Positions 1 through 45,338 of a DNA stretch of 45,338 nucleotides are shown here, one piece after another (the first letter of the stretch is position 1; each line of letters opens with the position of its first letter). The notes beneath the pieces are model-generated. The model worked only from the letters and a program-made list of their open reading frames with translations. It had not been told where the DNA came from and made no database searches. The translations under genes and the position numbers were made by a program. The stretch lies in IMG/VR virus record IMGVR_UViG_3300045988_062964, positions 1-45,338 of that record. One strand, 5' to 3'. This stretch comes from a virus.

Positions 1-55
1 TCATATCGTCACCTCCTGTATCATGTCGTTCTATGACAAGTATACGTCATTTAAT
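1..55. repeat. Terminal overlap, copy 1 (identical to 45284-45338)
   Basis: The 55-nt string tcatatcgtcacctcctgtatcatgtcgttctatgacaagtatacgtcatttaat occurs at both contig ends. Confidence 0.95.
33..50. promoter_or_regulatory. Candidate operator palindrome ATGAC-N8-GTCAT in the switch region
   Basis: ATGACaagtatacGTCAT overlaps the -10 of the leftward promoter. Further half-sites are ATGAC at 86-90 and ATGTC at 23-27. Confidence 0.5.
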
Positions 56-67
56 GCCATTTGTCAA
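39..67 (-). promoter_or_regulatory. Leftward early promoter (Cro-side)
   Basis: On the minus strand, TTGACA (67-62), a 17-nt spacer, then TATACT (44-39). It points at the SD GGAGGT (16-11) and the ATG at 4-2, which is the same site as 45287-45285. Confidence 0.65.
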
Positions 68-98
68 GATATTTTTAGTCGTTGAATGACATTTTCTA

Positions 99-127
99 TT
101 GACACAATTTATTATGTGTTTTATAAT
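99..127 (+). promoter_or_regulatory. Rightward promoter of the repressor gene
   Basis: Consensus TTGACA (99-104), a 17-nt spacer, then TATAAT (122-127), about 25 nt upstream of the ATG at 153. Confidence 0.7.
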
Positions 128-152
128 AAGCTCATCCAAGGGGGTGAGTTTT

Positions 153-542
153 ATGGGAATTGGAGATAGAATTAAAGAGGCTAGAAAATGCTGTGGAAAA
201 ACTCAGCAAGCCTTTGCGGATGCAATCGGAATAAAGCGGAACACCGTAACAAGCTATGAAACTGGAGCAATAGATCCAAGTGATAGAACTATCATGGATA
301 TCTGTCGTGAATTTAATGTAAATGAAGAATGGCTTCGTACTGGAGAAGGTGATATGTTTCTACAGCGTAGCCGAGAAGAGGAATTAGCGGCCTTTTTTGG
401 AGACATTTTGAGTGGGGAACCGGACTTTAAGCGCCGCCTTATATCTGTACTTGCTAGATTATCCTCTGACCAATGGGAGATGTTGGAGGATATGGCGAAC
501 AAATTGGTCGAGGAAATGCAAAAAGAAAAGCCGACCACCTAA
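153..542 (+). CDS. XRE-family HTH transcriptional repressor (CI-like), no recognisable S24 peptidase domain
   Basis: The internal ATG at 153 follows the SD GGGGGTGAG. HTH motif QQAFADAIGIKRNTVTSYETG. Divergent from the early operon. The C-terminal half is helical and acidic, not LexA/S24-like. Confidence 0.85.
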   Translation: MGIGDRIKEARKCCGKTQQAFADAIGIKRNTVTSYETGAIDPSDRTIMDICREFNVNEEWLRTGEGDMFLQRSREEELAAFFGDILSGEPDFKRRLISVLARLSSDQWEMLEDMANKLVEEMQKEKPTT

Positions 543-558
543 CTAGGCAGTCGGCTTT
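527..558. terminator. Hairpin between convergent genes (possible bidirectional terminator)
   Basis: AAAGCCGAC (527-535) pairs with GTCGGCTTT (550-558) around a 14-nt loop. It spans the stop of the repressor gene. Confidence 0.45.
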
Positions 559-567
559 AATGCGATT

Positions 568-675
568 CTATTTTGCAATGTGGAGAACAAACTGGTACAC
601 CCGCTTAACTTTATCTTCCGGCATTTCTGACACGATCTTTTCGATTTCTTTTAGCAATTTTTCTTTCGGCGTCAT
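568..675 (-). CDS. Small 35-aa protein, DUF2281-like (antitoxin-like) pattern
   Basis: Not on the ORF track because it is under 60 aa. Translation is MTPKEKLLKEIEKIVSEMPEDKVKRVYQFVLHIAK. The SD GGGAGGATGG lies upstream of the ATG at 675, and the stop is TAG at 570-568. Confidence 0.4.
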   Translation of the reverse strand: MTPKEKLLKEIEKIVSEMPEDKVKRVYQFVLHIAK

Positions 676-759
676 TCTGCACCATCCTCCCAGTTTATGC
701 CTTACACAATCTGTCAGGTTTTCCCGAGGCTGGGAATGTTGTTCCCTTGTTTACAATTA

Positions 760-775
760 TAGAACGTTAGTTCTA
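760..775. promoter_or_regulatory. Gram-positive LexA (Cheo/DinR) box
   Basis: TAGAAC-GTTA-GTTCTA matches the GAAC-N4-GTTC core with palindromic flanks. It overlaps a candidate promoter, TTTACA (750-755) and TATTTA (774-779). Confidence 0.6.
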
Positions 776-949
776 TTTAAGCAATATGTGTTATCACCAA
801 ATTGTGGCAGCTTATTTTCTATATGCTAAGAGATTGCTTCGTTGGAAAAGAGCGGATTATTGGACTATGCTTATGATATGGTACACCAACCCATAATTGC
901 CAAACAGAACGAGAATCTAGCGACAGAATTGTAATAGGAGGATTTACAT

Positions 950-1252
950 ATGCTTGACGAAAAAGATTTGCAGGCAATCGCACAGTTGATGGAGAAGCAA
1001 AAACAGGACATCATGTCTGAAACGAAGGGCTTGTTGGAACAGCAGAAACAGGACATCATGCACGATGTAAAGGTTTTATTGGACACGGAGGTCACAACCC
1101 GATTTAACCTTTTGGCCGAGGGACAGCAGGTCATTATGGACGCCATCACGCCAAAAAGTGAAATCGAGGAACTGCGAAACGAAGTATCCGTGCTTAAGCT
1201 GGCGATCCGCACCATGAATCAGGAAATCGCCGAACTGAAAAAAGCGCAATAA
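950..1252 (+). CDS. Hypothetical 100-aa coiled-coil protein with an internal repeat (EKQKQDIM / EQQKQDIM)
   Basis: SD TAGGAGG lies 7 nt upstream of the ATG. The protein is heptad-rich and has no recognisable family. It sits downstream of the LexA box. Confidence 0.7.
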   Translation: MLDEKDLQAIAQLMEKQKQDIMSETKGLLEQQKQDIMHDVKVLLDTEVTTRFNLLAEGQQVIMDAITPKSEIEELRNEVSVLKLAIRTMNQEIAELKKAQ

Positions 1253-1295
1253 AAATACCGCCCCCGGTGCTACCAACACCAGGGACGGCTCACAT

Positions 1296-1336
1296 AGGGG
1301 TGATAAGGTTTGGAGGCCATATCACCCCTCTATTTT
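1296..1336 (+). terminator. Hairpin / weak intrinsic terminator between the coiled-coil ORF and int
   Basis: AGGGGTGATA (1296-1305) pairs perfectly with TATCACCCCT (1320-1329), followed by CTATTTTAA. Confidence 0.5.
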
Positions 1337-1358
1337 AACAGAATAGGGGGTAAAGTCA

Positions 1359-2456
1359 ATGGATTACATCAGAAAAACAGCTCGCTACAATGGGAAAAAG
1401 TATGAAGCCACTGGTAAGACCGAGTTTGAAGCCCTGCAAAAGCTGGCGGACAAGCTGGCCGCCGCAAAGCGCGGTGAGGAGACTATAGGCGGCTCCATGA
1501 CCGTCAACGCTTGGTATAAGCAATGGCTGGAGCTCTACAAGGAGCCAAAAGGACTCACGGCTAAATCGCTGAAAATGTACGATGAAAAGTATGATAACTA
1601 TATCAAGCCCGCTATTGGTCACTTGAAATTGAAGGATGTTAAAGACGTGCACCTCCAGCGCATCCTTAACGGGCAGGCCGGGCGCTCTGCATCCCATGTA
1701 AAAAAACTGCGCATGGTGTTGCAGGAGATGTTCCGCAGGGCCAGACAATCCCGCCTTATCCCATACGATCCAGCCGAGCTGCTGGAGTTGCCCACCTATC
1801 ACGAGGGGAAAAGACGCTCTATCACTGAGGAGGAGCGTAAGGCCATTTTGGCCGTTGCTGAACACCATCGGGCCGGATTATGGGTGCTCACATTGCTATA
1901 TACTGGCATGAGGCCAGGAGAAACGGCAGCCCTTACTTGGTCAGACGTAGATTTCGAGCGCAACGAGATACACGTCCACACGGCGAGAGAAAGCGGCGCT
2001 AACAGCATCAAAGCCCCAAAAACAGAAGCCGGTATTCGGGACATCCCAATTCATGCTGCACTTTTCCCGTTGCTCCAGGCAGCACAACAAAAGCCATTTT
2101 CTCCTGTTTTTCTCAACGAGGCAGGGAACCGGCACACTGAAAAAACCATGCGTCGGCTTTGGCTTAATTTCAAGCGTGAATTAGATATCTATATGGGAGC
2201 GAAAGTAAAAAGAAACCAGATTATTGAAAGCGTGGTAGCAACGGATTTGACACCGTACTGTCTTCGCCACACCTTTTGCACGGATCTTCAAAGGGCTGGA
2301 GTGCCTATTAACGTAGCAAAGGAGCTTATGGGTCATTCCGACATCCAAACAACTGCAAATATTTATACGCATAAAGACGGATACACTATGCACCAAGGAA
2401 TCGCCCTTCTAGATGGAAGTGGTGGAAAAAGTGGTGGAAATTCAAAGTTGGCATAA
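1359..2456 (+). CDS. int: Tyrosine recombinase / phage integrase
   Basis: 365 aa. Arg-I context TGMRPGE. Box II is CLRHTFCTDL...LMGHSDIQTTANIYTH, giving the H-x-x-R, H and Y catalytic pattern. It sits next to attP. Confidence 0.95.
   Translation: MDYIRKTARYNGKKYEATGKTEFEALQKLADKLAAAKRGEETIGGSMTVNAWYKQWLELYKEPKGLTAKSLKMYDEKYDNYIKPAIGHLKLKDVKDVHLQRILNGQAGRSASHVKKLRMVLQEMFRRARQSRLIPYDPAELLELPTYHEGKRRSITEEERKAILAVAEHHRAGLWVLTLLYTGMRPGETAALTWSDVDFERNEIHVHTARESGANSIKAPKTEAGIRDIPIHAALFPLLQAAQQKPFSPVFLNEAGNRHTEKTMRRLWLNFKRELDIYMGAKVKRNQIIESVVATDLTPYCLRHTFCTDLQRAGVPINVAKELMGHSDIQTTANIYTHKDGYTMHQGIALLDGSGGKSGGNSKLA
2419..2440 (+). repeat. Arm-type repeat pair GTGGTGGAAA x2 (P arm), inside the int 3' end
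   Basis: GTGGTGGAAA occurs at 2419-2428 and 2431-2440 with 12-bp spacing. The same decamer pair recurs at 2655-2676. Confidence 0.6.
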
Positions 2457-2509
2457 CATAAATATATTGAGCCGAAATTGTTTGAAGTGGTTGATACTTT
2501 CTGATTCCG

Positions 2510-2549
2510 GTTCTGAAGGCTGGGGGTTCGAGTCCCTTCGGGCGTACCA
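2510..2549 (+). other. tRNA 3'-end fragment (T-arm, acceptor 3' strand and CCA); probable attP core
   Basis: GGGGG-TTCGAGT-CCCTT T-arm at 2522-2538, then CGGGCGT-A-CCA at 2539-2549. No matching 5' acceptor strand, D-arm or anticodon arm lies upstream. Confidence 0.65.
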
Positions 2550-2557
2550 AAACAAAA

Positions 2558-2600
2558 AGTCAGGAAATGCTTGTTACATCAAGTGTTTCCTGACTTTTTT
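2558..2600 (+). terminator. Intrinsic terminator after the tRNA-like fragment
   Basis: AGTCAGGAAA pairs with TTTCCTGACT and is followed by TTTTTT. Confidence 0.75.
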
Positions 2601-2654
2601 ATTCCCTACATCAGAAGCATAGAAAACATAAAATAGCATATTCAGGCACATAAG

Positions 2655-2684
2655 GTGGTGGAAATGGTGGTGGAAATTCCACCG
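2655..2684 (+). repeat. Arm-type repeat pair GTGGTGGAAA x2 (P' arm), ending in the palindrome GGTGGAAATTCCACC
   Basis: Decamers at 2655-2664 and 2667-2676 with 12-bp spacing. The second runs into an inverted copy at 2670-2684. Confidence 0.6.
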
Positions 2685-2744
2685 GTGACCTGTGCAAATT
2701 GAAATGAATAGTGATACACTTTGGCCGTCAATGCCTTCAGGTCA

Positions 2745-2773
2745 TAAAAAAGGCAGAGGCAACAGCCTCTGCC
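2745..2773 (-). terminator. Intrinsic terminator ending the cargo cassette
   Basis: On the minus strand, GGCAGAGGC-tgtt-GCCTCTGCC followed by TTTTTTA, immediately after the stop at 2780. Confidence 0.8.
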
Positions 2774-2779
2774 CTCTCT

Positions 2780-3589
2780 TTAAGCCCTTACAATGTACTC
2801 ATAGTAGCGGGCCAGTTTGTCCTCCGGTGCGTCCTTGTCACAGAGGAACGATTTTGCCATGTCGGCGTAAAAATCAATCTTATCGCCGACACCGTGCTTC
2901 TTGGCTACTTTAACGTAGTCACTATAGACCATGTTGAGGGCCGCCCAGAACTGGATGGGGTCGCACTCAATCTCACGCTGGGCCATGACCTGTTTGGCCT
3001 GCTCCAGCGTCCAGTGAGCGCCACGGGTGCCATCCTCGTTGTCCATATGCTTAGACCATTCATCGGCCATCTCCTTGGTGAAAGGAATATAGCTGGAAGA
3101 TGCCCCATAACCTGTCATATGTTCTCCACCTTTTCTGTATGCCATCTCGTCCATGCGGTAGTCATGGTCAAACTCTCTCGGAGTCCTCATTTCACCTTCG
3201 CCAGAGATAGCGAATCCGATTTTGTTCATGGGACGATTCATCTCCCGTCGCTCTGTGTATGCGCTCCCATCCTCCCGATAGACCGGGGGGACGTAGGGGT
3301 AGCCGTAGTGAGACCGGGGACCGTACATCCGATCATCCCAGTATCGGCTCTCTACCCACATACCGCCATCGTTCCGTGGGGCAAAACGCCCATCAGAGTA
3401 ACGGCGATAGCCCCGATCCTCCGGCTCCATCATCTCAGAGCGCGGTGCATAACGGCCATTGTCGTAATGCTCCCGGCCACGGCGGTCACGAAACTTATCA
3501 TCGACATCGTAGTTGTCGTAGCTCCGTCCGTCGTTGTAGCGGCGATTGTTGCCACTGGACATGAGCATCATCCGAGTAGATCGTTTCAT
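2780..3589 (-). CDS. Cargo protein G: Arg/Tyr/Asp-rich low-complexity N-terminal half plus a globular C-terminal domain of unknown family
   Basis: 269 aa, SD AAGGAGGGG. Repeated GR[YF]APR[SN][ED] motifs. The C-terminal roughly 110 aa (FTKEMADEW...YYEYIVRA) look globular. Confidence 0.75.
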   Translation of the reverse strand: MKRSTRMMLMSSGNNRRYNDGRSYDNYDVDDKFRDRRGREHYDNGRYAPRSEMMEPEDRGYRRYSDGRFAPRNDGGMWVESRYWDDRMYGPRSHYGYPYVPPVYREDGSAYTERREMNRPMNKIGFAISGEGEMRTPREFDHDYRMDEMAYRKGGEHMTGYGASSSYIPFTKEMADEWSKHMDNEDGTRGAHWTLEQAKQVMAQREIECDPIQFWAALNMVYSDYVKVAKKHGVGDKIDFYADMAKSFLCDKDAPEDKLARYYEYIVRA

Positions 3590-3601
3590 TTTGACCCCTC
3601 C

Positions 3602-3997
3602 TTACGCCGTAGGGGCGGGTGCAGCACCGCCGTCAATACTGGCAAGATTGTTACTGGGAGAGCAGCAGGGCTGCCCCAACATGCGGAACGAGCCGCCGGT
3701 GGGGGTAGTCACCACACAGACGGAGTAGCGGGTGCGAGTGCGGATGCCGCAGGCAGTCACCTGAGCGCAGTTACGCTTGGTAAGGGGATATAGCTCTGTC
3801 CCCGTACCAATAGTAATGTACACAGGTGCATTGATGGTAGTTGTGGCCGGGATGGACTGAGCTACCACAATACAATACTTTCCGCCGTTGTTGTAGGCAC
3901 CGGCAGGCAGATTGATTTCAAGGTTGCCGCCGGTAAAGGTGACCGCCTGGCTTAGGACCAGGTTGTCGCACAGACGGCAAACAGGCTTACAAGACAT
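3602..3997 (-). CDS. Cargo protein F: Cys-rich, beta-rich 131-aa protein (N-terminal C-x3-C-x2-C, C-terminal CC)
   Basis: The start was moved to MSCKPVCRLCDN because the SD GGAGG lies 8 nt upstream. The longer ORF start at 4030 falls inside a terminator hairpin. The protein has 11 Cys. Confidence 0.7.
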   Translation of the reverse strand: MSCKPVCRLCDNLVLSQAVTFTGGNLEINLPAGAYNNGGKYCIVVAQSIPATTTINAPVYITIGTGTELYPLTKRNCAQVTACGIRTRTRYSVCVVTTPTGGSFRMLGQPCCSPSNNLASIDGGAAPAPTA

Positions 3998-3998
3998 A

Positions 3999-4035
3999 AA
4001 ATACCTCCAAAAATCAGGGGCGGCAGACACTTAGC
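3999..4035 (-). terminator. Terminator-like hairpin abutting the SD of protein F
   Basis: On the minus strand, GGGGCGGC-13 nt-GCCGCCCC followed by TGATTTTT and then GGAGG. A second 10-bp hairpin, ACTTACGAGG/CCTCGTAAGT, lies at about 4065-4095. Confidence 0.55.
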
Positions 4036-4097
4036 CCGCCGCCCCGAAATAGTCACGGCAAAGCCGGAAGACCAACTTACGAGGATTCCTCGTAAGT

Positions 4098-4859
4098 TTA
4101 GCAGCCACAACCGCAGCCGTTGTTGTAGGTCCCGCAATAGGGATAGGGGGCGGGCACCTGGTAAGCGGGCACGGGCATGGGATTGATGCGCCGAATCAGT
4201 TCAGAGGTCTGAGCGTCCAGAGTGGCGGTCAGATAGCTGTTCTGGTTGGCCTGAGAGGCAGCCAGCTTCAGGGACTGGTTTTCCGCCTGAAGGGAATCAA
4301 TCTTGCTCTGAGTCAGGAAATCCAGAATGGCGCGGGTGTTGGAATTGTTGTTCTCCAGAATATCGCGGGTGCTGCCCTGGATGGTATTCTGGATGGCGCA
4401 GGTGTTGGTAGCCATGTTGTAATTCACGCCGTCGATGGCGCGCTGGGTCTGGCAGCAGCAGTCCTGTGCCTGAGCGGCCATGTTGCACATCTGAGACTGG
4501 ACACCGTTGAAGCCCTGAAGCAGCGCCACATTGGTGTTGTTGAAGCCGCTGGTGATGCTGTTGTTCAGGGCATAGGTGCTGTCACAGATGCCCTGCTGGA
4601 TAGCAGAGATGCCGCGCTCCACACCATTGAAGGCAATGGCCTCATTGACATCGGCACGGGTAGCTAGGCCCTGGAGGCCGGGATCGGTGCTGGCACCGCC
4701 ACCGCCGAAACCACCGAAGCCGCCGCGGCCCCAGCCAAAAATCATGGCGAAGATGATGATAGCCCACCAGCCATCGCCACCCCAAAAGCCGCCATTGTTA
4801 CAGTTGCCGCCGTTGGAGTCGGATCCAAGAGCATAGCCAGTCGCAAAATCGTTATCCAT
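4098..4859 (-). CDS. Cargo protein E: Gly/Trp-rich single-pass membrane protein with an Asn/Gln-rich body and a C-terminal CGCGC tail
   Basis: 253 aa, SD AAAGGAG. The N-terminus is GGFWGGDGWWAIIIFAMIFGWGRGGFGGFGGGG. There is a CCC cluster mid-protein, and the protein ends YCGTYNNGCGCGC. Confidence 0.8.
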   Translation of the reverse strand: MDNDFATGYALGSDSNGGNCNNGGFWGGDGWWAIIIFAMIFGWGRGGFGGFGGGGASTDPGLQGLATRADVNEAIAFNGVERGISAIQQGICDSTYALNNSITSGFNNTNVALLQGFNGVQSQMCNMAAQAQDCCCQTQRAIDGVNYNMATNTCAIQNTIQGSTRDILENNNSNTRAILDFLTQSKIDSLQAENQSLKLAASQANQNSYLTATLDAQTSELIRRINPMPVPAYQVPAPYPYCGTYNNGCGCGC

Positions 4860-4968
4860 TGTATATACTCCTTTGTCAGTTATTACATCGGGGCCGTACG
4901 CTCCCCGGATGTTTCCAAAGAGCGGTTTTTTGTCAAGACACCGAAAAACTGAAAAGAAGTGCTCTATT

Positions 4969-5226
4969 TTATTTCATGGGTATACCTAGTTGTCGTGCAA
5001 TTTCCTCAACGGAGGTTCCCCTCTGTTTTGCCATGTTTTCCGCAGTCTGGCGAAGCTGCTGCGGGTTTTTCCCTTGAATGAGCCGCATAGCTTGAGCTGC
5101 CTGCGGATTCTGTCCAGCCATCTGCTGGAGCATTTGCATGGGATTCCCGCCGTTCCGCGCCATCTGGAGCATGGCCGTCATGGGATTATTCATCGGAGGC
5201 ATCATTCTTTTTCCCTGCCTTTCCAC
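4969..5226 (-). CDS. Cargo protein D: Met/Gln/Pro/Asn-rich small protein (start uncertain, 5226 or about 5205)
   Basis: Contains repeated NP(M/Q)Q motifs in the 85-aa ORF. The C-terminus is GTSVEEIARQLGIPMK. It overlaps the end of protein C. Confidence 0.6.
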   Translation of the reverse strand: MERQGKRMMPPMNNPMTAMLQMARNGGNPMQMLQQMAGQNPQAAQAMRLIQGKNPQQLRQTAENMAKQRGTSVEEIARQLGIPMK

Positions 5227-5671
5227 CAGAAGCGGGCTTTTTCAGCCGTTCTATCTCGTCCTTCAAATTGTTGATGGTGTCCTTCATGTCCATAAATTCA
5301 TCCAGCGGTGCGAAAGCAGGGGCCGGATTCTCCGTCTGTTGTTCTTTTGCCTGCTGTTGACCATGGAATTCAAACACATCAGCAGCTCCGGTATTGGTAT
5401 TGAAGCGTTTCATATAGACCACATTATGAGCGAGGTCGGGGAAAAACATGGGAGCACCCATGAAGTCAACCGGGACCCCCAGCGCTTCTTCTCTAGAGGC
5501 CACAGGACGGCAGAAAAAGGCAGGCTGCGTGTTTACATTCCCCTGTGGCTGAATGGTCTGCGAGGGCTGCTGAGCAGGCTGCTGGGGCTGATATACTTGT
5601 GGAGCCGGAGCAAACGGGGTAACAGGATTGTAGGCCCCATAAGCCGGGTATGTGTAATTAGGAAACGCCAT
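5186..5671 (-). CDS. Cargo protein C: Pro/Gln-rich N-terminus, conserved-looking core, C-terminal coiled coil
   Basis: 161 aa, SD GGGGAGGGAGG. The core is RPVASREEALGVPVDFMGAPMFFPDL, and the tail is DTINNLKDEIERLKK. Confidence 0.75.
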   Translation of the reverse strand: MAFPNYTYPAYGAYNPVTPFAPAPQVYQPQQPAQQPSQTIQPQGNVNTQPAFFCRPVASREEALGVPVDFMGAPMFFPDLAHNVVYMKRFNTNTGAADVFEFHGQQQAKEQQTENPAPAFAPLDEFMDMKDTINNLKDEIERLKKPASGGKAGKKNDASDE

Positions 5672-5891
5672 ACTGACGCGCCTCCCTCCCCGCCTCCAAT
5701 GCGGTTACGTAATCCTCTAGGCCCTCGTCATCTCCCTGTGCCATGTACCACATCGCTGTTTCGGCGGCACAATCGCGGGACATGCCAGCGGCTACCATCC
5801 TCTCGATTAGAGTCATATCCAACACGTCCTTGTCCATAAAATAAGGAGTCCGTGAGGAGGGCGGCGACGTGTACCAACCCTGTATCCTCAC
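5658..5891 (-). CDS. Cargo protein B: small acidic hypothetical protein (start uncertain)
   Basis: The 77-aa ORF has a GTG at 5891 only 1-2 nt after AGGAGG, which is too close for a normal SD spacing. The internal ATG (MDKDVLD) has no clear SD. Confidence 0.45.
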   Translation of the reverse strand: MRIQGWYTSPPSSRTPYFMDKDVLDMTLIERMVAAGMSRDCAAETAMWYMAQGDDEGLEDYVTALEAGREARQYGVS

Positions 5892-5914
5892 GTCCTCCTA
5901 TTGATATTGTCGCA

Positions 5915-5951
5915 TAAAAAAACTTCCGCCGGGGGACATTCCAGCGGAAGT
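5915..5951 (-). terminator. Strong intrinsic terminator separating the late/lysis operon from cargo genes B-G
   Basis: On the minus strand, ACTTCCGC-14 nt-GCGGAAGT followed by TTTTTTT. Confidence 0.8.
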
Positions 5952-5960
5952 TTGGGGGCG

Positions 5961-6230
5961 TTATGTACCTTTTTGGAGGAATCCCAGCTTGTTTGCCGTG
6001 AACTCCACCTTTTCAAAGATGAAGGGCAGGTGCCGGTGGAGCGTTTTCCGGTCTATCCCGCAGCAATCGGCCGTGTCAACCTGCGCTTTCCGTTCCAGCA
6101 GATAGAGCTCCGCAATCTGCGTGTCGTCTCTCCCCAGATTGGCCTCGTGGATGGAGCGCTTCATTTCTGAGGTAGTCAACTCCTCTAATCTTCCAGGAAA
6201 TCGAATCAGCGCTTTTGACACGTCCTGCAC
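5961..6230 (-). CDS. Small HTH protein resembling sigma-70 region 4 (putative transcription regulator)
   Basis: 89 aa with a GTG start coupled to the upstream stop. DDTQIAELYLLERKAQVDTADCCGIDRKTLHRHL resembles a region-4 HTH. Confidence 0.45.
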   Translation of the reverse strand: MQDVSKALIRFPGRLEELTTSEMKRSIHEANLGRDDTQIAELYLLERKAQVDTADCCGIDRKTLHRHLPFIFEKVEFTANKLGFLQKGT

Positions 6231-6231
6231 C

Positions 6232-6558
6232 TCATTCTTCCGGCGGCTCTGTGGGCAGTTGTTTCAGGGCCTCCGCCAATTTTGTGACGGTTCCATTGCC
6301 TCCCAGCGCCTTGTATGCGTGATACATCGCCAACACATTTTCCATCCCATAAATCGGGATGTACTCAAGCTCCATGTAGTGGTTGTACTCGGCAATGATT
6401 TCGCGTCTTAGCAGAGCCTGTACCCCATTCATAAGGGCATCGCTCTTCTGATTGTCCGCTTTGATGCGTTTCCGCTCCCGCGCGGCGACCGCCTCGATAA
6501 TCGCCACCAAGACCACAGCCGCGCCGGAAATCAGTGGGCCTACCCACTCCATGGGCAT
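6232..6558 (-). CDS. N-terminally membrane-anchored lysis-cassette protein (possible second holin or holin partner)
   Basis: 108 aa with one N-terminal TM segment, GPLISGAAVVLVAIIEAV. The SD AAGGAGG overlaps the holin stop. It lies directly downstream of the holin. Confidence 0.5.
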   Translation of the reverse strand: MPMEWVGPLISGAAVVLVAIIEAVAARERKRIKADNQKSDALMNGVQALLRREIIAEYNHYMELEYIPIYGMENVLAMYHAYKALGGNGTVTKLAEALKQLPTEPPEE

Positions 6559-6830
6559 CAGCCCTCCTTAGTCAACTGCTTATAGACCTGATTGATACCA
6601 GTGGCCGCAAGGCCGGAGACGATGCCAACGGCGGCGGCGGTCAAATAGTCCGAGGCTGGAAACTCTGGCATGATAAACATGCCGAGGATGCCCAGCGCCG
6701 CGCCAAACGCACCGCAGATAATGGGAATCCACTTGTTGTCCAGGCCGGTGGCCTTGACCAACTGCCCGACGAGGAAGCAGATCACAGTGATAACCGCTAC
6801 TCCCGTGATACCCAAAGAAGAAATGTCCAT
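6558..6830 (-). CDS. Holin (phi LC3 / Holin_4_1-like)
   Basis: The ATG at 6830 follows the SD GGAGGT. Three hydrophobic segments. Motif DNKWIPIICGAFGAALGILG. It lies between the endolysin and the membrane protein. Confidence 0.8.
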   Translation of the reverse strand: MDISSLGITGVAVITVICFLVGQLVKATGLDNKWIPIICGAFGAALGILGMFIMPEFPASDYLTAAAVGIVSGLAATGINQVYKQLTKEG

Positions 6831-6844
6831 GATATGTACCTCCA

Positions 6845-8200
6845 TCAAATCAGATTCAGCCGATCCAGCACGACAGCCAGCTCCTGCCGGGTCATATTAT
6901 CGCGGGGCCGGGTGCCGTCCAGCACGCCCTTGTCCTTGGCCTTCTGCCACGCATCAGCGGCCCAAACGTCCGGGGTGTCCTCCGCGTTGTCCTCTCCCGG
7001 TTCGGCTTGCCACGCCACGCCCAGGAACTCACAGATGCCCTTTGCGGTGGCCTCGGCCAGTTTGTCTCGATACTTGGTGTCCTTAAGGTACTCCACGTCG
7101 GCCTTGTTGGTGTGGAAACCGTACTCAATCAGGCAGGCGGGAGCGTCCGTCTTGGCGAGCACGGTATACATCTCATGCTTGATAGGTTCACTTCTCATGG
7201 AAACACCGGCGGCGTGGAAGACGTTGACCAGGTCAGAAGCCAGCACATTGCGCTTCGCCGTCATGGGCCCGGCGCTGGTGTAGATCTCCAGCCCGGACGC
7301 GCTTGACCAGCCTCCCTCCCCGGCCGCGTTGGTGTGGATGCTCACAAAGCAATCCGGCTGCGCCTTATTGCTGATGTTGGCCCGCTCCGTGAGGCCGGGG
7401 TAGTTGTCCGCCGTCTTGGTGAGCACCACGCCCACCCCTTGGGCCTCCAGAAGCGGTTTGATACGCTGGGCCATGTCCCAGGTAAACTCCCACTCTTTGT
7501 AGGTGCCGTCCGGGGAACCGTTGACGTTGCCCGGCCCGTGTCCGGGGTCGAGGCATACAGTGTGCTTGCTCATAGGCTTGTCCTCCTGTTCCGGCGGCTT
7601 CTGGCCGCCCTGTTTGAGCCAGACGCAAATCCAGTTGTGCACCTTGCGGCTGGCGGTGATGCGCTCTCCGCCAAAGTCGCACTGGCTGGAGCCGCCCCCA
7701 TCCAGCATAACGGCGGAGGACCAGCCCAGCCCGGCCAGCTCGTCCCGCAGAGTTTCCGGCGTGGCTGCGTCTCCGGTCCCATCGCCAGAGCAGTAGAGGG
7801 CCAGACTTCCACCCCGCAGGCCAATGGCGCTGCGCCCCCTCTTGCCTCCCTGGGCTGATCCGTAGGAGGGCTTATCCACCGGCTTACCGGAGGTAACGAG
7901 GGCGGTCACAGCGATAAAGTTGGCCGCTCCCCCGTACTCGGAGGTCATGTGGATGTCGGGGCCCTTATCCCAGGCGTAGCCCATCGCTCTCCAGGGCGTG
8001 CCGGAGCGCATTACCCCGCCCACCTTAAGCAGCGGGCAGGGGGTGCCGTCTGGGTTCCACATGCCGCCATTGAGCACGTAATGAGCCTTTGTTTCAGCCT
8101 TGACCTGAGAGAGCGTCTTGCGGCAGTTGGTGACTCTCAGCTCAATCCGCTCCACGGACGAGAGCGGGATGTATGTAATGAGCTTACTCATTTGATTCAC
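6845..8200 (-). CDS. Multidomain endolysin: phosphodiester-glycosidase-like N-domain, Amidase_3 (N-acetylmuramoyl-L-alanine amidase) and a short C-terminal SLH-like segment
   Basis: N-domain: LNGGMW...RSAIGLRGG...VMLDGGGSS. Amidase: VCLDPGHG...FVSIHTNAAG...LIEYGFHTN. Tail: WQKAKDKGVLDGTRPRDNMTRQELAVVLDRL. Confidence 0.85.
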   Translation of the reverse strand: MNQMSKLITYIPLSSVERIELRVTNCRKTLSQVKAETKAHYVLNGGMWNPDGTPCPLLKVGGVMRSGTPWRAMGYAWDKGPDIHMTSEYGGAANFIAVTALVTSGKPVDKPSYGSAQGGKRGRSAIGLRGGSLALYCSGDGTGDAATPETLRDELAGLGWSSAVMLDGGGSSQCDFGGERITASRKVHNWICVWLKQGGQKPPEQEDKPMSKHTVCLDPGHGPGNVNGSPDGTYKEWEFTWDMAQRIKPLLEAQGVGVVLTKTADNYPGLTERANISNKAQPDCFVSIHTNAAGEGGWSSASGLEIYTSAGPMTAKRNVLASDLVNVFHAAGVSMRSEPIKHEMYTVLAKTDAPACLIEYGFHTNKADVEYLKDTKYRDKLAEATAKGICEFLGVAWQAEPGEDNAEDTPDVWAADAWQKAKDKGVLDGTRPRDNMTRQELAVVLDRLNLI

Positions 8201-8229
8201 ATCCTTTTATCCAGCGATCCCGCTGTTGA

Positions 8230-8379
8230 TTACTGTTCCGGGGCCAGTAGCCCGGCCAGCTCCTGGTACTCCTCCGGGGTGAGCCGGTCGGCGGCGAGAT
8301 AGACATCCATCTTGTCCTGGAGGCCGTCGGTGCGGCCCCGGTCAATAAGCAGCTTGCAGAGGTTGTATACGGTTGTCAT
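8230..8379 (-). CDS. XkdX-like small tail-associated protein
   Basis: 49 aa, not on the ORF track. Translation is MTTVYNLCKLLIDRGRTDGLQDKMDVYLAADRLTPEEYQELAGLLAPEQ, with SD AAAGGAG. Confidence 0.6.
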   Translation of the reverse strand: MTTVYNLCKLLIDRGRTDGLQDKMDVYLAADRLTPEEYQELAGLLAPEQ

Positions 8380-8392
8380 GGCGTCTCCTTTC

Positions 8393-8707
8393 TCATGTGG
8401 AAGCGGTGGTAGTCAGCTCCAGCATACACAGCCGCGCCTCGTGCTCGGACAGCATGTCCAGAGTGATGTCCTCTGCGAGGGGCGGCTGGGGTTCCGGCTC
8501 CGGCTCTGGGGGCCGCTCCGTGGGCGTGACACCCACCAGCTTGCCCTCCTCAATCTGGAGGTTACACCAGCCATAGGTCGCCCACACCGTGTCATGGAGG
8601 TGGGCGGGCACCTCTATGTAGCCCTCCAGCCAGCAGGCGCGCCGCCCGCTCTGGCTCTGGATCGGGTGCTGGCCGGTCTCCAACGGGTCAATTTGGATGA
8701 TGGTCAT
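8393..8707 (-). CDS. Hypothetical tail-associated protein (XkdW position)
   Basis: 104 aa, SD AAGAGGTG, with a PEPEPEPQP linker. It lies between the tail fibre gene and the XkdX-like gene. Confidence 0.6.
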   Translation of the reverse strand: MTIIQIDPLETGQHPIQSQSGRRACWLEGYIEVPAHLHDTVWATYGWCNLQIEEGKLVGVTPTERPPEPEPEPQPPLAEDITLDMLSEHEARLCMLELTTTAST

Positions 8708-8727
8708 ATTTAATTCACCTCTTATTT

Positions 8728-9387
8728 CTAAACTATGGCGTAGTAGTGATATACAACTTGAGATAAATTAAGCTGCACAGTTGCTGCATCAGATGGAGTA
8801 TAGTTATAATACCAACTGAAAGTTTTTCCATCCGCTGATTTTTTACCGTAAGAATCTCTTGAGTTGCTAGAGTAGAAAAAACCAAAGCCGCTTGTATACT
8901 CAGTAGGGATAATGCTGCCGGGAATAATGACAGAAGTTTCGCCAGTACCAGAATTGTCGATACTTCGATACGAATCTGGCCATTGCATGCCATAAATACA
9001 GAGTATTTTAAAGGGTTCGGCTAAGGTTATTTGATTAGGGTTGCTTTTACCTGTTTTTCCTGTCCCCACATAGCTCCCCAAAATAACCCTCGACCCCGCG
9101 TGCTCGTCCACGTACTGCTTGTTGGCGGCGTGGTTACCCTCTGTCGGATTACCACTCAGGGAGAGAGGCCCTTGCATTATCCCGCCAGCCAGCGGCAGGA
9201 ATGGAGCACTTTGCATACCAGCCAGAGCGGTGTTAAACTCCTCTTCGGTTCCGGTATATCCTTTCTCTTTTGCCGCCTGATAGGCGGACTTTCCAGGTGC
9301 ACCATCCTTGCCGTCTGCCCCTGGAGCTCCGTCCTTGCCAGGCAGGCCCACCCCGGCAACTTTTTTGCCGTTTACAACGATAGCCAT
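8728..9387 (-). CDS. Tail fibre protein with collagen-like Gly-X-Y repeats and an AT-rich distal domain
   Basis: Contains GLPGKDGAPGADGKDGAPGKS. The 3' third (8728 to about 9020) is visibly AT-richer than the rest of the gene. Confidence 0.75.
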   Translation of the reverse strand: MAIVVNGKKVAGVGLPGKDGAPGADGKDGAPGKSAYQAAKEKGYTGTEEEFNTALAGMQSAPFLPLAGGIMQGPLSLSGNPTEGNHAANKQYVDEHAGSRVILGSYVGTGKTGKSNPNQITLAEPFKILCIYGMQWPDSYRSIDNSGTGETSVIIPGSIIPTEYTSGFGFFYSSNSRDSYGKKSADGKTFSWYYNYTPSDAATVQLNLSQVVYHYYAIV

Positions 9388-9390
9388 GTG

Positions 9391-10071
9391 CTACACCTCC
9401 ACCCATTGCCACATATCCGGGGTATCCGGGGCCCACGTGCAGGGAATCATGTCCCCGCCCTCTGCCACCTTGTAGACCTTGCCGTTGTAGCTGTAGTGCT
9501 TACCCGCATGACAGTCCATGCCGTACACCCACGGGATGGGGTCGTCCACTGTGCCAGCGTGCTCGCGGTCAATAGGCCGGTAGATGGCGAGCATGCCGTC
9601 GTCGTGCGGTGGCATATCCTCTTGAGGAGTTACCGCCTGCACCACCCGGTAGAGCTGGCCTTCGTCGTTGAGGATGCGTCCCGCAGGCAGTTCCTCGCCG
9701 TCTGCCAGTACCACCGCCCAGGTGGGAAACAGATCGGGCATGTCCAGAACGTAGGCGTCCGGTATGGCCGTGCTGGTGGCCGCGTAGGCCCTCATCGCGG
9801 CGGCGTACTGTGACTGCATGTTCGGCTCTGACGGTTGGGGAGCTGGCTCTGGGACTGGCTTGTTGGTCAGGGTCAGCAGCGTACCAGCGTAGGTCTGCCG
9901 GGTATAGTTCCCTGCATCATCCTCTGACAAAAGAAACCCATCATCCCGGTACATCTGGATTTTGCCTGTCACCTCTCCGGGGTCAGGCGTGACCGAAAGA
10001 TATTTGATGGTATCCTCTGTCACAACCCGGCGGGAGACACTGTATTGCTTTTCGCCGATTTTTAAGTACAT
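9391..10071 (-). CDS. Tail-associated protein with a C-terminal carbohydrate-binding-like (CBM5/12-like) segment
   Basis: 226 aa, SD GAGGAGG. The C-terminus is HYSYNGKVYKVAEGGDMIPCTWAPDTPDMWQWVEV, an aromatic W/Y pattern. Confidence 0.55.
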   Translation of the reverse strand: MYLKIGEKQYSVSRRVVTEDTIKYLSVTPDPGEVTGKIQMYRDDGFLLSEDDAGNYTRQTYAGTLLTLTNKPVPEPAPQPSEPNMQSQYAAAMRAYAATSTAIPDAYVLDMPDLFPTWAVVLADGEELPAGRILNDEGQLYRVVQAVTPQEDMPPHDDGMLAIYRPIDREHAGTVDDPIPWVYGMDCHAGKHYSYNGKVYKVAEGGDMIPCTWAPDTPDMWQWVEV

Positions 10072-10080
10072 GTTACCTCC

Positions 10081-10779
10081 TCATAAACAGAAGCTGAAGG
10101 CTACGCAAAGCCGGTTATAGGCGCCGTGCCAGAAAGCACTTCCAGTCCTGTGGACATCACAGAAGTCGGAGGTGTTTTGAGAAAACGAAGAGCGCTCCAA
10201 CCAAAAGTCCGCGCTGCCGGCGCGATTTTTCACTTTGCTGTTGCCCGCCTTGTAGTAGTCATACTGGAGGCCCTCTCCAGCGAAGGAGTAGGTGGTGCTG
10301 CCGAAAATTTCGATTTCTGACAGCAGGAACAATTCATCGCTGGTGGTCACAATGCTTGGGTTCTGATTCCCTGCGCTGGTCAGTTTGTTAACTGCTCTTA
10401 TCCCCGCCTGCACCTCCGCCGGAAGCATGGTTTTCAGCGCGGGCATGGTCTGCGTCCGCATTTGGCAGTCCCGCCAGCCGCCCACGTTGGTGTTGCTGGG
10501 GTTCATCTGGTACGTGGTGTCGTAGCAGTCGTGCATCTGGAAGGTCAGCGGCGCTTTGCCCGTCCCGTCTGACAGATCATCGTGGTTCTTTCCGATGATG
10601 TCGATACGGTATGTCCTGCCGCCGATGTCCATGTCCTTGTAGCAGGAGCCATCAGATACCCAGGTGTCCGGCACCTCATTGGCGTGGCATGCCTCGATGA
10701 TAGCGGCCCAGTCATTGTTTGCAAACACAGGGTCATATGTTTTGTTGGAGGGTAGCCCTCTCGACATGAAGAACACCAT
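10081..10779 (-). CDS. Tail fibre / receptor-binding paralogue 3 (divergent, DUF6273-like)
   Basis: 232 aa with its start overlapping the upstream stop (TGATG). It shares FLLS..E and WLERS motifs with the two upstream paralogues. Confidence 0.6.
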   Translation of the reverse strand: MVFFMSRGLPSNKTYDPVFANNDWAAIIEACHANEVPDTWVSDGSCYKDMDIGGRTYRIDIIGKNHDDLSDGTGKAPLTFQMHDCYDTTYQMNPSNTNVGGWRDCQMRTQTMPALKTMLPAEVQAGIRAVNKLTSAGNQNPSIVTTSDELFLLSEIEIFGSTTYSFAGEGLQYDYYKAGNSKVKNRAGSADFWLERSSFSQNTSDFCDVHRTGSAFWHGAYNRLCVAFSFCL

Positions 10780-11486
10780 CAGGCCGACACCTCCTTTTTG
10801 GTAAATTGGAAGTCGTAAGGAAGGATCAAAGCGGGGCGGATGCCTGCGTCAGTGTTTGCTCTCCAGATGCTGCTGTCACCGTTAGTTCGGGTATACCACA
10901 CGTAGTTGGCATCGTTGGTGTACGGAGAGCGGAGCCACCAGTTTTCAGCATTACCATTTCGATTTGCAACCCGTTTGCTGTTGGCTAATGAATTTGTGCC
11001 GGACTCGAAGTAGGTCAGTTTTGCACCATCTACAGGGAAGTATGGGCTCGTAATGGTGCTCCATCCGACTTCATAGCCGGACAGCAGAAAAATCTTGCAA
11101 GACAGCCCATTTGCTCCGGTGCTGTCTGTTCCTCCTATTCCGCCTTCCTGCCGATACGGGATTTTAACCTGCTTGAGGGCCGACTTAATGTTAGAATCGT
11201 ACTTCAAAAGCATTGTGCCGTTTAGCCAGCTCTGGATATCGGATTGCTCCAGGTTGTTGACTTCTCCGGAATCCCATATCCGATTTTCAGAAATGTCTTT
11301 CCTCAATAGCCATGTCCCTTCGCAGGACGCATCATAAAGAGGGCTGTCCTCCGGTATCCCCTGGTTAACCACCAGATAGTCCACCGGGGTTCCTTTCTCG
11401 TTGAGCCGCACAATCTTTCCGACCTCAAGGTCGCCCGCAGAAATACCGCTTGAAGCAGGAACAAAAAAGCGCGATACATATACCAT
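10779..11486 (-). CDS. Tail fibre / receptor-binding paralogue 2 (DUF6273-like)
   Basis: 235 aa. N-terminus GISAGDLEVGKIVRLNEKGTPVDYLVVNQGIP. Motifs WWLRSPY and GIRPALILPYDFQF. Confidence 0.65.
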   Translation of the reverse strand: MVYVSRFFVPASSGISAGDLEVGKIVRLNEKGTPVDYLVVNQGIPEDSPLYDASCEGTWLLRKDISENRIWDSGEVNNLEQSDIQSWLNGTMLLKYDSNIKSALKQVKIPYRQEGGIGGTDSTGANGLSCKIFLLSGYEVGWSTITSPYFPVDGAKLTYFESGTNSLANSKRVANRNGNAENWWLRSPYTNDANYVWYTRTNGDSSIWRANTDAGIRPALILPYDFQFTKKEVSA

Positions 11487-12181
11487 CAGGACACCTCTGA
11501 TTTTAGGAATTTAAAGTCGTAAGGGAGGATTAAGGCGGGGCGGATACCGTAGGAATTATAGGAATAGCCATTACCATAACTTCCATCAACGGAGATGTAC
11601 CAATTACCAACATTATTCGCATTTGATGGAGAACGTGTCCAGTAAAGCCCATTCGTCATGTTGAATTTCGCAATTCTTTTGCTCCTAGCATCAGCGCCAT
11701 CACTATCAATAAAGTAAGATAGTTTTGCTCCATCTATTGGGAGGTATGAGGACAGGCTGTTATTTAATCCAATTTCATATCCGCTTATTGGAAATACTCG
11801 GCATTGCAGACCGTTTTCTCCGCTGTTAACTGTAGCAGAACCATTCCAAACACAATACGGCACTTTCACAGTTTTAATGGCTGCTTGAACTGGCAAATCG
11901 TAGTCCTTCATATATCCAGACATAGTGCTCAAAATGCTGGAACCAGGAAGCGCATTTCCTCCACCAGAGTTAAACGGTCCCATCTCACGGATGTCCTTCC
12001 GTAGCAACCATGTCCCCTCACACGATGCATCATATAGATTGGACGGTATGCCCTGATGTACTACCAGATAGTCAATCGGGACCCCGCTTTCATTTAGATG
12101 TACTACCTGTCCTATCTCCAAATCACCAGCAGAGATCCCCATATCCCCAGTTGGGCCGCCCCTATGCAAGAACACCATCAT
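11486..12181 (-). CDS. Tail fibre / receptor-binding paralogue 1 (DUF6273-like)
   Basis: The start was set at the ATGATG at 12181/12178, which overlaps the upstream TGA. N-terminus GISAGDLEIGQVVHLNESGVPIDYLVVHQGIP. Motifs YWTRSP and GIRPALILPYDFKF. Confidence 0.65.
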   Translation of the reverse strand: MMVFLHRGGPTGDMGISAGDLEIGQVVHLNESGVPIDYLVVHQGIPSNLYDASCEGTWLLRKDIREMGPFNSGGGNALPGSSILSTMSGYMKDYDLPVQAAIKTVKVPYCVWNGSATVNSGENGLQCRVFPISGYEIGLNNSLSSYLPIDGAKLSYFIDSDGADARSKRIAKFNMTNGLYWTRSPSNANNVGNWYISVDGSYGNGYSYNSYGIRPALILPYDFKFLKSEVS

Positions 12182-12978
12182 CCCACCCCCACATTGACCG
12201 GGATGTTGACGGCCGGGGCCTCTGCCGCGTAAAAGGTCAGTGTCCCAGCTCCCTGCACGGCGTTCTGCGCTGATGGCCCCATCCAGGCGTTCAGCGCCTC
12301 TGCGTCCGCGTCCAAATCTGTACCACTCAGCGCTACGTCTACACTCACTACCGCTGTGTCTGCCGCCACAATGGAGCAGGAAACCGTCTGGCTGTACCTT
12401 CCGTTCCCACCTTGCGTCCACCCGCTAGACAGCAAAGTAATTGTGGTACTCTTGGCCGGATCTCCTTTGCTGTCCCAAGCGCTTTTTTCTGTATCGCTTA
12501 CTGTTCTGTGGCTTTCATCTGCTGGTAGGTCTGCCAGCTTTGTACTGTTTGGTAAAGCACCAACCATATTAGCCGTGTAATCCCCCTCCTGGGGGACAAC
12601 TGCACCAGATCGTCCGTTGAAGGTGATCACACCGCTGCTACCTCTGCCCGCCAGCTCGTCGATAGCCCCCTGCACGTTTGTAGCCTCCAGGCCGCTGCCC
12701 GTGTTGCTGTAGCCCACCTGTTCGGCGGAGAGGTCGCCGCCCTCTCCGTCTTCGGTTACTTCGATGGTGTACGGCCCTTCGCCCAGGCTCTCCCCCATCT
12801 GCATCGTGCCGCCGCCGGGGATTGAGAGCCAGGGCGCAGCCGTGGCGATAGCGGCTAACTGGGCGGCGTACTGCTCCAGTGTGGTGCCCGACGGCGGTTC
12901 TACTCCCATAGCCTGTAGTGACGCTGCGATACTTGCCTTAGCAGCGGACAGTCGGTCAATTTCGCCCTGAATACTCAT
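12178..12978 (-). CDS. Tail fibre protein
   Basis: The start at MSIQGEIDRLSAAKASI follows the SD GGGAGG. The N-terminus resembles that of the upstream fibre gene. Confidence 0.65.
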   Translation of the reverse strand: MSIQGEIDRLSAAKASIAASLQAMGVEPPSGTTLEQYAAQLAAIATAAPWLSIPGGGTMQMGESLGEGPYTIEVTEDGEGGDLSAEQVGYSNTGSGLEATNVQGAIDELAGRGSSGVITFNGRSGAVVPQEGDYTANMVGALPNSTKLADLPADESHRTVSDTEKSAWDSKGDPAKSTTITLLSSGWTQGGNGRYSQTVSCSIVAADTAVVSVDVALSGTDLDADAEALNAWMGPSAQNAVQGAGTLTFYAAEAPAVNIPVNVGVG

Positions 12979-12991
12979 ACCACGCCTCCCG

Positions 12992-13864
12992 TCAAATGGC
13001 CGCCAGGGCCTCCTCAATGTCGCCCGTCAGGCTCACCGAGCCACCAGTGGTGTAACCCGCAGGGACGGCAAAGGAGGTTGTGGTCAAGCCGTCAATCTCC
13101 CCGGAGACCGCCCCATTGTTTGCCATTGAGCCAGTGACCTTCGCGCCTTTTGCGTAAGCGGTCTTGCCATTAAGGATATCCCCGGCAACCGCTGTGCCGT
13201 CAGAGGTGTCCACATAAGCCTCCGGGATGGCCGCCACTTCAACGGACGTGAGCACCTTCCCGTCCGTAGGCTCTACCGTTTGGACAGACTTGTTGGGTGT
13301 AACGCTTTTTGTCTCCGGGGTGATCTGCACCTTTCCTGTTCCGCTGTGATAACCCTTCGGGATGGTGTAAGACAGTTTTTCCGGGGTCAGTGTTTCAGTT
13401 GCCGCCCCGTTGTTTGGCATGGTACCTGTGGTGGTCTTGCCTGCCTTGTCCACAAACACCTTGCCAGTCAATACGTCAGCGGCGGTAGCCGTAACGGCGG
13501 ATACGTCCTGGTAGTTCCCGGGGATGGCGGCTACTGTCACATCGGACAGGCCATAATAGCCGGGGTCGGGCGTCACATTCTGCTGGGACTTGGTTGGCGT
13601 GACAGTCTTGCTCTGGAGGTTATAGTTTCCGCCGCCGGACACCCCAGAAACCGTTCCGCTTCCGTTGTGGTAGCCTTTGGGGATGGTATATGTATCGCCC
13701 TCTTGGACGGTGGCAGATACCGCGCCTCTGTTCTCGATTGCCTCAATCTCTGCGGCCAGCTTGGTCAGATCGTCCGTGCCTGTGCCAATACCCAGTTCAA
13801 CGGCCTTTGACCTGATAGCGTTCCGCGCTGTTTGGATTCTGCTGATTTCAGTTGCTACACTCAT
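12992..13864 (-). CDS. Tail fibre protein with three internal repeats of about 100 aa
   Basis: Repeated motifs are YTIPKGYH(N/S)G(S/T)G and (L)xGK...G(T/S)M(P/A)NNGA. Confidence 0.65.
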   Translation of the reverse strand: MSVATEISRIQTARNAIRSKAVELGIGTGTDDLTKLAAEIEAIENRGAVSATVQEGDTYTIPKGYHNGSGTVSGVSGGGNYNLQSKTVTPTKSQQNVTPDPGYYGLSDVTVAAIPGNYQDVSAVTATAADVLTGKVFVDKAGKTTTGTMPNNGAATETLTPEKLSYTIPKGYHSGTGKVQITPETKSVTPNKSVQTVEPTDGKVLTSVEVAAIPEAYVDTSDGTAVAGDILNGKTAYAKGAKVTGSMANNGAVSGEIDGLTTTSFAVPAGYTTGGSVSLTGDIEEALAAI

Positions 13865-13877
13865 GCTTTCCCACCTT

Positions 13878-14531
13878 TCAAATTGTCCCTAACAGGATTT
13901 CGATATTGCCTACCGTCTCCTGGACCGCTGCTGCGGTAATGGGGAGCGTATTATCACCTTCGTCAAAGCCGTTTACTGTGTCCACAGATAACGTCCTTGT
14001 GTCTCTGTCCAGCTTTAGCCCGTGCCCGATGTTGTAGGATGTACCTCCTCCACCCTCCGGTAAAGGGATATCCGACGCCTCATACTGGCCACTGTCTGGG
14101 TTCCAAATCTCCCAAAATCCATCCAGGCCGGGCCTCGGGGGATGCTGGTTCAGCTCTGTGATACGCTCCTCCATCTGCTCAAATTCGGAGGGCAGGGGAG
14201 GCGGGAAAGCATCTACAGCGTTAATGGAGTCATGGACCGTTGCGTAGAATATATTACTGTGCCGCACCTGCTCCCCGAGTGTACCCCTGACCTGCATTAA
14301 ATACTGGCCGTCATCAGCCAGCATGGAGGCCGTCAGCAAGGCGGAGTATACTTGCCCGACGCGCTGGAGCTGGATAATATTCTTCTGACCATCCTTCTCC
14401 ACATCCACCTTTAAGTCCCACTCGTCTGGGAGGTCGGTGGAGATTTCGAAGGCTACAGCCCCATTGTCGCCCTCAAACCCGAGGCAAAATTTAGGCGGGG
14501 TGCAGATGTACCAATTTGTCATGCTGAGCAT
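13878..14531 (-). CDS. Baseplate / tail fibre-associated structural protein
   Basis: 217 aa. Call based on position between the Tal-like protein and the fibres. No family recognised. Confidence 0.5.
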   Translation of the reverse strand: MLSMTNWYICTPPKFCLGFEGDNGAVAFEISTDLPDEWDLKVDVEKDGQKNIIQLQRVGQVYSALLTASMLADDGQYLMQVRGTLGEQVRHSNIFYATVHDSINAVDAFPPPLPSEFEQMEERITELNQHPPRPGLDGFWEIWNPDSGQYEASDIPLPEGGGGTSYNIGHGLKLDRDTRTLSVDTVNGFDEGDNTLPITAAAVQETVGNIEILLGTI

Positions 14532-14692
14532 TATGTCCCGCCCCCATCCATAGCGGCCACCTTGTCCAGAAGGGCATCGATCTCCTCACCGCTGTATTTG
14601 CTGGTGTAGTATTCGGTTGGTTCTTCTGCCGCTTCTCTGGATGATAATTCCCGCTCAAGTGCCGCTACACGCTCCTCCAGAGTCAGTTCCAT
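14531..14692 (-). CDS. Small 53-aa coiled-coil protein
   Basis: Not on the ORF track. Translation is MELTLEERVAALERELSSREAAEEPTEYYTSKYSGEEIDALLDKVAAMDGGGT. SD GAGGTGAG. Its stop overlaps the next start. Confidence 0.5.
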   Translation of the reverse strand: MELTLEERVAALERELSSREAAEEPTEYYTSKYSGEEIDALLDKVAAMDGGGT

Positions 14693-14701
14693 TTTCTCAC
14701 C

Positions 14702-16984
14702 TCACACAATTAGCCGACGGCCAAGCTTGTCCAGAACAACGCGGCCATTTTTATCTTTCACTGGGCCGGAGACTATCTTTTGGGGAACGCCATAATACAA
14801 AATAATGCATCCATCCATTGAGCTTCCCCCGTTTCCTCCTGCTCCACCAGTTACAACTGAAGCCTTTTTTACAAAAATGTCGGCATCGCACCGAACAGTA
14901 AGATCTTCTGTTTTACTGTCTCCGCCTGCACGATTAGACCATTTTCGTTTATTGGTTACTGAAAGTCTTACCGATCCACATACTCCAGCGCCGCCACCAC
15001 CGCTTCCACCGCTTCCGCCTGAACCATACGATGATGCATTCTCTCCATCTTTACCTTTCCCACCGCTTCCACCTCCATGTTGATATGCCTCCCCCTCTGC
15101 GTCTGCTCCATTAGATGAGCCTGCGCCAGAGCTTGGCCCTTTAAAATTTACATTGGCTTTGGTGGCTATTATTGCAGGGCCACCATTTTCTCCGTTTCCT
15201 CCTGCGCCACCGCCTCCCGCACCACCACAATCTGCCTCACAATTTGCCTCTGCATTAAACCAAAGAGTATTAATATTGCTTCCTGAGAATGTTTTTCTGT
15301 CAGAGTATTCTCTCTGGCTTATTCCTTCTCCGCCTTTTGCAGATCCAGCATCCTTGCCAGGCTCACCAGGGCCTCCACCATCTCCTCCATCCATTCCATC
15401 TTTTCCTGCTAAAGCATATGTTTCTCCTGTAACTGTATCAACATATCCAAGGTTATTTCGATTCCCACTGACAGACGAAAGCAATCCAAATGTTGTGACA
15501 CTTTCCCCTCCATAGCCAGTTGCTTTGCCACAAGAATACGCTATTTTTTGACCGCCCACGACATCGAGCGATGACTGGAAAATTCTACCTCCAAGGCCAC
15601 CAAGACCTTTCTTTCCACCTTTCCCTTCCGATTGGCTTCCAAGCGATACTGATGCTGTAGTCGAAACAAATGTATTTTCAGGTACAGAACTAGTGTTACT
15701 AGAGTAATCGCTAGCAGCTCTGGCAATATTACCAGATTCTCCATCCCCTCCGGGTTGGCCGCTTTGCCCACCATCAATCAAAACTGCTCTTACATATGTT
15801 GTCCCTTCAGGAACAGTCCACTCGCCTGCGCCTGTAAGAACTACACGGTTTTCGAGTAATTCAGTTTCCTCTATTTTTAATGGTACATATCCAACAAGCA
15901 TCTCCGAACTTGATTTTAATGTGTTTGAGATGGTAATGTCTTCTTTTTCAATGCAAGCCGTAACTGGCTCTTTGTTATATGGGTCCCATGTTAACACACG
16001 GTTCCCCGTTGACTCTCCATTATAAACAACTGGTGCGTGGATAGATTGGGCATGCTTATAGTAATTTTTCATTCGATCCGCAACAGCCGCAGAGTTTGTG
16101 AGCGATACCAACGTAGCATTTTCGACCTTCTTTACATTTGGCTCTTTGGCTGAAACAATATCACGTATGATTTGGCTCTTGTTGTGCGTATACTTTGTTC
16201 CAGTAAGCTTCCCAGACCCAGATGTTAGTTTCGCGTAATTGGCCCCACTCTCTAAAATAGTAAAGCCAGATGCAGACAGGTCAAACACAGGGTCATCAAA
16301 TGTAACAATTTTCCCTTCTTCTACAGACCCTTCAAAAAGTGTAGATGACTCACCAGATTTTATATATTGATGTTCCGTAACAATTACTTGGGTTACTTTG
16401 GCCGCGTTAGTGACGCTCGGGCCCTGATACATTCGGTCTAAACCAAGGTTCCCGCTAATTCCATCCCAAAGGGCCGCAATCCGAAGAACTCCATTTAGAT
16501 CAGTTCGAATAGTTGCGCCAATTGCAAATAGAACCTGTGACAAGTTATCCCTTGCCGTAGCGATAGGTAACCAACCATACAATTTTATGTCTGCTAAATT
16601 TGTTTTGATCTCGTATGGTATTGTGCCGCATATGGAAGCAAGAAGTTCGGATGCAGTCTCGCCAGAGTAGATTCCTCCATAATGCTGATTTTCAGATAAA
16701 AGCCCAATTGCGCTTGTTGCAGATATCTTATATGTATTGGGTCCATTCCGGTCAATGGATTTCACATAAAACACACCGGTCTGAACGTCATCATAAAAAT
16801 AAACAATTGGAGCGTTTCTTTCAAACTCTGTAATTGTTCTGTCCTCAGTCTCAATTACGACTGATAAGGTATTGGCTTCCAGAGAGGAAGATAGAAGAGA
16901 TGTTGCAATATGAAGATTTCCGCTTTTAATTTTGTTGCCCTCAAACACTCTGTCGCCATACACAATTTTGTTTTTGTTTGCCAT
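14702..16984 (-). CDS. Tail-associated (Tal-like) baseplate hub protein with a glycine-rich C-terminal half
   Basis: 760 aa. The N-terminal roughly 380 aa resemble prophage tail endopeptidase / minor structural protein N-domains. The C-terminal half carries GGAGGGGAGGNGENGG and GSGGSGGSGGGGAG tracts. Confidence 0.7.
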   Translation of the reverse strand: MANKNKIVYGDRVFEGNKIKSGNLHIATSLLSSSLEANTLSVVIETEDRTITEFERNAPIVYFYDDVQTGVFYVKSIDRNGPNTYKISATSAIGLLSENQHYGGIYSGETASELLASICGTIPYEIKTNLADIKLYGWLPIATARDNLSQVLFAIGATIRTDLNGVLRIAALWDGISGNLGLDRMYQGPSVTNAAKVTQVIVTEHQYIKSGESSTLFEGSVEEGKIVTFDDPVFDLSASGFTILESGANYAKLTSGSGKLTGTKYTHNKSQIIRDIVSAKEPNVKKVENATLVSLTNSAAVADRMKNYYKHAQSIHAPVVYNGESTGNRVLTWDPYNKEPVTACIEKEDITISNTLKSSSEMLVGYVPLKIEETELLENRVVLTGAGEWTVPEGTTYVRAVLIDGGQSGQPGGDGESGNIARAASDYSSNTSSVPENTFVSTTASVSLGSQSEGKGGKKGLGGLGGRIFQSSLDVVGGQKIAYSCGKATGYGGESVTTFGLLSSVSGNRNNLGYVDTVTGETYALAGKDGMDGGDGGGPGEPGKDAGSAKGGEGISQREYSDRKTFSGSNINTLWFNAEANCEADCGGAGGGGAGGNGENGGPAIIATKANVNFKGPSSGAGSSNGADAEGEAYQHGGGSGGKGKDGENASSYGSGGSGGSGGGGAGVCGSVRLSVTNKRKWSNRAGGDSKTEDLTVRCDADIFVKKASVVTGGAGGNGGSSMDGCIILYYGVPQKIVSGPVKDKNGRVVLDKLGRRLIV

Positions 16985-17000
16985 CGCCTATCCTCACCTT

Positions 17001-17396
17001 TTACGGCTTGACCTGTGCGTCTATCGGGACAAAGCTTACCTCTATTTCTCCCCAATAATTTACGCTACCTTCTACCTTCTCCATGTCTTGAGATGCGCTA
17101 GTATAATACGCCTCGTAGGAGATGGTTGTCTGTCCGTCCGCAGCCTCCAACATAACGCTATCATCGACTGAGTGTTGGTACAGATAGTCCCAAAAGGTAT
17201 CCAGCCCTTCGTAGTTGTCTCCTCTGCGAAACACTGTAATCTTATGTCCAAGATAGGTTCCAATAACATCACGTATCATTCGACCGGAAAGCACTCGGCC
17301 TGCATTATCTCCATCTAGTACATTGAAACTTCGATTATAAGTCGAAATTGCAACATCTGCGTCAAACTCAATGCCGTTCAATTTGATATAGCTCAT
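17001..17396 (-). CDS. Putative distal tail protein (short form)
   Basis: 131 aa, lying directly between the tape measure and the Tal-like protein. Confidence 0.45.
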   Translation of the reverse strand: MSYIKLNGIEFDADVAISTYNRSFNVLDGDNAGRVLSGRMIRDVIGTYLGHKITVFRRGDNYEGLDTFWDYLYQHSVDDSVMLEAADGQTTISYEAYYTSASQDMEKVEGSVNYWGEIEVSFVPIDAQVKP

Positions 17397-19988
17397 TTAG
17401 CCCTCCACCAAATTTACGCCGATACGCTGAACTTCGCTCTGAGTCGCTTGATAAGATACGCGACCAAGCACCTGCTTGTCGATTTCCAAGATAACTGTAT
17501 TGGAGCCGCCGCCACCATATCGCTGCATCCCACGGGCAACAGCGGCTTCAATCTCAGATGTTGGAGCCTCTATATTTGTCCCGCTCTTTTGATCTCCCAG
17601 TACGGCGAGGAACTCTTTGTTAGGCGGTATGACCGCGCCTTTTGCAAGGGCAGGAACGTCATCAATTGAAAGCCTTGGTACTGACATTCGGCCTAAGCCT
17701 GATCTAGCTGAATAAGAACTCCCCTTCGTGCTGCCACTTCCAAGCTTAAGCGCTGTACCACCACCTAAAAGTGCAATCCCGGCCAATATGAATAGAGGGT
17801 TTAATGTCATTGCACCAATAGCAACTAATGCAATCCCAGCAAGCAGCATTGCTGTAGATACCCACCCAGCCACCTCTTCAAGATGCAATGTTTCTACCCA
17901 ACTACGAAACGTCCCGCTTTCATTCCCAACGACAAATCCAGCAATAAGGAGTGCGCATCCACCTAGAAACATAAGAATGTTCATAGTCATTAGACCGATT
18001 GCAACAAGCCCAATTCCTACAAGCAAAATTGCAATCGTTACATACTCCATTACTTTTTCAAGGCCTAATGTTTTAACCCAATCCTGCAAATGATCATCAT
18101 TTATTGCGGCAACAATTCCGAGGCCGAGCACCACTGCACCAGCAATTAGCAAAATAAGATTTCCAGTAGCGGCCGCAATAGCTACCATTACGATGCCTAC
18201 CAAAAGTATGGCGACAGATACCCATTGAACAACGGTTGTAAGTTTCAGTTTTTCCCACCATGCCATCAGTGTCTGTTCTCCAATTACTTCTGCTGTCACC
18301 CCTGCTCCTAGAAGAACTGCTCCAGCAATAACCATAAAGATATTCCCCATTGCCGCTCCAATACAGATGAGGGCAAATCCAGCTATTTGCATTGCAGCTG
18401 TTACATAGTCAAACGCGGAATCAAGTCCCAGCGTCTTTGCCCAAGATTCAAAAACTCCACTCTCACTCCCTACAAAAACGCCAGTTGCAATCAAAGCTAT
18501 ACCAGATATAACCATAAGAATATTCCCTAGTCCTGCGCCAATACAAATAAGGGCAAATCCAGCTATCAATAGAGCGGCAGTTATAAACTGGGCTGCTCTA
18601 GAAAGTCCAAGCGCTTCCGCCCAATCTTGCATCATTCCGCTTTGATATGCATAAGCCACAGCAACTCCGATCAAAGCTAGTCCAGCCACAACAAGTAAAA
18701 TATTTACAGTTGAAGCTCCAATAGCAACCATGGCGATGCCGCCGAGTATAATTGCCAATAACACAAACTCTTGCACACTATTTAAACCAAGTGCATCAAC
18801 CCAAGACTGTAATTGTTCATTTTCTCCAGAGAAATCAATGCCAGCTCCAAGTAAAAGTAACCCAGAAAGAACCAGAACTAAACTCCCTATAGATGCTCCT
18901 ATAGCTACAAGTGCAATACCACCTAGCATTAATGCAATTGGCACCCAAGCAGATACACTCGCCATCATTTCTTGGAGCCATCCGCTATTCATACCTTCTT
19001 GAAAGGCAGAAAAATCTGGCCCAATATCTTGATTAGAAGATTCACTTTTATTTCTGCTCCCCGAAAGCTGGTTGATTTCATCAAAAGAAGCGAGCGATTT
19101 CCCGGCCTCCTCAGCCGCTTCACCCGTTTTTTCAAGTGCTTCTGTTTCCTCATACAGATTTTCAGCGGAGTCCGCAGCTTTCTCTGCTGTTGTACCAAAC
19201 AGCGCAGCAGTAATCCGGGCGGCCATTGAAATTATACGGGCCAACATATCGACAAAATTTGTAAATGCTGGTATAATGACCTCAATCATCGGTTGAGCGA
19301 GCGTCAGGAGAGCCCCTTTTAGGCGTGCAATAGACGCTCTAGCCTCGTCATTTGTTTTAATGACTTTCCCCATCCATTCACGGAACTTCGCAAGAGCTTG
19401 TGTAATGACCGTGAATACAAGCGCGCTTCTGATAACTTCACGCATACGAGAAGAAAACTTGCTTGCGCTCTTTTGCGCTCTATCTACTGATTTTGCCATT
19501 TTGGCGGCGGCAGGGCCGGACTTTGCCATGTTCTGCTGGAGCCCTCCGGCTTCCTCTTTTGCCAGGTTCAACTTTCCTTCTAAGCCAGAAATTTTGGAAT
19601 CATAATCTGAAAGCGCTTTTTCAGCCTGCCTCCACTCTTTCTCAATTGCGTCAACCTTTTCTTGTTGCTTTTTCAATTTTGAATCGACCATAGGCCTATC
19701 AGAATAGGCACGCATATAGTCATCAGCGGACGAACCAGCTTTCATGGCGGCATTGATAGCATTCTGTTCGTCCTGGAGCATGGATAACTGCTTCCTGGCC
19801 TCCTCCAACTCCGCATTTACAACGTTGAGGTTTTCTACTAAAGGAAACCTCCCCTGCTTTTTGGACGTAAGTTGATCTTCAAGCGATTGGATTTTCTTAG
19901 CAAGCTGATTCAGCTCTTTTTGTGCTTTCTTATTGTCAATATTGGTTTCAATGACGATGGAGCCGTCAGCGGCCACATTAAACACCAC
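17397..19988 (-). CDS. Tape measure protein
   Basis: 863 aa, the largest gene. It has an N-terminal coiled coil and lies downstream of the Gp15/chaperone genes and upstream of Dit/Tal. Confidence 0.9.
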   Translation of the reverse strand: MVFNVAADGSIVIETNIDNKKAQKELNQLAKKIQSLEDQLTSKKQGRFPLVENLNVVNAELEEARKQLSMLQDEQNAINAAMKAGSSADDYMRAYSDRPMVDSKLKKQQEKVDAIEKEWRQAEKALSDYDSKISGLEGKLNLAKEEAGGLQQNMAKSGPAAAKMAKSVDRAQKSASKFSSRMREVIRSALVFTVITQALAKFREWMGKVIKTNDEARASIARLKGALLTLAQPMIEVIIPAFTNFVDMLARIISMAARITAALFGTTAEKAADSAENLYEETEALEKTGEAAEEAGKSLASFDEINQLSGSRNKSESSNQDIGPDFSAFQEGMNSGWLQEMMASVSAWVPIALMLGGIALVAIGASIGSLVLVLSGLLLLGAGIDFSGENEQLQSWVDALGLNSVQEFVLLAIILGGIAMVAIGASTVNILLVVAGLALIGVAVAYAYQSGMMQDWAEALGLSRAAQFITAALLIAGFALICIGAGLGNILMVISGIALIATGVFVGSESGVFESWAKTLGLDSAFDYVTAAMQIAGFALICIGAAMGNIFMVIAGAVLLGAGVTAEVIGEQTLMAWWEKLKLTTVVQWVSVAILLVGIVMVAIAAATGNLILLIAGAVVLGLGIVAAINDDHLQDWVKTLGLEKVMEYVTIAILLVGIGLVAIGLMTMNILMFLGGCALLIAGFVVGNESGTFRSWVETLHLEEVAGWVSTAMLLAGIALVAIGAMTLNPLFILAGIALLGGGTALKLGSGSTKGSSYSARSGLGRMSVPRLSIDDVPALAKGAVIPPNKEFLAVLGDQKSGTNIEAPTSEIEAAVARGMQRYGGGGSNTVILEIDKQVLGRVSYQATQSEVQRIGVNLVEG
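17750..18990 (-). repeat. About seven tandem repeats of roughly 58 aa within the tape measure, each a predicted double-TM hairpin (coordinates approximate)
   Basis: The recurring unit is (Q/E)(S/D)W...LGL......(V/I)..A....G(I/F)A(L/M)V(A/C)IGA...N......G..L...G. Confidence 0.7.
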
Positions 19989-20008
19989 CTTGATAGGAGA
20001 GATTTACA

Positions 20009-20845
20009 TTGGAAGGGTACAAGGAAATCATTATTACAAGAGAAAAATCGCCGTGGGGATGCGCTGTCGACTTCACAGTGCTTTTGGATGACAAAGTGGT
20101 TGGGATTTTAAGAAACGGCACAACCGTTTCTGCATACGCTCAAGATGGACCCCATACGCTTTCGTTCCAAAAGGGGCGTAAAATCGACTGCTCAATTTCA
20201 ATCCTCGTATCGCCGGATGACACTGCAAAAGTTGTAAACACAGCAATATCTGGATCACACCTCGTAGTTGAGAGTGAATACGCAACAAACGCACCAGAAA
20301 CCGCTGTTTTCGATAGTGAGAACGCCCAAGAAAAAAGAAGCAGAAAAATTAAGGGAAATGTTGCCTTTGCAGCTGTGATTGTCGTTGCTATTATTGCCGC
20401 TGTATCTCTTACTTTTGGGGGCCGCTCTGATAGTCAGTCAAACGATGGCTATAGTCCAAGCCAATCAACTACTACACCCACGCAGCCATCCGATAATTTA
20501 GCGCAGAACATCCATCCGGAGGAAATTACCATCTCAGCCAACAGCTTGTGGGCGGCATATAAGGAGAATGCAGTGAATGCCGATGCGCTGTATAAGGATA
20601 AAATCTTGGTTGTGACTGGCACAATTCAAAACATCGGGCAGGATGTTTTAACAAAAGCACCTTGCATTTCGCTCGAAACAAATGACGGTTATGGCCTTTA
20701 TCCTATACAGTGCTTCTTCCCGAAGGATGGAGACCAAACGGATTTGATTGCACAGCTAAAGGATGGAGACTACATCACTATCGCTGGTGAGTGCGATGGA
20801 ATCCCTCTTGCTCAAGTTCAGTTGACAAAATGCACGATACGATAA
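20009..20845 (+). CDS. Opposite-strand moron: single-pass membrane protein with a C-terminal OB-fold (tRNA_anti-like) domain
   Basis: TTG start 8 nt after the SD AGGAGA. TM segment VAFAAVIVVAIIAAVSLTF. C-terminus ISANSLWAAYKENAVNADALYKDKILVVTG...ITIAGECDG...VQLTKC. Confidence 0.75.
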   Translation: MEGYKEIIITREKSPWGCAVDFTVLLDDKVVGILRNGTTVSAYAQDGPHTLSFQKGRKIDCSISILVSPDDTAKVVNTAISGSHLVVESEYATNAPETAVFDSENAQEKRSRKIKGNVAFAAVIVVAIIAAVSLTFGGRSDSQSNDGYSPSQSTTTPTQPSDNLAQNIHPEEITISANSLWAAYKENAVNADALYKDKILVVTGTIQNIGQDVLTKAPCISLETNDGYGLYPIQCFFPKDGDQTDLIAQLKDGDYITIAGECDGIPLAQVQLTKCTIR

Positions 20846-20850
20846 TCATA

Positions 20851-20879
20851 GCCGCCCCTCCTGGGGCGGTTTTATTTTG
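20851..20879. terminator. Intrinsic terminator after the moron (GC hairpin plus T-run on the + strand)
   Basis: GCCGCCCC-tcct-GGGGCGG followed by TTTTATTTT. Confidence 0.75.
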
Positions 20880-21444
20880 CGCCTGTCCAGAGGTTAACGA
20901 GGTCATTCTCCGCCTCACTGTAGGTCTGCTTGATGTCGATAATGTCACGGTTCTTTCGGTAGAACTCCCTGTCAGACTTGTCCAGCGGCTTGCCCTTTGC
21001 CTTCTTGTCGCGGATGCGGACGATCTGGGCAAAGAGGCAGTCCCCTATTTCCGCATAGGCCGCGAGGATAGTCCACCAGTGGATGCCGCCCGTGTTGGTT
21101 TCGATGTCGTAGTCCACAGCGCGGGCTTCATAGCCCAGCACACGGTTGATAGGGGCAATGATGCGGGGGAAGTCCATAGGCCAGTCCACAAGGTGTGGGC
21201 CTTTCTGCTTCCGTGGCTCCTCGCCGCCGTTGATGAATCGAAAAACCTCTTTTATGGCCGCGTCATAGTCGGTCAGCTCGTCAAAATCCACATAGAAGAT
21301 TTGGAGCACGTCAAGGGCCCGGTCTTCCTCGCTGGAATCGGGGTCGTTCATGGCCTCGAAAATGTCTAGGATAACCCGATAATCATAGCGGATAGCAAAC
21401 TCCTGCCCGTCTATCTCCACGCTTTTTGGAAGTCCATAGCTCAT
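20872..21444 (-). CDS. Bacteriophage Gp15-family protein (tail assembly, upstream of the tape measure)
   Basis: 190 aa. VEIDGQEFAIRYDYRVILDIFEAMNDPD matches the Gp15-type N-terminus. Its position is conserved. Confidence 0.65.
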   Translation of the reverse strand: MSYGLPKSVEIDGQEFAIRYDYRVILDIFEAMNDPDSSEEDRALDVLQIFYVDFDELTDYDAAIKEVFRFINGGEEPRKQKGPHLVDWPMDFPRIIAPINRVLGYEARAVDYDIETNTGGIHWWTILAAYAEIGDCLFAQIVRIRDKKAKGKPLDKSDREFYRKNRDIIDIKQTYSEAENDLVNLWTGAK

Positions 21445-21459
21445 GGCGTGCTCCTTTGA

Positions 21460-21891
21460 TTACTTCTTCTGATACTTCTGGTATTTCGCTGTGTACTTGC
21501 TGATGCGCGGGTTAGTAAGCTTCTGCTCTCTGGTGAAAGTGGTATCAATCTCATCCATGACCGCCATCATCAAGTTGCACCAGACAGGGAGGCCGTTGGC
21601 AATGGCATAGACATTCATGCCGCCGAAGACAGACTCGCTCACAGGGGCATCGAACACGCCGTCAATAATGCCGCGCATTTCAGCGTCCCGCTCTTTGGCA
21701 AACTCGAAGATTTCCTTCTTGTCCACCATCTTCTCGATCTGGGCCTTATAGCTCTCCTGCTTCTTGTCCAGATCCTCAAAAGCGGAGTACAGCCGCTCAA
21801 CGAAGTTGCTGTCAGTGGGGTTGAACGACACCTCGCACTTGCCATTCAAAGAATATGTAACAAGGCCGGAGTCAAAATTCAGTTCCTTCAT
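21460..21891 (-). CDS. Putative tail assembly chaperone
   Basis: 143 aa and acidic, lying between the major tail protein and Gp15. Confidence 0.5.
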   Translation of the reverse strand: MKELNFDSGLVTYSLNGKCEVSFNPTDSNFVERLYSAFEDLDKKQESYKAQIEKMVDKKEIFEFAKERDAEMRGIIDGVFDAPVSESVFGGMNVYAIANGLPVWCNLMMAVMDEIDTTFTREQKLTNPRISKYTAKYQKYQKK

Positions 21892-21894
21892 AAG

Positions 21895-22434
21895 TTAAAC
21901 CTCCACGGTTCCCGGTGTGAATTTCACAGTTCCATCACTAATCGATGCTGTACCAACAGTTCTAGTGCCGCCATATGTAACATCAATTGGCATCCCAATT
22001 GTGCCACCGCCTTCACCACCGAGCCCGGACGGCAAAATAGAGCATGAGGAGTATCTTTCAGCAAATACCGCTGTTCCGGCCGTCCCCGCATACAGATGGA
22101 CAATAAGCATATCTTGATTCATCAAAGCGTTCACGTTCTGATCTTTGATAGCAAGGTTCCAGATTTTTTCCTGTGCTGCGTCATCTGCATCCAACTCACA
22201 TGGGTCAAAGGTTTGTGTAATGGTTGGTTTCTTCCCGTTGGTATAGGTATTTCCAAAAATATCAACTTTGGTTTCTGTTTGCCAGTCGTATTCGGCTGAA
22301 CTGTCCTCTACACGCTTACCGATGGGAGACCACGTAGGCGTAGAGCTCTCTCCAGTGTTTAGGTAAGCAATTAACATTTCACGGCCTACGGTCTGGCCCG
22401 GCGTAGTATTAAAAGTCAAATCAGACTCAGGCAT
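21895..22434 (-). CDS. Major tail protein
   Basis: The start at MPESDLTF follows the SD GAAAGGAGAAAAA. About 179 aa. Call based on position and size. Confidence 0.65.
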   Translation of the reverse strand: MPESDLTFNTTPGQTVGREMLIAYLNTGESSTPTWSPIGKRVEDSSAEYDWQTETKVDIFGNTYTNGKKPTITQTFDPCELDADDAAQEKIWNLAIKDQNVNALMNQDMLIVHLYAGTAGTAVFAERYSSCSILPSGLGGEGGGTIGMPIDVTYGGTRTVGTASISDGTVKFTPGTVEV

Positions 22435-22447
22435 TGTTTTTCTCCTT

Positions 22448-22918
22448 TCAAACGCCAACTTCATATGTCAGTTTCATCAAAATCTGGTAGTCTTCATAGC
22501 CGTTCTCATAAGCGGCAAATTTAGAGGATTGTGTGGTGGGCTCAACTCGGAGCGCCCGAATCTCGTCTCCCAAATCAGGAAGATTTTTTCTTGCCCAGTC
22601 ACCGAAGTGGTTCAGTAGCTCGTCAGCCTCCAGGCGCTTGTCGTTGCTGCGCCCAGGCCTAATATGGTAAATTAGTTTGAATTGGTACTCCGCCTGATAG
22701 CCGCCCAGGATGAACCGCTTTGTGATATAGGTCCCCTGGATGGTAGACAATGCCATACCGGTCTCGTCTCCCTGGTCAGCGGACAGAAACTCATATTTAA
22801 TGATGTCCACCGGCTTTTCCGGGAAGGTATTGGCCCACACCAGCATGGAGCGGGAGATTTTATCCACTTCTTCTGTCGCCGCCAGCATGCGGGGTTTCTC
22901 TTTTTTCTCAGAGTTCAC
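22448..22918 (-). CDS. Tail completion / head-tail joining protein
   Basis: 156 aa, called by position within the connector gene set. Confidence 0.5.
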   Translation of the reverse strand: MNSEKKEKPRMLAATEEVDKISRSMLVWANTFPEKPVDIIKYEFLSADQGDETGMALSTIQGTYITKRFILGGYQAEYQFKLIYHIRPGRSNDKRLEADELLNHFGDWARKNLPDLGDEIRALRVEPTTQSSKFAAYENGYEDYQILMKLTYEVGV

Positions 22919-23318
22919 GTTTCACCGCCTTATCCGCCGTCCGAATCCAGTTATCCAAATTCTCGGCCTTGCTGGCTTCGAACCAATGGGATTGTGCCTG
23001 CGCATGTGATGCTGTATTAAATACAAGGTTTTTGTCAGTCAAGACCTTTGTTGTGCCCTTTGATGCATAACTGCTACCTGTAGCCGGGTCTACCATTAGT
23101 TTTCCAAAATATAAGTAGCGTGCATATGGGCCTGGGTAAATCACTTCTGAACCATCTACCCGCGTCCGTTTGTCCAATGATCCGGTAAGCATCGGAACAT
23201 ATGGTGATGTGTCCTTCCGCACCTGGAGTGCCACAGTATGCTCCGCTTTGGTGCACTCCTCATCCAACTTGTCCCTGATTGCTTCCAGCCCTTCGGCGCG
23301 GAAACTGAATTTCAGCAT
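22908..23318 (-). CDS. Head-tail joining protein (HK97 gp10-like / minor capsid family)
   Basis: Motif VRKDTSPYVPMLTGSL. Confidence 0.55.
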   Translation of the reverse strand: MLKFSFRAEGLEAIRDKLDEECTKAEHTVALQVRKDTSPYVPMLTGSLDKRTRVDGSEVIYPGPYARYLYFGKLMVDPATGSSYASKGTTKVLTDKNLVFNTASHAQAQSHWFEASKAENLDNWIRTADKAVKREL

Positions 23319-23767
23319 TAAACCCCACCAACTTCCCAGTGAGCCATTTCACCGCCGAAGTCCTTTTCATCGACTTTAGTAATATCGTACACACCGTCGT
23401 AGTCGGCCTCTATGGTCTCTACCGTCCATTCCGGGTGTATAGCCTCACCCTTGATGAAAAAACTATCACGGGCCACAGAGAGCGTCCATAGGTCGCTTTT
23501 ATCATCTGCTTTCCAGAACTCGACTGGCCCGACATACCTTCTTTGGATGCCTGTCACACCGTCCAACGCCTCAACCGAAAATGGAATGTACAGGTTGACT
23601 GCATCCGCGCTTTCCAGCCCGCTCTTGGTTACATTGGAACCCTTAGAGGCATCCAGGAGGACTCCCCGTAGGACAGTGATGTGGTTCACTGTGGTCTCCT
23701 CAAAGGTGGAATGGTCCGTCTCAACGTAGGTGTTATAGACCGTCACAACATGGGGGAACATGTCCAT
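23318..23767 (-). CDS. Head closure / head-tail adaptor protein
   Basis: The start at MDMFPHVVTVYN follows the SD GGAAGGGGG. Called by position. Confidence 0.5.
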   Translation of the reverse strand: MDMFPHVVTVYNTYVETDHSTFEETTVNHITVLRGVLLDASKGSNVTKSGLESADAVNLYIPFSVEALDGVTGIQRRYVGPVEFWKADDKSDLWTLSVARDSFFIKGEAIHPEWTVETIEADYDGVYDITKVDEKDFGGEMAHWEVGGV

Positions 23768-24194
23768 AGCCGCACCCCCTTCCACGGTATAGAAGGCCCG
23801 TACCGGCTAAATACTGCGCTGCAACAGATGCAAGATGTGTTTGTGCCGACTGAGCCACTGCCGTGGCCTGCTGGGCACTTTCACCGCCGCTTCGGTAAGC
23901 TTTGGACCAGCTACCCACACTCTGGCTTTGCAACTCTCCGGCCTCTCCAGCATTTGCGGAGTTTTTAAGAGCATTCAGGGCCGCTTGCTGGGCAAGGTCG
24001 ATGCTCTGGTACTGTTCTGCCACGGCGCAACAGGCCATTTTCAGTGCATCCAACTCGCTGTTTGAGGCCGCCCGCCCCTGCGTGTAGTAATCCAAGAAAT
24101 AACTTGCACGCAGGGACAGACGAGGGAAGTCAGCCTTTTGGATAGTCTTGCCTAGATACGCAGCAGTGTAATACTCATAATCTGCGTAAGCCAT
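23733..24194 (-). CDS. Head-tail connector protein (gp6-like)
   Basis: The N-terminus MAYADYEYYTAAYLG is typical of gp6-like connectors. Confidence 0.55.
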   Translation of the reverse strand: MAYADYEYYTAAYLGKTIQKADFPRLSLRASYFLDYYTQGRAASNSELDALKMACCAVAEQYQSIDLAQQAALNALKNSANAGEAGELQSQSVGSWSKAYRSGGESAQQATAVAQSAQTHLASVAAQYLAGTGLLYRGRGCGYGHVPPCCDGL

Positions 24195-24206
24195 CAGGCC
24201 GCCTCC

Positions 24207-24560
24207 TTACTTCTTCGCACGGGCTTTCGTCTTAGCCTGCGGCTCAAACGTCGCCCCAGTGAAACTAAATTTCGCTACGCTGGAATCATCAACAAGCACC
24301 TCGAAGGTGTCATCCTTGGTCACCTGGAAGACAATGTCCGCGTCAAACAGGATGTTTTCCTTTGTGGGAGAGCCATTTTTCTTGAAGGTCATCTGTGTTC
24401 CGGTCTTTGTCAGGTGAAACGGGAAATAATACCCGCTCTGCTCGTCCGGGGCGCTGCTGAACTCGGTGTAGTTGGTCACATAATGAAATGTGCCCGTTAC
24501 AGCGCCGTTCGCATAGACCTTCAGGTCATCACCCACAAGCTCGGAAACCTGTTTCCCCAA
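24207..24560 (-). CDS. Hypothetical head-associated protein (start uncertain)
   Basis: 117 aa. The ORF-track start is a TTG inside the terminator hairpin, and a GTG about 24 nt downstream is an alternative. Confidence 0.5.
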   Translation of the reverse strand: MGKQVSELVGDDLKVYANGAVTGTFHYVTNYTEFSSAPDEQSGYYFPFHLTKTGTQMTFKKNGSPTKENILFDADIVFQVTKDDTFEVLVDDSSVAKFSFTGATFEPQAKTKARAKK

Positions 24561-24606
24561 TAGGGTCTGACCGCTGGGGAATAGCGTTAAAGTGTCAGAC
24601 CCTATT
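24559..24606 (-). terminator. 13-bp perfect hairpin immediately after the major capsid gene
   Basis: AATAGGGTCTGAC (24559-24571) pairs with GTCAGACCCTATT (24594-24606) and overlaps the capsid gene stop. Confidence 0.5.
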
Positions 24607-25576
24607 AACCCCCCGCCGGTGCGTAAACAGCAAAAGGGAAGGCGTTCTCATTGCCGACGTTGAAGGCGTTGATGGGATTGGGAATCTCCCAGCCCAGCCG
24701 CATGACGGCGCGGAGGGCCACCATGTCGTTCTGCATCAGGTTATAAAGGATATTTCCAGTGGTGGGATCTTGTACCACGCCGCTGTCGAAAATCTTGAAG
24801 GTCATATCCTGCCGAATGGCGTAGACCAGTTGGCTCCAGTCGCCCACGATAGCTAGGGATTCCTCCGGGTCGTAAGCACCGTTCACGGGGAAGTACATGC
24901 TCATGCCGTCCAGCGCGTAGCGGGTATCCCCCTGCATATCGGTCTTGAAAATGGGCTGACCGTTCTTATCCACAATGCCGCGCAGCTTGGCGCGCATCTG
25001 GATAGCCGCCATTACGCCGTTGGGGATATAGCCGCTCTCCTCCACTTTGGCAATCACGCCGCCCTCGCCCATGATGTCCTTGAAAATGTCGCTGGTAGCG
25101 GTCACAACAGCGCTTGCGGTAGTGGCAGAAGGGACAAGGCCATCACGCCAAGAAGTCGGCTTGTCCGTGCCGTACAGAATAGCGGCGTCGATGACCTTTC
25201 CGAATGCCTCTTGAAGACGGGGCCGCACCTCGCCCCAGATGTCGTAGTCGCTGTCGTCCAGAACGGCCTCGGGGATGGGGACAATAACCGCAATTTCCTC
25301 GGCGTAGATTTTCTTCTTGTCCCACGCCATATTGGTGGTCTTTTTCAGAGACGCCTTGGAGTCGGACGCGCCGGTGGTCGCCTCGCCGTTCACAAAGTAG
25401 GCGGTGGGCAGGGCGTCCAGCACATTAAGGGTCTGGGTCTTGCTGGTCATGTTGGGCAGCCGCCGGGCCATCCGCAGCACGGCGGACTCCGTTACGGCCC
25501 CCTGGATAATTTCACGGGTTACGGGCTCAGGGATAAGCCCAGAAAGTTTGCTTCTATCGATAATGTCAACAGCCAT
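24605..25576 (-). CDS. Major capsid protein (HK97-fold family)
   Basis: 323 aa, lying downstream of the scaffold gene. The N-terminus is IPEPVTREIIQGAVTESAVLRMARRLPNMTS. Confidence 0.85.
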   Translation of the reverse strand: MAVDIIDRSKLSGLIPEPVTREIIQGAVTESAVLRMARRLPNMTSKTQTLNVLDALPTAYFVNGEATTGASDSKASLKKTTNMAWDKKKIYAEEIAVIVPIPEAVLDDSDYDIWGEVRPRLQEAFGKVIDAAILYGTDKPTSWRDGLVPSATTASAVVTATSDIFKDIMGEGGVIAKVEESGYIPNGVMAAIQMRAKLRGIVDKNGQPIFKTDMQGDTRYALDGMSMYFPVNGAYDPEESLAIVGDWSQLVYAIRQDMTFKIFDSGVVQDPTTGNILYNLMQNDMVALRAVMRLGWEIPNPINAFNVGNENAFPFAVYAPAGG

Positions 25577-25589
25577 TTATGTTCTCCTT

Positions 25590-26090
25590 TCATTTCAGTG
25601 CGCCCCGGATCAGGGCGTTCATTACATCGTTTTCTCCTGTTTTTTGCTTCCCTCCGCCCACTGGAGCAGTCCAGTCAAAGGAAGTCTTCTTGCGGTCGGC
25701 GGTGAGCGCGTCCACGGCCTGCTCAAAGGTGGTCTTGTCGTCCACCATCTTCCCTGCCTTGAAGGCGATGAACTCCGCCTCCTCGCCGGTCAAGCCCTTT
25801 TTCAGGACATACAACTCACGCTTCAACTGGTCTCTCTCCGCTTCTGCGGTTGTCAGCTTTCCGGAGAGAGTATCCCTCTCGCCAGTCAGCTTGTCCCAGC
25901 GTTCTTTCTCTCCGGCCTGCCCGTCCTTCCAGGTGCGGTAGGCGGTCAGCTCTTCTTCGCTGGGCATTCCCTTCATGGCTTTTGCAAGCCGCTTGCCAAT
26001 CATGGAATCCACTTCCGCCTGAGTGAAGGTTTTCTCAGGAGCGGGCTCCGGCGCAGGGGCCGGGGTAGGGTTATTGATAGGTTCGCTCAT
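25590..26090 (-). CDS. Capsid scaffolding protein (DUF4355-like)
   Basis: 166 aa. Has the FTQAEVDSMIGKRLAK motif and a coiled coil. It lies directly upstream of the capsid gene. Confidence 0.7.
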   Translation of the reverse strand: MSEPINNPTPAPAPEPAPEKTFTQAEVDSMIGKRLAKAMKGMPSEEELTAYRTWKDGQAGEKERWDKLTGERDTLSGKLTTAEAERDQLKRELYVLKKGLTGEEAEFIAFKAGKMVDDKTTFEQAVDALTADRKKTSFDWTAPVGGGKQKTGENDVMNALIRGALK

Positions 26091-26143
26091 AAATACCTCC
26101 GTTTATTGTCAGGGCCGTCGCCCTGCGGTTTTACGCCTCTCGG

Positions 26144-26197
26144 CAAAATAGAAAGAGCCATCAAACCGTTACAGTTCGTAACCGGTTCAATGGCTCT
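26144..26197 (-). terminator. Long hairpin / intrinsic terminator
   Basis: On the minus strand, AGAGCCAT..AACCGGTTAC-gaact-GTAACGGTT..ATGGCTCT followed by TTCTATTTT. Confidence 0.6.
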
Positions 26198-26217
26198 TGG
26201 CTCACAGGCTCTTGGCT

Positions 26218-26364
26218 CTATGCGATATTTACTTCCATGTCGTGCTTACATGCCTTGCATCGAAACGGCATGTGCTCTACTTTGGTATCCGGTCGAACCG
26301 GGAAAAGAGCTTTCCCGCAGTACGGGCAGCAATACCATGTTTTCCCGTTAATTTCTTTTATCAC
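26218..26364 (-). CDS. Cysteine-rich KTR-like zinc-ribbon protein (48 aa)
   Basis: Not on the ORF track. The GTG start overlaps the upstream TGA and follows the SD GGAGGA. Translation is VIKEINGKTWYCCPYCGKALFPVRPDTKVEHMPFRCKACKHDMEVNIA. Confidence 0.55.
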   Translation of the reverse strand: MIKEINGKTWYCCPYCGKALFPVRPDTKVEHMPFRCKACKHDMEVNIA

Positions 26365-26567
26365 GCGCTGTCCTCCATAACATACCACTTGCACTTCTCG
26401 CAGACTTCATTTGCTTTATCTACGTCAAACGGCTCTATTGCAAGCTCCATGTCCATCTCGTCCTCCCGAACTTCTTGGACCTCATAGCACTCTCCATATA
26501 GGATTTCTCGCCCAAAAAGAGGGCAAACGCATTTATCATTGTGATTTTTCGCCATATCATTTCCCAT
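26361..26567 (-). CDS. Small acidic Cys-rich protein (68 aa)
   Basis: Has C-x-C ... C ... C-x2-C spacing and overlaps the end of the MuF-like gene. Confidence 0.6.
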   Translation of the reverse strand: MGNDMAKNHNDKCVCPLFGREILYGECYEVQEVREDEMDMELAIEPFDVDKANEVCEKCKWYVMEDSA

Positions 26568-28083
26568 CCAAATAGTCCCGATACTTCTTTCTCAGCTTTT
26601 CCGGGACCGCTGTTACAATCTTCCCGTCAACGCTTAAAACTACATAACCGCTATCTGCCAAGAATTTCAATGTATTCCGGTCAGTCTGATACAAAACTAA
26701 CCTGCTGTTATTTATGATACTCTGCGACGCTTCAATCGTCAATGCAGATCTATCCGGTTTCATCGTAAGGTTATTTGCAAAGTGGTCTGTCACGCCGCTA
26801 ATCTGCGGCGGGTCAAGCTGCACCTGATATTGTCTGGAAGAGAATTTACCGACAATTTTTATGTTCCCTTGATATGATTCCAGCCCGGAAAATTGTTTTA
26901 TGCTGGTTAGCCCTTCCGGATATTGAACCTGCATTCTTTCTCTTTGTAACGGTAGCCCCGCCGCCTCGCTGAACGCCTTGTATTCCTGATTCAGTCTCCG
27001 GATACGGGTAGTCACCGCCTGGTAGTTCTCCGTCAGTCCTGCGGCCTTGTATGCGGTCTGTTCTCGCTTCAGCTTGCGGATAGTTCGCTCGACCTGCCGC
27101 TGTTTCTGTGTGGCCTCATAAGCTGTGTAGTGCTTTCCCTCAAAATCCACGTCGTGCCCATCGTCTATGTGAGCAAGTTCTTCGTCGGTATATGTTCGCT
27201 CCATCACACCATCCACAAAGGCAGTCCTGATATGTCGGCAGTTTGCACCCTCCAAGCCGTCCACATAGCCAAGCCCGCACACCTCATAAATGCTCGGATA
27301 CTTGTCTCCGGTCCTTACGGAGTACACCCGGCCCTGCCATGCCTTGTGGTTTTGCCAGCCGACACCCTTATCTCGTGCCCCGATGTGGGCGGACACTTCA
27401 AAATAAGGAGTTTCCAAATACTCTGCACTCTGCTCCGTGTACTTGGCACAAAGCTGAGACACCCCCGTCATCACCGCCCGGCGGGCTGCCACGTCGATAT
27501 GGTCACGGTGGCCGCTCTCATAATCCACAACCTTGATACCGCTGTCCGCAAGCTGTTTGACGGCGCTTTTGATGGCCTGATTGTAAGAGATGGCCCCGCT
27601 CGTGATCTGCATTTCAGCGTTATCCAGCGCCCATTGATAGGCCCTGGCCGTGGGAAGCATCGTCCGCCCGTTGTCCACCAGAAAGCCCATAGAGCCGGTC
27701 ATGTTATGGAATGTCTGTTTGGTCTGCTCGTAGATAGCCCATGTGTCCTCGATGCTAACCAGTGTTTCCGGTGCAGTTACACCCGCAATGTCCATAACCT
27801 CCTGGTAGTACCGCTGGTTCCGCTCCGCCACGTCGTCCAAGAGCTTTTGCAAGTCCCGCTGGCTGATGTTTGCGGTGCTCTGGATGGCCTTTTCTATGTC
27901 CTTTAGGTCAATGCCATGGGAGCGGAGTGCCCGTATATCCTGCACCGTGACCTCGTTCAGCTCGCCGGATAATTTCAGGCGAGAACATATTTCCTCCAGG
28001 AGCGTCGCTTCCAGACTGCGGTATAGCTCGGCCAATTCTTCTGGAAGAGAGTCCAGAACTTCGGGAGAGAATGGGTATTTCAT
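26557..28083 (-). CDS. Minor capsid / head morphogenesis protein (SPP1 gp7 / MuF family) with an extra C-terminal domain of about 115 aa
   Basis: Core is YFEVSAHIGARDKGVGWQNHKAWQGRVYS...GANCRHI, followed by the coiled coil YEATQKQRQVERTIRKLKRE. An AT-richer tail of unknown family occupies 26557 to about 26913. Confidence 0.8.
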   Translation of the reverse strand: MKYPFSPEVLDSLPEELAELYRSLEATLLEEICSRLKLSGELNEVTVQDIRALRSHGIDLKDIEKAIQSTANISQRDLQKLLDDVAERNQRYYQEVMDIAGVTAPETLVSIEDTWAIYEQTKQTFHNMTGSMGFLVDNGRTMLPTARAYQWALDNAEMQITSGAISYNQAIKSAVKQLADSGIKVVDYESGHRDHIDVAARRAVMTGVSQLCAKYTEQSAEYLETPYFEVSAHIGARDKGVGWQNHKAWQGRVYSVRTGDKYPSIYEVCGLGYVDGLEGANCRHIRTAFVDGVMERTYTDEELAHIDDGHDVDFEGKHYTAYEATQKQRQVERTIRKLKREQTAYKAAGLTENYQAVTTRIRRLNQEYKAFSEAAGLPLQRERMQVQYPEGLTSIKQFSGLESYQGNIKIVGKFSSRQYQVQLDPPQISGVTDHFANNLTMKPDRSALTIEASQSIINNSRLVLYQTDRNTLKFLADSGYVVLSVDGKIVTAVPEKLRKKYRDYLDGK

Positions 28084-29498
28084 TCAATCTCGTTCTCCCC
28101 TTCCGTTGTCATGTCCTCCATCTTTGGCAGCATTTTCTTAGCCGTAGCCTCGTCCTCGTTGTACCACTTCATGCGGTACTCCCACGGGTTCATAATGCCC
28201 GCCGCAAGGTCCTGACGGTCATTATTCCGCTCGGTGGTCTTGTCCTCGATGATAGAGTCATCAAAGTCAATGGTAACTTTAGCATCTTCATTCAGCCCGG
28301 CGCCCATGGCTGCATTCCCAAGCCGAAGAATAATATGGCACAACTCTGTAATGGCCTGTTCCAAAATGATTTCATGCTTTTTGATGGTCCTAAACATGGT
28401 GGAGTTTTCGCTGATGACCTGGGTGGCTGTGGTAATGCTCCCCTGGTCGAAGCGGTAATGGTTTTCTCCAAAGCCACACTTGCTGGACAGTAGATTCAGT
28501 TGGTCTTGGATACCCGTGTTGTGCTCCTGGGTACGTAGTGTCATGTCGATGGGCGTGATGACCGCACCGTCACTTACATCCTCCGGGAGTACATAGTAAG
28601 CCAAGTCGTCCGGGTCAAAAAATGGCTCTCCGTCGAGGTCTTTGGTTGCAGACGGCTTGACCATGATGCGCTTTTTTCCAAGGACGAATTCATTGACGTA
28701 GCTATCATAGGCCACATCTACGCCTTTGAGAACATCGATGGCGTTTGCATAGACAGAAACCCCCAGCGGAGAATCGTCAAAATTGTTGGCAATATTAGGC
28801 CTGTCAATAACAAACTGCCTCTGATCTGATCCGGTATGTACCACAGGAGGGACTGCCTCAAACCCTGGAATGTCGGCCAAAGACAGTTCTGCATCCACAT
28901 TGTTATTGCGGTAATGATAGATGCGATTCTCGATGTCGTATAAGCCGTCTACCTTGTGATGAATCTGGAGATAACAATAATCCTCACCGTTGACGGTCAC
29001 GATGCTATCAAATGCGCAATCGGTAATAATACCGTTCTGCCATGCCAGCGGCCAGATATGCTCCACGGTCACATAATCCATTACAATGCCGCTTGCGCTT
29101 CCAGGAATGGGACCAAACTCCGTCGCTTCCATGCCTACTACTCGCGGTATAAAGGCCACTGTCCCGAGTGCAAACGCTTTTTCCTGCATCTCATTTACCT
29201 GGACCAGAAAGTTGTTTTCGGCGAACACGCGGTCAATAAATTCCTGCTCCCGCTGCCCCTCCAGAGTGATTTCCACCTTTTCATTCATCAGGAGGTTTGC
29301 CCAATCCTCTGGGATCTTCTTGCCCATGTTGAGAGTATACCGCTTGCATCGAACCATGCTCGTTCCGTTTCGAACCTTGTACCGATGGAAGCCCTTCACA
29401 TCTCCAATATACCAGCTTTTCCATTCCTGCACTTTTCGGTAAAAGTATTCGCTGATGGTGGCAAAGCCCAGCTCTTTCAGCTTATCATTTATGTTCAA
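28080..29498 (-). CDS. Portal protein (SPP1 gp6-like)
   Basis: 472 aa, lying between TerL and MuF. The N-terminal pattern is EYFYRKVQEWKSWYIGDVKGFHRY. Confidence 0.85.
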   Translation of the reverse strand: MNINDKLKELGFATISEYFYRKVQEWKSWYIGDVKGFHRYKVRNGTSMVRCKRYTLNMGKKIPEDWANLLMNEKVEITLEGQREQEFIDRVFAENNFLVQVNEMQEKAFALGTVAFIPRVVGMEATEFGPIPGSASGIVMDYVTVEHIWPLAWQNGIITDCAFDSIVTVNGEDYCYLQIHHKVDGLYDIENRIYHYRNNNVDAELSLADIPGFEAVPPVVHTGSDQRQFVIDRPNIANNFDDSPLGVSVYANAIDVLKGVDVAYDSYVNEFVLGKKRIMVKPSATKDLDGEPFFDPDDLAYYVLPEDVSDGAVITPIDMTLRTQEHNTGIQDQLNLLSSKCGFGENHYRFDQGSITTATQVISENSTMFRTIKKHEIILEQAITELCHIILRLGNAAMGAGLNEDAKVTIDFDDSIIEDKTTERNNDRQDLAAGIMNPWEYRMKWYNEDEATAKKMLPKMEDMTTEGENEIE

Positions 29499-30733
29499 GC
29501 AGTTACCCCCATTCTTCTGAATACACGCTCAAGTGCATACCTTGTAGCGTCAATAAGGTGGTTATTCTCGTCAGGATACCCGCTGATGATCTCCCCATCC
29601 TTATTTCGCTCATACTCATAATTCACAAACTCGCTATAAGCGTTTGGAGTCCTTCTGCGGTCAATGACAATCTTCCGCTTCTGGAGCCACTTCATACCAT
29701 ACTCCACGCTTCCAGGCCCCTTAATTGCCTCTTTGGCCGGAAGGCCCATCGCCCGATAGTCTGCTGATGATTTAGGCTCTGCGCTGTCACAGGTAATGTA
29801 AGCATCCTTGTATCCTTTGGAAAGAATCAACTTTGCGCTCGCCTCGTTGGTCAGCTTATTTTGGTATATCTCGTCCATTAGGTATATTGTCTCCCTGGCT
29901 CGGTCATAGTGGAGGCGGATAAAGGCAAATGGATCAGGGAACCAGCCCCAGTCCACACCTTGATAGATACGGTCAAAGGAAGCGAACTCTTCGTCCGTGA
30001 TTCCCCTCAACTCCAGATTCTCAAATACGTTGCCGCCGGTGCCGACCGCTTCGCCCAAGTATTCATGGCGGTATGCCCGCTCATCCGTGGATTTCAGATG
30101 TTCGGCCTCTGCCAGAAACTGCGCCCCAAGCCATTCAGGCGGGGCCTCCAAGTATGTGCTCTTATGGCACAGCCTGTCCGCTCTTTCTTCCAAGCTGTCT
30201 TTGTTGGCCCAGTTGTCCCGGCTGATGGGTGGATTGTAGCTCTCAAAGTTCCAGAACTTCGACCCGCCGCGCATGGTAGATTGTAAAATGGTTCTAATCT
30301 CCGCCCGACCGGAAAACTGATCTTTTTCTTCAAAGTGTGTTACAGCGATATATCCGAACGGAACCTTAATGGACTTTATTTTCATGGGGTCATCAGCGCC
30401 CCGGAACATGATTTTCTGCCCAGTCGGCTTATAAATCAGCTCCATAGGTTGAACCTTAGCGTCCCAGTACGCCGCCATACCCAATTCTCCGATTGCCCAT
30501 AGATATTGTGCATACACGCTGTCCCGGATAGTGTTCGCCACTTTGCGAAGTACCAAGGCGTGGGTGTTTGAATTGGTCAGCAGGATAAGCGGCACCAGCA
30601 GGGAGACGCAGGAAGATTTAAGCGAGCCTCGGCCACCAGACAAATCATAGTGTGTGTGTCCGTGTTGGAATACGTCACGAGCCAGTAGGTGGAATGCAGG
30701 TCCAAGGACGGACGATAAACGAATCTCAGACAT
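29495..30733 (-). CDS. terL: Terminase large subunit (PBSX / Terminase_3 type)
   Basis: 412 aa. Walker A-like LSGGRGSLKSS. It overlaps terS upstream and the portal gene downstream. Confidence 0.9.
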   Translation of the reverse strand: MSEIRLSSVLGPAFHLLARDVFQHGHTHYDLSGGRGSLKSSCVSLLVPLILLTNSNTHALVLRKVANTIRDSVYAQYLWAIGELGMAAYWDAKVQPMELIYKPTGQKIMFRGADDPMKIKSIKVPFGYIAVTHFEEKDQFSGRAEIRTILQSTMRGGSKFWNFESYNPPISRDNWANKDSLEERADRLCHKSTYLEAPPEWLGAQFLAEAEHLKSTDERAYRHEYLGEAVGTGGNVFENLELRGITDEEFASFDRIYQGVDWGWFPDPFAFIRLHYDRARETIYLMDEIYQNKLTNEASAKLILSKGYKDAYITCDSAEPKSSADYRAMGLPAKEAIKGPGSVEYGMKWLQKRKIVIDRRRTPNAYSEFVNYEYERNKDGEIISGYPDENNHLIDATRYALERVFRRMGVTA

Positions 30734-31106
30734 CTATGACCACCTTGACCTCCGTATCTCCATCGCCGTTCGCCTTTCCATCAAACGCTCCCACATGCTT
30801 TCCCAGCAATTCAAGCGCTTTTATCTTGCTGGAATACTTCAGGTCGCTGTCGTTCGCATCCGAGGCCGGTTTATCTGTGATTTCCTTCAGCTTGGCAAGC
30901 ACATAGTCCTGTGTAATCTCTGTCCGTTCACTTCTGGCTCTCTTTGCTTCCTGAATTGCGGAAGAAACGTTATTTTTCGTAATTAGCTGCCGCCCAATTT
31001 CAGGGTTTTTATACCCTGCCCGAAGAGCAGCCTGTGCGGCATTCAAATCCACAAGGTACTCCTGCACAAATCTTTCTTGCTTTGGCGTTAATGCCACACT
31101 CACCAC
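30726..31106 (-). CDS. terS: Terminase small subunit (Terminase_2 type)
   Basis: Motif LTPKQERFVQEYLVDLNAAQAALRAGY. Confidence 0.9.
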   Translation of the reverse strand: MVSVALTPKQERFVQEYLVDLNAAQAALRAGYKNPEIGRQLITKNNVSSAIQEAKRARSERTEITQDYVLAKLKEITDKPASDANDSDLKYSSKIKALELLGKHVGAFDGKANGDGDTEVKVVIDV

Positions 31107-31137
31107 CTCTCGCCTAAGTAGAGTCTACAAATTTCCC

Positions 31138-31428
31138 CTATTCTTCGTACTTGACTACTTCAAATCCCCCGTCCGGAGTCCATTTAAAGCATTTAACCCC
31201 ATATTTAGATAACTGTTTCATCACTGTTTCCTGGTTTTGTTTCAGTGGGTGAGCGTGTCTCGGCTTCACTTCAACTAGGCAAATTTCTCCTTTTTCGTTG
31301 ATGCAAAAGAAGTCCGGCCATCCTCTCTTTGTCACGGCCCAGCCCTTTTGACTTAACTCGTCAAAACACATTGCTTCTGCATTGTTCTTTGGCCGCTTCT
31401 GACTGACGCCATGTATGTATTCCGCCAT
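31138..31428 (-). CDS. VRR-NUC / PD-(D/E)xK-like nuclease upstream of terS
   Basis: The start is at MAEYIHG. GWPDFFC...ICLVEVKPRHAHPLKQNQ fits the PD...E-x-K...Q pattern. Confidence 0.55.
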   Translation of the reverse strand: MAEYIHGVSQKRPKNNAEAMCFDELSQKGWAVTKRGWPDFFCINEKGEICLVEVKPRHAHPLKQNQETVMKQLSKYGVKCFKWTPDGGFEVVKYEE

Positions 31429-31482
31429 CGCTATCTTTCGCCCACCTTTCACGATTTCCCATAAAACGCCCACTTTCTTTTA

Positions 31483-31523
31483 GGGCCATATATATACCCC
31501 CTACGGGGTTAATATATTGGCCC
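31483..31523. promoter_or_regulatory. 18-bp-stem hairpin with GC clamps and an AT core, upstream of the packaging genes
   Basis: GGGCCATATATATACCCC-ctac-GGGGTTAATATATTGGCCC, with no flanking T-run. Confidence 0.5.
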
Positions 31524-31617
31524 GTAAAGAAAGTACACCATCGCCGCCTACTGTCGAGCGCTGGCTCGGATACGGCCAGCCGTCACAGCCTGTTAAGCGA
31601 TACACCCGTGTGGGTTG

Positions 31618-32325
31618 TTAACCTAGAAACATGTTGATAAAAAACTGCTGTCCTTTCCCCGTCACCTTCGGAGTCTTGTTTACTGTAACGTGCCCATCTG
31701 CATGTGTAATGCTGGTTTCCTTGATTTCAAACAGGCCCAATTCCATCGAGCGCTGTGTGGGCATGTTGTAATCCGTGCCCTCTCTGCGGATCAGATATCC
31801 GTTATTCCGCATCCAGTCAAAGAGGCGGTTCTGCCCAGTGTCCACCCCATTCTGCTTGAGGAGCTTTGCCAGCTCTCCAACCAGTATGGATGTATTGGAG
31901 GCAGCCACGGAGTCCGCAAATAGCACCTTCGGCCGGTTGGTCTCCTTCTCCGCCTCCAGCATCTTAATCTTTCGATCTGCTATCTGGAGCGCACGGGCCA
32001 TTACCTTTTCCGGGCTATTCCAATCCTTTTCCAATTGGAGGAAATACTTCCGGGCAATCTTCCCCTTCTCGTTCCGCTGTAGCATGCAGATCTCCTTGGC
32101 CATATCGATAGAGACGGCGGCATCTTTCATGCTCTGAGGGCCGCCAGCGGGGTTATGGACAAAAATGTCCGTGACTGCGTAATCCTCATTTTCAGCGAAT
32201 CCATATTCGCACATACGGGGAAACCACTTGTGGTACGGTGTTTCTACCTCTAGAAACTCGTGGAGTTCCCGCGCTGATACTGCTGGCTTTTCGCCGCTAA
32301 AGTCAACTTTGATTAGTTCGTTCAT
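31618..32325 (-). CDS. Phage antirepressor (AntA N-domain plus KilAC/ANT C-domain)
   Basis: The start at MNELIKV follows the SD AAAGGGTGG. N-domain: ARELHEFLEVETPYHKWFPRMCEYGF. C-domain: PKVLFADSVAASNTSILVGELAKLLKQNG...LFDWMRNNGYL. Confidence 0.85.
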   Translation of the reverse strand: MNELIKVDFSGEKPAVSARELHEFLEVETPYHKWFPRMCEYGFAENEDYAVTDIFVHNPAGGPQSMKDAAVSIDMAKEICMLQRNEKGKIARKYFLQLEKDWNSPEKVMARALQIADRKIKMLEAEKETNRPKVLFADSVAASNTSILVGELAKLLKQNGVDTGQNRLFDWMRNNGYLIRREGTDYNMPTQRSMELGLFEIKETSITHADGHVTVNKTPKVTGKGQQFFINMFLG

Positions 32326-32374
32326 GTAGATACCACCCTTTCTGTTTTGCTTCCCACCTTTATGTTGACTCAGG

Positions 32375-33100
32375 GCAGGGGAGTAAGGTGGCACCTCCCT
32401 TTTCGGCCCGTCGGCCTAGCCCTGATCTTTTGTTTGAGAGGCGGCGGTGGAATATCCCGCCATGCGTTTCCTCTCATTGGTGCCACCGCCCGCCTCATGC
32501 GGCGAGGAGCGGCATATGGCGGACAGTAGGTTGTCCAGCCGCCCATTGGCATTTAATTTAATCGCGCAGTGCCTCTTTTGCTTTCCATCTGCGTTTGGAG
32601 CCGAGAGGCGGCATTGAGCCGCCACACGTCCACGGCGTTGTCCATGGCCGCCGCTTCCGCTTCTGCTCAAGCACTCGGCATATGTGGCGGATTCCGTCTC
32701 TACACGCTCCGCCGGGCGCAGCCGCTTTCTATGTGTCGGCACACCGGGGCAGGTCATAGCTGCCACCGCTTTTTTAGCTCCGCCCCCATGACAGGCGGCT
32801 CGCGTCTTACTCTTCCCAGCGCCTAGACGCTCCGGCAATCTGGTGTAGTGTCTTTCCACCGTCATTCGCCGCCAGAGGGGTGCGACCCCTCATGCCCCGA
32901 ATAGTGGGGTGGTGTTCGACCGGCGGCATATTGCACACAGAGGGGGTGGCGGCAGATACACCGACGCCACCCACTCTACGTGAAGGAGGAAAAGGGGATG
33001 GAAAGAGAATGGGAGCGCAGGGGCACACGCTCCCACACTCCCATTTTCGCATATACCATGCTCTCCGATTCCCTCACGAGGGAATCACAGCAACTTTTTC
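32375..33100. ncRNA. Candidate large structured non-coding RNA (class and strand undetermined)
   Basis: No credible ORF. Perfect GC hairpins at 32521-36, 32607-23, 32748-64, 32802-30, 32877-89, 32895-909, 32944-72, 33011-34 and 33067-86. A 9-bp long-range complement joins 32387-95 to 32479-87. Confidence 0.4.
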
Positions 33101-33117
33101 TGTGAAATAATGAAAAG

Positions 33118-33336
33118 TTACATTGCTTTTGGATCGTCTGTTCTTCCTAGCAAGTAATCCACAGATACATTGAAATGGTCTGCTATTTTTACAACAGATA
33201 CTATTTCAGGAATCACTCCATCCCGCTCATATCTCAAAATTGAGTTCTTGCTGATGCCACATAACTCCGCCAGAACACAGGGCTGTGTCCCTTCCTTCTC
33301 CCTCAACTTCTTCAATCTCTCCCGGAACTCGTTCAA
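33118..33336 (-). CDS. XRE-family HTH protein (72 aa)
   Basis: Motif LREKEGTQPCVLAELCGISKNSILRYERDG..P. Confidence 0.8.
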   Translation of the reverse strand: MNEFRERLKKLREKEGTQPCVLAELCGISKNSILRYERDGVIPEIVSVVKIADHFNVSVDYLLGRTDDPKAM

Positions 33337-33339
33337 GGG

Positions 33340-33570
33340 CTATCCCTCCTTCGGCGGGTCGGGGAGGGGCATCCACCACGAAACGTTGTCATCCTCCCAG
33401 TCAAGCCATTCGTCTATAATCCATCCGTCATCCTTATTCCATGAGCCAAGCTGATACGCTTCTTCAAGAGTAATATTGCTTCTTGGCTTTCCGCTTGCAA
33501 TGCATAACACAGGCTCGTGTTCTTTTGGCAGCCTTTCCTTGACGCTAATCCACTCACTCATGCTGTCCAT
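33340..33570 (-). CDS. DUF551-like protein
   Basis: Has WISVKERLPKEHEPVL ... WWMPLPDPP. Confidence 0.65.
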   Translation of the reverse strand: MDSMSEWISVKERLPKEHEPVLCIASGKPRSNITLEEAYQLGSWNKDDGWIIDEWLDWEDDNVSWWMPLPDPPKEG

Positions 33571-33730
33571 CCTCTTCTCTTTGCTTCTGCCTCAGTCTCC
33601 GCTTTGCAAGCCGTTTGTTGGCCTTCTTCATCTTCGACCACCCACTATGATTTCTGGCCCAGGAAGCACAGAGATGGGAAAACTCCGATTGGTACGGCAG
33701 ATTGCCTTTATAGGGATTTGCCTGTTTCAC
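33554..33730 (-). CDS. Small basic protein (58 aa), tentative
   Basis: The GTG start overlaps the upstream TGA (GTGA) after the SD GGAGGG. The C-terminus is Lys/Arg-rich. Confidence 0.35.
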   Translation of the reverse strand: MKQANPYKGNLPYQSEFSHLCASWARNHSGWSKMKKANKRLAKRRLRQKQREEDGQHE

Positions 33731-34146
33731 TGTCCGCCCTCCCCGTCGTGGATGTTGCCACAAATCTCGTCCAGTTTGACGGATTCGCCGGGACAGAGGG
33801 AGGGGAACAGCGCCGTATCTAACGTTGTAATAACAAATTTGTTGCTAAACACCTTAATGTAAGGGTCACATTCATTGAGGCTGTCTGCCTCTGGGTATAG
33901 CAGTCTGATAGCCTTTGCCCTCTCCACCTCCTGCTCCGTCCAGCGGGGCTTGCGGGCGATGTTTTCTGGATGATTTATGAGATTGTTAAGACATTCCACA
34001 GTGGAGAATCCCCAGCAGTCATTTGATATTTCAATCTGGAATGTCCCATATTTATTGATACGAAATCGCCCTAACGTGTTTCCTCTAATTTCAAACTTTT
34101 CTTCTGGTTCAACCCCAAGCACCTCGCAAATTCTCGGCTTGTCCAT
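33727..34146 (-). CDS. Hypothetical early protein
   Basis: 139-aa ORF, no family recognised. Confidence 0.6.
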   Translation of the reverse strand: MDKPRICEVLGVEPEEKFEIRGNTLGRFRINKYGTFQIEISNDCWGFSTVECLNNLINHPENIARKPRWTEQEVERAKAIRLLYPEADSLNECDPYIKVFSNKFVITTLDTALFPSLCPGESVKLDEICGNIHDGEGGQ

Positions 34147-34483
34147 GTTGGCCCCCCTCCTTGATTTTCAGGTACTTTTCGATGGCTTCGTTTAGGTCGG
34201 CCTCCTCGTCCATGCGAGCGCCGCAGTTGGGGCAGTACGTTAGCCTGTAAGGCTGGCTATACGCAATGTGGTTACAAGCAGAACACAAAAAATGATATGT
34301 TCCATAACTTTTCCCGCAAGAACAGTATGCATTATACTTTACGGGTTTCCACTTCCCATGCCGCACCGGGGCAACGTCGGCGGCGGGGAGCCCCTCAAAG
34401 TCCGAAACAACAGAGGCACATGATTCGTCTGCGAAAAGCCATAGCAGATTGATAGCATCCGCCTTCTCGATGTACTCCTTCAT
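34109..34483 (-). CDS. Hypothetical zinc-ribbon early protein
   Basis: The start at MKEYIEKADAI follows the SD GGAGGCGGAGG. Cys pattern is CSC...CSAC...CPNC. Confidence 0.6.
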   Translation of the reverse strand: MKEYIEKADAINLLWLFADESCASVVSDFEGLPAADVAPVRHGKWKPVKYNAYCSCGKSYGTYHFLCSACNHIAYSQPYRLTYCPNCGARMDEEADLNEAIEKYLKIKEGGQHGQAENLRGAWG

Positions 34484-34620
34484 TCCTCCGCCTCCCACTG
34501 TTTCTTCATGTCTTCGTATAACTCTTCCATCTTTCGATTCCACCCCTTGAGCTTCCACAGGACAAGCAGGCCAAGCGCCATCCACTCCACAGCAGCTATG
34601 ATCGTCAGGATATCAGCCAT
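34480..34620 (-). CDS. Small membrane protein (46 aa)
   Basis: Not on the ORF track. Translation is MADILTIIAAVEWMALGLLVLWKLKGWNRKMEELYEDMKKQWEAEE, with SD GGAGGGAG. Confidence 0.45.
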   Translation of the reverse strand: MADILTIIAAVEWMALGLLVLWKLKGWNRKMEELYEDMKKQWEAEE

Positions 34621-34834
34621 CCTGCTCCCTCCGTAGTGCGTTCATTCTTAGTTTTGCGACGGCCATATCAATTTTTAGGGCACAAAGCTCGCACAAATCA
34701 GGCGTTACGCTTGAAATATCCCATTCCTTGCATTTGAATGTTCGAGTGCTTTCTACTACACCAAAAGGAGTTTTGACCTCTTCAGTTGGCAATTCAGTGC
34801 CGCAAATATCACAGCATACCGTTGTTTTAACCAT
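34613..34834 (-). CDS. Small zinc-ribbon early protein
   Basis: The start at MVKTTVCCDICG follows the SD GGAGGGAG. It ends ALRREQDG, like the upstream gene. Confidence 0.6.
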   Translation of the reverse strand: MVKTTVCCDICGTELPTEEVKTPFGVVESTRTFKCKEWDISSVTPDLCELCALKIDMAVAKLRMNALRREQDG

Positions 34835-35345
34835 CCTGCTCCCTCCGTAGTGCGGACTCGGCTTCCTCACGGGTCAGGAAAACGGTTTTGCCGATGTCCT
34901 CAAAGCCAAAAGTTTCTGATTTGTCATCGTTGATGCAAAACCAACTTTCTTTTGGCGGCAGATTTGCCCGTCGTTCATCGTAAATGATGAAATGGCTCAC
35001 GCGCTTTTCAAGGATTTTCTCTGCATACGGGTAATACACCGTTTTCCCGATTAACTTGTCCGCCTGGGCCAGTTCGCGGAGGCGGTCAATGGGGCCGAGA
35101 GCACTTAACTCTTGCTTGTCCAACCTTAGCCCGAAAACCTCACCCTTAAGTTGTTCAATTTCCCCTGGCTCCAAGCCAGTCTCCTCATAGGCGGAGAGTC
35201 TGTCAAATGCCTTTGCTATGGGGCAATCCGTGCACCCTCTATCTTCTTGCCTTTGACACACTTCCCGGCACTCTAAATTATCCGCGCCTTTTACCTGCCA
35301 GCAGTGACTGCCTCCAATTTGGAAATCATAAGTTAACCTATCCAT
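34827..35345 (-). CDS. Hypothetical early protein
   Basis: The start at MDRLTYDF follows the SD GGAGGAGGGG. 172 aa. Confidence 0.6.
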   Translation of the reverse strand: MDRLTYDFQIGGSHCWQVKGADNLECREVCQRQEDRGCTDCPIAKAFDRLSAYEETGLEPGEIEQLKGEVFGLRLDKQELSALGPIDRLRELAQADKLIGKTVYYPYAEKILEKRVSHFIIYDERRANLPPKESWFCINDDKSETFGFEDIGKTVFLTREEAESALRREQDG

Positions 35346-35347
35346 AC

Positions 35348-35641
35348 TCACCCCTCCTCCGGGCCGCGCCATTCCCAGTTTTCAGCGTCATTGCACCCAG
35401 GGCAGGACGGGGCGTGCTCGTGCACACACGTATCGCAGACAGACACCATTTCCAAATCTCTAATCGCCGCATCCCTCTCCCGTTTTACCCGCTCCTGCTC
35501 GGCCCGCAGCTTCTCGTTTTCGGCCTGGAGCGTGGAGAGGGCGTCAGCCGCCTCTATACACAAATCCATGATTTCCAGTGTTGCCTTGTCCTTGTACAGG
35601 CTTTCGGTTCGCAGCCGCTCAATCAGCTTCTCAATGTTCAT
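35348..35641 (-). CDS. Hypothetical coiled-coil / Cys-rich early protein
   Basis: The start at MNIEKLIERL follows the SD GGAGGAGGA. It has a CDTC...CPGC motif. Confidence 0.6.
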   Translation of the reverse strand: MNIEKLIERLRTESLYKDKATLEIMDLCIEAADALSTLQAENEKLRAEQERVKRERDAAIRDLEMVSVCDTCVHEHAPSCPGCNDAENWEWRGPEEG

Positions 35642-35871
35642 CAGGTGTCCTCCTCCGCTGGCTGCTGGAGCCACTCCAAGCATTCTTGCACCTCGCTCAT
35701 TTGCCAGCCTTCAAAGCAAAGCAGATGCGCCAACTCCTCGTCGCTCATGGCCCGGATGCGTTCGGCGTTGGACAAAATTCGTCCTGGTTTGTACTGAGGG
35801 CACCAAGAAATTCTGGCCGTTGTCCCGGCGTTATTGCAGTCATTTTTGCAAGTAATGCAAATCGTTTTCAT
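35641..35871 (-). CDS. Hypothetical early protein
   Basis: 76 aa with ATGA coupling at both ends. N-terminal CITCKNDC. Confidence 0.55.
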   Translation of the reverse strand: MKTICITCKNDCNNAGTTARISWCPQYKPGRILSNAERIRAMSDEELAHLLCFEGWQMSEVQECLEWLQQPAEEDT

Positions 35872-36095
35872 GCGTTTTCCTTCCTCTCCGGCGGCCCATC
35901 AAAGGCCGTCCAGTATTGGCCGTACAGATCTAGGCTAAACGGCTTGATGTGCTTGCAGTAGAGGTATCCATCCCTGCACCCCTCTGCAATCTCCAACCCG
36001 CCCCATTGGAGCTGAGCTATGCCTGCCCCCTCAATGTAGATTGCGGTCTCCTGGGTGATGGATTCTAGCTCCTGGCGGGTGTATTGCCGTCTCAT
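35868..36095 (-). CDS. Hypothetical early protein
   Basis: The start at MRRQYTRQ follows the SD GGAGGT. Confidence 0.55.
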   Translation of the reverse strand: MRRQYTRQELESITQETAIYIEGAGIAQLQWGGLEIAEGCRDGYLYCKHIKPFSLDLYGQYWTAFDGPPERKENA

Positions 36096-36460
36096 GGCGA
36101 TACCTCCGGCAGGCGGCGGTAGGCAAGCCATGTTTGGCCGTATAGTTCTCTATTTCCGTAATCGTACTGGTCAAACGCCGACACAAACAAAGCCTTAATA
36201 TCGTCAACGGTATGCACTAACACCCAGCAACTTTCCCCATCTTCCAGCTCGACGATATATACAGGCTTTGCTATCATATTGTCCAGCTCATTCCATGTCA
36301 GCGGCTCGTTCGGCGGGGTGAGGGTGGGCGCATGAGTTATTTCCCACAGCGCTTGATTCAGCCCATCATTGAATCCAGATTCAAACTGACTTACCGGGGT
36401 TGGTTTGTGGTGACGGTTGATTGCCTCCAGTATTTGTACCGCATCAACAGGTCTCGCCAT
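36092..36460 (-). CDS. Hypothetical early protein
   Basis: 122 aa, SD GGAGGCGCTGAACG. Confidence 0.6.
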   Translation of the reverse strand: MARPVDAVQILEAINRHHKPTPVSQFESGFNDGLNQALWEITHAPTLTPPNEPLTWNELDNMIAKPVYIVELEDGESCWVLVHTVDDIKALFVSAFDQYDYGNRELYGQTWLAYRRLPEVSP

Positions 36461-36578
36461 CGTTCAGCGCCTCCTCGAAATAATCACACCCATCCAAACA
36501 AAAACAGCTTGCGTCCTGGCTCTCCTGGCTTCTCCACAGGTCGCACACCTTCTTGTGGATGCAAGCTTCACAGTTCAT
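36444..36578 (-). CDS. Small Cys-rich protein (44 aa)
   Basis: Not on the ORF track. Translation is MNCEACIHKKVCDLWRSQESQDASCFCLDGCDYFEEALNDGETC. It has the same GGAGGCGCTGAACGATG initiation region as the next gene. Confidence 0.45.
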   Translation of the reverse strand: MNCEACIHKKVCDLWRSQESQDASCFCLDGCDYFEEALNDGETC

Positions 36579-36728
36579 CGTTCAGCGCCTCCAATCTTAA
36601 ACCCCAATACTGGCGGCAATACGAATCAAGCCGACCATGATTAAAAGTACTCCTAACAGCAACGGGAACTTATCATCCATTTCTCATTTCCTCCAACCTC
36701 TCCATCACCATGTCCACGGCCTTGTCCG

Positions 36729-37181
36729 TCATGGGAGCCGTTTCCGTTTTTGTCCATTAATAATCCTCCAAACATACGCCGGGTCAATCCCATACTTCTT
36801 CCCAAGCGCTATAGTGCCATGTTCACGATCATAGGGAACATACTCTGCCCGGATCGCTTCCACGATTTCTGGCGTTGCTTTCTTTGCCCGCTCTCCAAAT
36901 AGCCCAGTTTCTACGGCATGGACTACATTTCCTTGATGTGTCACCCACTCAAGGTTTGTCACGCAATTATTTTTCTTGTTCCCGTCCTTATGATTTACCT
37001 CTGGAAGATTTAGCGGGTTTGGAATAAATGCCTCGGCAACAAGTCTATGCACACGCATCATACCAGAATCCCCAAACCTAACACGATCATATCCCCGTGC
37101 ATCATCACATTTTGTAAGGGTAATTCCATCAACCATGTAATCTCTTCCAAGTTCGTCTGTATATGTACGCGGAACGGACAT
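36729..37181 (-). CDS. HNH homing endonuclease (NUMOD4 plus HNH_3 type); may extend 5' to 37256
   Basis: Core is VHRLVAEAFIPNP...EVNHKDGNKKNN..NLEWVT. An in-frame NUMOD4-like peptide, EQWRPVKGYEGKYIVSSKGNV, lies upstream of the first ATG. Confidence 0.85.
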   Translation of the reverse strand: MSVPRTYTDELGRDYMVDGITLTKCDDARGYDRVRFGDSGMMRVHRLVAEAFIPNPLNLPEVNHKDGNKKNNCVTNLEWVTHQGNVVHAVETGLFGERAKKATPEIVEAIRAEYVPYDREHGTIALGKKYGIDPAYVWRIINGQKRKRLP

Positions 37182-37260
37182 TACATTTCCCTTACTGCTA
37201 ACTATATACTTTCCCTCGTAACCCTTTACAGGTCTCCACTGTTCAGCCGTTTTTATTCAC

Positions 37261-37542
37261 CTACTTCCTCTCCGCAAAAGAGCAATAGTCATCAGCGTCC
37301 GGGGTTTCATCGTTCCCCCATCTGCACTCAGGATGGGGATACCCGCCGTTATTGTCCTGCCAGAACCGGCAATCTCTGCAAAGTATTACCTGCTCCCGGC
37401 TGACGGGGCGGAGGGCGGTGAGAAGGGTGTCAACAGTTTCGTCCGTTAGGTCAAAGGCATGCTTTAGCGTTTCTCCATCTGGGAACATCGGTTCATAGCC
37501 CTGGTACTGCTTCAATAGCTTAATCGCTTCTTCCCGCGTCAT
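37261..37542 (-). CDS. Hypothetical early protein
   Basis: 93-aa ORF with CRDC...C...C. Confidence 0.55.
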   Translation of the reverse strand: MTREEAIKLLKQYQGYEPMFPDGETLKHAFDLTDETVDTLLTALRPVSREQVILCRDCRFWQDNNGGYPHPECRWGNDETPDADDYCSFAERK

Positions 37543-37970
37543 GGCTGGGCCTCCTCCCCGTTGCCGAGGGACAGCTTACCACCCTGGTAGAGTTGATAGA
37601 GCGTCCTGCCTCGTCCATCGGTCAGATAGGGCAGGAATACCTCGTCAATCTGCACCTGCCCGGCCTCAACAATCGCCATCTGGGCCATAATCCAGTTCTG
37701 GACGTTGCGCCAAGCGGTTCGTTCTGCCTGCCCCGGCGCCGCCTTGACCTTTTGCCGGGCAAATACCGCCCGAACACCGTCCACATTGGCCGGGAGAAGA
37801 AACCCCCGCAGGCCTTCCGGCGTTTGAATGCCAAATGTTACGCCGGTCGGGTTCCCGGCTCCGTCATAGTCCACCATGACCTTCCGCGCCCCGTGGCTGG
37901 CAAGCGCACCCTGTATTTCTCCCAGGCTTTTGTAAACATCTATTGTGGTCGTATAGTTCTTAATCGCCAT
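37539..37970 (-). CDS. Hypothetical early protein
   Basis: 143-aa ORF with ATGA coupling. Confidence 0.6.
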   Translation of the reverse strand: MAIKNYTTTIDVYKSLGEIQGALASHGARKVMVDYDGAGNPTGVTFGIQTPEGLRGFLLPANVDGVRAVFARQKVKAAPGQAERTAWRNVQNWIMAQMAIVEAGQVQIDEVFLPYLTDGRGRTLYQLYQGGKLSLGNGEEAQP

Positions 37971-38271
37971 TTCCCATGCCCTCCAGCATCTCCATCTCCT
38001 CAGCGCTCAGAATCGGTGCGCGGGTGTTCCAGGCGAGGCGGGCTTCGTATTTAGGCTCCACAGCACAAATCTGAGAAATGATATCTTCTCCGTCTGCGTC
38101 CATTCGGCAAATCTCCAACCCGCACACCTTGCAACGTACGTAGGCAATGCTTGTGCCCCCAAAGCACCTTGCTTGTCCGCCACAGCACGGGCAGGGGAGC
38201 AGTTCGTATCGCTCCGTCAGCCGCTTCGTCGCCTCGTGGTCGCCCAGCATGGCGCGCGTCTTATCGTCCAT
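37960..38271 (-). CDS. Lar-family restriction alleviation-like protein
   Basis: The start at MDDKTRAM follows the SD AGGAGGAA. Has LLPCPCCGGQA...VRCKVCGLE...ARLAWNTRAP. Confidence 0.55.
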   Translation of the reverse strand: MDDKTRAMLGDHEATKRLTERYELLPCPCCGGQARCFGGTSIAYVRCKVCGLEICRMDADGEDIISQICAVEPKYEARLAWNTRAPILSAEEMEMLEGMGNGD

Positions 38272-38704
38272 CGTTCGATTCCTCCTTGACTGCTTTCCAG
38301 CGTTCTTTGCGGCTACACGTTCCGCCGGCCGCATCACAAATGCTCTTGGATGAGCAGCGTTCGCATGGCCCAGCCTTAAAAAATTCTTTCATGTACATCG
38401 CGGTGGTCGATATGCTGTATCCGGTGGCCTGGGCTATCGTCTCCGGCCCATACCCGTCCAGCGCCATGCGCTCCAGCAAATCACGGGACGGTTTTGGCCT
38501 TTTCGCCCTGGTATGTAGGAGGCAGCCAACTCTTTTCGGGTTGCAGTCCGGCAGCGGGCACCGCCCACAGAGTTCGGCCTCCTCTGTATCCCGCTCCGTA
38601 ATCCTGCGCTCCGTAATCCTGCGCTCCGCAATCGGCTCCATCGCGTCCAGGCTGCGCCAGGGTGCCACCGCTCCGCTGATGCCGTAGGGGTCTGCGGTTA
38701 TCAT
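38261..38704 (-). CDS. Hypothetical HTH / Cys-rich protein with an internal ERRIT repeat
   Basis: 147 aa. GYGPETIAQATGYSISTTAMYM is HTH-like. AERRITERRITERD arises from a 15-bp tandem repeat. Confidence 0.6.
   Translation of the reverse strand: MITADPYGISGAVAPWRSLDAMEPIAERRITERRITERDTEEAELCGRCPLPDCNPKRVGCLLHTRAKRPKPSRDLLERMALDGYGPETIAQATGYSISTTAMYMKEFFKAGPCERCSSKSICDAAGGTCSRKERWKAVKEESNDGR
38593..38635. repeat. 15-bp tandem repeat, about 2.8 copies
   Basis: gctccgtaatcctgc occurs at 38593-38607 and 38608-38622, with a degenerate copy at 38623-38635. Confidence 0.9.
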
Positions 38705-38707
38705 GGG

Positions 38708-39055
38708 CTATACCTCCACCACATGGATTCCGCGCCCGGCCATGAGCTTTTTCTTCAGCTTGTATTCTTTGGTCTTGTAGCCCTTCACGTCCTCCACCAC
38801 GACCTCCCATCGGGTGTCTACACCCTCTTTGACCGCCCGGCGGTATGAGAAGTCGGCCCGGTACTTGATGGCCCGCACATGCTCACCCAGCGACGTGGTG
38901 AACGCCTCCTGGAGGGTGAACTCCGGCTGGAGCTTCAGATCCCGAATCTCTCCGGCACAAAGCCGAAGCATGAGCTGGTCATACCGTGCGGCCTCTTTCT
39001 GGCTGTCGAATGTAATGCCGTTTCGCACGGCCTTCTTGTTGCCGTATTTATTCAT
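38708..39055 (-). CDS. DUF1064 protein (putative PD-(D/E)xK resolvase-like)
   Basis: Has MNKYGNKKAVRNGITFDSQKEAARYDQL...YRADFSY...VEDVKGYKT.EYKLKKKL. Confidence 0.8.
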   Translation of the reverse strand: MNKYGNKKAVRNGITFDSQKEAARYDQLMLRLCAGEIRDLKLQPEFTLQEAFTTSLGEHVRAIKYRADFSYRRAVKEGVDTRWEVVVEDVKGYKTKEYKLKKKLMAGRGIHVVEV

Positions 39056-39197
39056 TCAGCGCCTCCAATGCTATATCGATTGCAGCCGCAATTTGTTGAT
39101 GTATTTCTGCAAATTCGGAGTCCGTTTTTGCAAGGGCCTTATGTTTCATAAGCAGTCCATTTAGAACAACGTATGCCCCAGTCCTATCCATGTCCAT
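39048..39197 (-). CDS. Small hypothetical protein (49 aa)
   Basis: Not on the ORF track. Translation is MDMDRTGAYVVLNGLLMKHKALAKTDSEFAEIHQQIAAAIDIALEALNE. It overlaps both neighbours. Confidence 0.4.
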   Translation of the reverse strand: MDMDRTGAYVVLNGLLMKHKALAKTDSEFAEIHQQIAAAIDIALEALNE

Positions 39198-40452
39198 CTC
39201 TGGCTGCCTCCCAACTATATCTCTTTGTCGGATTTCCTCCCGCGTCGTAATATCTCCGTGATTTGGCGTCGAACATCAACGGGATTACCTCGCGGCTACC
39301 GGTCTCTCTGGCCTTGATAATCCTGATCCTGGAGTCAACTTCGTCGGATTCCTTTGCCCGCTCCACAGAAAAAACATTGTCAGCGAGGTTGGTAATCTCC
39401 GCCGCTCCCGCAACGTCGTCTGCTGTCAGTCCCCGCTCCTCTCCAGCCTTCCTGGGATGGGCCACCAGATGCACATGTACATCGTGGCGTTTTGCGAAGG
39501 CGCTGAGTCTCTGCGTAAAAGCTTTCTGGGCCCCATAATGACCAAGCTCCACTTCTCCCTTCAGACTTGCGGTCATGATGTTATCCACCAAGTACACCGA
39601 ACACCCGTATCGACGGTAGGCATACTCAAACAGGCGCAGTATGTTGTCCTCGTCATGGGCATTTGACTGTCGCAAATCGGTCAGGAGAAAGCTCCCTTCC
39701 AGCCATTGGTCAATCGCCCGAACAGCTTCTTTTGACGGCGCGTACTCCATCCGCCCCGTTCTGGGGTCTGGCTGCTCTACAAGATTCCTCGGCCCTGCGA
39801 TCTGCGGCAGCACAAACCGTTTGAACTGCCTCGCCGGGAGCTCACCGGAATAGGCACATACAGTTCGGTTCTGGTTGATTGATTCCACGAGCATCTGCCC
39901 GAGAAGCGTCGATTTCCCTTCGCCGCGCCTGCCTGTCCATACTGACAATTCGCCTCCCCGGAATCCTCCGGTGCAGTAGTCCAGCGGCACCAGCCCGGAC
40001 ATCATGCGGTTTTGCGAAATGGGTGCGTCCATCTCCACTTGCGACAGGTCAATTAGCCCCGGCCTCGGCACATCCAAAGCGCCAAACAAAAGGCTTTCTA
40101 CCGCCTTTGGGCCAGCATTGTCCAGCAGTTCGACCACTGATTCATTCCCGCGAAACGCCGCCTTATCCGCCACAAGGATAGTGACCGGCACCCACTTCTG
40201 GAGCTGGCCCACAATCTCCTCCCGGTCTGCATCGTTTGGTGTTGCGACGAACACATAGCAGAACTGGGTGATAAACTCCGTGCAGGCAGTTAAGTCCTCC
40301 CAAGCCGCGTATCTGTTCTTGCACACGGCGTTAATACCAACCGCCGCCGCGTCCTCCGGCGTAGCGCACCACCAAAGTCCTGTCGGCAGGGATGGGTCAA
40401 TCATTTCTGCCCGGAATGTCAGCAGCAGTGAAATATCGCTCTGGCTGGTCAT
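39184..40452 (-). CDS. Replicative DNA helicase (DnaB-like C-terminal RecA-fold domain)
   Basis: 422 aa. Walker A is GRRGEGKST. Walker B-like region is VYLVDNIM. It lies downstream of the replisome organiser. Confidence 0.85.
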   Translation of the reverse strand: MTSQSDISLLLTFRAEMIDPSLPTGLWWCATPEDAAAVGINAVCKNRYAAWEDLTACTEFITQFCYVFVATPNDADREEIVGQLQKWVPVTILVADKAAFRGNESVVELLDNAGPKAVESLLFGALDVPRPGLIDLSQVEMDAPISQNRMMSGLVPLDYCTGGFRGGELSVWTGRRGEGKSTLLGQMLVESINQNRTVCAYSGELPARQFKRFVLPQIAGPRNLVEQPDPRTGRMEYAPSKEAVRAIDQWLEGSFLLTDLRQSNAHDEDNILRLFEYAYRRYGCSVYLVDNIMTASLKGEVELGHYGAQKAFTQRLSAFAKRHDVHVHLVAHPRKAGEERGLTADDVAGAAEITNLADNVFSVERAKESDEVDSRIRIIKARETGSREVIPLMFDAKSRRYYDAGGNPTKRYSWEAARDGHG

Positions 40453-41056
40453 GGTTCCCCCCCTTCCTGCGCTTCTCCCACGTCCGCACAGCAGCTTTCC
40501 AGTCTTTCATTTTGGCCTTCCCCAGCATCCACCCTCTGGCCGCGTAGTAGTCCACAAACTCCTGCGGGTCTATGCCGTTTTTGCGTGCAAGGCAGTATTC
40601 TCTCACCTCGTCCACCGTGGGAGGAACAAACACTTTTCTTTTTGACTCCGTAGGAGTCTTTTCTTTTGTCTTAGTCTTAGTCTTATATATGGGTAAAGTT
40701 TCTTGTAAAGGATTCTGTAAAGGAAACTGTAAAGGTTTATGTAACGTTTCCTGTAAAGAATCAATACCAGAATTTGATTGTTCCGATAGGGAATAGCGGC
40801 TCGGGGCCCCTTTTTTCCCTTGCTGGTATCGGATAAATCCAGCCTTTACAAGCTCGTCTCTCGCTCTGTAAGCGGATGGCTTTGACAATCCATTTGTCAT
40901 TACCTGCAACCGAATGGTGTCTACTGGAACCCACTCAGGCCACCCGGCCCGGTTAAATACGTTCAGCAGCCTGAAGTACAAGACCTGCGCCGGAAGCGTC
41001 AAGTGGTTGTTTTCGATCCAACGGTTGAACTCATTAAGGTAATCAATGTAAGTCAA
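40397..41056 (-). CDS. Replisome organiser / replication initiator (DnaD-like)
   Basis: The N-terminal winged-helix pattern is LYFRLLNVFNRAGWPEW...AYRARDELVKAGFI. The C-terminus is EVREYC...FVDYYAARGW...DWKAAVRTWE. It contains iterons. Confidence 0.75.
   Translation of the reverse strand: MTYIDYLNEFNRWIENNHLTLPAQVLYFRLLNVFNRAGWPEWVPVDTIRLQVMTNGLSKPSAYRARDELVKAGFIRYQQGKKGAPSRYSLSEQSNSGIDSLQETLHKPLQFPLQNPLQETLPIYKTKTKTKEKTPTESKRKVFVPPTVDEVREYCLARKNGIDPQEFVDYYAARGWMLGKAKMKDWKAAVRTWEKRRKGGNHDQPERYFTAADIPGRND
40693..40758. repeat. Iteron array: six GTAAAG/GTAACG repeats at exact 12-bp spacing (candidate origin)
   Basis: Copies at 40693, 40705, 40717, 40729, 40741 and 40753. The adjacent AT-rich cttagt repeats at about 40665-40690 may be the unwinding element. 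Confidence 0.65.
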
Positions 41057-41068
41057 CCCATCACCGCC

Positions 41069-41488
41069 CTAGAACGGGAGCTCTCCGTCGTCGTCCACCT
41101 CCGAGAACTCCTGCCCATTCTGTTCTGGGCGGTCAGATTCTGGTGTGTCCCCCTCCGATTCCTTCTTCCGGCTGTCGCCAAAGTACACACTATCAGCCAC
41201 GACCTCCAGACTAGACCGCTTGTTCCCGTCCTTGTCTGTCCAAGTGTTTGTCTGCAATTTGCCGTCTACCACAGCCATGCGGCCCTTGGAGAAATATTTG
41301 CTTACAAACTCCGCCGTGGATCGCCATGCGGTCACATTAACCCAATCGGTGGTTTTTTCGCCAGTGGCCTTGTCTTTAAAATCCCGGTCAACCGCGATGG
41401 AGAAACTGACCACCGAGACACCGGACTGCGTGTGACGCAGTTCGATGTCCTTTCCAATGCGGCCCTGGATCACAACCCTATTTAGCAT
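41069..41488 (-). CDS. ssb: Single-stranded DNA-binding protein
   Basis: OB-fold pattern MLNRVVIQGRIGKDIELRHTQSG with an acidic tail DDDGELPF. Confidence 0.95.
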   Translation of the reverse strand: MLNRVVIQGRIGKDIELRHTQSGVSVVSFSIAVDRDFKDKATGEKTTDWVNVTAWRSTAEFVSKYFSKGRMAVVDGKLQTNTWTDKDGNKRSSLEVVADSVYFGDSRKKESEGDTPESDRPEQNGQEFSEVDDDGELPF

Positions 41489-41793
41489 TTTGGCCCTTCT
41501 TTCTTGTATATCAATTTTGATTCATCCCATCCTGGGTATAAAGTGCGGAGGTAGTCCTGCATCTGCTTATGAAGCGGACCATCCGCCCCCTCGTTGTCAA
41601 ATGCCGCATGGCACCGCTGGCAGCCTGTCCAAATATTCTCTGGAATTCCAAGACCGCCCTGGCTCCGCCGTATGTAATGACAGTGTGGCCCCGCATTGAT
41701 GGAGCCGCAGAGTACGCACCGCCCAAAATCCCTCTCCCATACGGCCTTTTTGGTTGCCGCGGATATGGCGGTGGCCTTAGTCTCTCGATGCAC
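41482..41793 (-). CDS. HNH-type nuclease (Cys/His zinc motif)
   Basis: The GTG start at 41793 follows a G-rich SD. Has VWERDFGRCVLCG...HCHYIRRSQGG...N....C..CH. Confidence 0.6.
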   Translation of the reverse strand: MHRETKATAISAATKKAVWERDFGRCVLCGSINAGPHCHYIRRSQGGLGIPENIWTGCQRCHAAFDNEGADGPLHKQMQDYLRTLYPGWDESKLIYKKEGPKC

Positions 41794-42118
41794 GCCCCCA
41801 CTCCCTTTCCAACTGCGCGTCCAGGATGCGAATTTGCAGTTTGTAGCCCTGTATGGCCTCCCGTGCGGATTCGTACACTGTCTGCGCAATATCTCTTTCC
41901 AAGCGTAGTCGGGCGATCTCCGCGTCACCACGGCAAATATCAGAGATAATAGTTACAGGCGTGCCCTCCGCCCTGGCCTCCAGAACAGCTTTTCGGAGGG
42001 CTACCCTGTAATCGCGTTCCGCCTGCGCATATGCTCTGCCGCGGGCTCCGAGCTGCCCGATTGCCTTATCCAGGAGTGCGGGCTTTGCGCCGATCTCGTT
42101 TATCAGCTCATAGCCCAT
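41777..42118 (-). CDS. Hypothetical recombination-module protein
   Basis: 113 aa and helical, lying between the annealase and the HNH gene. Confidence 0.55.
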   Translation of the reverse strand: MGYELINEIGAKPALLDKAIGQLGARGRAYAQAERDYRVALRKAVLEARAEGTPVTIISDICRGDAEIARLRLERDIAQTVYESAREAIQGYKLQIRILDAQLEREWGRASRD

Positions 42119-42624
42119 ACAAACGCCCGCTTTCCTGTCCGGTTGTTCAGGATAGATAAACCGGAAATCCTACGGTTGTCACCATAAGCAATTTTCTCAA
42201 CCGAGAAGGTGTCGAAGGTACGAAACTTCCCATTGGATTCCAGGATGTTCATTTTCTCAGAGGGTACCCAAATAAACGGGGCGGTATAAAGCTCTCTGCC
42301 AATGCCCCATCGGAAACCAGCACGTTTGAATGCGTCGCTTGCCTCCCCCTTTTTCTCGTTGCCCTCGCCGTCCTCCCTGGACTCTATTCCACAATCCCAC
42401 TTCCACGTCCAGGCGTCTCCCTCACGGATGGCAATCCCACAATACAGGTTCCCTTTGATTTCCCGGTAATCGTTCGTCCAGTTTTCAGAGCCAACCGTCT
42501 CATCCAGGATATCCATATCCGTCCTGGCCGTCTTATAAAGGAGGAGAACCGCCCCATTCTTTTTGACCTGCTTGACCTTCACCTCAATGTCGGAAGCCTC
42601 CAGCAGGCGGAACTTGTCCATCAC
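42103..42624 (-). CDS. Rad52/Sak-like single-strand annealing protein
   Basis: Has ILDETVGSENWTNDY ... EASDAFKRAGFRWGIGRELY. Confidence 0.7.
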   Translation of the reverse strand: MMDKFRLLEASDIEVKVKQVKKNGAVLLLYKTARTDMDILDETVGSENWTNDYREIKGNLYCGIAIREGDAWTWKWDCGIESREDGEGNEKKGEASDAFKRAGFRWGIGRELYTAPFIWVPSEKMNILESNGKFRTFDTFSVEKIAYGDNRRISGLSILNNRTGKRAFVWAMS

Positions 42625-43109
42625 TTCACCCCCACACTTCTGCCCTGTTCAATGTGGGCGTAGGGGACTGGAACACCGTCTTTAATGAGCTTGCCAACTC
42701 CAGTTTTGCTGACCTCCGGTTCCTTGTACTTGACGCACTCCGCGTCATAGCCGTTCTGCTCCAGCCAGCGGATTAAAGCTTCTGGATTAGACACTTGAAC
42801 GGACGAGGTTTTGCGGAAAATGACGGAGCACCTGGCCGTCTGGAACTTCTCGCCGTCTAATGCAAGGGACAGATAGGATTTCAGTCGTTCCGCCTTGTTC
42901 TCCAGGGCCTTTCTGCGCTCATTGAGTGTGTCCGCCTCCTCCTTGATTGCCTTGGCGTCGGCCATCAAATCCTTGTACCAAAGGGCCATATTCTCAATCT
43001 TAGCGTCCCGATCCATCTGGAGCGCAGCAAACGCCTCATAGTCCATTAGTTCCCCTGTCTCCGGGTCTACCAGACCTTGAATCGCCTGGTCAATTTCATA
43101 CAGTGTCAT
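42621..43109 (-). CDS. Siphovirus Gp157-family protein
   Basis: The N-terminus is MTLYEIDQAIQGLVDPETGE, followed by a coiled coil. SD AAGGAGGAA. Confidence 0.7.
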   Translation of the reverse strand: MTLYEIDQAIQGLVDPETGELMDYEAFAALQMDRDAKIENMALWYKDLMADAKAIKEEADTLNERRKALENKAERLKSYLSLALDGEKFQTARCSVIFRKTSSVQVSNPEALIRWLEQNGYDAECVKYKEPEVSKTGVGKLIKDGVPVPYAHIEQGRSVGVK

Positions 43110-43239
43110 TTTGTTCCTCCTTACATTTCTGGCACATTTCTTCGTTTTGGTAAAGTTCTGCTCCGCAATTTGGGCAATTCCCTGCGGTTGGATCCTGTTG
43201 CATATCCCGGTATGGTGAAAATGGAAGCCACCACTCCAT
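43096..43239 (-). CDS. Small zinc-ribbon protein (start uncertain)
   Basis: Has CPNCGAEL...CQKCK. The longer ORF-track start overlaps the upstream gene. Confidence 0.4.
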   Translation of the reverse strand: MEWWLPFSPYRDMQQDPTAGNCPNCGAELYQNEEMCQKCKEEQNDTV

Positions 43240-43240
43240 A

Positions 43241-43423
43241 TCAGGCAATCGCCGGAAGCACCGCCCGCGGGCAGCCATCCTCACCCATATAAAGGAATCC
43301 GGTTCGGCCATCCGAGAGGCGGATATGTATTGTCCCGTCCAGGGCGTTAATCTCGTCGATTGGGTAGCCGATATTCTCCATCGCCCAGCGCAGCAGGGCA
43401 GAAATATTTGTGGTATTCAGCAT
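43241..43423 (-). CDS. Hypothetical early protein
   Basis: 60 aa, SD GGAAGGAGGAAAA. Confidence 0.6.
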   Translation of the reverse strand: MLNTTNISALLRWAMENIGYPIDEINALDGTIHIRLSDGRTGFLYMGEDGCPRAVLPAIA

Positions 43424-43511
43424 TGACTTTTCCTCCTTCCAGCCCTAAAATAAGGGCAGATGTTCTTTCTCTTGCCGCCCTCTGGTCTCGCACACCGGGG
43501 AGCGGCGCTTT

Positions 43512-43862
43512 TTAATATAGCTCGATTGCAAAGCCATCTTTGATGAGCTTTGGGCGCTTGCCATTTACCTGCTCCGGCCTTATCCCGAGTTTGCTGACGA
43601 CGCCGGCCATCGGGATCGAAAACCCGCCGGAATATCTCGACACAGCAAAGCCTTTTTTGCTGTCGGTGAAATGGAATAGCAGATACTTTCCGGCCTTGCC
43701 GATCAGGACTCGAGGCAATATGTTGGGGATACACTTTGCGGCGGCGGAACTCACATATAGGGCGGTGTTCGGGCTTGCCAGCTTCACGTATTGCTCTGTG
43801 ACCGTCTTCTGGATTATCTCTTCGTCAGTGCCAATTTCGATAAAATCTAGGGTTTCATTCAT
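43512..43862 (-). CDS. Hypothetical early protein
   Basis: The start at MNETLDFIEIG follows the SD GGAGGGAACG. The upstream Pro/Arg-rich extension was rejected. Confidence 0.6.
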   Translation of the reverse strand: MNETLDFIEIGTDEEIIQKTVTEQYVKLASPNTALYVSSAAAKCIPNILPRVLIGKAGKYLLFHFTDSKKGFAVSRYSGGFSIPMAGVVSKLGIRPEQVNGKRPKLIKDGFAIELY

Positions 43863-44100
43863 TTTCGTTCCCTCCAGGTATTTCGATGACCGCCCACACA
43901 TCGTCGATGCTCTCCGCGCCCTCCAGTCCGGTGATCTGGATGGTGAGCGGGCCGGTGGGCGTGGGGGACGGGGTGGTGGTTGCCGCCGGGGTCTCAATGG
44001 CCGGCTGCTCCGGCTCCTGGTTCCAGATGATTTCAACTAGTGCAACCAGCGCCAGCAGCAGAAAGAGATATGCAATGGTCACGATCAGTTGTTTCTTCAT
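43855..44100 (-). CDS. Small membrane-anchored / secreted protein
   Basis: Signal-anchor MKKQLIVTIAYLFLLLALVALV, then a Pro/Thr-rich linker. Confidence 0.6.
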   Translation of the reverse strand: MKKQLIVTIAYLFLLLALVALVEIIWNQEPEQPAIETPAATTTPSPTPTGPLTIQITGLEGAESIDDVWAVIEIPGGNENE

Positions 44101-44261
44101 AGGCTGACCGCCACCAGAATAGCCAGCACCAGCGCCGCTCCGGCAACCACCGCCAGTTGTACCCGCTGGGCCATCGCCTGCGCCTGCTGTACCCGGCGGC
44201 GGTAGGCCCGGTAGCTGTACGCCTTTGCGCGCCTGTCGCGCTCATTTTGGGTCTCGCTCAT
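44097..44261 (-). CDS. Small tail-anchored membrane protein (54 aa)
   Basis: Not on the ORF track. Translation is MSETQNERDRRAKAYSYRAYRRRVQQAQAMAQRVQLAVVAGAALVLAILVAVSL. SD GGGGAGGGGAATGG. Confidence 0.45.
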   Translation of the reverse strand: MSETQNERDRRAKAYSYRAYRRRVQQAQAMAQRVQLAVVAGAALVLAILVAVSL

Positions 44262-44503
44262 ACCATTCCCCTCCCCTGCACGATGGCCTTTGCCACCAAA
44301 TCTGTCTCATAGCCCCGCTTGCGAGGCCCCATACGGATTGCTGGTATATCATGCTCCGCCGCCCAACGGTCGCCGCTGGATGCCCGCGGACAGTACCCAA
44401 GCTCTCGCGCAACATCGACCGGGGACATAATCCCTCCGTGGCGCTCAAACATTAGCCGACGTTTCTCAGCAATCGCCCGGCTGATTGTACTCTGAGTGTT
44501 CAT
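44258..44503 (-). CDS. Small DNA-binding protein (excisionase / Cro-like HTH)
   Basis: The start at MNTQSTISRAI follows the SD AAGGAGGAGAA. MSPVDVARELGY...IPAIRMGPRKRGY is excisionase-like. Confidence 0.5.
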   Translation of the reverse strand: MNTQSTISRAIAEKRRLMFERHGGIMSPVDVARELGYCPRASSGDRWAAEHDIPAIRMGPRKRGYETDLVAKAIVQGRGMV

Positions 44504-44660
44504 TCCCGTTCTCCTCCTTCCCATGTAACCGCTCATGCTCGTCCCAGGTCATCCCATAGTAAGCCCGGCATAGGTCGTCCATGACGCGGCGTGCATTTGT
44601 GAAGCGGTTCTCAATCTCCCGCTTCGTGCTGCTCTCGTTGAGCTGTCCATCTTTGGTCAT
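44466..44660 (-). CDS. Hypothetical early protein
   Basis: 64 aa. Its SD GGAGGAT lies inside the hairpin at 44666-44695. Confidence 0.55.
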   Translation of the reverse strand: MTKDGQLNESSTKREIENRFTNARRVMDDLCRAYYGMTWDEHERLHGKEENGNEHSEYNQPGDC

Positions 44661-44695
44661 AAAAAATCCTCCAATCTTGCCAGAGGCCGGAGGAT
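44661..44695 (-). terminator. Terminator-like hairpin that sequesters the SD of the next gene
   Basis: On the minus strand, ATCCTCC-16 nt-GGAGGAT followed by TTTTT and the ATG at 44660. Confidence 0.5.
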
Positions 44696-44798
44696 GTGAT
44701 ATACTGTCTCCGATACCTCGTAGTTGCGTTACGTGGTGTCATGCCCTGGTCGGTGGTGGTGCACTGGCCGGGGCGCTTTTTGTTGTGCTCCATTAAAT

Positions 44799-44951
44799 TT
44801 ATGAAACAAGGAAATGCATTGCTATCCAAAAAATCGTTATTGCGGAAAGCACAGAAACCGTTGTCGCATTTATTTCCTCATCAAAGAACCAACAAATAAA
44901 TATGTACCCTGCTTCAAGCGCCGCAAAAGCTAAAGCTATCCATTGGAACAT
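44799..44951 (-). CDS. Small two-TM membrane protein (50 aa), AT-rich
   Basis: Not on the ORF track. Translation is MFQWIALAFAALEAGYIFICWFFDEEINATTVSVLSAITIFWIAMHFLVS. A G-rich SD precedes it. Confidence 0.4.
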   Translation of the reverse strand: MFQWIALAFAALEAGYIFICWFFDEEINATTVSVLSAITIFWIAMHFLVS

Positions 44952-45151
44952 CCCCGGCCCCCACTTTCGTAATCGAGGTATTTGTTTCCAAAGATATCTA
45001 TCGTATAGTTCTTAGCAATTTCATCTTGATTCCGCTGGCTTTGTAGTGTAAGTACGAGGTCAGCAATTTCTTTAGAATCAGCCTCAATGATGATCTTCAC
45101 CCCACTTACCTCCTTCCCCGCCCCATCAGGGGCGGGCTTCTTTTTCTCCAT
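44936..45151 (-). CDS. Hypothetical early protein
   Basis: 71 aa, with SD AAGGAG 8 nt upstream. Confidence 0.6.
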   Translation of the reverse strand: MEKKKPAPDGAGKEVSGVKIIIEADSKEIADLVLTLQSQRNQDEIAKNYTIDIFGNKYLDYESGGRGCSNG

Positions 45152-45287
45152 TGGTGTGCTCCTTGGCCTTCTCCGCCATAGCTGCTACGCCTTCTGCATA
45201 CCCGATCAAATACTCTTTCTTTCCGTCGGGAAGAAGTTCACAAGCACGCGTCAGGCTTTCGGCAATATTGCGCTCTTTCTCGCTCAT
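45126..45287 (-). CDS. First gene of the leftward early operon (53 aa, hypothetical)
   Basis: Not on the ORF track. Translation is MSEKERNIAESLTRACELLPDGKKEYLIGYAEGVAAMAEKAKEHTNGEKEARP. SD GGAGGTG. It is divergent from the repressor gene across the contig junction. Confidence 0.6.
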   Translation of the reverse strand: MSEKERNIAESLTRACELLPDGKKEYLIGYAEGVAAMAEKAKEHTNGEKEARP

Positions 45288-45338
45288 ATCGTCACCTCCT
45301 GTATCATGTCGTTCTATGACAAGTATACGTCATTTAAT
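45284..45338. repeat. Terminal overlap, copy 2 (identical to 1-55)
   Basis: The match to the window start is exact over 55 nt. Confidence 0.95.

Follow-up and report, generated by a model that had tools for sequence, protein, structure and literature searches.

The stretch of viral DNA analysed here, hereafter the window (IMG/VR record IMGVR_UViG_3300045988_062964, 45,338 nt), contains a gap of 792 nt (32326-33117) that extends from the stop codon of an XRE gene at 33118 to the start codon of an AntA/KilAC antirepressor gene (ATG 32325-32323), both on the minus strand. The antirepressor (Pfam AntA 82.1 bits, ANT 127.7 bits) is the first gene of the packaging or late block, which includes a weak VRR-NUC match, terS and terL (Pfam Terminase_2 for 30729-31106). 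In the Flavonifractor phages Chenonceau and Castelnaud, a gene annotated as 'transcriptional regulator' stands at the position of the XRE gene. GC content is 0.61-0.63 across 32400-33000 as against about 0.50 in either flank. Inside the block, the four longest ORFs, of 149, 85, 81 and 76 aa, overlap one another on both strands, none of them has a Pfam match, and 1-nt and 8-nt indels among relatives fall inside them, which rules out protein coding of the block. A first-pass annotation had described some 790 nt of GC-rich DNA without a credible gene and with ORFs of at most 149 aa overlapping on both strands, and this description was borne out. The block is read here as an array of putative RNA genes, consisting of three tRNA-mimicking units (alpha, beta and gamma), a motif termed zeta and the int-alpA motif, with no true tRNA. 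The features are listed below in the direction of the minus strand.

33118..33336, minus strand: XRE gene, encoding a 72-aa Cro/C1-type HTH protein (Pfam HTH_3, 40.1 bits), the last gene before the block
33067..33086, no strand assigned: H1, a perfect 9+9 inverted repeat GATTCCCTC/GAGGGAATC
33043..33051, minus strand: candidate extended -10 element TGCGAAAAT, at which conservation among relatives begins
33009..33036, minus strand: H2, a GC-rich hairpin of 11 bp and then the pyrimidine tract UCUCUUUCC
32934..32982, minus strand: H3, a long hairpin directly 5' of the first AUAU leader
32864..32931, minus strand: alpha unit, with leader ATAT (32931-32928) and a 60-nt tRNA-like body (32927-32868)
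32744..32865, minus strand: zeta, about 120 nt, comprising a hairpin, an H-type pseudoknot and two kissing hairpins
32859-32848, minus strand: 5' hairpin of zeta, GUG-GAAAGA-CAC
32843-32840 and 32836-32834 with 32823-32821 and 32819-32816, minus strand: helix X of zeta
32830-32825 with 32807-32802, minus strand: helix P3 of zeta, which crosses helix X and so forms the H-type pseudoknot
32798-32780, minus strand: hairpin P4 of zeta, with loop UGUCAUGGG
32764-32748, minus strand: hairpin P5 of zeta, with loop CUAUGAC, complementary to the P4 loop
32684..32743, minus strand: spacer D, with two small hairpins (UGUG-CCGA-CACA and GGCGGA...UCCGCC) predicted by RNAfold only
32596..32683, minus strand: beta unit, with leader ATAT (32683-32680) and an 84-nt tRNA-shaped body (32679-32596)
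32518..32595, minus strand: spacer F, 78 conserved nt with a hairpin GGACA-ACCUAC-UGUCC and a possible small pseudoknot
32478..32517, minus strand: gamma unit, with leader ATAT (32517-32514) and a 36-nt minihelix (32513-32478)
32427..32477, minus strand: spacer H, with a hairpin GAGAGG...CCUCUC and then an A-rich linker (RNAfold)
32357..32426, minus strand: int-alpA motif RF02996, a three-stem junction ending 31 nt before the antirepressor start codon
31618..32342, minus strand: AntA/KilAC antirepressor gene, with SD AAAGGGUGGU at about 32342-32330 and ATG at 32325-32323

The stem-loops listed by the first-pass annotation are all present and each falls on a module, namely H1 (33067-86), H2 (33011-34), H3 (32944-72), the anticodon-like arm (32895-909) and T arm (32877-89) of alpha, the pseudoknot helix P3 (32802-30) and P5 (32748-64) of zeta, the T arm of beta (32607-23) and the hairpin of spacer F (32521-36). 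A 9-nt long-range complement reported with them is also present, but by our estimate chance would give about one such pair in 0.8 kb. On both strands the predicted folding of the block is better than that of dinucleotide shuffles (z = -4.98 for minus and -5.14 for plus, 0/20 shuffles being as good). The RNA strand is the minus strand, the same as that of the genes, because int-alpA lies on the minus strand in Rfam searches, the tRNAs of zeta-bearing loci are on the strand of zeta in 138 of 138 cases, and G.U cells outnumber A.C cells by 68 to 14 in helices read on this strand. The earlier suggestion of a plus-strand terminator at 32748-64 was abandoned, as its T-run, found in the window, is missing in many relatives and its hairpin is P5 of zeta on the other strand. 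On the other hand, the idea of a structured non-coding RNA was upheld by conservation, and the search for covarying pairs in homologous regions that had been suggested with it revealed compensatory changes that keep the helices of alpha, beta and zeta and the kissing loops.

The slot between the early or regulatory genes and the packaging genes is where related Oscillospiraceae gut phages keep tRNA genes. In more than 150 related viral contigs, genuine tRNA genes (for Thr, Ile, Met and others) occupy this slot, mixed with the modules of the window, and ARAGORN called tRNA-Thr(UGU), tRNA-Ile(GAU), Met, Gln, Pro and Thr(CGU) between the same modules. A tRNA was found within 1.5 kb, always on the same strand, in 49 of the 102 loci recovered through the zeta hairpin, where co-occurrence figures carry the ascertainment bias of loci gathered with zeta and beta patterns. 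Similarity between phages stops exactly before ATAT and exactly after CCA, and genuine tRNAs have this punctuation in common with the units: of 39 distinct ones in the first 86 loci (L001-L086), 17 have the exact ATAT leader and 33 an encoded CCA end. The modules are reordered, deleted and duplicated among relatives, where tRNAs, inserts of 195-219 nt or an antisense gene cassette of 0.8 kb may come between them. In L006 the inserted cassette lies between gamma-type units, and one copy of tRNA-Thr in Chenonceau has its anticodon arm deleted. In L064, L074, L066, L070, L083 and L014, the modules are the only DNA in common with the window, at up to 97-98% identity, and L022 and L120 have the same units in ordinary tRNA arrays, a long way from the terminase genes. 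A host REP-like repeat was considered and rejected, since the beta 3' end was present in just 4 loci in a search of 185,579 representative genomes, all of them Oscillospiraceae-type prophage or viral contigs.

All three units open with ATAT|GCCG, and beta and gamma end in NCCA. The alpha body is predicted by RNAfold to have an acceptor-like stem of 6-7 bp and a short arm whose loop has 7-8 nt; its 5-bp T-like stem bears the 7-nt loop GUCGCAC. The CCA is absent from alpha in the window, and a variant in L137 ends in ACCA. Alpha scores 86.3 bits with our model R1, and 99.5% of its cells are paired, with compensatory changes at 3 pairs that come from essentially two lineages. In L003, L008 and other loci, tRNA-Ile(GAU) takes the place of alpha in an identical slot and sequence context (TGTGTGCAATAT|). 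The beta body has a 6-bp acceptor stem beyond which position seven is a U.U mismatch, a long arm of two helices with a loop of 8-11 nt, a 5-bp T stem with the 7-nt loop CUCAAUG, and a U-CCA 3' end; its RNAfold structure is cloverleaf-like, and in the alignment 98% of cells are paired, with many GU/GC switches and 3 compensatory pairs that at first came from one sequence (L086). Variants of beta include a GGAGG/CCTCC T stem in L137, a 58-nt short form in L098 in which the arm is swapped for a short hairpin, and a partly deleted D region in L034, and sequences at beta diverge exactly after CCA and before ATAT. Gamma is a 12-bp bulged hairpin ending in A-CCA (RNAfold ((((((.((((((......)))))).))))))....) and was found in 67 loci, where divergence begins right after CACCA. 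L006 and Chenonceau have gamma', another hairpin built on the gamma plan, in place of gamma or as a duplicate of it.

RNase P recognition is determined by the acceptor and T stems, the T loop, a 3' RCCA and U(-1)/G(+1) (PMC10731613). The units contain a stack of acceptor stem and T-stem-like helix of about 12 bp with a hairpin loop, the stems of which are kept in the alpha and beta alignments. In RNAfold predictions the acceptor stem and T stem measure 6 bp (plus U.U) and 5-6 bp in beta, 6 and 5-7 bp in alpha, and 6 and 6 bp in gamma, overall an acceptor/T stack of 11-12 bp or a minihelix of 12 bp, ending in a 3' tail of 4 nt. AUAU|G is found in 3/3 units and gamma ends in ACCA, whereas beta departs from the determinants in having a pyrimidine discriminator (UCCA, with U and not a purine before CCA) and a T loop that opens with C and not U, and alpha is CCA-less. 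The GCCG that follows ATAT in the units is more conserved than RNase P requires. A grammar of ATAT, a 6-bp stem and NCCA retrieved 146 units from the collected DNA versus 11 from shuffled DNA. ARAGORN called 0 tRNA or tmRNA genes in the window, and the Rfam tRNA and tmRNA models had no match at E<=10 in either a 1.1-kb or a 101-nt search; a tmRNA was rejected on the negative ARAGORN and RF00023 results in the window, the control tmRNA in L022 being detected. Of the tRNA hallmarks, the 7-nt-loop anticodon arm and the D arm are wanting, as the arm of beta has a loop of 8-11 nt and gamma is a bare minihelix. On our structural reading of this likeness, alpha, beta and gamma appear to be tRNA mimics.

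The largest coherent fold in the block is zeta. Its supported helix order is the hairpin, X5', P3-5', X3', P3-3', the P4 hairpin and the P5 hairpin, and model R2 gave 62.7 bits for 32865-32774. Across 62 distinct sequences the paired cells amount to 93% and covariation is seen at 15 of 21 pairs, the stems covarying and the loops staying fixed; helix X covaries though it was absent from the building of the model and the alignment, and at least 10 covarying versions of the P4/P5 kissing loops were seen. MAFFT put P3 of zeta in the wrong place, automatic loop parsing was noisy for the comparison of kissing loops, and a greedy helix finder gave spurious helices. A larger hairpin GGUG/CACC around GAAAGACACUA was dropped in favour of GUG/CAC and helix X, because helix X covaries and needs the same CC, and a pairing of the 5' UGAC with the P4 loop was also rejected, being lost in variants whose P4 loop changes. 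No family of Rfam 15 matched zeta at E<=10. Zeta starts 1-2 nt past the discriminator of CCA-less alpha and, in relatives, directly after the ARAGORN-called end of a CCA-less tRNA-Arg(CCG). In this position it resembles theta ribozymes, minimal HDV-like elements that adjoin CCA-less gut-phage tRNAs and process the 3' trailer (PMC10879173). However, zeta lacks their nested P1/P2/P3/P1.1/P4 double pseudoknot, which bears a catalytic C in J4/2, and an HDV-like or theta fold was rejected since its helix order does not fit and there was no HDV-type Rfam match.

The position of H1 is occupied in relatives by other inverted repeats (AATTCCTCC..GGAGGAAT, TTGCCAATTGGCAA, TCTCCCAC..GTGGGAGG and GCGCCTCC..GGAGGCG), and H1 is possibly an operator or the end of the XRE transcript. 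Just before GGGAG, relatives carry TGCGA(A/C)AAT or, without TG, TAAAAT or TAGAAT, and the sequence upstream of it diverges. A consensus promoter scan of the window did not call the extended -10 candidate, and a related array in L008 has a near-consensus 10/12 promoter with TG at the equivalent place; TGCGAAAAT is a putative promoter element. H2 coincides with a minus-strand terminator-like call at 33036-33009, in a region with 2 such sites against 1.9 expected from shuffles. Castelnaud retains the H2 hairpin in another sequence, and in L067 the tails are richer in U; H2 could be a terminator, an attenuator or a 5' hairpin, or could simply end early transcription. H3 is rebuilt from different sequence in the Chenonceau/L003-type and L025 variants. 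Spacer D stops 2 nt before the next AUAU and shows almost no variation over 40 loci, spacer F has 6 near-identical variants in 52 loci and spacer H 5 variants in 25 loci. Part of the block is an already known family: cmscan placed int-alpA (RF02996) at 51.8 bits against a gathering threshold of 35.8 (E = 5.6e-08), covering model positions 1-71 of 71, and the motif is also present in Chenonceau, L006 and L057.

We propose that the block is a minus-strand, tRNA-punctuated array of non-coding RNAs and a leader of the late operon, cut by RNase P and RNase Z, a reading toward which the evidence leans slightly; its transcription start, the RNase P/RNase Z cleavage and the roles of the released RNAs, zeta included, are what we infer from sequence. 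The array would be transcribed in the direction of the genes, either from a promoter just 3' of the XRE gene or by read-through, and the transcript would run on into ant-terS-terL. Host RNase P would cut at each AUAU|G, guided by the acceptor/T-stem stack and the encoded NCCA, and RNase Z or another activity would cut after CCA-less alpha. Given such cuts, the tRNA-like units would therefore act as punctuation, freeing zeta and other structured pieces as discrete small RNAs and fixing the 5' end of the late mRNA, which would then start with the gamma hairpin and the int-alpA leader. Far more tentatively, gut Oscillospiraceae phages might be said to possess a 'tRNA-punctuated ncRNA operon', in which dedicated mimics (AUAU|G...NCCA minihelices and cloverleaves without an anticodon) would be cutting signals for RNase P and RNase Z and would release zeta as a new compact double-pseudoknotted RNA. 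Zeta might then be a self-processing ribozyme that acts on the 3' trailer of tRNA or tRNA-like units without CCA, or a trans-acting effector of phage late development; taken as a whole, we regard this wider reading as doubtful.

Alternatively, the function may reside in the mimics and not in punctuation. That phage-encoded tRNAs counter tRNA-targeting defence is well established, and alpha, beta and gamma might be decoys, made in large amounts, that soak up host factors with tRNA bodies or acceptor ends as their targets (such as defence nucleases, nucleotidyltransferase or acetyltransferase toxins) and so spare real tRNAs during infection, which would be compatible with RNase P processing. The units have kept acceptor stem, T arm and CCA and lost the anticodon, show 93-100% identity in phages with no other DNA common to the window, and are retained where a phage has real tRNAs as well, and hence do not just stand in for them. 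No sequence feature separates decoys from punctuation, no defence or toxin partner was identified, units without an anticodon arm could not decoy anticodon nucleases and gamma is only a 12-bp minihelix, and we consider decoys rather unlikely. The units could also be functionless pseudo-tRNAs, the remains of a decayed cluster kept by recent common descent, as suggested by the absence of an intact tRNA from the window, by the armless tRNA-Thr copy of Chenonceau and by the near-identity of most beta, gamma and spacer copies, so that purifying selection is hard to tell from recency. However, divergent copies keep their helices by compensatory and GU/GC changes, the modules are the sole DNA conserved between otherwise unrelated phages, their edges at ATAT and CCA are sharp, and beta and gamma lie beside intact tRNAs in the same arrays; decay is in our view unlikely.

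The first-pass annotation had suggested one large structured RNA, with ROOL and GOLLD as candidates, in which case the whole block of about 0.7 kb would fold as a unit, possibly a multimeric one. ROOL and GOLLD lie in prophages and phages next to tRNAs (PMC5737381), a setting shared by the block, whose slot is occupied by tRNA genes in relatives. The block further resembles them in being GC-rich and pseudoknotted and in that their function is unknown (PMC5737381), it has strong predicted folding, the zeta pseudoknot and kissing loops are features of ornate RNAs, and in L022 a ROOL heads a tRNA array that also holds a zeta-like element. Yet ROOL (RF03087, gathering 99.1 bits) matched neither at gathering in the window nor at E<=10 on 32200-33300 on both strands, while the positive control, L022 4773-5438, scored 338.4 bits, and GOLLD (RF01998) gave no match at E<=10 among 4227 Rfam 15 families in a search whose positive control was ROOL. 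No other Rfam family accounts for the bulk of the block at E<=10, the same tool finding ROOL, tmRNA and tRNAs in control loci. Moreover, the block is built of modules and lacks a fixed architecture of 580-800 nt, with parts that recur in varied combinations, shuffled, deleted, duplicated or separated by tRNAs, extra modules or cassettes, and no covarying long-range helix between modules was found among homologues, making a single large RNA quite improbable. The position just upstream of the packaging genes, the mosaic junctions at unit ends, the repeated 8-mer ATATGCCG (3 copies in the window, 2-6 in relatives) and the gamma-type units around the L006 cassette would also agree with a DNA-level element, in which the hairpins and ATATGCCG words form a cos/pac site upstream of terS or recombination and integration hot spots like tRNA att sites. 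We hold this to be very improbable, since the excess of G.U over A.C on one strand only is an RNA signature and not that of a cruciform or protein site, the stems covary with fixed loops, and the same units occur far from terminase in L022 and L120.

Phage tRNA clusters, usually read as codon-usage or anti-defence cargo, may include further small RNAs that are stable, an example being species 1 and 2 in the T4 tRNA region. The punctuated array that we favour is like such clusters in its slot, strand logic, close packing, short AU-rich leaders and encoded CCA and in the interleaved tRNAs of relatives, whereas the copy in the window has mimics and non-tRNA modules only and no functional-looking tRNA. 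The slot can apparently be filled wholly by tRNA mimics and structured RNAs, which are conserved in over 150 viral contigs from the gut that often have nothing else in common. In MALAT1-mascRNA, a tRNA-like structure gives RNA ends via RNase P and RNase Z. RNA ends are likewise made by RNase P and RNase Z at the tRNA-like t-elements of plant mitochondria (PMC1920247). The units are comparable as acceptor/T-arm mimics within longer transcripts, at the borders of other RNAs; however, those systems are eukaryotic or organellar, and here the CCA is encoded and the mimics, with their predicted cleavage sites, are arrayed in a phage. If the processing model holds, the array would correspond, in a virus of bacteria, to the tRNA punctuation of organelles, and it would also open a way to the roles, still unknown, that ROOL and GOLLD play as phage RNAs associated with tRNAs. 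The three putative RNase P sites, with their simple grammar, are testable objects, as is zeta in its own way, a pseudoknot and kissing loop backed by covariation and matching no Rfam family.

The C4 RNAs of P1 and P7 and the CI RNA of P4 are small phage RNAs excised by RNase P, and in P1 the antirepressor gene controlled by C4 is located downstream of it. Regulatory RNAs of phages that RNase P processes have also been described in general terms (PMC10731613). The proposed array would resemble them as a source of small RNAs cut by RNase P from a longer transcript upstream of an antirepressor gene, while no Rfam match to a C4-type RNA was found in the window at E<=10 (Rfam includes C4) and no antisense target of the units was identified. 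The int-alpA copy at 32426-32357 is a full-length member, in a phage and just upstream of a regulatory gene; it differs in that it makes up only 70 of the 792 nt, precedes an antirepressor and not an integrase or alpA gene as the family name would imply, and follows a CCA-ending minihelix, and the orphan motif thereby gains a defined genomic setting.

In the ORF survey the minus strand of the window carries nearly all genes, and a gap of 792 nt without a credible gene (32326-33117, the block) separates an HTH_3 (XRE) gene from the antirepressor gene ant. The largest ORFs within the gap, of 149, 85, 81 and 76 aa, overlap each other on both strands and had no match in the Pfam search, GC content is 0.61-0.63 vs ~0.50 in both flanks, and the block folds ~5 SD better than dinucleotide shuffles on both strands. 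The gene-free stretch described in the first-pass annotation was thus confirmed, and all hairpins listed there were found at their positions. The block is genuine: a non-coding region that is conserved and structured.

Features of the block and of the window
33118 (gene end), minus strand: gene for the 72-aa HTH_3 protein (Pfam)
within the block, minus strand: alpha, 60 nt, predicted tRNA-like fold without D arm, 3' end without CCA
within the block, minus strand: beta, 84 nt, predicted cloverleaf-like fold with 6-bp acceptor stem, long two-helix arm, 5-bp T stem and 7-nt loop, 3' U-CCA
within the block, minus strand: gamma, 36 nt, predicted 12-bp minihelix, 3' A-CCA
32426-32357, minus strand: int-alpA motif (RF02996), 51.8 bits vs gathering score 35.8
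32325-32323 (ATG), minus strand: AntA/KilAC antirepressor gene, ant (Pfam)
5845-5898, minus strand: RAGATH-31 RNA (RF03101), full-length, 81.6 bits vs gathering score 71.8

The Rfam 15 scan covering the whole window gave two matches, RAGATH-31 and int-alpA; the 3' end of int-alpA lies 31 nt upstream of the ant start codon, and RAGATH-31 is a second catalogued structured RNA of the phage, distant from the block. The first-pass annotation had suggested that the block may belong to ROOL or GOLLD or form a new class. A second, permissive scan (32200-33300, E<=10, both strands) returned only noise beyond int-alpA, with no ROOL, GOLLD, tRNA, tmRNA or ribozyme family, a 101-nt scan limited to beta had no match, and ARAGORN reported 0 genes in the window. 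As a positive control, an Rfam scan of a fetched locus, L022, reported ROOL (338 bits), tmRNA and 17 tRNAs, thus the scan is able to detect these families, and identity with ROOL or GOLLD was rejected. L022 (IMGVR_UViG_3300006217_000061) is an unrelated 53.7-kb viral contig, and its array (4773-8141) runs from ROOL through two tRNAs and the tmRNA to 15 further tRNAs.

In the phage-collection search, matches came from two Flavonifractor plautii phages only, Chenonceau and Castelnaud, in the same slot, with a 'transcriptional regulator' on one side and antirepressor or HNH-terS genes on the other, and with a different portion of the block common to the window in each. Three IMG/VR pattern scans gathered ~180 loci. 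In many relatives, the covariance model for the first unit gave a weak match to an 84-nt sequence, identified as a canonical tRNA-Thr(UGU) that carries an ATAT leader and an encoded UCCA. In many loci ARAGORN placed tRNA-Thr, tRNA-Ile(GAU), Met, Gln, Pro and Thr(CGU) in between the modules known from the window. The non-coding array of L008 (~1.5 kb) starts with a near-consensus promoter, followed by hairpin H3, tRNA-Ile, the motif zeta, spacer D, delta/epsilon, tRNA-Thr, beta, spacer F, gamma, ~0.4 kb of non-coding DNA and tRNA-Met. The context of alpha in the window (TGTGTGCAATAT|) is the exact context of tRNA-Ile in relatives, and of the 39 distinct genuine tRNA genes in the first 86 fetched loci, 17 carry the exact ATAT leader and 33 encode CCA. 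The block is a variant phage tRNA cluster that retains mimics and other structured RNAs only. In Chenonceau (ON453904.1; L001 3360-3409, locus minus strand), a 50-nt tRNA-Thr(UGU) derivative has lost its anticodon arm together with the 3' half of its D stem, and has kept the leader (ATAT), the canonical T arm and the UCCA end; the record's annotation runs small hypothetical proteins through this non-coding DNA.

The 8-mer ATATGCCG has three minus-strand copies in the window (32931, 32683, 32517) and 2-6 in relatives, each of them marking the start of a module, and similarity between phages breaks off exactly 5' of ATAT and exactly 3' of CCA. The grammar ATAT + 6-bp stem + NCCA found 146 units in fetched DNA vs 11 in shuffled DNA; among these are real tRNAs, numerous variants of beta, a variant of alpha with an ACCA end and a minihelix in L120, a 114-kb viral contig. 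This unrelated 35-nt minihelix (4078-4112; ATAT before it, ACCA end), between tRNA-Ser and tRNA-Tyr, lies in a different array, thus minihelix-CCA units occur beyond the window's lineage. In the alignments, alpha has 99.5% of cells paired and double changes in three pairs, and for beta 98% are paired, with compensatory changes in three pairs and numerous GU/GC switches; further beta variants have a compensated T stem (GGAGG/CCTCC) or a 58-nt short form. This covariation support is real, though few lineages lie behind it. A long-range complement proposed earlier also stood: on the minus strand, the gamma 3' strand + ACC, GGUGGCACC (32487-32479), is a perfect complement of the int-alpA hairpin 2 loop, GGUGCCACC (32395-32387), with ~1 such pair expected by chance. 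Versions of gamma', another minihelix-CCA unit that differs from gamma, preserve 6 nt of the complement, and the copies are nearly invariant. In L006, an antisense two-gene cassette (6228-7050), which encodes an HTH-containing protein of 161 aa and a protein of 61 aa and has its own bidirectional terminator, is inserted exactly 3' of gamma's ACCA, and gamma' follows it.

Between alpha and beta lies zeta (~120 nt). Pattern scans with its invariant core, GUGGARAGACACUAYACC, brought in 59 + 108 viral loci, with 68 unique variants. In a model built from nested helices only, with 64 sequences aligned, 93% of cells are paired vs 84.6% in shuffles and <=50% with partners slid, 15 of 21 pairs have compensatory changes, and helices P3 and P4 covary in 5/5 pairs each. 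Helix X, outside the model, crosses P3, is 88% paired and has A-U/G-C exchanges; zeta thus contains an H-type pseudoknot. The P4 and P5 loops are complementary in at least 10 sequence versions (among them GUCAUGG/CUAUGAC, UUGCUAG/CUAGCAA, UUGCAGU/GCUGCAA, UGCUGG/CCAGCA, AUCGCAC/GUGCGAU), matched pairs averaging 6.5 bp vs 3.7-3.9 bp when cross-paired, and make up a covarying kissing-loop pair. Zeta starts 1-2 nt 3' of the discriminator of CCA-less alpha or of a CCA-less tRNA-Arg. It is a well-supported motif without an Rfam family, int-alpA being the block's one known motif. A weak zeta-like element (25.7 bits) occurs in L022 at 6558-6648, between tRNA-Met and tRNA-Gly of the ROOL-headed array. 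Delta and epsilon, modules without a window counterpart (L006 5826-6021; Castelnaud, L002, ~3100-3235; L008 1640-1830), look like additional structured RNAs of the same arrays; delta starts 5' with ATATGCAGG, and epsilon has a closing helix GCUAUCCCGCU/AGCGGGAUAGC, conserved strands CUGAAAAC and GUGACAAUCUAAG and variable inner helices.

The first-pass annotation had put the block forward as a candidate for one large structured RNA, of the ornate kind; conserved RNA structure, with helices covarying in homologues, was upheld, and the single molecule was not. BLAST against the fetched loci gave a mosaic pattern, in which the combination of blocks q73-201, q195-382, q443-648 and q609-806 varies among loci and inserts of 195-219 nt or 0.8-1.4 kb lie between shared blocks in relatives; with its modules so recombined, the block is probably not a single RNA. 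In L064, L074, L066, L070, L083 and L014 the modules are the sole DNA common to the window (up to 97-98% identity), and a search across 185,579 representative genomes placed the beta 3' end in only 4 loci, from Oscillospiraceae, Muriventricola aceti and a probably viral contig of another bin; the modules are thus phage elements, and a host repeat was rejected. A rival reading of such a mosaic is a packaging or recombination site acting at the DNA level; the tested helices hold 68 G.U vs 14 A.C cells, which, with the minus-strand int-alpA match and the 138/138 tRNAs of zeta-bearing loci lying on zeta's strand, indicates RNA made from the window's minus (gene) strand. A decayed tRNA cluster, an unlikely rival, could account for the truncated tRNA-Thr of Chenonceau; the compensatory changes in alpha, beta and zeta speak against it.

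A plus-strand terminator proposed at 32748-64 did not hold up, as it is zeta P5 read backwards and its T-run is missing in many relatives. Conservation among relatives starts at TGCGA(A/C)AAT or TAAAAT/TAGAAT, directly before GGGAG, which looks like a candidate (extended) -10 element. Upstream of it each phage lineage has a separate inverted repeat (H1 in the window), and 3' of it hairpin H2 with a pyrimidine tail follows at once, then H3 and the first AUAU. In the L008-type array, a TG-bearing promoter that scores 10/12 occupies the equivalent place. We infer a promoter at the -10-like element, and if it lies there, H2 would be a putative attenuator, 5' hairpin or early-operon terminator.

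RNase P recognises the acceptor/T-stem stack, T loop, 3' RCCA and U(-1)/G(+1), and non-tRNA phage RNAs are also among its substrates (PMC10731613). Alpha, beta and gamma seem to offer such features, and their leader and tail are common to real tRNAs of sister arrays, thus we read them as putative punctuation, at which host tRNA-processing enzymes would cut the array. Cutting would release zeta and other structured pieces, and the late mRNA would then begin with the gamma hairpin, followed by the int-alpA leader. Alternatively, the three units might be tRNA-mimic decoys, a reading that would draw on the same tRNA-like folds. The punctuation reading has close functional parallels in plant mitochondrial t-elements (PMC1920247) and in the theta ribozymes found next to phage tRNAs that lack CCA (PMC10879173), membership being claimed in neither; the processing model and the module functions are proposals.

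The packaging/head region of the window (26000-30940) has 93% identity to MT835625.1, a 'Bacteriophage sp.' record without annotation that comes from human faeces, a match that places the window among human-gut phages.
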